Source: an archaeon
Lineage (GTDB): Archaea; Iainarchaeota; Iainarchaeia; Iainarchaeales; 1-14-0-10-31-34
DNA length: 32,000 nucleotides
Reading direction: 5' to 3'
Assembly (NCBI GenBank): GCA_024277355.1
Contig: JAJRVL010000004.1
Coordinates: forward strand, 180,001 to 212,000
Part shown: positions 1 through 32,000 of the stretch, piece after piece
Layout: each line of letters begins with the position of its first letter
Numbering within the stretch: position 1 is the first letter of the stretch
Translations under genes and position numbers: made by a program
The notes under the pieces: model-generated
Seen by the model: only the letters and a program-made list of their open reading frames with translations
The model's database searches: none
What the model was told of the DNA's origin: nothing

Positions 1-347
1 GGAATAGCTTTTATTTCATACTGCAAAAGTTTAGTTGCAATTTCATCCATTAAATCAACTAAATCATCCATTAAATGAGTTATTCCATGAATATCTTCTC
101 TGTCAAGAGGAGTAATAAAACTTTTATGCAGTAAAGCAACAATTTCATGAGTTAAATGGTCTGCTTCCTGTTCAATTTTAACTATTTCTTTTACTTTCTT
201 TTTTCTTTGAATTAAAGTTAATTTATTATAGTCCTTTAAAAGTTTTCCAAACAAACTTCCGGTTTTACAAACCATTTCAGACTGCTTTTTAAGTAAATCA
301 AAAAAAACATCTTCCTGAGGCATAAAAAATTTAATTACTCTTTTCAT
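1..347 (-). CDS. DUF47 / PhoU-like phosphate-transport accessory protein; 3' end lies outside the window
   Basis: The frame stays open to the window edge on the minus strand. Translation from ATG at 345-347 (alternative ATG 321-323) gives MKRVIKFFMPQEDVFFDLLKKQSEMV...HEIVALLHKSFITPLDREDIHGITHLMDDLVDLMDEIATKLLQYEIKAI. The FFDLL start and the TP-x-DREDI...DD(I/L)xD pattern are typical of DUF47 proteins. Confidence 0.55.
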   Translation of the reverse strand, partial: MKRVIKFFMPQEDVFFDLLKKQSEMVCKTGSLFGKLLKDYNKLTLIQRKKKVKEIVKIEQEADHLTHEIVALLHKSFITPLDREDIHGITHLMDDLVDLMDEIATKLLQYEIKAI

Positions 348-437
348 GCTAAAGTTCGGTGAAACAAAATTTATAAACCATGTAGTAAAAAACAAAGCAT
401 ATAATAAAAATAACTGCCTTAAACAATGATTTAAGCT

Positions 438-521
438 GCACGAGTAGGAAAGCGGTCAAATCCGCAGGGTTTAGGACCCTGTCTCTTAGTGAGTTCGCAG
501 GTTCGAATCCTGCCTCGTGCA
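438..521 (+). tRNA. tRNA-Leu, anticodon UAG, class II with long variable arm, no encoded CCA
   Basis: Cloverleaf read by eye. Acceptor GCACGAG/CTCGTGC, 3-bp D stem GGA/TCC, anticodon stem CAGGG/CCCTG with loop TTTAGGA. The variable arm is 15 nt (TCTCTTAGTGAGTTC), the T arm is GCAGG-TTCGAAT-CCTGC, and the discriminator is A. Confidence 0.9.
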
Positions 522-591
522 TTCGCGATTCCGCTCGCGAGTGACGGTGCAAGACATTCGCTTACGCTCAGTCTAGCTGCTTCGCAAAAAA

Positions 592-1398
592 ATGATTACT
601 ATGATTGGAGTCGATTTAGGTTTAAGTTCATTTAAAGCAGTTCAAATAGAAAACAAAAAAATTAAAGAAAAAAAAAGAGTTTTTTTAAACGAAAAAGACA
701 GCATTGAAAAACAAATTCAAAAATTTTTTTCTAATTCTTTTTTTTCTGAAGAAAAAATTGCTTTAACTGGAGCTTACACAAAAAAAGCAAAAAATATTCT
801 TGAAAAAGAATTTAGTTTAGTTAATGAAATTAATTCAATTGGAAAAGGAAGTTCCTTTTTATCAAAAGAAAAAAACTTTCTGGCAGTTTCTGCAGGAAGC
901 GGGACAGCTTTTATTTCATTTAAAAACAATAAAGCAGTACATGTAGGCGGAACTGCAATAGGCGGAAAAACAATTACAGGCTTAAATGAATTAATTATAA
1001 AAGAAAAAGAATTCAGTAAACTTGAAAAAAATGCATTAAAAGGAAATTACATTAAAACAGATTTAATGCTTTCAGATGTTTATCCAAAAGGAATTGGTTT
1101 ACTGAAAAATAATGTTTGTGTTTCTCATTTTGGTAAAATTAATTCAAAGAAAAAAACAGATTTAAGTGCAGGAATATTTAATTTAGTTTTACAGGGAATT
1201 TCAATTAATGCATTGTTTGCAGCAAAAGCTTTTAATCACAAAAAAATAGTTTTTTCAGGTTCATTATCTGAAACAAAATTATTCAAAAAAACATTTAATG
1301 AATGCAGAAAAATATTTAATTTAGCTGAACCAGTTTTTTTAAGCAACGCAGGGTTTGCTTCAGCTGTAGGAGCAGTATTAATTGCAGAAAAAAAATAA
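592..1398 (+). CDS. coaW: Type II pantothenate kinase (Staphylococcus/eukaryotic 'fumble' type, ASKHA fold)
   Basis: 268 aa. Block-by-block resemblance to my recollection of S. aureus type II PanK: IGVDLG (phosphate 1), KIALTGAY, VSAGSGTAFISF, HVGGTAIGGKTITGL, VSHFGKI, IVFSGSLS, SNAGFASAVGAVLI. Confidence 0.7.
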   Translation: MITMIGVDLGLSSFKAVQIENKKIKEKKRVFLNEKDSIEKQIQKFFSNSFFSEEKIALTGAYTKKAKNILEKEFSLVNEINSIGKGSSFLSKEKNFLAVSAGSGTAFISFKNNKAVHVGGTAIGGKTITGLNELIIKEKEFSKLEKNALKGNYIKTDLMLSDVYPKGIGLLKNNVCVSHFGKINSKKKTDLSAGIFNLVLQGISINALFAAKAFNHKKIVFSGSLSETKLFKKTFNECRKIFNLAEPVFLSNAGFASAVGAVLIAEKK

Positions 1399-1402
1399 AA
1401 CA

Positions 1403-1435
1403 GTTTTTGATAAAACTTTTTTTGAAAAAGTTTTT
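1403..1435 (+). promoter_or_regulatory. Palindromic A/T motif directly upstream of tRNA-Val; candidate RNA-gene promoter
   Basis: GTTTTTGATAAAACTTTT-TTTG-AAAAAGTTTTT ends 1 nt before the tRNA 5' end. The TTGATAAAA part lies about 25-30 nt upstream, where an archaeal TATA box is expected. A near copy is at 8411-8438. Confidence 0.4.
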
Positions 1436-1508
1436 AGGAGAATGGTCTAGTGGCTATGACATCGCCCTCACACGGCGAAGATCGGGAGTTCAAATCTCCC
1501 TTCTCCTA
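1436..1508 (+). tRNA. tRNA-Val, anticodon CAC, no encoded CCA
   Basis: Acceptor AGGAGAA/TTCTCCT, D arm GTCT-AGTGGCTA-TGAC, anticodon stem TCGCC/GGCGA with loop CTCACAC. The T arm is GGGAG-TTCAAAT-CTCCC and the discriminator is A; 73 nt. Confidence 0.9.
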
Positions 1509-1516
1509 TTATTAAT

Positions 1517-2869
1517 TCACGAATTTTTTATCAGTAAAATTTTTCCTTTAAAGCCGTTGTTTTTTATTTCAGATAAAATTGAAGTCATCTGCCATAAATA
1601 AAGAGTTCTTTCTTCAATTACAATTTCAGTGTAATCTTTATAGACAGTTGATTCAATTACTTTTGATGCAAGAAATTCATTCCTTAAATGTTTTTCCGGA
1701 TTAAATTCTTCGTCAAAAAATAAAATTCTGTAAGAATTAATTTTTCTTAAAGGAGTTGCTTCTTCAACATACAAATAGGAATCAGAATTAAATTTTTCTT
1801 GAAGTATTTTTTCTAATTCGCCTGTCCTGAAATTTCTTTCAGGAGAAATCAAAGCATAATAACTCCACCCTGCTTTATCTGACTTAATTATTTTCCCAAA
1901 TTTTTCAACTTCAAAATCAATTTTTTCTTTTTCAAGTAATTCAGGCAGACCATAAACAAATAATCCTGCTCCTGAATCCTTCTGCTGGAAACTATAAATA
2001 AAATAATTAGGCTGAATCTCCCTTCCAAAAGAAAACTCCATAAATTCAGCTGAAGTAATAACAAAAGAAAATAATAAAATTAATGCAAAAACTGCATTTA
2101 ACAAATTAATCTTTAATTTTCCTGATTTTTTTTCAGTAATAAAATAATAACTTAAACCAAAAAACAAAATAATTGAAGACGCATAAAAATTGTTTCCTAT
2201 TTCAATAGGAAGAATTACATCGGCAAAACCAATAAATCCAATAACCATTAAAGGAAGCAGAGTAGCAAAACCATGATTTTCTGTTTTAAGATAATTTCTG
2301 GAAAAATACAAAGAAATGAAAAAAATTGCCATCATTGCAGCACCAGAACTTACTCCTCCATCTAAAACAGAAATAATTAAAGCTAAAAATCCGGCAATAA
2401 AAACAAAAAAATTAAAAAAACTGTCTTTGTTTAACCTTGAATTAATAAAAAGAATTCCTGAAATTAAAAGCATTAATTCAATGAACAAGTAAAATAAAGC
2501 CCACAAATCTGCATTAGGAATAAAAGAATACCAGGGAAAACCATTATCAAAATTAGAACCTAAATTTAATCCAAAAAAAGATTCAAAAGCATAAATTGAA
2601 GCTTTAGGAAAATGATTGTGGCTTAATTTAGATGCCTGCCATGAAATTACTCCGTCTTTTTCAGCCATAGTTGCAAAAGGCCCTAAAGACTTGTATTCTA
2701 ATCCCACTAAAGAAAACTGCATTACACCTAAAGCATAACCTAAAAAAGCAAACAACACAAAAACAGTCAGAAACTTTTTTGAATAAGGTTTTATTTTTTC
2801 AGTTAAATTAAATTTAATAAACAAAAAAGAAATTAAAGGCAGTAAAAAAAACCAAAAAAGCATTAGCAT
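1517..2869 (-). CDS. Polytopic membrane protein with soluble C-terminal domain, function unknown
   Basis: 450-aa ORF. The N-terminal two-thirds consist of many hydrophobic segments; the C-terminal ~170 aa are hydrophilic. No recognised catalytic motif. Confidence 0.6.
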   Translation of the reverse strand: MLMLFWFFLLPLISFLFIKFNLTEKIKPYSKKFLTVFVLFAFLGYALGVMQFSLVGLEYKSLGPFATMAEKDGVISWQASKLSHNHFPKASIYAFESFFGLNLGSNFDNGFPWYSFIPNADLWALFYLFIELMLLISGILFINSRLNKDSFFNFFVFIAGFLALIISVLDGGVSSGAAMMAIFFISLYFSRNYLKTENHGFATLLPLMVIGFIGFADVILPIEIGNNFYASSIILFFGLSYYFITEKKSGKLKINLLNAVFALILLFSFVITSAEFMEFSFGREIQPNYFIYSFQQKDSGAGLFVYGLPELLEKEKIDFEVEKFGKIIKSDKAGWSYYALISPERNFRTGELEKILQEKFNSDSYLYVEEATPLRKINSYRILFFDEEFNPEKHLRNEFLASKVIESTVYKDYTEIVIEERTLYLWQMTSILSEIKNNGFKGKILLIKNS

Positions 2870-2875
2870 TGTTTT

Positions 2876-3007
2876 TCAGGTTGAATTTCCTTCAAAAACA
2901 CTTTGGCTTATTCCATGAACTACTAAAAGAACAAATTCACTTAAAAAAGACAATACAGCAATAACTGCAATTAAACCTGAAAAATACAGTAAATTCTTTT
3001 TTTTCAT
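2876..3007 (-). CDS. Small (43 aa) single-pass membrane peptide, possibly co-transcribed with 1517..2869
   Basis: Hand translation gives MKKKNLLYFSGLIAVIAVLSFLSEFVLLVVHGISQSVFEGNST. Its TGA lies 6 nt before the ATG of the downstream membrane protein. It is below the ORF-track size cutoff. Confidence 0.3.
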   Translation of the reverse strand: MKKKNLLYFSGLIAVIAVLSFLSEFVLLVVHGISQSVFEGNST

Positions 3008-3087
3008 TTAAAAACCTTTTAAGCCTTATACATTAAACAGCATAAAATTAAATATGTTATTTGTCTTAATAGGTTTGGTGGGAGAAA

Positions 3088-3777
3088 ATGGTTAATGAAA
3101 AAGCTCAATTAAGAGAAACCATAAAAAAAACTGAAAGCAATTTATATAAACTATCAAAACAGTTTGAAGAAACAGAAAAATTAAATTCAAACTTAAAAGA
3201 AACCTATGACAGCATTTTATTAATGGAAAAAATAACAGAAGAAAACCCTGTTTTAACTGCAATAGCAACAAAAGAAATAAAAGAAAAAAAACTGGTTTCT
3301 TTATTTAAGCAAATGGAAGAAAAACTTGCATTAACAAAACAAAAAATTAATTCATTTGATGATAATTCAACCAGAGCAAAATTATTTTTAGAAAACTTCC
3401 GTACAACAAGAATATATGAATTCAATGATTCTGAATCCATGGAAAATTTCGTTAAACAATCTTATCCTTTATTTTCTATTTCAAGAGTTTTATTTAAACC
3501 AGAGTTTGTTGGAACCATAAAACTTGAAAGCATTGCAGAAGAATTAAATGAAAAAGCACAAGGAAACCAAATGATAAGCATTTCAACAGAAAAACTACCT
3601 AAATTAATGGAAATAATCGAAAAAAAAGATTTATTCAAAAACGCAAGAATAGAAAACGAATTACTTAAAACAGTCATCAAAGGACAAACAACAATATTAG
3701 TTGATTCAGATAATGCAAGAATAAGAAGATTAGACAGGTTATGCAAGCAATTTGACGGAAAATGGAAAGAAGAATAA
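3088..3777 (+). CDS. Coiled-coil protein, function unknown
   Basis: 229-aa ORF, K/E/L-rich with a heptad-like N-terminal half. GGTGGGAG lies 3 nt upstream of the ATG. Confidence 0.55.
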   Translation: MVNEKAQLRETIKKTESNLYKLSKQFEETEKLNSNLKETYDSILLMEKITEENPVLTAIATKEIKEKKLVSLFKQMEEKLALTKQKINSFDDNSTRAKLFLENFRTTRIYEFNDSESMENFVKQSYPLFSISRVLFKPEFVGTIKLESIAEELNEKAQGNQMISISTEKLPKLMEIIEKKDLFKNARIENELLKTVIKGQTTILVDSDNARIRRLDRLCKQFDGKWKEE

Positions 3778-3887
3778 AACACCTGCAAAAAAAAATTATT
3801 TAATAAAAAAACTTATTAATTAAAAAACATTGAAAATTAATATACAAAACATAAAAAAAAATTATTTTGTTAAAAGAGTGATAAAAA

Positions 3888-4757
3888 ATGAAAAGAATAA
3901 GAGTAAACAGAGGATTAGCTAAAATGCTTAAAGGCGGCTGCATAATGGATGTAACAAATGAAAAGCAGGCAAAAATAGCAGAAAAATCAGGAGCAGTAGC
4001 AGTAATGGCATTAGAAAGAATTCCAGCTGACATAAGAAAAGACGGAGGCATTGCAAGAATGAGTGATCCTTCTTTAATAAAAAAAATAATGAAAGAAGTT
4101 TCAATTCCAGTAATGGCAAAAGTAAGAATAGGACATTTTGCTGAAGCACAAATTTTAGAAGAAATAGGAGTAGATTTTATTGATGAATCAGAAGTATTAA
4201 CTCCAGCAGACAATGAATTTCATATAAATAAAATAAAATTCAAAACTCCTTTTGTATGCGGCGCAGTAGATTTAGGCCAGGCATTAAGAAGAATAAATGA
4301 GGGAGCATCAATGATTAGAACTAAAGGCGAAGCAGGAACAGGAAATATAATTGAAGCAGTAAAACATATCAGAACAATTAATTCAGAACTGCAAAAACTA
4401 AAAGAAAAAGAAATTGACATACAGGAAAACTGGGCAAGAAAAGAAAAAATTCCTTTTAGTTTATTAAAATAAACTTTAACAAAAAAAAGAATTCCTGTAG
4501 TTAATTTTGCTGCAGGAGGAATTGCAACTCCAGCTGATGTATCTTTAGTAATGCAGTTAGGAGTAGAAGGAGTTTTTGTTGGTTCAGGAATATTTAAATC
4601 TTCAAATCCATTAAAATTAGCTAAAGCAATAGTTCAGGCAACAACTTATTTTAATGACCCAAATAAATTAGCTAAAGCTTCATTTAATTTAGGAAAAGCA
4701 ATGAAAGGAAATGAATTATCTGAATTAAAAGAAAGATATGCTTCAAGAGGAAAATAA
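3888..4757 (+). pseudogene. pdxS: Pyridoxal 5'-phosphate synthase lyase subunit PdxS, interrupted by one in-frame TAA at 4470-4472
   Basis: ORFs 3888..4472 and 4551..4757 are in the same frame. Reading through the stop gives ...[50 protein letters not shown]..., which is continuous with the canonical PdxS sequence. Other PdxS blocks present: [41 protein letters not shown]. Confidence 0.85.
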
Positions 4758-4772
4758 AAAAAGTGATTTTAT

Positions 4773-5330
4773 TTGATTATTGGAATTCTTGCATTACAAG
4801 GAGACTTTGCAGAACACAAAGAAATTCTGGATAAACTTAAAGTAGAAAGCATTTTAGTTAAAACCAAAGAAGACCTTGAAAAAATTAATGGATTGATTAT
4901 TCCGGGAGGAGAATCAACTGCAATTGGATTATTGCTTGAAAAAACTGGTTTAGGAAAACAAATTATTTCAAAAGCAAAAAAAGGATTAGTAATTTTTGGA
5001 ACTTGTGCAGGCGCAATATTGCTGTCAAAGAAAGTTTTAGGAAAAAAAGAATTTTCTTTTGCATTAATTGACACAGTAATTGAAAGAAATAGTTTTGGAA
5101 GACAAAATGATTCTTTTGAAGAAAAAATAAAAACAAGTTTTGGTGAAATTTCAGTTTCTTTTATTCGTGCACCAAAAATTAAGTCAATTGGAAAAAAAGT
5201 TCAGGTTTTAGGAAAACTAAAAAACGAAATAGTAATTGCAAAACAAAAAAACATTTTAATTGCAACCTGTCACCCTGAAATAACTTTAGATACAAAATTA
5301 CATGAATACTTTCTGAAAATGATTAGATAA
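4773..5330 (+). CDS. pdxT: Pyridoxal 5'-phosphate synthase glutaminase subunit PdxT
   Basis: 185 aa with GILALQGDF, IIPGGESTA, the catalytic Cys context FGTCAG, and a C-terminal CHPE. It sits directly downstream of pdxS. TTG start as in the ORF track. Confidence 0.85.
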   Translation: MIIGILALQGDFAEHKEILDKLKVESILVKTKEDLEKINGLIIPGGESTAIGLLLEKTGLGKQIISKAKKGLVIFGTCAGAILLSKKVLGKKEFSFALIDTVIERNSFGRQNDSFEEKIKTSFGEISVSFIRAPKIKSIGKKVQVLGKLKNEIVIAKQKNILIATCHPEITLDTKLHEYFLKMIR

Positions 5331-5385
5331 TTCCTGAAAATAATTAAATAAAAGTATTTTAAAGTACAAAAAACAATATTTTTTT

Positions 5386-6264
5386 ATGAGAAGAAAAGCA
5401 AGAAGAACTTCACTTAAAAAAAAGCAGGGATTTCACGGAATAAATCCAAAAGGAAAACTTCTTGATATTAATCAACCAACAGGACAAATAGTTTCAATTA
5501 ATGGAAAAACTTACTATAAAAAAACTCCATTTAAAACATATAAAATGGAAAATAAATCCGGGTTATTAGAATCCATAAAAAAAAGACAAGGCACACCAAT
5601 AAACAAAATTGCAAGAGAAATGACTATAGGAGAATCAATTGTTCTAAGAGGAATCTGGCGGGAATATAACAGAGCAGTAAAAACAAAAAAAATTACTAAC
5701 AGAAATTATTCTTTAAGGCCAATGAAAATTTTAAGAGTTAATGCAAATAAAAGAAGTCCAAACAGCAATTTTATTTTAGCTGAATTTATAGATAAACCTA
5801 CTGTAAGTGATTTACTTAACTTTCTTAACTCAAAAAAACCACAAAAAACAAGAGTAAATGAATTATGTGAAAAATTTCTTAAAGCAAATGGATTAAAAAA
5901 CTGTTTAAGTTCAAAAATAGCAAGAAGAATACTTAAAGCAGAACTTGGTCTTGCAGAAAAACAAGCTTTTGAAGATTTAGTTCAGTCAGCAGAAACTATG
6001 CGAATCAATGCAAAAAAAAGAGGTTTAAACAAAAAGTTTACTCTTGACGTGAGAAACACTAATTTAATGCTTGAATCATACAAAAACAAAAAATTTAATT
6101 TTGTTTTAATTGACCCTTTATTTCCTCAAGATGGAATAAGAGATTTACCTTCAATTCCAAGAACAAAAAAAAGAAATAAACTGGAAGAATGGGAAAACAA
6201 AAAACCAAAAGAACTTTACAGTCCAAAAGGACATGAAAAAAGAATAAACAAAATTAGTCAGTAA
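5386..6264 (+). CDS. Basic protein, distant relative of the kinase-like paralogs at 23883..25893, with extra C-terminal tail
   Basis: 292 aa with a basic N-terminus MRRKARRTSLKKK. NFILAEFIDKPTVSDLL matches NLVAMAKTNKPNLNEIL of the paralogs. TLDVRNTNLMLESYKNKKFNFVLIDPLF matches IDIMPSNILLLGVKNGKFIFMPLIDLY. Confidence 0.5.
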   Translation: MRRKARRTSLKKKQGFHGINPKGKLLDINQPTGQIVSINGKTYYKKTPFKTYKMENKSGLLESIKKRQGTPINKIAREMTIGESIVLRGIWREYNRAVKTKKITNRNYSLRPMKILRVNANKRSPNSNFILAEFIDKPTVSDLLNFLNSKKPQKTRVNELCEKFLKANGLKNCLSSKIARRILKAELGLAEKQAFEDLVQSAETMRINAKKRGLNKKFTLDVRNTNLMLESYKNKKFNFVLIDPLFPQDGIRDLPSIPRTKKRNKLEEWENKKPKELYSPKGHEKRINKISQ

Positions 6265-7549
6265 ACGCCGAAGCAGTTACTCCGCCGTCCCAAGAAAATC
6301 TAGGGCGAATTTTAACCATCCATAAATTTTCAGTGTTATCATCAAGTATAAGCGCAAACCCTTTTGATTTAGGCATTTCCTGATAATATTTATCAAAATT
6401 CTGATGCATATAAGAAGGACGCAAAGCTGAAACAGCTTCAATATCCGGCTGAGAAGTCATTCTATGACTGATAAATAAATCGCATTGAGAAATTGAATCA
6501 GGATGCAGTTTGTCAGGACGCTGTGTTGCAAGAACTAAACTTAAACCCGGCTGTCTTCCAACCCTAACCCATTCCAACAAAACTTTTAATGCAATACTGC
6601 TTCTGTCTTTTGGCATAAACATATGTGCTTCATCTATTAGCATCCAAACAATAGGCATATCTGATTCTTTTTTTTCTCCTTCAATTAATTTCATTTCTTC
6701 TTCTTTTCTATAAAGCATTCTTTCTTCAAATAATCTTTTGCCGATTAAAGCAACAATTATTTCTCTTGTTCCTTCCATTCCAATTGCCTGTCTGTAAGCA
6801 GAAACATCAATTATTGTTATTTTTCCTGGTTCAGCTAAATCCTTTATTTTTGTTCCTTCTTTTTCAAATAAACCCCATGATTTAGCAACTTTTAGTCTTC
6901 CAACAACTGCATCTTTTGTTTTTTTATCTGCATCTTTATCTGACTGAACAGCAGAAATAATTTTTGGAATATCAAATAAAGTTCCAAGTTTTTCTTTAAC
7001 TGAACTAATTATTCTTGAAAGCAATACTCCTTCTGGTTCTTTCCATGTTAAATTAAATAAAGCAAGCCATTCTTCTGATTCTAATTCTGAAACTTTTAAA
7101 GTAAAAGCTCCGTCAACTGGAATTTTTTTTTCTTTATAAAAAGGAAGTTTTCCTTTTGGCACTAAAACTCTTACATCAGTTTTATCAGGAGTTAAATCCC
7201 AATTAAATAATTCTGCTTTTTGTTCTTTGTTTGGAATTTTTAAAGTCCAGAAAATTCCCACAGTGTCAATTGCAATAACTGAAATTCTTTTTTTGATATG
7301 CAAAGGCTGTCTTGCAAATTCTTCTAATAAAACAGCCATAGTATAACTTTTTCCGCCGCCTCTTTTGCCGCAAATTAAAACTACATGAGGTTTAGCTAAA
7401 TCCATTAAAATTTTTCTTCCTAAAACAGGGTTTTCACCTGAACTCATTACAACTTTTCCAATATAAGCAGTTCCTTTTTCTCTATGTTTTTCTAAGTCAT
7501 GCAGACTTCTCCCAATTACTGCTTTTTTTTCTCCTAAATCAATTGTCAT
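6254..7549 (-). CDS. HerA-like / DUF87 P-loop ATPase
   Basis: 431 aa. Walker A is VVLICGKRGGGKSYT and Walker B is WMLIDEAHMF, followed by LVLATQRP and DLFISHRM. This layout is typical of the HerA/FtsK-class DUF87 ATPases. Confidence 0.7.
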   Translation of the reverse strand: MTIDLGEKKAVIGRSLHDLEKHREKGTAYIGKVVMSSGENPVLGRKILMDLAKPHVVLICGKRGGGKSYTMAVLLEEFARQPLHIKKRISVIAIDTVGIFWTLKIPNKEQKAELFNWDLTPDKTDVRVLVPKGKLPFYKEKKIPVDGAFTLKVSELESEEWLALFNLTWKEPEGVLLSRIISSVKEKLGTLFDIPKIISAVQSDKDADKKTKDAVVGRLKVAKSWGLFEKEGTKIKDLAEPGKITIIDVSAYRQAIGMEGTREIIVALIGKRLFEERMLYRKEEEMKLIEGEKKESDMPIVWMLIDEAHMFMPKDRSSIALKVLLEWVRVGRQPGLSLVLATQRPDKLHPDSISQCDLFISHRMTSQPDIEAVSALRPSYMHQNFDKYYQEMPKSKGFALILDDNTENLWMVKIRPRFSWDGGVTASAFTD

Positions 7550-7659
7550 AAAACTCTGTAATAAAAAGAATAACGTTAATTAAATAGTTTTTGCTTAAAA
7601 GAAATCAACTGCAATACACTTTAATAATTATTAAAAACTGTTTTAGACAGAAAGTATTA

Positions 7660-8226
7660 ATGGAATACGTTATTTTAGATACAGAAACCTGTCCTGTTAA
7701 ATTAGAAAAATATTTAGAATTAAATGAAACTGACAGAAAAAAATTATTAAATCCAATTGACTCAAGATTAGTTGCAATAGGATTAAGATATAATGCAAAA
7801 ACAGTAATCATTCAAGATAAAAACGAAAAAATAATGTTAGAAGAATTCTGGAATGAACTAAAGACAGCAAGAAAAAATAAATCAAAAATAGTCGGCTTTA
7901 ACATAAAAGATTTTGATTTACCTTTTTTAGTTACAAGAAGTTTTATTAATAATGTTAAAATTGAATCATTTATAATTAAAGATGTAATTGACTTAAGAGA
8001 AAAAGTTTCTGCTTTTCGTTATGGACAGACAAGAGGAAAACTAAAAGAATTCGGAGAATTCATGGGAATTGAATTACATGAAATGGATGGAAGTAAAGTT
8101 GCAGAAGAATGCATTAAAGGAAATTTTGAAAAACTAAAAGAATACTTAAAAAAAGATTTAGAAATAACAGAACAAATGCTAAAACGAATTGTTGAAACAA
8201 GAATAATTGAAATTGAACGCTGGTAA
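7660..8226 (+). CDS. RNase H-fold 3'-5' exonuclease of the PolB-exonuclease-like (DEDDy) type
   Basis: Starts at ATG 7660 (MEYVILDTET). Exo I is ILDTET, Exo II is GFNIKDFDLPFL, and Exo III is Y-x3-D in EYLKKDLE. The ORF-track TTG start at 7591 adds 23 non-conserved residues. Confidence 0.6.
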   Translation: MEYVILDTETCPVKLEKYLELNETDRKKLLNPIDSRLVAIGLRYNAKTVIIQDKNEKIMLEEFWNELKTARKNKSKIVGFNIKDFDLPFLVTRSFINNVKIESFIIKDVIDLREKVSAFRYGQTRGKLKEFGEFMGIELHEMDGSKVAEECIKGNFEKLKEYLKKDLEITEQMLKRIVETRIIEIERW

Positions 8227-8227
8227 A

Positions 8228-8577
8228 AGCCGGTTTCGCCCGGCTGGAACGATGCACTATCTTCACTTCGTTCGATAGAGCTTCCTTAATTAAATAAAAA
8301 ATAAGAATTAGGGGAAGACGCTTTGCTTTTGCAAAGCGCTCCAGGGATTTTGTTCTGCAAAGTTCGTTTTTGTTAAACCTTCAGGAAAAGCAGAGGAATT
8401 TATTCCTCAATTTTGATAAAACTTTTCCAAAAAGTTTTAGGCAAAGGAATTAAGTTTTTGGCAGCAAACTAATTCTCTTTTTGGTATTTTGGGAGTTTAG
8501 AAAGTTAAGAAAGAAAGTGCTGCTGTTAAACATAAGGGGGTCTTAGTGGTCTAACAGCAGACACTTGTGTGGGAGTA
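8228..8577. ncRNA. Hairpin-dense non-coding island, candidate structured RNA(s), class and strand unresolved
   Basis: A 350-nt gap with no credible ORF. Hairpins: AGCCGG-TTTCGC-CCGGCT (8228-8245); CGCTTTGC-TTTT-GCAAAGCG (8319-8338); GAGGA-ATTTAT-TCCTC (8393-8408); TAAAACTTTT-CCA-AAAAGTTTTA (8417-8439). A 14-bp stem AAGTGCTGCTGTTA / TAACAGCAG-A-CACTT spans 8515-8566. Confidence 0.35.
8409..8438 (+). promoter_or_regulatory. Second copy of the tRNA-Val upstream palindromic motif
   Basis: TTTTGATAAAACTTTT (8411-8426) is identical to 1405-1420. AAAAAGTTTT (8429-8438) is identical to 1425-1434. Both copies are followed by AGG. Confidence 0.35.
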
Positions 8578-9045
8578 TTAACTTTTAATAAAGTATAAAA
8601 CTTTTTTTCCTGACTGAGCTTTCTTCAAATAGCCTTCTCTAAAAAGCTTGTTTAACCTTTGAGAGGCAGCATTAATTCCTTTGTAAGATAATTCTTCTTT
8701 AACTTCTGTTGCAGTAACAGCATTTTTCCTGGAAATTAAATCCATGATTTTTTTATCCTGTTCAGCTAACAAAATAAAAGAATTTTCTTCTTTTGTTTCA
8801 GGAATTTCTTTTGTTTTAAGCTCAAACATTATTCTGTCAAATTTATTGTTTACTTCTGAAAGTAATTTGTTTGTTGCTTCCCTTTCCTGTGCCAACTTAA
8901 ATAACAGCATTGAAACAAAGAACGGATCCTTGCTTTGCTGGAATATCTCATTAATGTCCAAAGTAAGTTCATCAAATTTAGGGTTTAACTTTTTTACAGC
9001 CTCCCTAGACTTCATTAACTCTTTGAACATATCATGATTATTCAT
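8578..9045 (-). CDS. Winged-helix DNA-binding protein (MarR/ArsR-like C-terminal wHTH), probable autoregulator
   Basis: 155 aa. The C-terminal part KKIMDLISRKNAVTATEVKEELSYKGINAASQRLNKLFREGYLKKAQSGKKVLYFIK has helix-turn-helix plus wing spacing. Palindromic operators overlie its promoter. Confidence 0.55.
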   Translation of the reverse strand: MNNHDMFKELMKSREAVKKLNPKFDELTLDINEIFQQSKDPFFVSMLLFKLAQEREATNKLLSEVNNKFDRIMFELKTKEIPETKEENSFILLAEQDKKIMDLISRKNAVTATEVKEELSYKGINAASQRLNKLFREGYLKKAQSGKKVLYFIKS

Positions 9046-9078
9046 GTCATATCATGATAGTATCATGATATTTAAATA
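9030..9078 (-). promoter_or_regulatory. Promoter/operator of the wHTH gene: TATA-like box plus three copies of palindrome TATCATGATA
   Basis: TATCATGATA occurs at 9050-9059 and 9061-9070 (perfect 10-bp palindromes) and TATCATGATT at 9030-9039 (inside codons 3-6). TTTAAATA at 9071-9078 lies 26-33 nt upstream of ATG 9045. Confidence 0.5.
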
Positions 9079-9130
9079 CTTTTCGTTTTCAGATTTCTCT
9101 TTTAAAAATAGTTATATAAATTTATATAAG

Positions 9131-9451
9131 TTATTTAAAGTTGAATTCTTTTCCCATATGGCTTATAATTAAAGATGCTTTTAGCATAAAAACAAAAAAG
9201 AAACCAACTAAAATTGTTCCTGGAAGCTGTCTTAAAAAAGGATCTGCAATATAAACTAATTCTGCTTCCATTAAAAAAGTCCATAAAGCATAAGGAAACC
9301 CACATAAAAGAACTGAAAGACTTAACCATTTTGTTAAATCCTTCATATGCCCTTGTGTAAAATCTTTATAAGCATTAAACAGTAATAAACCTGAAACTAA
9401 ACCTAATAAGGTTACTACAAACGAACCAAAAATTGTTATTGCAGAATCCAT
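9131..9451 (-). CDS. Small membrane protein (3 predicted TM segments), unknown function
   Basis: 106-aa ORF with three hydrophobic stretches. The overlapping 64-aa ORF in another frame is rejected. Confidence 0.5.
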   Translation of the reverse strand: MDSAITIFGSFVVTLLGLVSGLLLFNAYKDFTQGHMKDLTKWLSLSVLLCGFPYALWTFLMEAELVYIADPFLRQLPGTILVGFFFVFMLKASLIISHMGKEFNFK

Positions 9452-9508
9452 TTAATCATCTTTTTTTATTTAAGTATAATAAGAAAAGACTAGTATTTAT
9501 ACTTTTGC

Positions 9509-9550
9509 AAAAAGAAAAAAAAAGAAAAACAGTGCTACCTCAGATAGCAC
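9509..9550 (-). terminator. Hairpin plus T-run downstream of alba
   Basis: On the minus strand, GTGCTA-TCTGAGG-TAGCAC (9550 to 9532) is followed by TGTTTTTCTTTTTTTTTCTTTTT. Confidence 0.45.
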
Positions 9551-9560
9551 AACAGTTGAG

Positions 9561-9833
9561 TTATTTTGACATTAAAATTTCAATTGAAGAAACTTTTAAT
9601 GCTCCGCCTTCATCTGAAGAAATTTCTTCGGTTGAAGTGGAAATATTACTTATTTTCAAATCCTTAATGAATTTGTTTTTTACAATTTCTGAAACATCTA
9701 CTGCACGAGAAATTGCTTTTACTCTTGCTTTAATGCTTATTTCTTTTGCGCCTGCGTTAACTTGTGTTACAACAGCTAACACATAAGCCATTGTTCCTTT
9801 TTTTCCTATAAAAATTGTGTTTTCTTCTGCCAT
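9561..9833 (-). CDS. albA: Chromatin/RNA-binding protein Alba
   Basis: From ATG 9833: MAEENTIFIGKKGTMAYVLAVVTQVNAGAKEISIKARVKAISRAVDVSEIVKNKF. This matches the Alba signature IFIGKK...YVLA..TQ....E..IKARG.AISRAVDV.EI..N.F. Confidence 0.85.
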   Translation of the reverse strand: MAEENTIFIGKKGTMAYVLAVVTQVNAGAKEISIKARVKAISRAVDVSEIVKNKFIKDLKISNISTSTEEISSDEGGALKVSSIEILMSK

Positions 9834-9917
9834 ACTGTTTGCACCTCCAAATGCAATTGTGAATAAACTGTTATTGCTAAACATAATATTGTAAGTTTAG
9901 GTTTATTAATATTTTGA

Positions 9918-9967
9918 TAAAAAAAAATAAAAAAAAATAGAAGAAATATCTGAGACTATCTCAGATA
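9918..9967 (-). terminator. Hairpin plus T-run at the end of ORF 9956..10798
   Basis: A 9-bp inverted repeat TATCTGAGA / TCTCAGATA (9947-9955 / 9959-9967) has a loop that is the stop codon. On the minus strand it is followed by a long T-rich run. Confidence 0.45.
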
Positions 9968-10798
9968 CTTAAGGGTTGCATCAAATATTCCTTTTGAATA
10001 TCCTGGATCATAACCAAAATACAAACTTTTTCCTACAACTAATTTTTTTTCTACTATTGCAGGATATTGTTCTGCTTGGTTTTCAAAAGGAAATCTTTCA
10101 ATCCAGGCAACTTGTTTTCCGGTTACATTTACTGGAAAAGTTTCAAGCAAATAAGCTCCTCCTTCTGCTGGAGCTTCTTCTATGCCTCGCATAATTGGAT
10201 GCTTGTAGTCATCTCTGTAAATTTTTCCTGTTACATGAATTCTTCTTAGACAAGTTGGTTCATCTAATGAGCCTTCTTTGTCGCATTTAACTGGAACAAT
10301 ATTTCCAAAAGTTGCTTCCCATCCTAAAACCCCTGAATCATTTGTTCTTCGAATGCCTGAATCCATTACTAGAATGAATTTTCCGCCTCTTGAAACATAA
10401 TTTTGTATTGCTTCTCCTAATTGTCTTGAAACTTCTTTGTCTGCTTCTAAATGCTGGTCTAATACTACTATGTCATATTGAGCTAAAATGTCTTCAGCAT
10501 TAGTAGTTAAACGGTCTGCTTGTCTTACATCAAATCGAACTAAGTCTTTATCTTGATTTAAAACTGACTGGAATTCAACTGAAGGGCTTCCAATAATAAG
10601 CATATCCATTGGACCTCTGGTTGTTAATCCAGGAATACTCCAGAAACCAAATTGGTTCCCTAAAAAAGCAACTATTACAAGAATTAAAATTAAAGGAATT
10701 ATTCCTTCTAATGAATATTTTAGTTTTGACTGCATGCCTGAATCCTCTGGGAAATCCTGAGGCATTGGTTCAGGGCCTGCTCCTCCTTCATCATACAC
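9956..10798 (-). CDS. N-terminally membrane-anchored protein, paralog of 12216..13190
   Basis: 280 aa with an acidic cytoplasmic head and one TM (IIPLILILVIVAFLG). The ectodomain blocks are shared with 12216..13190; the aligned pairs are listed in the finding at 9956-13190. Confidence 0.6.
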   Translation of the reverse strand: MYDEGGAGPEPMPQDFPEDSGMQSKLKYSLEGIIPLILILVIVAFLGNQFGFWSIPGLTTRGPMDMLIIGSPSVEFQSVLNQDKDLVRFDVRQADRLTTNAEDILAQYDIVVLDQHLEADKEVSRQLGEAIQNYVSRGGKFILVMDSGIRRTNDSGVLGWEATFGNIVPVKCDKEGSLDEPTCLRRIHVTGKIYRDDYKHPIMRGIEEAPAEGGAYLLETFPVNVTGKQVAWIERFPFENQAEQYPAIVEKKLVVGKSLYFGYDPGYSKGIFDATLKYLR

Positions 10799-11061
10799 TT
10801 TGTTTCACCTTCCAATAAACGATTTATAGTAAATTAATTGTTTTTAGTTCTTTAAATATTTAATGTTTTTAAAGAATTAAAAGAATAATACTGTTTTCTG
10901 ATTAATAAAGGTTTTCCTTGCTTTTACCTTATTCAAAAAGTTAGAGCTTTAATGAATAGCTGATTATTTTCTAAATTTTCAATTCTGTCAAATAAAATAG
11001 CAAAACTAAACTATTTTTTCAATGCCGACAAGTACGCAGTTTATACAAAATATAAAAGATG

Positions 11062-12072
11062 CTATGAACAAATATCGTCAACGTTATCAAAAGAAAATTC
11101 GTTTAAAGAATGATGAAGATTAATTTTCAATAAAACGTTTTTTGAATTTTGGTTTTCATAATAAATTTTTATTTCAGTTAATTCATCTTCTTTTTCTTTT
11201 ATCGGAAAATAATACTTTGGATTAACTGGATATTCTGCTTCCCAACTTTTCCTTTGCATTGGAAAATAAAAGAAAGAAACTTTAGCTATTTCATTTGGTT
11301 CTAAATTATCTATTTTTATTTCTTTGAATGATTGTTTACAAGGAATTTTTTCCCCTAAAATTTTAGTATAATCAAGAATGTCATCATTACAAATAGTAAG
11401 AACTTTTCCTTTGAAAGCTTCATCTAAAGTTATTTCATTTTCAGATAAAACTTCATCAAAATTTGTTCTGGTTACCTTAAGAACAACATATTCATTTTCT
11501 TTTGTTATAAAATATTGTTTATCCCATAAGTCTTCAGGAGATTTTTTTCTGTATCCTGCACTAAAACTAAATCTTTCAATGTTTCCAAATTGAAGGTCTC
11601 CATTTGATTGAGTTTCAAATGAAAATTTTATTTGTCCGCTATTTGCGTCTCCGCTGTTAACTATCACAAAACTTAAAATAGGGGCAAAAATTGTCTGAAC
11701 ATAGTTTTCATCATATTTAACTTGGGTGCCAGCAATTACTGTGTTTCTTTCACGAGTGTTTTCTAATGAATGAATGCTTACTATCGGTCTTTCAAAAGAC
11801 AAACTCAAAGGCTTCTCTCTCGGCAAACCTTTTTCAAAATCACATTTTCTTATTTCAAAATTTAATTCATCTTGAGCATCAATAATAACATAGTCTGAAG
11901 GGAAAATACTCTCATAACTCAAAAAATATAAATCAATTTCCGCTTTCTTTGATTCTACAAATTCGTTTTCTGTGTTGTTTTCTTCTGATTCAATACAACC
12001 AGAAAGAAGTAAAACAAAAAGCAGACTAATCAAAGCAACTTGAAAAATTTTCCTGTTAGAATCCAGAAACAT
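11062..12072 (-). CDS. Putative lipoprotein, unknown function
   Basis: 336 aa. The signal peptide ends in the lipobox LLLSGC, followed by an acidic linker and beta-rich sequence. Confidence 0.6.
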   Translation of the reverse strand: MFLDSNRKIFQVALISLLFVLLLSGCIESEENNTENEFVESKKAEIDLYFLSYESIFPSDYVIIDAQDELNFEIRKCDFEKGLPREKPLSLSFERPIVSIHSLENTRERNTVIAGTQVKYDENYVQTIFAPILSFVIVNSGDANSGQIKFSFETQSNGDLQFGNIERFSFSAGYRKKSPEDLWDKQYFITKENEYVVLKVTRTNFDEVLSENEITLDEAFKGKVLTICNDDILDYTKILGEKIPCKQSFKEIKIDNLEPNEIAKVSFFYFPMQRKSWEAEYPVNPKYYFPIKEKEDELTEIKIYYENQNSKNVLLKINLHHSLNEFSFDNVDDICS

Positions 12073-12215
12073 CTAAATTATTGTATAAAAACATGTTTTT
12101 AAATGTTGTACAAAAAATCGTACAAATTAAATGCAATTTAAATTGACAAAGTCAAGAAATTTTTCTTGATGAGATTTTTTTAATAAAGGTTTTTTTTTAG
12201 GAATAAAAAATCACT

Positions 12216-13190
12216 TCATTCCAAAAGCGAATAATACATGTTTTCTATAAATAAATAAGTTTCAACCGGCTGGCCTTTCATTAAAAAAGTTTCAGGAGGA
12301 ACAGAATAATATACAATGCTTTCACCTAAACCTGAAGGAGAAGAAATCATTATTACCGGAAAAGTTGAACCATAATTTGTTCCTTTAGTTTTTATAATTC
12401 CTTTTTCATCAATAATTGAACTTAAAGCATCAACAGTTAAAATTTCAGTGTTTCTTTTATCTAGTCTTTTTTCAACTAAAGAAAAATTTCCTCTTAACTC
12501 AAAATTTGGATTTAAACCCTGAATTAAAGAATGAGTTTCTCCGGGAGTTTTTCTGAAATAACCAATAAAAGGCAAGTCATCTTGACATTCTTTTGCATCA
12601 CAATAATTTCCAATAAATTCAACTGACAAAAGTTTATCTAAAGAAACCTGATAGTTTCCGTCGTCTTTAATTAATTTTCTTGCCCAAGGACCAATAGGAG
12701 TATCTTCGCTTTCAGGATATCTTTCTGATTCCAATAAAAGCAAATCCCCTTTAACTGTTTCTGTTCCTGCATCTCCAATCCAGACTAATTTTCCGTTTGT
12801 AGGAGGAGAAGCATATTCAATAAATGAATTCATTTGCTCTGTACTCATTTTTTTTGCTTTATCAACAATAACTAAACTGTAATTTTTTAAAAAACCCGGA
12901 GAAATATTTTTTAAGTGAATCATATCTGCTTTTTTATTTAAATATTCAGGATGCTGAATTGCCTTCTGCAGTAAAAACGGATCACCTAAACCTTCATCTC
13001 CGTAAACAATCAGAATATTTGGTTCTCCTGCAACAGCATAATAAATTGAACACCAGCCAGGAACTGCAGAACATTTAACTACTCCGCTCCAGGTTAAAAT
13101 CCCTAAAATTAATGAAACTAAAACAAGCAAAGTAAGAATATGAAATGCATCATTTATCATTTGCCTTTGTTTTGGATCATACATTAACAT
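12216..13190 (-). CDS. N-terminally membrane-anchored protein, paralog of 9956..10798
   Basis: 324 aa with one TM (ILTLLVLVSLILGIL) and shared ectodomain blocks (see 9956..10798). Confidence 0.6.
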   Translation of the reverse strand: MLMYDPKQRQMINDAFHILTLLVLVSLILGILTWSGVVKCSAVPGWCSIYYAVAGEPNILIVYGDEGLGDPFLLQKAIQHPEYLNKKADMIHLKNISPGFLKNYSLVIVDKAKKMSTEQMNSFIEYASPPTNGKLVWIGDAGTETVKGDLLLLESERYPESEDTPIGPWARKLIKDDGNYQVSLDKLLSVEFIGNYCDAKECQDDLPFIGYFRKTPGETHSLIQGLNPNFELRGNFSLVEKRLDKRNTEILTVDALSSIIDEKGIIKTKGTNYGSTFPVIMISSPSGLGESIVYYSVPPETFLMKGQPVETYLFIENMYYSLLE

Positions 13191-13278
13191 TACCTTTTTA
13201 ATCTTTAATTAACAGTAATTAAATAGAATTTATTTCTTATTAAACTTTTTGTATTAAAAAGTATTAAAGTGATATTTT

Positions 13279-13452
13279 ATGGTAAAATTAACTCATGGAC
13301 CAGCTGCATCAGGACCAAGTTCTTCTTTAGGAATAATGAGGTTCTTTGATGTAGATACAGGCGGACCAAAATTATCCCCTGAATTTGTAGTTGGATTAGC
13401 TTTAGCAGTAATAATTTTAATTTTGTTATTAAAGAACTTTAATGTATTCTGA
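13279..13452 (+). CDS. Preprotein translocase subunit Sec61-beta (archaeal 'SecG')
   Basis: Hand translation (57 aa, below the track cutoff): MVKLTHGPAASGPSSSLGIMRFFDVDTGGPKLSPEFVVGLALAVIILILLLKNFNVF. It shows the G(L/I)xR(F/Y)(F/Y)...GPK(L/I)xP motif followed by a C-terminal TM tail anchor. Confidence 0.7.
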   Translation: MVKLTHGPAASGPSSSLGIMRFFDVDTGGPKLSPEFVVGLALAVIILILLLKNFNVF

Positions 13453-13494
13453 AATTAATTAACTTTTTTAACTACTTTAATGTTATCTTAGTAC

Positions 13495-16092
13495 ATGACA
13501 GAATTTTTTTCTTTAAACATTAAAGAAGTATTAGAAAAACTTAATTCAAATGAAAACGGTTTAACTGATTCAGAAGCATTTGAAAGAAGAAAAAAATTTG
13601 GTTTAAATAAATTACAGGAAAAAAAAGGAATAACTAAATTAGAAATTTTATTTAATCAGTTTAAAAGTTTAATTATCTGGGTTTTAATTGCAGCTTCATT
13701 AATTTCTTTTTTTATTGGAGAAACCATTGACGCATTAGTCATTTTAATTTTAGTTATAGTTAACTCTGCAATAGGATTTATTCAGGAATATAATGCAGAC
13801 AAATCAATTCATGCACTAAAAAAATTAATGAACTTAAAATCAGTCATTAAAAGAAACGGAAAAATAATTGAAGTTAACTCAGAAAATTTAGTGCCAGGAG
13901 ATATTATTCTATTAGAAGAAGGAATTAAAGTTCCGGCAGACATCAGATTAATTGAAGTGATTTCGCTTGAAGCAATGGAAGCTTCATTAACAGGAGAAAG
14001 CCAGCCGGTAAAAAAACAAACTGAAACATTAACTGAAAAAATTCATTTAGCTGAAAGAAACAACATGGTTTTTTCAGGAACAATAATTACAAAAGGCAAA
14101 GGAAAAGGAATTATTGTTTCAACCGGAATGAAAACAGAAATAGGAAAAATTGCAGATTTAATTCAGGAACAAGGAGAAGAACCAACTTTACTGCAAAAAA
14201 AATTAGCAGTATTAGGAAAATGGATTGCAATTGCAACAATTATAATTTGTATAATAATTTTTTTCAGCATAGTTTTGATTTCAGGAACTTCAATTGAAAA
14301 TATAAGCCAGGCGTTTATGGTTTCAGTTAGTTTAGCTGTAGCTGCAATTCCTGAAGGACTTCCTGCAATTGTAACTATTTCTCTAGCTTTAGGAATTCAA
14401 AGAATGGTGAAAAAAAAATCTTTAATCAGAAGACTGCCTGCAGTTGAAACTTTAGGAAGCGTTGATGTAATTTGTACTGATAAAACAGGAACTTTAACTA
14501 AAAATGAAATGACTGTACGAGAAATGTATTTTTCAGGAAAAAAAATTTCCATAAAAGAAAAAGAATTTACTGCAGAAGGAAAAAAAGAATTAGATTTATC
14601 TTTACTTTTAAATGCAGGAGTTTTATGCAATAATTCTGTTTTAAATGAAAAAGAAAAAATAGGAGATCCGACTGAATTAAGTTTATTGACTGTTGCAGTA
14701 AAAGCAGGAATACAAAAAGAAAAACTAGAAATGCATTATCAAAGAATAAATGAAATTCCTTTTTCTTCTGAAAGAAAATTAATGACTACAATTCATTCTT
14801 ATAAAGGAAAAAAAATTTCTTTTACTAAAGGAGGAATAGATGTAATATTAGATTTATGCACTAAAATTTTTGAGAACGGAAAAATAAGGACAATAACTTT
14901 TTCTGACAAACAAAAAATTCTTAATGCAAACCAGGAAATGGCAGAAAAAGCAATGAGAGTTTTAGGTTTTGCGTTTAAAGAAGAAAGAACAGAAAAAGAA
15001 GAGCAAATGATTTTTTTGGGTTTAATGGGAATGAATGATCCTCCAAGAAAAGAAGTAAAACTTTCACTTGAATTATGCAGGCAGGCAGGAATAAAAGTAA
15101 TAATGATTACAGGCGACCATTTACTTACCGCTAAAGCAGTAGCAAAAGAATTAGGTTTAGGGATTAATGCTTTAATTGGAAAAGAATTAAATGAAATTTC
15201 AGATGAAGAATTAAAAGAAAAAATTGAAGGAATAGATATTTTTGCTCGAGTTAATCCTTCACATAAAATGAGAATTATTTCTGCATTAAAATCAAATAAT
15301 CATTTAGTTGCAATGACTGGAGACGGAGTAAATGATGCTCCTGCATTAAAAAAAGCAGACATTGGAATTTCAATGGGAATAAAAGGAACTGATATTTCCA
15401 AAGAATCAAGCGACATGGTTTTAATGAACGATAATTTTTCTTCTATTGTTGAAGCAGTAAAAGAAGGAAGAGGAATTTACGACAACATAAAAAAATTCGT
15501 TAATTATTTATTGTCATGTAATTTAGGAGAAGTATTATTGATTTTTTCTGCAATAATTATCTGGAGAGATTCTCCTGAAATGATTATTCCTTTAATTCCA
15601 ATTCAATTATTATGGTTAAATATTGTAACTGACGGCCTTCCTGCTTTAGCTTTAGGTCTGGATCCAACAGAAAAAAACATTATGAAAAGACCTCCAAGAA
15701 ATTCAGCTGAACAAATTATAAACAAAAAAATGTTTTTGACTGTAATTTTTGTCGGAATAACAATAGCAATAGGCTCCCTTTACTTGTTTGCAATTCATTT
15801 ACCTGATTTAATGTTAGCACAGACTGTTGCATTTACTTCTTTAGTTGTATTTGAAATTTTCAGGCTGCAGGCAATACGTTCGAATTTTAATATTGGAATT
15901 TTCTCAAATAAATGGTTAATTGGAGCAGTTATTACTTCAATTGCATTGCAGTTAGCAGTAATTTACACTCCATTAAATGTTTTCTTTAAGACTGTTCCAT
16001 TAGGATTAGATTCATGGATGCAAATAATAGGAGTATCAATTGTCTTGTTTATTTTAAGCATAGGATTTAATAAAATAATAAAAGATAAGTGA
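13495..16092 (+). CDS. P-type cation-transporting ATPase, type IIA (SERCA-like, probable Ca2+ pump)
   Basis: 865 aa with SLTGES (actuator TGES), ICTDKTGTLT (phosphorylation site), MITGD and MTGDGVNDAPALKKADIGISMG. It has about 10 hydrophobic segments, and PEGLP is in TM4. Confidence 0.85.
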   Translation: MTEFFSLNIKEVLEKLNSNENGLTDSEAFERRKKFGLNKLQEKKGITKLEILFNQFKSLIIWVLIAASLISFFIGETIDALVILILVIVNSAIGFIQEYNADKSIHALKKLMNLKSVIKRNGKIIEVNSENLVPGDIILLEEGIKVPADIRLIEVISLEAMEASLTGESQPVKKQTETLTEKIHLAERNNMVFSGTIITKGKGKGIIVSTGMKTEIGKIADLIQEQGEEPTLLQKKLAVLGKWIAIATIIICIIIFFSIVLISGTSIENISQAFMVSVSLAVAAIPEGLPAIVTISLALGIQRMVKKKSLIRRLPAVETLGSVDVICTDKTGTLTKNEMTVREMYFSGKKISIKEKEFTAEGKKELDLSLLLNAGVLCNNSVLNEKEKIGDPTELSLLTVAVKAGIQKEKLEMHYQRINEIPFSSERKLMTTIHSYKGKKISFTKGGIDVILDLCTKIFENGKIRTITFSDKQKILNANQEMAEKAMRVLGFAFKEERTEKEEQMIFLGLMGMNDPPRKEVKLSLELCRQAGIKVIMITGDHLLTAKAVAKELGLGINALIGKELNEISDEELKEKIEGIDIFARVNPSHKMRIISALKSNNHLVAMTGDGVNDAPALKKADIGISMGIKGTDISKESSDMVLMNDNFSSIVEAVKEGRGIYDNIKKFVNYLLSCNLGEVLLIFSAIIIWRDSPEMIIPLIPIQLLWLNIVTDGLPALALGLDPTEKNIMKRPPRNSAEQIINKKMFLTVIFVGITIAIGSLYLFAIHLPDLMLAQTVAFTSLVVFEIFRLQAIRSNFNIGIFSNKWLIGAVITSIALQLAVIYTPLNVFFKTVPLGLDSWMQIIGVSIVLFILSIGFNKIIKDK

Positions 16093-16098
16093 AGCAAG

Positions 16099-17592
16099 TT
16101 ATGCTCCACATCCTGCTGAAGGTGCAGAAGTATTACTGCTTGTTCCAGTTAAAGTTTTTTCACATCCAGCCAAATCATTATAAGAACAAAAAACTTTTTT
16201 TATTGCTTCAGCTGAACCTGCTCTGAATAAAGTTTGTCCATTAATAATAAAAGTTGGAGAACTTCCTATTCCTAAAAGATTTCCTTCTTTTATGTTATTA
16301 CTGAATAATGTTTTTCCTTCTTCTCCAGTTGAACATGATTCAATTACATCAACTTCAATTTCTGATTTGATTGCACATGCTTTCCAGTTGCCTTCAACAT
16401 TTTTAATGTCTTTATTTACACAAGAAGTATAATCTAATAATTTTTCTCGGTTATATTTGATTATGCATGCTTGTCTGATGTCTTCATTTATTTCTACTTG
16501 ACCATGTAATGACTCAAATTTCCCGTCTTTTTCATTTGCAATGAAATACAAATTAAAAGTTAATTCAGGAATTGCTTCTGCTACTTCTTTCAGATTGTTT
16601 TCAGCTAAAGTTCCATAAGGACACTGACTCATAACAAACAAATCAACATGATTTGGTTTTTCTGTTCGGTTAAAGAATTTTGTGCCGGTGTAAGCTAAAG
16701 CAAATAATCCTTCTTTTTCTTCAGTGTATAATTTAAATTTACTCCAATTGTAATGATTTTTTATTGTTTCATCAAAATAAAAGAATGGAACTGTTTCTGC
16801 CTGGAATTGATTTAAAACTTTTTTTCCTTGTTCTGAAGTAAAATCAATTTCAGTTACTTTCAATTTAGGAAAAAATCCTTTTAACTGAGAAACAATTGCA
16901 CTTGCATTGCATTCATTGCATTCCAAGTCATTTACAACAAATAAGCTTACTTCTGTTTCTTCTGGAAGAGAATTACATGGTTCTGCGTCAATATAAGAAC
17001 AAATTGCTCTTGTAATATCTTCTGCACTTCTTCCTCCTAAATATGGTTCATTATTGATATAATATGAAGGAGAACTTCCTATTGCTAATTCTTTTGTTCT
17101 GTTAATGCTTTCCTTAAATAATGTTTTGCCTTTTTCTCCTGTTGAACAGGATTCAATTTCTTCTGTGTTAAATCCAGTTTGTTCTGAACAAGTTTTCCAG
17201 TTTGATTCAACATTCTTAATGTCTTTATTTACACAAGATAAATAATCAAAAAATTTTTCTCTTGAATAATCTTTTTGAATACAAGCCTGTCTTATTCCTT
17301 CATCTATTTCCACTTGACCGTGTAATGAACTAAATCCATTTGAAGTTTCACTTGCAATAAACTGAATTTTAAAATCAACTTTGTCTCCAAAAGCTTTAAT
17401 TGCAGGAATAATTAATTCTTCTGCCTGAGTTCCATAAGGACACTGACTCATAACAAATAATTCCACTGGCAATCCTTTTTCTTCAGTTTTTGTGTTATTG
17501 TTATTATTGTTATTTTGATTATTAGGTGGATTTGCTAAAGTGCAACCTAAAGCAAATAAAGCAATTAATAAAAGTAAAAAAATTTTTTTCAT
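16099..17592 (-). CDS. Lipoprotein with two tandem thioredoxin-fold (DsbA/GILT-like) modules carrying C-P-Y-G
   Basis: 497 aa with lipobox FALGC and a poly-Asn linker NNQNNNNNNN. The two modules (about aa 41-215 and 316-480) share LFVMSQCPYGT, SLHGQVEI(D/N)E.IRQACI, CVNKDIKNVE.NWK.C, ESCSTGE.GKTLF and IGSSP(S/T). Confidence 0.6.
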   Translation of the reverse strand: MKKIFLLLLIALFALGCTLANPPNNQNNNNNNNTKTEEKGLPVELFVMSQCPYGTQAEELIIPAIKAFGDKVDFKIQFIASETSNGFSSLHGQVEIDEGIRQACIQKDYSREKFFDYLSCVNKDIKNVESNWKTCSEQTGFNTEEIESCSTGEKGKTLFKESINRTKELAIGSSPSYYINNEPYLGGRSAEDITRAICSYIDAEPCNSLPEETEVSLFVVNDLECNECNASAIVSQLKGFFPKLKVTEIDFTSEQGKKVLNQFQAETVPFFYFDETIKNHYNWSKFKLYTEEKEGLFALAYTGTKFFNRTEKPNHVDLFVMSQCPYGTLAENNLKEVAEAIPELTFNLYFIANEKDGKFESLHGQVEINEDIRQACIIKYNREKLLDYTSCVNKDIKNVEGNWKACAIKSEIEVDVIESCSTGEEGKTLFSNNIKEGNLLGIGSSPTFIINGQTLFRAGSAEAIKKVFCSYNDLAGCEKTLTGTSSNTSAPSAGCGA

Positions 17593-17668
17593 TCAATTCC
17601 CCCTTTAAAAGACAAAGTCTTTCAAATAATGGTTTCAATAAGTATTTAAAAGATTTCATTTGATTAGC

Positions 17669-18100
17669 TTAAACTTTTGATTTAATTTGAGCTAAAGTTT
17701 CTTTTATTTCATCTAAATCTTTTTGTACGTTTTCAATTTCTCTTTCTGCTTTTCTGTTAATCATATAATCTCTTTCAAATTTAATTCTGTCTCTTTGAAC
17801 TTGTCTGTTCTGGCTCATTAAAATTACAGGAGCCTGAATTGCAGCCAGCAAACTTAAACCTAAATTTAATAAAATAAATGGATAAGGATCCCATATTTCA
17901 AAAAACAAGCCGTATAAATTCAGGCAAATCCATACAACAACAACTAACCCAAAAATTAAAATAAAAGTCCAGCTTCCACCGAATTCAGTTATTTTATCTG
18001 CAGCTTTTTCTCCTAAAGAAGGTTTTTTTGGATAATAATGCGAATGAGTATTAAAATTCATTACAGGACTCTTAGAAGTCTTTTGATTGTTTTTTTCCAT
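17669..18100 (-). CDS. DUF1003 family membrane protein
   Basis: 143 aa. DPYPFILLNLGLSLLAAIQAPVILMSQNRQVQRDR is the DUF1003 signature. There are two TM segments and a C-terminal coiled coil. Confidence 0.7.
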   Translation of the reverse strand: MEKNNQKTSKSPVMNFNTHSHYYPKKPSLGEKAADKITEFGGSWTFILIFGLVVVVWICLNLYGLFFEIWDPYPFILLNLGLSLLAAIQAPVILMSQNRQVQRDRIKFERDYMINRKAEREIENVQKDLDEIKETLAQIKSKV

Positions 18101-18136
18101 TTAAAATCAGAAAAACAAGGAAGAGGTTATTAATAA

Positions 18137-20530
18137 TTATTTCTGTTCAGTTTCAGCAAGTTTTAATTCAAATTTTCCTTCTTTAATTTGAGCATTACAC
18201 ACTGCTTTTAAGTCATCTAAAGCAGTTCCAATTGAATTAGTGGTTTCTTTTTCAAGTGAAAGAATTATTTCTGCTTTAAGTGAAACATGTTTTTCTGCTT
18301 TAAATTTTCTTACTTTAGAAATAACTTCAATTGCTTTTTGTCCTGCATCAAAAGCTTTTTTGTTTTCAAGTTCTTTTTGGAATTCAGGAAAAGCAGAAAC
18401 ATGAATGCTTTTTTGTTTTTCTTTTTTTGCAAAATATAACTGATAAATTTCTTCTGTAATAAAAGGCATTATTGGAGCAAAACCTTTTAAGATTCCCAAT
18501 AAAATTGTTTCTAAAGTAAATTGAGCTGAAGTTTTAGATTGTTTTCCTCTTTTTTCTTCATTATAAATTCTGTCTTTAATTATTTCAAGATAATTGTCTG
18601 TAAAGTCATTCCAAAAAAATAATTCTAATTCAGATTTTGCTTTGCCGTATTCATATGCATCAAAATGTTTTGTCATATTTTGTATTGTTTCATTAAATTT
18701 ATGCAAAATCCATAAATCCATTAACTCTAATTCTTTTGGTTTTTTTCCATTAAAATCTTCTAAATTCATTATTGAAAATTTTGATGCATTCCATAATTTA
18801 GTAATTAATTTTTGTCCTGTCTGAACATCTTTTTCCTGAAATGGAGCATCATAACCTAAATTAATTGTTGAAGCCCAATACCTTAAAGCATCAGCTGAAT
18901 ATCTTTGAATTATTTGTTCTGGAGTAATTACATTTCCTTTAGATTTAGACATTTTTTTTCCTTTTGAATCCAAGCCCCATCCTGAAATCATTATGTCTTT
19001 CCATGGAACTTTTTTTGTATGCAGTAAAGATTTAACTATTGTATTAAACGCCCAAAAAGTAATTATGTCATGCCCCTGAGGACGCAAAGACATTGGAAAA
19101 ATTTCTTTATTAAAATCTGTTTTTCCTTTCCAGTCAGCATTAATTAATGGAGTCAAAGAACTTGTAGCCCAGGTATCCATAATGTCTTTTTCAGGAATAA
19201 AATCAGTTGAACCGCATTTGCATGATTTTTTTGGTTTGTCTTTTAATGGGTCAACCGGAAGACTTTTTTTGTCTGCTAAAATTGTTTCATTGCATTTGTT
19301 ACAATACCATACAGGAAAAGGAATTCCATAAAATCTTTGCCTTGAAATACACCAGTCCCATTGCAGTCCTTTAATCCAGTTGTCAAATCTGTGTTTCATA
19401 AATTCAGGAAACCAGTTTAATGTTTTTCCTGCTTTTAAAAATTCATCTTTTAAATCCAGGTATTTGATAAACCATTGTTTTGTAACCAAAAATTCAATCG
19501 GCGTCTGGCATCTTTCATGAACATTAACTGCATGTTTTATTGGTCTTTGTTCTTTTAATAAATTTTTTGTTTTTAATTCTTCTAAAATTGATTTTCTTGC
19601 TTCCTTTAATTTTAATCCTTCAAATTTTCCTGCTTTTTCATTTAGTTTTCCATATTTATTAATTATAATTCTTAAAGGTAAATTAAATGCTTTCCACCAT
19701 TCCATGTCCACTTGATCTCCAAAAGTACAATTCATTACTATTCCTGAACCTTTATTTGGATCAACTCTTTTATCGCCAAAAACCTGAACAGAGTAATCCA
19801 TTAAAGGAACTTTAATTTTTTTTCCAATCAAATAATTATTTTTTTTGTCTTCTGGGTTAACTATTACTGCAACACAAGCAGGAATTAATTCAGGGCGTGT
19901 TGTTGAAATCACAATTTTTTTGCCGTCTTCTGTTTCAAATAAAACATCATTAAAAGTTGAATCAAATTCTTTGTCTTCTAATTCAACCTGCGAAATAGCT
20001 GTTTGACAGTCAGGACACCAGATTGTTGGAGCTTCTTTTCTGTATTCTCTTCCTTGTTCAAATAATTCAATAAATGAAAGCTGAGAAATTTTTCTTACTT
20101 TAGGGCTGATTGTACTGTAAAATAAATTCCAGTCACAGCTTATTCCTAAAGATTTCCAGACTTTTTTGTATTCTTCTTCTGCTCTAAGTGTTTCTTCTAA
20201 ACAAATTTTAATGAATTCATTTCTGTCCATTTTTGAAGCTTTAATTTTACGTTTTTTTTCAACAAATTTTTCTGTCGGCAAACCATTATCATCAAAGCCA
20301 AAAGGATAAAAAACAGAAAAACCTTTCATTCTTTTATATCTTGCAATGAATTCTGCCTGAGAATAACTAAATGCATGCCCTATATGGATTGTGCCTGAAA
20401 TAGTCGGAGGAGGAGTGTCAATTGAATAAATTTTTTTTCCTGGAGAAAACTTAAATAATTTTTCTTTTTCCCAGTAATCACTCCATTTTTTTTCTGATTC
20501 TGATGCATTATACTTTTTTGATAGTTCCAT
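18137..20530 (-). CDS. valS: Valyl-tRNA synthetase (archaeal/actinobacterial type)
   Basis: 797 aa with IDTPPPTISGTIHIGHAFS (HIGH), FGFDDNGLPTE and KMSKSKGN (KMSKS). Size and N-terminal pattern fit ValRS rather than IleRS or LeuRS. Confidence 0.85.
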   Translation of the reverse strand: MELSKKYNASESEKKWSDYWEKEKLFKFSPGKKIYSIDTPPPTISGTIHIGHAFSYSQAEFIARYKRMKGFSVFYPFGFDDNGLPTEKFVEKKRKIKASKMDRNEFIKICLEETLRAEEEYKKVWKSLGISCDWNLFYSTISPKVRKISQLSFIELFEQGREYRKEAPTIWCPDCQTAISQVELEDKEFDSTFNDVLFETEDGKKIVISTTRPELIPACVAVIVNPEDKKNNYLIGKKIKVPLMDYSVQVFGDKRVDPNKGSGIVMNCTFGDQVDMEWWKAFNLPLRIIINKYGKLNEKAGKFEGLKLKEARKSILEELKTKNLLKEQRPIKHAVNVHERCQTPIEFLVTKQWFIKYLDLKDEFLKAGKTLNWFPEFMKHRFDNWIKGLQWDWCISRQRFYGIPFPVWYCNKCNETILADKKSLPVDPLKDKPKKSCKCGSTDFIPEKDIMDTWATSSLTPLINADWKGKTDFNKEIFPMSLRPQGHDIITFWAFNTIVKSLLHTKKVPWKDIMISGWGLDSKGKKMSKSKGNVITPEQIIQRYSADALRYWASTINLGYDAPFQEKDVQTGQKLITKLWNASKFSIMNLEDFNGKKPKELELMDLWILHKFNETIQNMTKHFDAYEYGKAKSELELFFWNDFTDNYLEIIKDRIYNEEKRGKQSKTSAQFTLETILLGILKGFAPIMPFITEEIYQLYFAKKEKQKSIHVSAFPEFQKELENKKAFDAGQKAIEVISKVRKFKAEKHVSLKAEIILSLEKETTNSIGTALDDLKAVCNAQIKEGKFELKLAETEQK

Positions 20531-20584
20531 TCTAAATCTAAATAAAAAAAGGATTAATAATCTATTCCAACAAATATTAATTAT

Positions 20585-21352
20585 ATGGCTGAATTAAAGA
20601 AAAAGCAGGGAAAAATTTTTCTGGAATTAACTGAAAAAGAACAAAAAGAATTAGACATTAAAGGAAACCTTGAATTAAATAAAATAAAAAAAGGATTATT
20701 TGTTTTAACTGAAACAGAAACTTTTTCAGAAAAAAATTCATCAAAAACTAAAACTGATTTATTTGATGAAGAAACACAGGAATTAGATGAAAAAATTTTT
20801 GAATTGCTTTCATTAAAAGGAAAAGAAAATTTATCTAAAAAAGTTGAAGGAGAATTTGAAAAACAATTAACTGAAAAAGAAAAACAAAGATTTGAAGAAC
20901 TGCTTAAACAGGGATTAATTGAAAAATTTAAATTAAATGAATCATATAAAAAAGCAATTTACAGAATTAAATTAAAAAAAGGATTAACTGACAAAAAAGA
21001 ATTTAATGTTAATTCTCCGGCAAAAACAATTGAATCAAACGGCTTTGAAGTAATGGTAAATGAAAATCAAGCAAAAAGTTTCTGTCACGAATTTTCAGCA
21101 GAAATAAAAGAAAACAAAATTAAAGGAATAAAAGGATTTGACGGTTATTTTTATGCAATTCATTCAAATTTATTTGAAAAAACAAAACCAGAAGTATTAA
21201 CTAAAATCAGAGAAACAAAAAATATTTCTTTGAATGACTTAACTGAAAAAATTTCTCTGCCAAAAGAACTAATTAAAGGCACAATTGAATTCTTAAAAGA
21301 AGAAGGCGATTTAATTGAAAAAAGAAACGGATTATACCAGTTAATTGAATAA
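20585..21352 (+). CDS. Hypothetical protein with probable C-terminal winged-helix domain
   Basis: 255-aa ORF. The C-terminus is ISLNDLTEKISLPKELIKGTIEFLKEEGDLIEKRNGLYQLIE. The rest is K/E-rich. Confidence 0.5.
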   Translation: MAELKKKQGKIFLELTEKEQKELDIKGNLELNKIKKGLFVLTETETFSEKNSSKTKTDLFDEETQELDEKIFELLSLKGKENLSKKVEGEFEKQLTEKEKQRFEELLKQGLIEKFKLNESYKKAIYRIKLKKGLTDKKEFNVNSPAKTIESNGFEVMVNENQAKSFCHEFSAEIKENKIKGIKGFDGYFYAIHSNLFEKTKPEVLTKIRETKNISLNDLTEKISLPKELIKGTIEFLKEEGDLIEKRNGLYQLIE

Positions 21353-21399
21353 AGCCCAAAAACAAAAACTATTTAAGCAAAAAACACCTATTTTCCTAT

Positions 21400-22062
21400 A
21401 TGAAAGTGTTAATTCCATTAATTTCAAGGCATGAATCAAACCCTGAATTTATAGATAAAGCAGTTAAAGGAACAGAAGAAGTATTACTGTTAATTGTAAT
21501 AGACAAAGATGATTCATTAAAAGCTTCAGATATTTCAAGTTCAACTCATTTTTTAGAAGAAGTAAAAAAATTAATAGGAAAAAAAAGAAAAAAATGTGAA
21601 GACTTAACTGAATGGGGAGAAACAAAAGCAAAAATAAAAAACACAGCAATAATTAATAAAGTAGACAAAATTGTGTTGTTAAAACAGGAAAACCAGTTTT
21701 TTGAAGATTTAATTGAAGAACTAAAAAAAGAAAAAGAACTCAAAAACAAAATTGAATTAATTGAAATTGATTTTGAAAAACAAGAACAAGAACAAAAAGA
21801 ATTTGAAGACAGCTTAAATGAAATAGAAGAAAAAACAAGTGAAAACAAAACAGAAAATGCAGAAGAAGAAAAAGAAAACATACAAGAAGAAAAAATAAAA
21901 GAAAACAAAACAAAAGGCGAAAATAAAATAAAAAATAAAACAATTAATTCAACAGAAAAAGTCGTTAAAAATGCAATGAAAGACACTAAAGTAATTGCAG
22001 ATAAACTAATCAAACAAGGCTTTAAATCAATTGACTCAATAAAAAAAATTAAATGGAAATAA
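21400..22062 (+). CDS. Hypothetical protein: USP-like N-terminal domain plus K/E/N-rich low-complexity tail
   Basis: 220 aa. MKVLIPLISRHES...EEVLLLIVID...VDKIVLL resembles an adenine-nucleotide alpha-hydrolase / universal stress protein fold. The last ~100 aa are an acidic/basic low-complexity region. Confidence 0.4.
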   Translation: MKVLIPLISRHESNPEFIDKAVKGTEEVLLLIVIDKDDSLKASDISSSTHFLEEVKKLIGKKRKKCEDLTEWGETKAKIKNTAIINKVDKIVLLKQENQFFEDLIEELKKEKELKNKIELIEIDFEKQEQEQKEFEDSLNEIEEKTSENKTENAEEEKENIQEEKIKENKTKGENKIKNKTINSTEKVVKNAMKDTKVIADKLIKQGFKSIDSIKKIKWK

Positions 22063-23151
22063 TCACTTAATAAATTTCCATTGCTTTTTGGTTTTTCTTG
22101 CTTTATCTAATTTTTTCTGGAAGTCTTTCTGGAAAGAAATCATTAATTCCATTGCATTATCTTTATCCTGTCCGCATAAAAGATTTCCTTTTTTACAGTC
22201 ATCAAAAATTTTCTGAAGTAATTTGTCATCTTCAATTAAATGCTGTTTATACATTTCAAAAACCATGCATTTTTCAGGGAACCCGCCTAACTTTTTTTGT
22301 TCTTCAACTGTATTTCTTCCTCCAGTTAAAGCTTTCTTTATTTTTTTTCCTGCGTCATTTGGATTTTCAGGAATTGAAATAAAAGAATTAGGATTAGACT
22401 TAGACATTTTATGGTTTCCATCTAAAGAAGGAACAAATTTATGGTAAGTAGCTGAAGGCAGAAAGAAATTAAAATCTCTTTTAGTTCTTCTTACAATATC
22501 TCTTGCAAGTCTTATGTGAGGACTTTGGTCTATCCCGACAGGAATTACTCCAGGCATTTTTTCTATTGTCTGCGGAAACAAAATGTCTCCTGCCTGAGCT
22601 AAAGCTGAAAGAATTCTTGAAGGATGAACATTGCCGTAAATGCTTCTGAATTCATTCATTGTAATTTTTTGAGAAAACAAATAAGCTAAATTTTTTACTT
22701 CAGTGTTTTCTGACTGAAAATAAAAAACTGTTTTTTTTGGATTTAAACCTAAAGCAATATACGCAGGAATATAAAAATTTAAAGCTCTTTCTCTTGCTTC
22801 TTTCAAAGACAAACCTCTTGTTGCTGCTGCTTCTAAATCAGCAACCAACACAAAAGTTTTTGCATTTTGTTTCTGAAAATATTTAACCATTTCAATTACA
22901 GATTTAGTGCCAAAATGAATTCTTTCAGATGAAGGCATTATTCCAGTTAAACAATAAAACGGTTTTTTGTTTTGCATTGCGTCAGTTAATTCCTTTAAGC
23001 CCTGCCCTGCAAAAGTTATTCCTCTTTTCATTAAATAATTTGGTTCAGGAAATTTATCCAGAAAAGATTCCATTGACTCTAAACCAAAATCTTTTATTAA
23101 ACGAGAATAATCTTCAATTAATTCTGTTCCCCATGGATCAATCTTAGGCAT
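22063..23151 (-). CDS. trpS: Tryptophanyl-tRNA synthetase (archaeal/eukaryotic type)
   Basis: 362 aa with N-terminal DPWG...DYSRLIKDFG, GIDQSPHIRLARD and KMSKSNPNS. TyrRS is not fully excluded without a search. Confidence 0.75.
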   Translation of the reverse strand: MPKIDPWGTELIEDYSRLIKDFGLESMESFLDKFPEPNYLMKRGITFAGQGLKELTDAMQNKKPFYCLTGIMPSSERIHFGTKSVIEMVKYFQKQNAKTFVLVADLEAAATRGLSLKEARERALNFYIPAYIALGLNPKKTVFYFQSENTEVKNLAYLFSQKITMNEFRSIYGNVHPSRILSALAQAGDILFPQTIEKMPGVIPVGIDQSPHIRLARDIVRRTKRDFNFFLPSATYHKFVPSLDGNHKMSKSNPNSFISIPENPNDAGKKIKKALTGGRNTVEEQKKLGGFPEKCMVFEMYKQHLIEDDKLLQKIFDDCKKGNLLCGQDKDNAMELMISFQKDFQKKLDKARKTKKQWKFIK

Positions 23152-23218
23152 AGTAAAACAGTAGATTAAAATAATATAATAACCTTTTCTTTTAGTAAAT
23201 TAGTATAAGTGAAAGAAA

Positions 23219-23734
23219 ATGATTTCAAATATCCTTTTAACAGATAAAATATTAATAAGAAAAAACAAAGACAAAAGTCTTTTCATCCAGAAATCTTTCG
23301 GCGAAAAAAACAAAACAGATTATGTTTTGGACTTAATTGAAGCATATTATTTACTGGAAAAAGGAAAACTTGAATTAGAAGACAAAAAAGGAAACAAAAT
23401 TGAATCAGATGAATTACTTAAAATTGGAGAAAAAAAAATTCAGGATTTCTATAAAAAATATTTAGTTTATTCTGATTTCAGAGAAAGAGGCTATGTTGTT
23501 AAAACTGGATTTAAGTTTGGATTTGATTTAAGAGTTTATCCTAAAGGAAAAAAACCCGGAGAAGAACACACTCAATGGGTTATTGCAGTCAAAGGACAGA
23601 ATGACAGAATTAATTTTATTGAATTAAGCAGAAAAGTCAGGTTAAGCGGAAACATTAAAACAAAATTATTGTTTGCAGTAGTTGACTCAGAAAATGACGT
23701 AAATTATTATGAAACCATCAGGGTAACCCCCTGA
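23219..23734 (+). CDS. endA: tRNA-splicing endonuclease, short homotetramer-type subunit
   Basis: 171 aa with EAYYLLEKGKLEL in the N-domain. The C-domain RGYVVKTGFKFGFDLRVYPKG...HTQWVIAV...KLLFAVVD has the Tyr/His/Lys layout of archaeal EndA. Confidence 0.8.
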   Translation: MISNILLTDKILIRKNKDKSLFIQKSFGEKNKTDYVLDLIEAYYLLEKGKLELEDKKGNKIESDELLKIGEKKIQDFYKKYLVYSDFRERGYVVKTGFKFGFDLRVYPKGKKPGEEHTQWVIAVKGQNDRINFIELSRKVRLSGNIKTKLLFAVVDSENDVNYYETIRVTP

Positions 23735-23763
23735 AAAAAAAATTAGAAAATTCTTGAGAAAAA

Positions 23764-23886
23764 ATGAAACCTAAAAAAGAAGGATTTCCATTAAAAAAAA
23801 AGAAGAAAAAGAAAAAAATTAAAATTCCTTTTGAAGATTTAACAAGCCTTCCTTCAGAAAACGAATATGGAAATGAATTTCATTAA
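23764..23886 (+). CDS. Possible 40-aa lysine-rich peptide (weak)
   Basis: Hand translation gives MKPKKEGFPLKKKKKKKKIKIPFEDLTSLPSENEYGNEFH. Its stop overlaps the stop of the convergent ORF 23883..24530. It could be a chance ORF in A-rich DNA. Confidence 0.2.
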   Translation: MKPKKEGFPLKKKKKKKKIKIPFEDLTSLPSENEYGNEFH

Positions 23887-24530
23887 TATAAGTCAATTAA
23901 AGGCATGAAAATAAATTTTCCGTTTTTTACTCCTAATAACAAAATATTTGAAGGCATAATATCTATTTTTTCATAAACTTGTTTTGCTGCCTGTTCAAGT
24001 TGTTTTTTAGTAAATCCGTGTTTTTTGCTTAATTTTCTGAAAAATTGCCGGCCTTTTGTTGTAGGAGAAGCTTCAATAATATGGGGTTTAAGTTTAATAT
24101 CTCCTAAAATTTCATTTAAATTAGGTTTATTTGTTTTAGCCATTGCAACTAAATTATTTCCTAAATCATAAGCAATTGGTTCACGTAAAACAAAATTCAA
24201 ATCCTTTGGTATTCCTTTTTTTTTAATTAGTTCATTATAATTTCTAACTCTAAGCTGAATTTCTCTTAACTCTGTATTTGCTCCCCTCATGTCAGCATGC
24301 ATTTTTTTTATTACTAATTTTACTCCAGGATAATTCCTTGAAATATTCATTTGCCTTATTCTTCCTCCCCAAACATAAGTATCTTTTGACGGAACTTTAA
24401 AAATATTTTTTCTGGCAAAATCATTTTGTCTTGGATCAATGTTTTTCATTCTTCCTAAAGACTTATTAATTTTAGTTGAAACTTTTTTTAATCTTGAAAC
24501 AAGTTTTTTAGGCAAAGGTTTTACAGGCAT
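23883..24530 (-). CDS. Kinase-like paralog 1 (215 aa) with basic MPVKPLPKKLVSRLKK N-terminus
   Basis: Conserved blocks: GGRIRQMNISRNYPGVKLVIKKMH, REPIAYDLGNNLVAMAKTNKPNLNEILG, IDIMPSNILLLGVKNGKFIFMPLIDLY. Confidence 0.65.
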   Translation of the reverse strand: MPVKPLPKKLVSRLKKVSTKINKSLGRMKNIDPRQNDFARKNIFKVPSKDTYVWGGRIRQMNISRNYPGVKLVIKKMHADMRGANTELREIQLRVRNYNELIKKKGIPKDLNFVLREPIAYDLGNNLVAMAKTNKPNLNEILGDIKLKPHIIEASPTTKGRQFFRKLSKKHGFTKKQLEQAAKQVYEKIDIMPSNILLLGVKNGKFIFMPLIDLY

Positions 24531-24565
24531 AATAAAATTAGTTTTTTGTTATTTAAAATACTGGT

Positions 24566-25207
24566 TTAAAACAAGTCAATTAAAGGCATAAAAACAAGTT
24601 TTCCTTTATGCATTCCAACAAATTCCATTTGATCCGGAAGAATTCTAAGTAAATTGCATGCTTTGCCTAACTCTAAATAATATTTTACTCGAGGAATTTT
24701 ATTTTTCTTTAATGTTTCAGTTAAAGCTTTTCCTCTTAAACCTTTAATTTCCTGCATCGCAACAAGATTTTCTGCAAGCAAATGAACATCAGGCATTACC
24801 ACTTCATGATTTTTTGCTGAAACAGTTTTATTGTATTCCTGAACTTTTCCTTTTATTCTTTGAATTGTTTTTAATGCAGTTGAACTGTGAATTCTTTTCA
24901 AAATTACTCTTACTCCTGGAAAATTTCTTGAAACATTTAATTCTCTGACTCTTCCGCCGACAAATCTTGAATCAATTTTTCCAGGTTTAGTAAAAAAAGC
25001 TTTTAGTCCTTCTTTTTTTAATTCTTTAATAACATTTTTTTCTAAAATACTCATTTTTTTTCTATGATCAACATTTTCAAGTCTTTCAAAAGATTTAATT
25101 AAATCTTTTTTTCCATGCCTTTCAAGTCTTTTAGCTGTAGTTAATCTTAATCTGTTAACTAGTTTTGTCGGCAAAGGCTTGAAAAAAGGATTAAGTTTTT
25201 TTGGCAT
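24566..25207 (-). CDS. Kinase-like paralog 2 (213 aa), divergent copy lacking the D-x4-N element
   Basis: Blocks: KPLPTKLVNRLRL, GGRVRELNVSRNFPGVRVILKRIH, LVAMQEIKG, RILPDQMEFVGMHKGKLVFMPLIDLF. Confidence 0.65.
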   Translation of the reverse strand: MPKKLNPFFKPLPTKLVNRLRLTTAKRLERHGKKDLIKSFERLENVDHRKKMSILEKNVIKELKKEGLKAFFTKPGKIDSRFVGGRVRELNVSRNFPGVRVILKRIHSSTALKTIQRIKGKVQEYNKTVSAKNHEVVMPDVHLLAENLVAMQEIKGLRGKALTETLKKNKIPRVKYYLELGKACNLLRILPDQMEFVGMHKGKLVFMPLIDLF

Positions 25208-25239
25208 AAATACAATTGTAGTTTTCTTTCTTTAAAATA

Positions 25240-25893
25240 TTATTGCAAATCAACTAAAGGCATAAAAACAAACTTTCCGTTTTTTACGCCTAATAAAAGA
25301 ATGTTTCTGGTTGGAAAATCTATATATTTTGTTTTTGTTCTTCTGTAAAATCTTCCAAACGCTTCATTTAACTGTGTTTTAGTTACTCTGTGTTTTTTCT
25401 TTAATTTTCTGAAAAACTCCTGTCCTCTGATTGTTTTTCCATTAGAACCTAAAATTTCATCTAAATTAGGTTTATTTGTTTTAGCCATTGCAACTAAACC
25501 ATTGCCTAAAGCATAAGCAATAGGTTCACGTAAAACATAATTTTCTGGTTCAAAAGACTTGTTATGACTTTTAACTATTTTTTTTATTTCATTTATTTCT
25601 TTAATTGAATTAGGTGCAACATGAATTTTTTTTATTACTAACTTTATTCCAGGAAACTGTTTTGAAACATCCATCTCCCTTACTCTTCCTCCTGCACTGC
25701 TTATATTTTTTGGATTTAAAGCTAAAAGTTGTTTTATTTCAGGGTCATTTCTTCTATGGTCAATGTTTTTCATTGAACCTAAATTACCTGAAATTTCTTC
25801 TTTTCCTTGTTTAAATCTTTTTCTTTGTTCCCGTTTATCAGTAATTTTTTTTAATCTTGAAACAAGTTTTTTAGGCAGAGGTTTTGTCGGCAT
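25240..25893 (-). CDS. Kinase-like paralog 3 (217 aa from MPTKPLPKK)
   Basis: Start moved to ATG 25893 to match the paralog N-termini. Blocks: GGRVREMDVSKQFPGIKLVIKKIH, REPIAYALGNGLVAMAKTNKPNLDEILG, IDFPTRNILLLGVKNGKFVFMPLVDLQ. Confidence 0.65.
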   Translation of the reverse strand: MPTKPLPKKLVSRLKKITDKREQRKRFKQGKEEISGNLGSMKNIDHRRNDPEIKQLLALNPKNISSAGGRVREMDVSKQFPGIKLVIKKIHVAPNSIKEINEIKKIVKSHNKSFEPENYVLREPIAYALGNGLVAMAKTNKPNLDEILGSNGKTIRGQEFFRKLKKKHRVTKTQLNEAFGRFYRRTKTKYIDFPTRNILLLGVKNGKFVFMPLVDLQ

Positions 25894-25960
25894 AATATAA
25901 TTAGATTTTTGTTGTTTAAAAAACAAATGTTTTTGAATATTTTTTGGTTTTTTGTCTTAG

Positions 25961-26165
25961 AGAAAAAAAACAGAAGGAGGAAAAAGCACGCCTTAAAGAC
26001 GTGCTATCCCCAACTGAACGGGGTGAAGTCGTACAGTGATATTAACGGATAAACCGTTATCAGGAAGCAGTTTGTTCATTGACAGCAATGAGTATTTCTA
26101 AAGAGAAATCTTTTATCTGCTTCCTGAAAAAGGAAGAGAAACCTAAATTAAAATCTTCTTCCATT
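25961..26165. ncRNA. Hairpin-dense GC-enriched non-coding island, candidate structured RNA of unknown class
   Basis: Simple hairpins: AGCACG-N9-CGTGCT (25985-26005), CCCC-N8-GGGG (26008-26023), TAACGG-ATAAA-CCGTTA (26043-26059). An 11-bp helix TCAGGAAGCAG / CTGCTTCCTGA (26060-26070 / 26117-26127) encloses TCATTG-ACAG-CAATGA and ATTTCT-AAAG-AGAAAT. GGAAGAG...CTTCTTCC spans 26132-26162. No ORF. Confidence 0.4.
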
Positions 26166-26196
26166 AAAATCAATTATAATTAGACTTAAGTTTAAC

Positions 26197-26697
26197 TTAA
26201 ATATTTGGAAGCCTTACTGCCCGTGATATTCCTTTTTCAAGTAATGAATTAAATTCTTTTTGTGAAGGATGAAATTCATCTATGTTAACTTTATATTTTT
26301 CTTTAACAGAAGCTGAAACACTTGGGAAATATTTTTTTGCACTTTCAATTAATTGAAGATCAGCAACAATAATATCTGCACTTTTAAGCAGTTTAATTCT
26401 TGCATAAGTAGTTTCTTTTCCTATAGCTAAATTTAAAGCAACATTACTTAAAATAAAATTTTCAGAAAAACCTCTTTTTCTTAAAAATTCCCCAAACAAT
26501 TTCTGTGTTTTTTCACTTCTTGTATAAAGTGAACCAAAAAAAACTATTTTCAACGGACGTTTATTTTCTAATTTTTTTTTAATGTTTTTTAAAATGAATT
26601 TTTTTCTTTTAACTAAATCTGGTTTAGGTTTTTTCTTTGCTTTAGGAGAACGCAAACTATGCATTTTCCTTCTTCTTGCTTTTAAAGGAGTAGTCAT
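26197..26697 (-). CDS. Hypothetical protein with highly basic N-terminal extension
   Basis: 166-aa ORF. The N-terminus MTTPLKARRRKMHSLRSPKAKKKPKPDLVKRKKF is followed by a possible alpha/beta domain (LKIVFFGS...ADIIVADL). No firm family assignment. Confidence 0.5.
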   Translation of the reverse strand: MTTPLKARRRKMHSLRSPKAKKKPKPDLVKRKKFILKNIKKKLENKRPLKIVFFGSLYTRSEKTQKLFGEFLRKRGFSENFILSNVALNLAIGKETTYARIKLLKSADIIVADLQLIESAKKYFPSVSASVKEKYKVNIDEFHPSQKEFNSLLEKGISRAVRLPNI

Positions 26698-26912
26698 AAA
26701 ATCACAAATAAAATAAACATGTTTTTCTTTATTTAAAATGTTTTCTGAAAACCCTGCGTAAAAAAAAAATTAAGTTTTTACTTTTTATTTAGCCAAAAGC
26801 GTTTTTGATGCAACTTTTTCTGAAAAAATTGTAATTGCAATGCCTTTAAAAACTTTTTTTGAGAAAAAATAATAATCTTAATACCAAAATTGAATCCAAA
26901 GGAGTTGAAGAA

Positions 26913-28919
26913 ATGGAACTAGTTTTTTATTCTATTATTGCAGGAATAATTGCATTGCTTTATACTGTAATATTAAACAACAAAATTAATTCTCATGGAG
27001 TCGGAAACGACAAAATGAAAGAAATAAGTTTAGCAATAAGAGAAGGAGCAATGGCTTTTCTTAAAAGAGAATATAAAAGTTTAGCATTTTTTATTGCAAT
27101 TGTATTTATTATATTAACAATTTTAAGCCAGGTTTATCCTCAGGCAATGAACTTTTTTGTAGGAGTATCTTTTATTGTTGGTGCTTTATGTTCAGCTTTA
27201 GCCGGATGGTTAGGCATGAGTACAGCAACAAACTCTAATGTTAGAACTACTCAGGCAGCAACAACTTCAATGAGTGAAGCATTAAAAATTGCTTTTTCTT
27301 CAGGAGCCGTAATGGGTTTAAGTGTAGTAGGATTAGGAATTTTAGGAATAAGTGTATTATATTACATTTACTCTGGAATAATGAATTTTCCAAATCCAAC
27401 TGTTTTATTATTTGGATTTAGTTTTGGTGCTTCAAGCATTGCATTATTTGCAAGAGTTGGAGGCGGAATTTACACTAAAGCTGCAGATGTAGGAGCAGAT
27501 TTAGTTGGAAAAGTTGAAGCAGGAATTCCAGAAGACGATCCAAGAAATCCAGCAGTAATAGCAGACAATGTAGGAGACAATGTAGGAGATGTTGCCGGAA
27601 TGGGAGCAGACTTATTTGAAAGTTATGTTGGAAGTATTATTGCTTCAATGGCTTTAGGTTTAATTGCATTTGAAGTAATTGGAATGGAATTTCCTTTAGT
27701 TTTAGCAGCAGCAGGAATACTTGCTTCAATTATTGGAATAGTTTATGTTAATTTAATGAGCACAGGTTCAGGAGTTCATTCAGCTTTAAGAAACGGAACT
27801 CTTGTTGCAGCAGGAATAATGACTGTTTTTGCTTTTTTGTTAACAAACTATTTTGGGTTGCCAATTGAAATATTTTATTCAATGATAATTGGATTAATTG
27901 TAGGGTTATTAATTGGTTTTTTAACTGAATATTACACTGCACATGAACACAAACCAACACAAAAAGTAAGCCAGTCATCTGAAACAGGAGCAGCAACAAA
28001 TATTATTGCAGGATTATCTTTAGGTTATGTTTCAACTGCCTTGCCTGTATTAGTTTTAGTAATAGGAATATATTTTGCTTATGCTTTTGGAGGCTTATAT
28101 GGAATTGGAATTGCCGCAGTTGGAATGCTTTCAACTTTAGGAATAACTTTAGCTGTAGATGCATATGGCCCAGTAGCAGACAACGCAGGTGGAATAGCAG
28201 AAATGGCAGGTTTAGATAAAAAAGTAAGAGAAGTAACTGATTCATTAGATGCAGCAGGAAACACAACTGCAGCAATAGGAAAAGGATTTGCAATTGGTTC
28301 AGCTGCATTAACTGCTTTAGCTTTTTTTGCAACTTTTAGCCAGACAGCAGATTTAACTGTAATAAACATTTTAGATACAAATGTAATGGTTGGATTATTG
28401 CTTGGAGCAATGCTTCCGTTTTTGTTTAGTTCTTTTGCAATGACTGCAGTAGGAGAAGCAGCAGAAGCAATGATAGCAGAAGTAAGAAGACAATTCAAAG
28501 AAATAAAAGGATTAATGGAAGGAAAAGCAAAACCAGACTATAAAAGATGCGTTGAAATTTCAACTGATGCAGCATTAAAAAAAATGGTTATGCCTGGCTT
28601 ACTAGCTATTTTATCACCTATTGTTGTTGGCTTAATTTTAGGGCCAGAAGGATTAGGCGGATTATTAGCTGGCGCATTAGTGTCAGGAGTAATGATGGCA
28701 ATAATGATGGCTAATGCAGGCGGAGCATGGGATAACGCAAAAAAATACATTGAATTAGGACATCATGGAGGTAAAGGTTCTCCTGCACATAAAGCAGCAG
28801 TAACAGGAGACACAGTAGGAGACCCATTTAAAGATACAGCAGGACCTTCATTAAACATTCTAATAAAATTAATGAGCATTACAGCATTAATTTTTGCTTC
28901 AATTTTAGTGGTTTTATAA
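26913..28919 (+). CDS. hppA: Membrane-bound K+-insensitive/sensitive H+(Na+)-translocating pyrophosphatase
   Basis: Start taken at ATG 26913 (MELVFYSII), preceded by GGAG. Motifs: [68 protein letters not shown]. There are about 16 TM segments. Confidence 0.9.
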
Positions 28920-28940
28920 ACCACTAATTTTCTTTTTTTT
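28908..28940 (+). terminator. Hairpin plus T-run at the end of hppA
   Basis: GTGGTT-TTATA-AACCAC (28908-28924) spans the stop codon and is followed by TAATTTTCTTTTTTTT. Confidence 0.45.
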
Positions 28941-28949
28941 CTAATTTTA

Positions 28950-29132
28950 TTATTTATTTTTATTTCTTTTTTTACGGGATAATAAAGCAGAATCAATTTT
29001 AACGCCCTTGTGCATTAATTCAGTAATAAGTGAATTAGACAAAGGTTTTTTTTGATGAAATAAAGTTGAATTATGAAGTTTTCCTGAATTATTTTTAGGA
29101 TTAATAATTTTTTTTCGGTTTAATCTGGGCAT
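28950..29132 (-). CDS. Small basic protein S60 (MPRLNRKK...), shortest member of the small basic-protein (DRR) family; it lacks the DRR tripeptide itself
   Basis: 60 aa with an MP start. The C-terminus [16 protein letters not shown] aligns with the C-termini of the two upstream paralogs. Confidence 0.4.
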
Positions 29133-29136
29133 AAAA

Positions 29137-29532
29137 TCACTTTTTCCTTCTTTCTTTTTTTACTGCAGTTTTTCTTCTGTCAGTTTTAATCTGAACATGA
29201 TTAACAGCAGCATAAGATTTAATTTTTTTTTCATTACTTTTAGTTTTTATTTTTCCTACTGCTTCAGGGAAACCATATCTTATTTTTTCACTTAATTTAT
29301 TTTTAGTTATTTGTCTTTTGTTTTGATAACCTAAATCTTTGTAATGTCTGGTTTTTAATTCTTGTTTTGTTCCATTAACTTCAACAATTCGTCTTTTTTC
29401 TTGTGCAACAAAAGAGCTTGTTCTTCTGTCAGCTAAACCGGTTCTTCTGTCTTGTCCTATTCTTCTGTCTAAACCAAGAAATCTTCCTGTTTTAGTTTTT
29501 CTTAATTTGTTAATTAATTTTTTAACTGGCAT
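29137..29532 (-). CDS. Small basic protein S131 with four Asp-Arg-Arg elements
   Basis: 131 aa: MPVKKLINKLRKTKTGRFLGLDRRIGQDRRTGLADRRTS...IKTDRRKTAVKKERRKK. Confidence 0.55.
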   Translation of the reverse strand: MPVKKLINKLRKTKTGRFLGLDRRIGQDRRTGLADRRTSSFVAQEKRRIVEVNGTKQELKTRHYKDLGYQNKRQITKNKLSEKIRYGFPEAVGKIKTKSNEKKIKSYAAVNHVQIKTDRRKTAVKKERRKK

Positions 29533-29578
29533 TAAATCACAAATAAAATACAGAAATAGAAGTTAATAAAGTTAAGCT

Positions 29579-29938
29579 TTATTTTTTTCTTCTGTTTTTT
29601 TTAACAGAAGTATTTCTTCTGTCAATTGAAACATTAACATCAGATTTCATTAAAGCTGAACTGTCTTTAAAATTAACTACAGTAGTTTGTTTGTGTTCTT
29701 CAGTTTTAATTAATTTAGGTTTATTTGATTTATCATAAAATTTTCTTTTTTTATGAGAACTTAAATCAGTATAATCTAAAGTAATATCTCCTGTTTTAGT
29801 TTTATTTAAAATTTTTTTAGCAGGAAAAAGATTTTTTCTTCTTTCTTCAGGATTAGTTCTTTCAACAAAAAGTTTTGTGTTTTTTCTTCTGTTGAATTTT
29901 TTGAATTTTCTTCTAATCCAATTAAATAGTTTAGGCAT
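29579..29938 (-). CDS. Small basic protein S119 of the DRR family
   Basis: Start placed at ATG 29938 (MPKLFNWIRRKFKKF) by analogy with the paralogs. The C-terminus is SIDRRNTSVKKNRRKK. The longer track ORF would overlap the 30007..30183 gene. Confidence 0.5.
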   Translation of the reverse strand: MPKLFNWIRRKFKKFNRRKNTKLFVERTNPEERRKNLFPAKKILNKTKTGDITLDYTDLSSHKKRKFYDKSNKPKLIKTEEHKQTTVVNFKDSSALMKSDVNVSIDRRNTSVKKNRRKK

Positions 29939-30006
29939 AATAAAAAAATATAAAGGATTTAAATTAATAAAACTTTGTAAAAAAAATAGAAAGTGAAGGA
30001 AATCCT

Positions 30007-30183
30007 TCACAAGTCATAAGGTTTTAAGGTTTTTCTTCCATTGTCTGAGCATCTTTTGATTGCTGAATCAATGTTTGCCATAACACTGGCACTTAATGCA
30101 TCATAAGTATCAGAACCCATCTGCATATTTTTTGATTTAACATAATCTCCGACTTTACTTCTAACAACTAACATATCTGACAT
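30007..30183 (-). CDS. DUF1931 histone-fold-like small protein
   Basis: Hand translation (58 aa, below the track cutoff): MSDMLVVRSKVGDYVKSKNMQMGSDTYDALSASVMANIDSAIKRCSDNGRKTLKPYDL. The LVV.SKV...K...R...DA...L...V...I..A...A...GRKT+...D pattern fits DUF1931. GGGGG lies about 10 nt upstream of the ATG. Confidence 0.6.
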   Translation of the reverse strand: MSDMLVVRSKVGDYVKSKNMQMGSDTYDALSASVMANIDSAIKRCSDNGRKTLKPYDL

Positions 30184-30272
30184 AATTTTTTACCCCCAAA
30201 AATCATTAAAAAAGCATTATTTTAGTGCTTTTCTAAATTACATAAACAAAAAAGGTATTTAAATCTAATAGT

Positions 30273-30310
30273 CAAAAACAGCTAAAAACAGGGAAAAACA
30301 AGGAAAAAAC
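30273..30310. repeat. Four A-tracts phased at exactly 10 bp
   Basis: AAAAACA occurs at 30274, 30284 and 30294, and AAAAAAC at 30304 (caaaaacagc taaaaacagg gaaaaacaag gaaaaaacc). Confidence 0.7.
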
Positions 30311-30361
30311 CGTGAATTTCAGGGAATTAAAAGAAAAACAACAAACACGCTTATGTATAAG

Positions 30362-31279
30362 TTAGTCGTGTGCTTTTCCAATTATTTCATTTAATTTTGA
30401 AACATTATTTTGATTCATCCAGTCTTCAATTTCTTTTGTAATTTCATTAAAACAGGTTTTTCCTCTTGCATAAAGAACTGTTCCAATTCCTACAGCTGAA
30501 GCTCCAGCCATTATTAATTCAACTGCATCTTCTCCATTTGATATTCCGCCCATTCCTAAAATTGGAATTTCAATTTCTTTGTAAATGTCATAAACACATC
30601 TGACTGCAATTGGTTTTATTGCTGCTCCAGTGTATCCTCCTTTCTTAAAAGATAAAACTGGTTTTTTTGTTTTTAAATTTATTTTCATTCCAGGGCCAAC
30701 AGAATTAATTGCAGTTATTGCATTGGCTCCTGCTTCCTCGCAGGCTTTAGCTATTTTTCCTATGTCATTTGCCTGAGGAGTTAATTTTGGAAGAACAGGA
30801 ATTTTTCCAACAACATTTTTTACTTTTTCAGTTATTTCGCCTGCAATTTTTGAATCACAACTAAAAAGCATTCCAAAATTATCTACATTAGGACAGCTTA
30901 TATTTAATTCAATGAATTCAGGTTTTTTTCCTGCAATAAATTCTGCTACTTCAATAAATTCTTTTGTATTAGTTCCATAAATGCTTGCAATTAAAGGAAA
31001 ATTTCTTTTATTCATGTTTTCCCAGAAGTCTTCCATATTTTTATGTCCTGGAGTTGGCAGTCCAACTGCATTAAGTGTTCCGTGTTCTAATTTAACTATA
31101 AAAGGAAAAGGATGAGATTTTCTTTCTTTTGGACCAATGCTTTTCAAAGTTATTGCTCCTGCACCTGAATCATAAATTTCCTGCATTTCTTTATATTTGT
31201 CTCCATAAAAACCTGAAGGCAGCACAGTTGGATTACGAAAATCAAAAACTTTGTTTTTTACTCTTAAATCTGGTTTCAT
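30362..31279 (-). CDS. pyrD: Dihydroorotate dehydrogenase, class 1 catalytic subunit
   Basis: 305 aa with FRNPTVLPSG, GAITLKSI, NAVGLPTPG, ELNISCPNV (active-site Cys loop) and GMGGISNGEDAVELIMAGASAVGIGT. No adjacent pyrK-like gene. Confidence 0.85.
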   Translation of the reverse strand: MKPDLRVKNKVFDFRNPTVLPSGFYGDKYKEMQEIYDSGAGAITLKSIGPKERKSHPFPFIVKLEHGTLNAVGLPTPGHKNMEDFWENMNKRNFPLIASIYGTNTKEFIEVAEFIAGKKPEFIELNISCPNVDNFGMLFSCDSKIAGEITEKVKNVVGKIPVLPKLTPQANDIGKIAKACEEAGANAITAINSVGPGMKINLKTKKPVLSFKKGGYTGAAIKPIAVRCVYDIYKEIEIPILGMGGISNGEDAVELIMAGASAVGIGTVLYARGKTCFNEITKEIEDWMNQNNVSKLNEIIGKAHD

Positions 31280-31321
31280 CTAACTAAATTAAATGCAGTA
31301 ATATTTTTATTTTGATTGAAG

Positions 31322-32000
31322 TTAAAGAAAATTTTCAACACATTTACCCATTCTTTCAAGTGATTCAAGAAAAATCTGTTCCTGCAAAGTAAAATTCATT
31401 CTGAAATATCCTTTTACCTGAAAACTTTGATTACTTGGCAGAACTGAAACACTGTATTTTTTGAGCAGTGTTCTGCAAAATTTACTGCTGTCTTTTGAAA
31501 ATTTTATTTTAGGAAAACACACAGCTCCTGCTTCAGGAACAACATAATCAAAATAATTTGAATTGCTTTCCATAAATTCATTTAAACAATTAATGTTGAA
31601 TTCAGTTCTGTTAATTATTTCAGGAAGAATTTTATTTTTGTTTTTTAATACTTTTAAAGCAAAAAAATCACTTAAAGAAGGTGTAACGTGAGTTAAATAA
31701 TCCTTATAATTCCTGCATTCAATTAACTCTTTTTTATTTCCAATAAGCCAGCCAACTCTTAAACCCATTACTCCAAAACATTTCACAATTGAACCTGTGG
31801 CAAAAACTTTTTCATAACCTGAATTTAAGTCATAACCTGAAACAATATTCTTTCCTTTAAATGAAAGAAAACGATAGTGCTCGTCAAATAAAACAAAACA
31901 ATCATTTTCTTCTGCAATTCTAATTATTTCTTTTAACTGGACTTCAGGAATAATCTTCCCTGTAGGGTTGTGAGGCGAATTAATTACAATTAATTTTGTT
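31322..32000 (-). CDS. Class I/II PLP-dependent aminotransferase, 5' part outside the window
   Basis: The frame stays open upstream of the track Met to the window edge: ...TKLIVIINSPHNPTGKIIPE...FDEHY...ATGSIVKCFGVMGLRVGWLIG. N-x-x-NPTG-like and S-x-x-K PLP-lysine motifs are present. Confidence 0.75.
   Translation of the reverse strand, partial: TKLIVINSPHNPTGKIIPEVQLKEIIRIAEENDCFVLFDEHYRFLSFKGKNIVSGYDLNSGYEKVFATGSIVKCFGVMGLRVGWLIGNKKELIECRNYKDYLTHVTPSLSDFFALKVLKNKNKILPEIINRTEFNINCLNEFMESNSNYFDYVVPEAGAVCFPKIKFSKDSSKFCRTLLKKYSVSVLPSNQSFQVKGYFRMNFTLQEQIFLESLERMGKCVENFL

Follow-up and report, generated by a model that had tools for sequence, protein, structure and literature searches.

The hairpin-rich island at positions 25961-26165 is probably a composite unit on the minus strand with two unrelated parts, a small gene carrying a selected stem and, behind it, a tail of dispersed hairpin repeats and then a U tract. 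It lies between two minus-strand open reading frames (ORFs, at 25240-25926 and 26197-26697) of an archaeal genome of 1.13 Mb (11 contigs, ~27% G+C). All positions refer to the window, that is, the whole stretch of 32,000 nucleotides that was analysed, equivalent to positions 180001-212000 of contig 2. The island had been singled out as richer in G+C than the spacers nearby, and this enrichment is real, if modest (0.34 against 0.22-0.30 in the flanks). The seven Watson-Crick helices that had been read by eye are likewise all present in the sequence, and MFE folds reproduce them. They include the following:

25985-25990 / 26000-26005: helix AGCACG/CGTGCT, read in the sequence
26008-26011 / 26020-26023: helix CCCC/GGGG, read in the sequence
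26043-26048 / 26054-26059: helix TAACGG/CCGTTA, read in the sequence
26060-26070 / 26117-26127: 11-bp helix that encloses two 6-7 bp tetraloop hairpins
26132-26139 / 26154-26162: helix GGAAGAGA/TCTTCTTCC, read in the sequence

Compared with 200 dinucleotide shuffles, the MFE of the island gave z-scores of -4.96 on the plus strand and -6.27 on the minus strand, and on neither strand did any of the 200 shuffles fold as well; the two halves of the minus strand were each significant alone (25975-26062, z -4.2; 26057-26131, z -4.9). A DNA search of 40 related genomes gave matches in four members of the same genus (78-81% identity), all confined to 26059-26151; the sequence left of 26059, that is, the left 100 nt of the island, is not conserved. 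The comparison with Rfam that the original prediction had called for returned no clean family: no match in the island reached the gathering thresholds, and the best at E<=10 scored at most 17 bits, against thresholds of at least 42. A reduced archaeal genome made SRP RNA, RNase P RNA and tRNA candidates to consider; the first two were found elsewhere in the genome, and neither ARAGORN nor the Rfam tRNA model detected a tRNA at the locus. The following classes of structured RNA were rejected. A tRNA or tRNA-like gene is not supported, there being no cloverleaf and an interior fold that differs between species. Inspection of both strands by eye revealed no box order fitting a C/D-box or H/ACA RNA, and Rfam gave no support for either. 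Finally, a BHB substrate for splicing or circularisation is defined by two 3-nt bulges separated by a 4-bp helix; the closing helix consists of 11 uninterrupted Watson-Crick pairs, with no fitting bulges.

The small minus-strand gene and its neighbourhood

The features that matter for the coding side of the island are these:

26060-26164, minus strand: small ORF of 34 aa plus stop (ATG 26162-26164, TGA 26060-26062), unannotated
26196-26224, minus strand: BRE/TATA-like block (..TTCCAAA-N-TTTAAG), 30-60 nt upstream of the ATG
22063-23151: class I Trp/Tyr-tRNA synthetase gene (called TrpRS)
23219-23734: endA, tRNA-splicing endonuclease gene
26859-28919: membrane H+-pyrophosphatase gene (PPase)

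The small ORF is intact from ATG to stop, with 27-34 codons, in ten relatives. A profile search recovered it in each of the other five genomes of the genus, with E values from 1e-14 to 1e-21, and a scan of metagenome contigs added four further distinct loci. Outside the genus, the profile gave matches at chance level only, plus one copy (G007, from another genus of the same family; E 0.0075, context partly syntenic) that we treat as doubtful. A second weak match in the genome itself (C7:28439-28480, E 0.03) was set aside as a chance match and not a paralog; it is antisense to the 3' end of the 23S rRNA (Rfam LSU, 106 bits) and adjoins another copy of the hairpin module described below. The relatives share, with minor departures, the core F-R-K-Q-[VIL]-K-x-F-x-x-E-x-x-x-A-V-x-E-x-x-A-S-stop. 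Most copies also have a [SL]DF motif near the N-terminus, the length and sequence of the N-terminal part differing in all relatives.

Several observations indicate that this ORF evolves as a protein-coding sequence. Of the columns in the ungapped core of 23 codons, 12 vary at the first codon position, 11 at the second and 20 at the third, and pairwise pN/pS values range from 0.16 to 0.9 in all pairs except one (1.02). Invariant residues are encoded by synonymous codons, as for Ala (GCT/GCA/GCG), Val (GTC/GTT/GTA), Phe (TTC/TTT), Glu (GAA/GAG) and Pro (CCA/CCG/CCC). We then used a frame-specific randomisation, in which the observed number of substitutions was placed randomly in five sequence pairs. 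In the frame of the ORF each of the five pairs gave p <= 0.0016, with a combined p of ~2e-12 for pairs that are phylogenetically not fully independent; the other two frames gave p values of 0.88 and 0.31 and contain 1-5 stops per sequence. The constraint on the protein is not strong, given an only moderately low pN/pS and a tiny ORF.

Upstream of the ATG, a string CCGGCA..GGTTTCCAAAGnTTTAAA is common to the upstream 60 nt of ten loci and stands at a fixed 37-41 nt from the start codon. In this genome the block overlaps the last codons of the 166-aa ORF (26197-26697). It looks like a putative archaeal BRE/TATA promoter, which would give a very short leader. Because of the frame-specific coding signature and of this conserved upstream block, we take 26060-26164 to be a real and lineage-specific small protein gene, one that would be translated in the frame described. 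The conserved core of the island being protein-coding on the minus strand and its inner hairpins not being conserved, the proposal of an independent ncRNA is not retained. As for annotation, a false "new ncRNA" candidate is thus replaced by a missed family of small proteins in one genus of tiny DPANN archaea.

The neighbourhood is shared between loci. In all confirmed cases the order is PPase, then the 166-aa gene where present, then the small ORF, convergent with endA and TrpRS, and 0-3 copies of a family of 228-aa paralogs lie between the small ORF and endA. The genomes that share this order are closely related, with endA 84-92% identical. The locus is single-copy and syntenic, and the small ORF persists in relatives that lack the 166-aa gene. 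The suggestion that the island is a long 3' UTR of 26197-26697 does not hold for these reasons: the element has a BRE/TATA block and an ATG of its own and persists without the 166-aa gene, and only the left 100 nt of the island is 3' UTR, belonging to the small ORF. Gene order across the loci rules out both this 3' UTR and a leader of the paralog cluster. The neighbours themselves (the 228-, 213- and 215-aa paralogs and the 166-aa ORF) gave no usable match in Pfam, NCBIfam or PDB, and the "kinase-like" label of the paralogs is backed by one tool match only, at E 0.052.

The 34-aa peptide is predicted to be a single amphipathic alpha-helix, soluble and slightly acidic. AlphaFold2, run with an alignment of 11 sequences, gave one helix over residues 2-33 with a mean pLDDT of 81.5. 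Across loci the GRAVY value lies between -0.35 and 0.05 (about -0.1) and the net charge is mostly negative, which is not membrane-like; on these grounds, together with the amphipathic helix, a type I toxin was rejected. Pfam and NCBIfam returned no match to the peptide, and an exhaustive HMMER search of 1.84 billion representatives retrieved four true clusters and no more, none of them named. A collection of 15 billion proteins lacks the exact protein encoded here, which no gene caller had therefore reported in this genome. We found no description in the literature of the small protein or of the hairpin repeat.

The closing stem within the coding sequence

The original prediction had described a three-way junction, closed by the 11-bp helix, and on the minus strand its elements fall within the small ORF:

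26117-26127, minus strand: 5' arm of the stem, UCAGGAAGCAG, codons Phe-Arg-Lys-Gln (residues 12-15)
26060-26070, minus strand: 3' arm of the stem, CUGCUUCCUGA, last codons Thr-Ala-Ser and the stop
26075-26110, minus strand: two inner tetraloop hairpins within the coding sequence, specific to this genome
26132-26162, minus strand: hairpin GGAAGAAGA../..UCUCUUCC in the variable N-terminal coding part, specific to this genome

We aligned 11 homologous loci, including the G007 copy, on this structure. The closing stem (10-11 bp) is paired in 89% of cells and shows three both-sided changes, whereas for the inner hairpins the paired share falls to 71% and 64% of cells, and their covariation does not exceed that of slid controls. 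Taken as a whole, the three-helix structure has a covariation score of 0.140, against 0.155 for the control slid by +1, and the interior of the stem is folded differently in each relative. Hence all helices of the junction exist here but only the closing one is conserved; the junction is particular to this genome, since the inner hairpins are not kept in relatives. Conservation of the stem itself is mainly invariance, to which the three both-sided changes, each a single one, are added.

The codons used in the arms are unusual. The two arms read TTC-AGG-AAG-CAG and (A)CT-GCT-TCC-TGA, and they include rare choices ending in G or C. In 727 long ORFs of the genome these codons have frequencies of, in order, 0.11, 0.12, 0.07, 0.40, 0.33 and 0.026, with 0.25 for the stop; TCC thus makes up 2.6% of Ser codons and TGA 25% of stops. 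Given the amino acids and the codon usage of the genome, the joint probability of the synonymous choices in the arms is 8e-7. Moreover, among nine sequences that keep the stem, the silent sites compared at third positions vary in 2 of 7 cases within the stem against 15 of 17 outside it (p 0.0086). In one relative (L059), TTT replaces TTC and, at the stop, TAA replaces TGA; both replacements are silent, and the pair passes from C:G to U:A and is kept. Rare codons, nearly frozen silent sites and a compensatory silent change argue that the closing stem is no by-product of coding, and they offer a clean small example of selection for RNA structure inside an ORF. The stem is weaker in G004 and in the doubtful G007 copy, by one A:U replacement each, and is therefore not indispensable. 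From this comparison, selection acts in most of the genus on an mRNA stem that joins the middle of the ORF to its stop codon. As a sequence motif, the 10-mer of the stem was not informative: it has 17 copies in the genome (top 0.25% of words of the same composition), and it is a common word, the other copies lying in unrelated contexts without shared flanks.

These data suggest how the unit may work. The promoter block would drive a short minus-strand transcript from which the peptide of 27-34 codons would be translated, and in this message the stem would join codons 12-15 to the three final codons and the stop. It could protect the 3' end of a message of ~120-200 nt against 3'-to-5' decay or trimming, and may also slow ribosomes at termination. 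The 3' untranslated tail would comprise a decayed copy of the hairpin module, then a GCACG-type hairpin, then the U tract at which transcription would end.

A dispersed hairpin module behind the stop codon

Downstream of the stop codon, the left part of the island is made of the following elements:

26022-26059, minus strand: copy of a hairpin/pseudoknot module that adjoins the stop codon directly, first hairpin intact, pseudoknot partner lost
25985-26005, minus strand: GC hairpin AGCACG..CGUGCU, a second repeated hairpin type, terminator-like in the scan
25961-25984, minus strand: U-rich tract UUUUUCCUCCUUCUGUUUUUUUU, followed by the promoter and start of the next minus-strand gene

The module was identified with a covariance model trained solely on 14 tRNA trailers of this genome. 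It scores the island copy at 22.9 bits, on the minus strand only (E 0.017 genome-wide, 4.9e-4 in the window), and this copy aligns with the trailers of two tRNA genes found in this genome, tRNA-Met and tRNA-Gly(CCC); its first hairpin, of 6 bp (UAACGG/CCGUUA), begins at the base that follows the stop codon. In the genome as a whole the model has 44 matches, ~27 of them at tRNA genes, where they stand at the 3' end in the same orientation, at the 5' end inverted, or within introns. About 14 of the 42 tRNA genes carry a module trailer directly after the discriminator base. Pairing holds in 86% of cells across the tRNA copies, and both-sided changes occur in 9 of the 10 pairs. The hairpin and the pseudoknot of the family covary strongly, with a score that was not attained in any of 500 shuffles and that far exceeds those of slid controls. 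The pseudoknot joins loop to linker (columns 9-12 with 22-25); 80% of its cells are paired and 3 of its 4 pairs are compensatory. In the island copy the loop is of 5 nt and the aligned pseudoknot positions do not pair, so that we regard it as decayed. Another copy in the window (8228-8266) lies behind a 212-aa exonuclease-like gene, its start 2 nt past the stop codon; the module, which is also found at the 3' end of the 23S rRNA, is therefore not restricted to stable RNAs. A repeat of tRNA edges thus also lands behind protein genes.

Behind the module copy stands the second hairpin type. Hairpins of the form GCACG-N-CGTGC number only four in the 1.13-Mb genome, and of the other three, one is within the tRNA-Asn intron and two stand shortly upstream of tRNA genes. 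The AGCACG...CGTGCT hairpin had been described as followed by a likely terminator on the minus strand, and our scan of 25800-26300 agrees: hairpin plus U tract is the sole terminator-like site there, for a mean of 0.2 in shuffles. In relatives, oligo-U tracts follow shortly after the ORF, or after the ORF and a module. The U tract is thus the likely site at which transcription of the minus-strand unit stops.

The content of the site behind the stop codon differs between relatives. After the same stop codon, L059 has a module of the tRNA-Ser(GCU)-trailer type, G001 and L062 have one of the tRNA-Val(GAC) type, and L058 has a cluster of the Asn-intron type 15 nt downstream. No module was found behind the small-ORF stop codon of G002, G003, G005 and L060, and none was recognisable by eye in that of G004. 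In G001 and L062 the insert is of ~50 nt and is flanked by a direct repeat of 8-9 bp, GCTT(C/T)CTGA, which regenerates the last codons; G003, the closest relative of both, has an empty site. This looks like repeated insertion with short target duplication. Since relatives carry different subtypes or none, we consider the 3' tail an insertion-prone add-on and not a conserved RNA machine. The repeated arrival at the same site in sister lineages, once with a direct repeat of 8-9 bp, bears on how the repeat moves.

Alternative readings and known systems

One unlikely alternative gives the module an active role: the stem and the trailer module would together imitate the acceptor end of a pre-tRNA, RNase Z or a module-removing enzyme would cut after the stop codon, and the product, whether a tiny mRNA or a dual-function RNA, would have a protected helix as its end. 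Consistent with it, the module begins 0-2 nt after the helix, just as it begins 0-2 nt after the discriminator base of tRNAs, at least three module subtypes occupy the same position in different lineages, and among the non-tRNA copies the 11-bp helix flanking the island copy is above the 95th percentile of random sites. However, non-tRNA copies are not separable from random positions in the helix-adjacency test (mean 6.8 bp at the random positions; AT-rich sites taken at random already give ~7 bp), the other module copy adjoins an ordinary protein gene without a terminal helix, five or six relatives have the stem without the module, and the island copy has no pseudoknot. That the tRNA-maturation machinery trims an mRNA at its stop codon through a pre-tRNA-like 3' end or, conversely, that the module homes to the 3' edge of long helices, is improbable to the same degree; such homing would explain the arrival of at least three independent subtypes at one site. 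If a pre-tRNA-like 3' end were real, tRNA processing, a mobile structured repeat and mRNA maturation would be linked in DPANN archaea. We think it very unlikely that the core is instead a stable non-coding RNA, a stem-closed element of ~70 nt whose open frame is a by-product. The arms of the stem are indeed the most conserved nucleotides, the peptide has no known relatives, and stable-RNA gene ends (tRNAs, 23S rRNA 3' end) are where the module family is preferentially found, so a stem-loop could be handled likewise. Against this stand the strong frame-specific coding signal with 1-5 stops in the other frames, an interior structure that is not conserved, the lack of any Rfam or tRNA match, and the [SL]DF motif, ATG and promoter spacing, which are conserved and all lie outside the stem.

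A functional RNA on the plus strand, either an sRNA that the TATA-like word at 25929 would start or, as in type I toxin-antitoxin systems, an antisense regulator of the small ORF, has scarcely any likelihood. The plus strand does fold well (z -4.96), and ~31 nt before 25960 it has an AT-rich word resembling the region upstream of tRNA-Val, with which it shares only the AT-rich string GTTTTTGA-TA; type I toxins are also typically small ORFs with highly folded mRNAs. Yet folding is better on the minus strand, which has the U tract, the conserved promoter block and the ORF, and only on that strand does the module match its model. The region left of 26059 is not conserved, and the peptide, acidic and amphipathic, is no hydrophobic membrane toxin. 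We accord practically no probability to a 5' leader or attenuator of the paralog cluster (25240-25926 and beyond), with the small ORF as its leader peptide. A leader controlling the kinase-like cluster had been among the proposals, and a same-strand paralog of the 228-aa gene does follow the small ORF in this genome, in G002 and in L062. But in G001, G003, G004 and G005, as in L058, L059 and L060, the ORF is followed by convergent endA with no same-strand paralog downstream, and the next gene is set apart from the ORF by a U-tract terminator-like site and a separate TATA-like box. The composite minus-strand unit thus remains our preferred reading.

Compared with known systems, nothing at the locus is a new kind of system. 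Small proteins (<50 aa) of archaea and bacteria are missed by gene callers, and RNA structure can overlap coding sequence. The present case is similar in its short conserved ORF with a putative promoter of its own, revealed by a comparative codon signature alone, and in a base-paired segment that constrains synonymous sites; it differs in having no homologue of known function, in being confined to one DPANN genus and a few metagenome contigs, and in a stem that ties the middle of the ORF to the stop codon and not to the start region. With the mRNAs of type I toxins it has in common an ORF of ~30 codons in a heavily folded mRNA with a long-range stem, but these encode a hydrophobic transmembrane helix where we predict an acidic amphipathic peptide, and here the stem does not lie over the start region and the locus is syntenic and single-copy.

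The tail can be compared in the same way. Archaeal intrinsic termination occurs at oligo-U tracts and needs no preceding hairpin; here and in relatives a U5-U8 tract closes the unit, where transcription would terminate, with the difference that the hairpin before the U tract is a copy of a repeat. Set beside the module at tRNA and rRNA ends, the island copy aligns to tRNA trailers in its first hairpin, in the linker and in the beginning of the second hairpin, and it adjoins, in the same orientation, the 3' end of a gene. It differs in standing behind a protein-coding gene, in its score (22.9 bits against 29-42 for most tRNA copies), in its 5-nt loop and in the loss of the loop-to-linker pseudoknot. 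Bacterial REP/BIME-type elements and Rickettsia palindromic elements are short dispersed palindromes that can stabilise upstream mRNA. Like them, the units described here are short and gather just after stop codons and in other tolerated places; unlike them, they have an archaeal host, a bias to tRNA edges and introns, and a covarying pseudoknot.

Module copies beside tRNA, rRNA and protein genes

Copies of the module, a dispersed GC-rich hairpin and pseudoknot repeat, were scored in bits against a covariance model built from 14 tRNA trailers only. A typical copy lies immediately 3' of a tRNA gene of the window; of the 42 tRNA genes in the genome, about 14 carry such a trailer. Further copies, inverted and outside the window, lie at tRNA 5' ends.

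437-522, tRNA-Leu(UAG)
523-561 (+), module copy, 37 bits
8228-8266 (+), module copy, 34.6 bits
Contig C7 28387-28446, 3' end of the 23S rRNA (locus L082; Rfam LSU_rRNA_archaea, 106 bits)
Contigs C7 at 31862, C11 at 68325, C1 at 8595 and C2 at 349263, inverted module copies at tRNA 5' ends

The inverted copies adjoin the 5' ends of tRNA-Ala(UGC), tRNA-Gly(UCC), tRNA-Glu(CUC) and tRNA-Leu(CAG) at a distance of 1-4 nt; some tRNAs therefore have oppositely oriented modules on both sides, which could pair with each other. The high-scoring copy at 8228-8266 begins 2 nt past the stop codon of ORF 7588-8226, a 212-aa gene that is PolB-exonuclease-like or RNase H-like. Hence, the module is not confined to stable-RNA genes. 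Another copy (31 bits) lies within about 20 nt downstream of the 23S rRNA 3' end.

Surroundings of the small ORF

The small ORF, the unannotated 34-aa gene, has a conserved putative promoter block at 26196-26224, which overlaps the final codons of the 166-aa ORF (26197-26697), a gene with matches only in the congeneric genome G001 and in the metagenome-contig locus L062, at 29-36% identity. The 10-mer of the mRNA stem within the small ORF, CAGGAAGCAG/CTGCTTCCTG, occurs 17 times in the genome, while words of the same composition occur 0.85 times on average with a maximum of 26; the remaining copies lie in unrelated sequence contexts and have no flanks in common.

In G001 and L062, a module lies 3' of the small ORF as an insert of roughly 50 nt (L062:958-1020 and L057:849-910, compared with the empty site in L056). 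This insert is bordered on both sides by a direct repeat of 8-9 bp, GCTT(C/T)CTGA, which looks like a target-site duplication; the arrangement hints that the hairpin module transposes at the DNA level.

Between the small ORF and endA, the convergent tRNA-splicing endonuclease gene, lies a paralog family whose copy number varies from 0 to 3 across sister genomes.

23883-25926, three paralogs of 213-228 aa (homologous loci L025 and L062)

Searches of Pfam, NCBIfam and PDB returned no match for these proteins, so the "kinase-like" label of the original prediction finds no support in those databases.

tRNA introns and a second, AT-rich repeat

Genome-wide, ARAGORN called very long introns (43-149 nt) in at least 16 tRNA genes, a list in which one call of a 403-nt intron is doubtful and the tRNA-Ser(aga) call also looks unreliable. 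The tRNA-Asn intron is built from the same GC-rich hairpins. A second hairpin repeat beside tRNA genes is AT-rich and consists of AAACCTTTTT, a loop and AAAAAGGTTT, followed by ATCAAAAA; it is found downstream of tRNA-His, tRNA-Ser(AGA), tRNA-Leu(UAA), tRNA-Ala(UGC) and tRNA-Arg(UCU), and also within the tRNA-Gly(CCC) intron.

Follow-up and report, generated by a model that had tools for sequence, protein, structure and literature searches.

A lineage-specific family of small, highly basic Asp-Arg-Arg proteins in DPANN archaea and the probable codon-bias origin of its recurring 10-mer

Introduction

A 32-kb stretch of archaeal DNA (the window) carries three consecutive open reading frames, S131, S119 and S60, on its minus strand (Table 1), and within 450 nt of this locus the same ten letters occur five times. 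The initial annotation described the frames as a tandem trio of small basic proteins built around Asp-Arg-Arg (DRR) with a common C-terminal pattern, and put forward either recent amplification of a short unit or constraint on the DNA or RNA sequence itself to account for the identical codons of every copy. The locus raises the question of whether the repeated word matters as DNA or only as the peptide it encodes, whether the frames are genes at all, and what proteins of this kind might do in the cell.

Table 1. Features of the locus and small proteins of similar layout in other genomes
Feature	Position	Strand	Description
S131, DRR family (S131 type)	29137..29532	-	131 aa, pI 11.1, 32% Lys+Arg, starts MPVKK, ends TDRRKTAVKKERRKK
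S131 N-terminal triple DRR cluster	29422..29469	-	residues 22-37, DRR-x3-DRR-x4-DRR; three of the five 10-mers
S131 C-terminal basic tail	29140..29196	-	V-x-I-K-T-DRR...ERRKK; 10-mer at 29172-29181
S119, paralogue (S119 type)	29579..29938	-	119 aa, starts MPKLF, ends IDRRNTSVKKNRRKK
S119 C-terminal basic tail	29582..29638	-	V-x-V-S-I-DRR...NRRKK; 10-mer at 29614-29623
S60, putative basic orphan ORF	28950..29132	-	60 aa; starts 4 nt past the S131 stop codon; Met-Pro start
10-mer TTCTTCTGTC, five copies	29172-29181, 29421-29430, 29442-29451, 29460-29469, 29614-29623	+	exact copies in the window
TTTATTAA, possible archaeal TATA box	29563..29570	-	ends 31 nt before the S131 start codon
TTTATTAA, possible archaeal TATA box	29964..29971	-	ends 26 nt before the S119 start codon
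DUF1931-type histone-fold-like protein, upstream neighbour	30007..30183	-	58 aa; PDB 9qt0 E 1.1e-8
G096 mini-protein (P0007)			62 aa; adjoins scpA
G159 mini-protein			74 aa; convergent with radA; cluster begins Y-K-G-P-E-R-R
G158 mini-protein			cluster begins Y-K-G-P-E-R-R
G103 mini-protein			two-cluster layout

The recurring 10-mer and codon usage

The 10-mer TTCTTCTGTC is present on the plus strand of the window in exactly five copies, as was first reported, against 0.10 copies expected from dinucleotide-preserving shuffles, none of 100 shuffles giving five or more. Read in the minus-strand frames all five are Asp-Arg-Arg followed by an A, in identical codons, with four in S131 (residues 22, 28, 35 and 118) and one in S119 (residue 106). 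The spacing of 6 and 7 residues that had been noted for the first three DRR units of S131 is confirmed. Across the source genome, which is 1.13 Mb long with 28% G+C, there are 22 copies; the 10-mer is not a common word, and to that extent the initial description stands, although it is not specific to this locus either, the remaining 17 copies being found in ordinary unrelated genes where they mostly encode Thr-Glu-Glu.

It could be that the 10-mer is itself functional, as a purine-rich element in RNA or DNA, or that it marks a recent amplification or slippage of DNA, and five exact copies in 450 nt with an A after every one of them would fit such an origin. The spelling is, however, what the codon usage and codon context of the genome predict. 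In 883 ORFs of at least 150 codons GAC makes up 30% of all Asp codons, but 216 of 269 (80%) when the codon that comes next is AGA, and AGA in turn makes up 80% of the Arg codons. Seven of the ten other DRR triads in these ORFs are spelled GACAGAAGA, and the residues directly after the triads (K, T, N, I and R) all have codons that begin with A. Orthologues, found in genomes of about 35% G+C, keep the peptide and change the codons, their conserved triads being spelled GACAGG-AGA / GACAGGAGA, GATAGAAGA, GACAGGCGA and GACAGGCGT.

Nor does the surrounding DNA look like the product of a recent event. Among the three N-terminal DRR units of S131 there is no DNA similarity past the 10-mer and TRF detects no array, whilst the C-terminal tails of S131 and S119, which form a DNA repeat of 58 nt (D2, 29141-29198 and 29583-29640), are 78% identical and differ at synonymous sites. 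An Rfam scan of the locus gave one match only, at chance level. As the triads are recoded in the orthologues, the similarity ends with the 10-mer, no array is present and the tails have diverged, both explanations offered at first, recent amplification and constraint at the nucleotide level, have to be given up; a function or an amplification of the 10-mer is already largely refuted and extremely unlikely. In all likelihood the 10-mer is a by-product of codon bias, the preferred spelling of Asp-Arg-Arg plus an A-initial codon in a genome of 28% G+C, and selection would then act on the amino-acid triads rather than on the DNA word.

S131, S119 and their relatives

S131 and S119 are similar over their full length (BLASTP E 5e-5, 30% identity). 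Both have more (D/E/N)RR triads than their composition gives, with five in S131 and four in S119, among them the NRR, ERR and ERR of its N-terminal part, numbers that were reached in none of 20,000 residue shuffles. DRR triads are few in the genome, only 16 being found among all ORFs that are 100 codons or longer, and S131 alone has a quarter as many. The C-terminal pattern (I/V)-x-x-D-R-R-x-T-x-V-K-K-x-R-R-K-K, thought at first to be common to all three frames, is present in S131 and S119, but the tail of S60 resembles it only loosely.

Homologues with the C-terminal motif, the search for which had been set beforehand as a test, are present in related genomes, with orthologues or diverged relatives of S131 and S119 in four other genomes of the same genus and on one metagenome contig. 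In G002 a 172-aa protein of the S119 type (P0004, beginning MPKLL), a DUF1931 gene, a 153-aa protein of the S131 type (P0003) and a further small ORF lie in a row, and in G005 the 141-aa P0002 directly adjoins hppA. The order on the metagenome contig, L055, is pyrD, DUF1931, a gene of the type found in G001 and a gene of the S131 type before hppA, the S131-type gene being called there as a fragment of 91 aa (P0005) because the frame seems to shift by 1 nt within an A/T run close to the 5' end. The two remaining relatives are less secure. A 254-aa protein of G004 occupies the same slot and is collinear by eye with a C-terminal extension, although its hhalign E of 0.078 is not significant, and a 149-aa protein of G001 has a DRR pair and the tail with an hhalign E of 0.0013, its agreement with the family layout being judged by eye and not by statistics. 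That layout, a Met-Pro start, a (D/E/N)RR cluster ending in x-x-x-Phe and a V-x-V-x-(T/I)-D-R-R...R-R-K...K tail, all collinear, is complete in S131, S119, P0002, P0003 and P0004.

Outside this small group very little is found. A profile search of all 1.84 billion representative proteins returned nothing but the six inputs, a word-indexed protein search with S131 alone returned only the query, and a search across the order matched 4 of 151 genomes, these being genomes of the same genus and one marginal match. Pfam (E <= 1), NCBIfam and PHROGs have no family for S131, S119, S60 or the orthologues, no PDB chain matches the S131/S119 family by sequence, and a literature search for small proteins of the DRR type gave nothing relevant. 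S131 and S119 belong to a genuine, well-delimited orphan family of DPANN archaea that is newly defined here.

The family proteins are alike in their properties, with a pI of 10.5-11.1, 26-32% Lys+Arg and a GRAVY of about -1.2, and the window proteins have a net charge of +25 to +30. In the family alignment the N-terminus is basic, of the form Met-Pro-x-Lys, and an aromatic residue is found 1-4 positions upstream of the first (D/N)RR, which is followed by one or two more (D/E)RR triads and, three residues past the last N-terminal triad, by an invariant Phe. An (R/L)DY element is also conserved, as is the tail, V-x-V-(S/K)-(T/I)-D-R-R...R-R-K...K-K or more narrowly V-x-V-(S/K)-T-D-R-R...R-R-K-x-x-K-K-K, and D118, R119 and R120 of S131 are invariant. 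The spacing DRR-x11-RR is found in S131, P0003 and the L055 protein, and P0002 has the same spacing but with RQ, whilst the triads of the S119 type are spaced by 14-19 residues. The Ser or Thr after the triads is already variable in P0002.

Whether such frames are translated has to be asked, as all three could be chance open frames in purine-rich, AT-rich DNA. Their composition is of low complexity and the databases name the orthologues only 'hypothetical protein', in records labelled Candidatus Micrarchaeota archaeon or archaeon, which is what chance frames would lead one to expect. For S131 and S119, however, five or more other genomes keep the frame over its full length, and in them start, motifs and stop line up; the orthologous genes are called by the gene predictors of four public sources, and the orthologues of G005 and G002 give a dN/dS of 0.39 when compared with each other. 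That all three frames arose by chance is very unlikely, and S131 and S119 are very probably coding paralogues. The remaining pairs, including the window copies against their orthologues, have dN/dS values of 0.5-1 with saturation, and constraint outside the motifs is therefore weak. Upstream of both genes the word TTTATTAA may point to archaeal promoters with short or no leaders, a weak indication as the word is expected often by chance at 28% G+C.

S60 is a different case. That the three frames are consecutive on one strand and all start with Met-Pro remains true of the proposed trio, but S60 has no DRR and is unrelated to the family: compared with the family profile it gives an hhalign probability of only 0.1%, BLASTP does not match it to the small ORF that G002 has at the corresponding position, and a search of 20 related genomes turned up nothing convincing (best E 0.03). 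It is excluded as a member by the absent DRR, the hhalign result and its want of relatives. As its start follows so closely on the S131 stop codon, co-translation is possible, and it is also quite possible that S60 is a chance, untranslated ORF.

Structure prediction with AlphaFold2 gives models of low confidence for S131 (pLDDT 58) and moderate confidence for P0002 (pLDDT 67), the latter falling to about 53 in the DRR region. A beta core of the family is weakly predicted, with residues 41-130 of the P0002 model forming a four-stranded sheet and a helix at pLDDT 73-80. Foldseek with the models of S131 and P0002 found no match at E <= 0.001, which is uninformative for models of such low confidence.

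Gene neighbourhood

Most relatives of S131 and S119 sit in a neighbourhood of pyrD, DUF1931 and hppA. The small protein encoded upstream of S119 matches the PDB entry 9qt0, a 'DUF1931 domain-containing protein', over residues 3-57, together with 9f2c (E 4e-8) and, more weakly, the bacterial histones 8fvx and 8cmp (E 0.007-0.008); with Pfam PF09123 it stays below threshold. It is present in 28 of 41 relatives and its gene is linked to DRR genes in G000, G002, G004 and L055, but this linkage is not independent evidence as it is seen only within one genus. The slot between DUF1931 and hppA varies in the genus, being occupied by DRR genes in these same genomes, by a kinase-like gene in G003 and by other basic genes and a transposase in G005.

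The kinase-like gene of G003 is of interest as S131 and S119 could be phosphorylated by, or act together with, the minimal kinase-like paralogues encoded nearby (23883-25926), through basophilic R-R-x-S/T sites and a common Met-Pro-x-Lys N-terminus. RRTS, RRKT and RRNT are found at the triads, kinase-like genes lie 3-10 kb off in G000, G002 and G005, and the first 10 residues of the two kinds of protein align (hhalign E 0.0036). That alignment covers 10 residues only at a probability of 9%, and the comparison of whole proteins is not significant. Genes of the kinase-like family are also much more widespread than DRR genes (13 of 21 genomes), in G004 a DRR gene is present and a kinase-like match is not, and the linkage is confined to one genus. 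A kinase partnership is quite unlikely. An N-terminal module common to DRR and kinase-like proteins was likewise set aside, the short low-probability match being a lead only.

Comparison with the arginine-rich region of CleD

The c-di-GMP-binding peptide of the Caulobacter CheY-like effector CleD is the only characterised DRR motif, and judged by sequence it appears to match the window proteins in part. The core of the Cle family is a tandem [Y/F]xGP[D/E][R/K]R (PMC5677366), and in the complex of the CleD peptide the contacts with c-di-GMP follow DRR-x11-(R/K)RxxD, with the Asp of DRR hydrogen-bonded to guanine N1, both Arg bound to guanine Hoogsteen edges and tyrosines stacked on the bases (PMC7382256). 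An affinity for c-di-GMP in the sub-micromolar range is taken as a mark of the arginine-rich region (ARR) of the Cle type. The likeness lies in a short linear DRR motif with aromatics nearby, unstructured on its own in both cases, in the DRR-x11-RR spacing of the S131-type proteins, which may correspond to that of CleD, and in one exact Y-x-G-P-E-R-R unit carried by the archaeal mini-proteins of G158 and G159.

It could thus be suggested that the DRR clusters are linear sites for a small ligand containing guanine, c-di-GMP or another guanine nucleotide, and that the proteins act as sensors or sponges of a second messenger in the manner of CleD. The exact spacing in S131, P0003 and L055, the Phe or Tyr that precedes the first triad and the invariant Phe past the last would suit this, as would the small DRR proteins of G158 and G159, which come from another family of the same order. 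The differences are considerable. Where Cle has its tandem unit S131 has F-L-G-L-D-R-R and S119 F-K-K-F-N-R-R, without Gly-Pro and with later units that have no aromatic residue, and the Asp that closes the Cle motif is missing in all proteins of the window family. The CheY-like receiver domain found in 91% of ARR members is absent, no DRR-family member having any Pfam domain at E <= 1, and neither GGDEF (PF00990) nor DAC (PF02457, for c-di-AMP) gave a match in the 96%-complete genome, where controls responded. There is no statistical sequence similarity between CleD and the window proteins, which also add a second DRR cluster and a poly-Lys tail, and such a KKK tail with a charge of +25 to +30 suits a polyanion better than a dinucleotide. 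Without Gly-Pro, closing Asp and receiver domain, and with no cyclase detected in the genome, S131 and S119 are excluded from the Cle family, and a role as sites for a guanine-containing small ligand is unlikely. What is carried over from the comparison is chemistry: by analogy with CleD, a DRR triad can act as a reader of guanine and phosphate.

Proposed function

S131 and S119 are probably anciently duplicated members of a tiny, fast-evolving, lineage-specific and highly basic family, restricted to one genus of ultra-small DPANN (Micrarchaeota-labelled) archaea, and they might act as a nucleic-acid clamp in an accessory role in chromatin or as an RNA chaperone. Of this, nucleic-acid binding taken by itself stands at about even; among the possible functions it is the most likely one because the guanine and phosphate chemistry of DRR known from CleD is combined with the charge of the window proteins and the poly-Lys tail. 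High basicity alone is no proof of nucleic-acid binding. In such a bipartite clamp RNA or DNA would be gripped by the two Arg-rich clusters. Phosphates and the Hoogsteen edges of guanines would be contacted by the paired Arg residues, and the triad's Asp would read or cap as it does in the single solved DRR motif.

Two groups of known proteins are worth comparing. Arginine-rich-motif (ARM) peptides that bind RNA, such as those of phage lambda and P22 N and of HIV Rev and Tat, form a class defined by function and not by homology. The DRR proteins are like them in having short Arg-rich stretches into which acidic residues are set, such as T-D-R-R-R-R-E-R-R-K of P0002, and these stretches would fold only on binding structured RNA. 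They differ from ARM peptides in having two clusters with a core of about 80 residues between them. The chromatin proteins of archaea (Alba, histones, Cren7/Sul7d and MC1) and the H1-like proteins of bacteria (Hc1/Hc2) resemble the DRR proteins in how large they are, in having a very high pI and in probably binding polyanions, and the DRR genes adjoin a histone-fold-like gene; in contrast to these, the DRR family has no sequence or fold match and is confined to one genus. None of the nucleoid families searched, which included histone PF00808, Alba PF01918 and DUF1931 PF09123, matched S131, S119, S60 or the orthologues above threshold.

An accessory role in chromatin or as an RNA chaperone would be the most likely one, given that the DRR genes occupy a variable slot adjoining the histone-fold-like gene. 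As the source genome also encodes a canonical histone and Alba, there is no need for the DRR proteins to serve as bulk chromatin proteins.

Other small DRR proteins and wider significance

A looser class of small DRR proteins may exist beyond the genus. The pattern DRR-x(3-7)-DRR, searched for in the DNA of 215 genomes of the phylum, gave 12 matches against 3 for a reversed control, and several of these are small ORFs from genomes of a second family in the order, with the same two-cluster layout, three of them with Met-Pro starts (Table 1). A word-indexed protein search with the G096 protein returned only the query. The source genome has another such frame on contig C10 (58481-58939), the triple unit of which equals that of S131 at 11 of 18 positions and which a frameshift within a run of A has apparently separated from its Met-Pro start. 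The links of the mini-proteins and of the C10 frame to S131 and S119 are not statistically secure. A DNA-metabolism context for the other mini-proteins, with ScpA, RadA and Hjc found once each, is suggestive, but the cases are too few, and too mixed with unrelated genes, to carry weight.

A more speculative and rather unlikely idea is that DRR triads with their aromatic neighbours constitute a linear module for reading guanine, of the kind solved only in CleD, that is used in archaea which make no c-di-GMP. Its targets might be G-rich RNA or DNA, or a guanine nucleotide acquired from, or sensed in, a host or neighbour, and the DRR-repeat mini-proteins of bacteria and DPANN archaea might then form one functional class. 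If the triads are a general unit for reading guanine or nucleic acid, the archaeal proteins would be linked to the bacterial DRR-repeat mini-proteins and the motif would gain a function beyond the binding of c-di-GMP.

For the reading of genomes of extreme composition, exact short DNA repeats within genes can be echoes, through codon bias, of a motif in the peptide. DPANN archaea have many lineage-specific small basic proteins, and the S131/S119 family is a clean example, with sharply conserved triads on a fast-evolving scaffold and with its genes in a slot that varies and adjoins a histone-fold-like gene.

Kinase-like paralogues and the DRR-gene slot

The four kinase-like paralogues share a Met-Pro-(V/T/K)-Lys-Pro start and an N-I-D-H-R-(R/K) element, and their similarity to the DRR family (small basic proteins with Asp-Arg-Arg triads) is confined to about 10 N-terminal residues. 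The same-genus genome G003 also has a kinase-like gene, which lies between DUF1931 and hppA, in precisely the position taken by the DRR genes. In the window, a perfect inverted repeat spans the hppA stop codon, with the hppA and S60 ORFs convergent on either side, and it could form a bidirectional terminator-like hairpin.

Features in the window, its genome and related sequences
Feature	Location	Strand	Details
Kinase-like paralogues (four in all)	window 23883-25926	minus	
	C2:230685-231284		outside window
Inverted repeat	window 28907-28925		perfect, 8-bp, 3-nt loop, AGTGGTTT / AAACCACT
Chromatin protein, Alba family	window 9561-9884	minus	PF01918, E 1e-15
Chromatin protein, canonical histone	C2:324479-324670		
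DRR-type frame	C10:58481-58939 (= L054:682-1140)	minus	own genome
S131-type gene	L055:1765-2228		metagenome contig, ENA ERZ27293400 / JGI 3300004210
Small ORFs with (D/E)RR clusters	L041:1393-1581		G096
	L046:1351-1572		G159
	L045:1420-1806		G158
	L049:1471-1923		G103

DRR-type sequences beyond the window

A further DRR-type frame lies on contig C10, directly upstream of a LemA-like gene, with a triple unit (D-T-R-I-G-S-Q-N-R-R-K-N-S-P-D-R-R) similar to that of S131 and, at the C-terminal end, a second cluster of NRR/DRR type. This frame lacks a start codon, and immediately upstream is a 38-codon Met-Pro ORF in a different reading frame, the shift being located in an A-run; the gene may be a pseudogene, the assembly may contain an error, or the shift may be programmed. 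In the S131-type gene of the metagenome contig, the Met-Pro-Leu-Lys-Lys start is parted from the DRR cluster by what looks like a 1-nt shift within a T/A homopolymer run. Both public assemblies show the same shift, and the gene call covers a 91-aa fragment only (P0005).

Small ORFs with (D/E)RR clusters occur in another family of the same order (G096, G159, G158 and G103), where scpA and radA are among the neighbours. All four have these clusters at both ends, three have a Met-Pro start, and two begin with Y-K-G-P-E-R-R, a sequence that matches a single unit of the c-di-GMP-binding Cle motif exactly.
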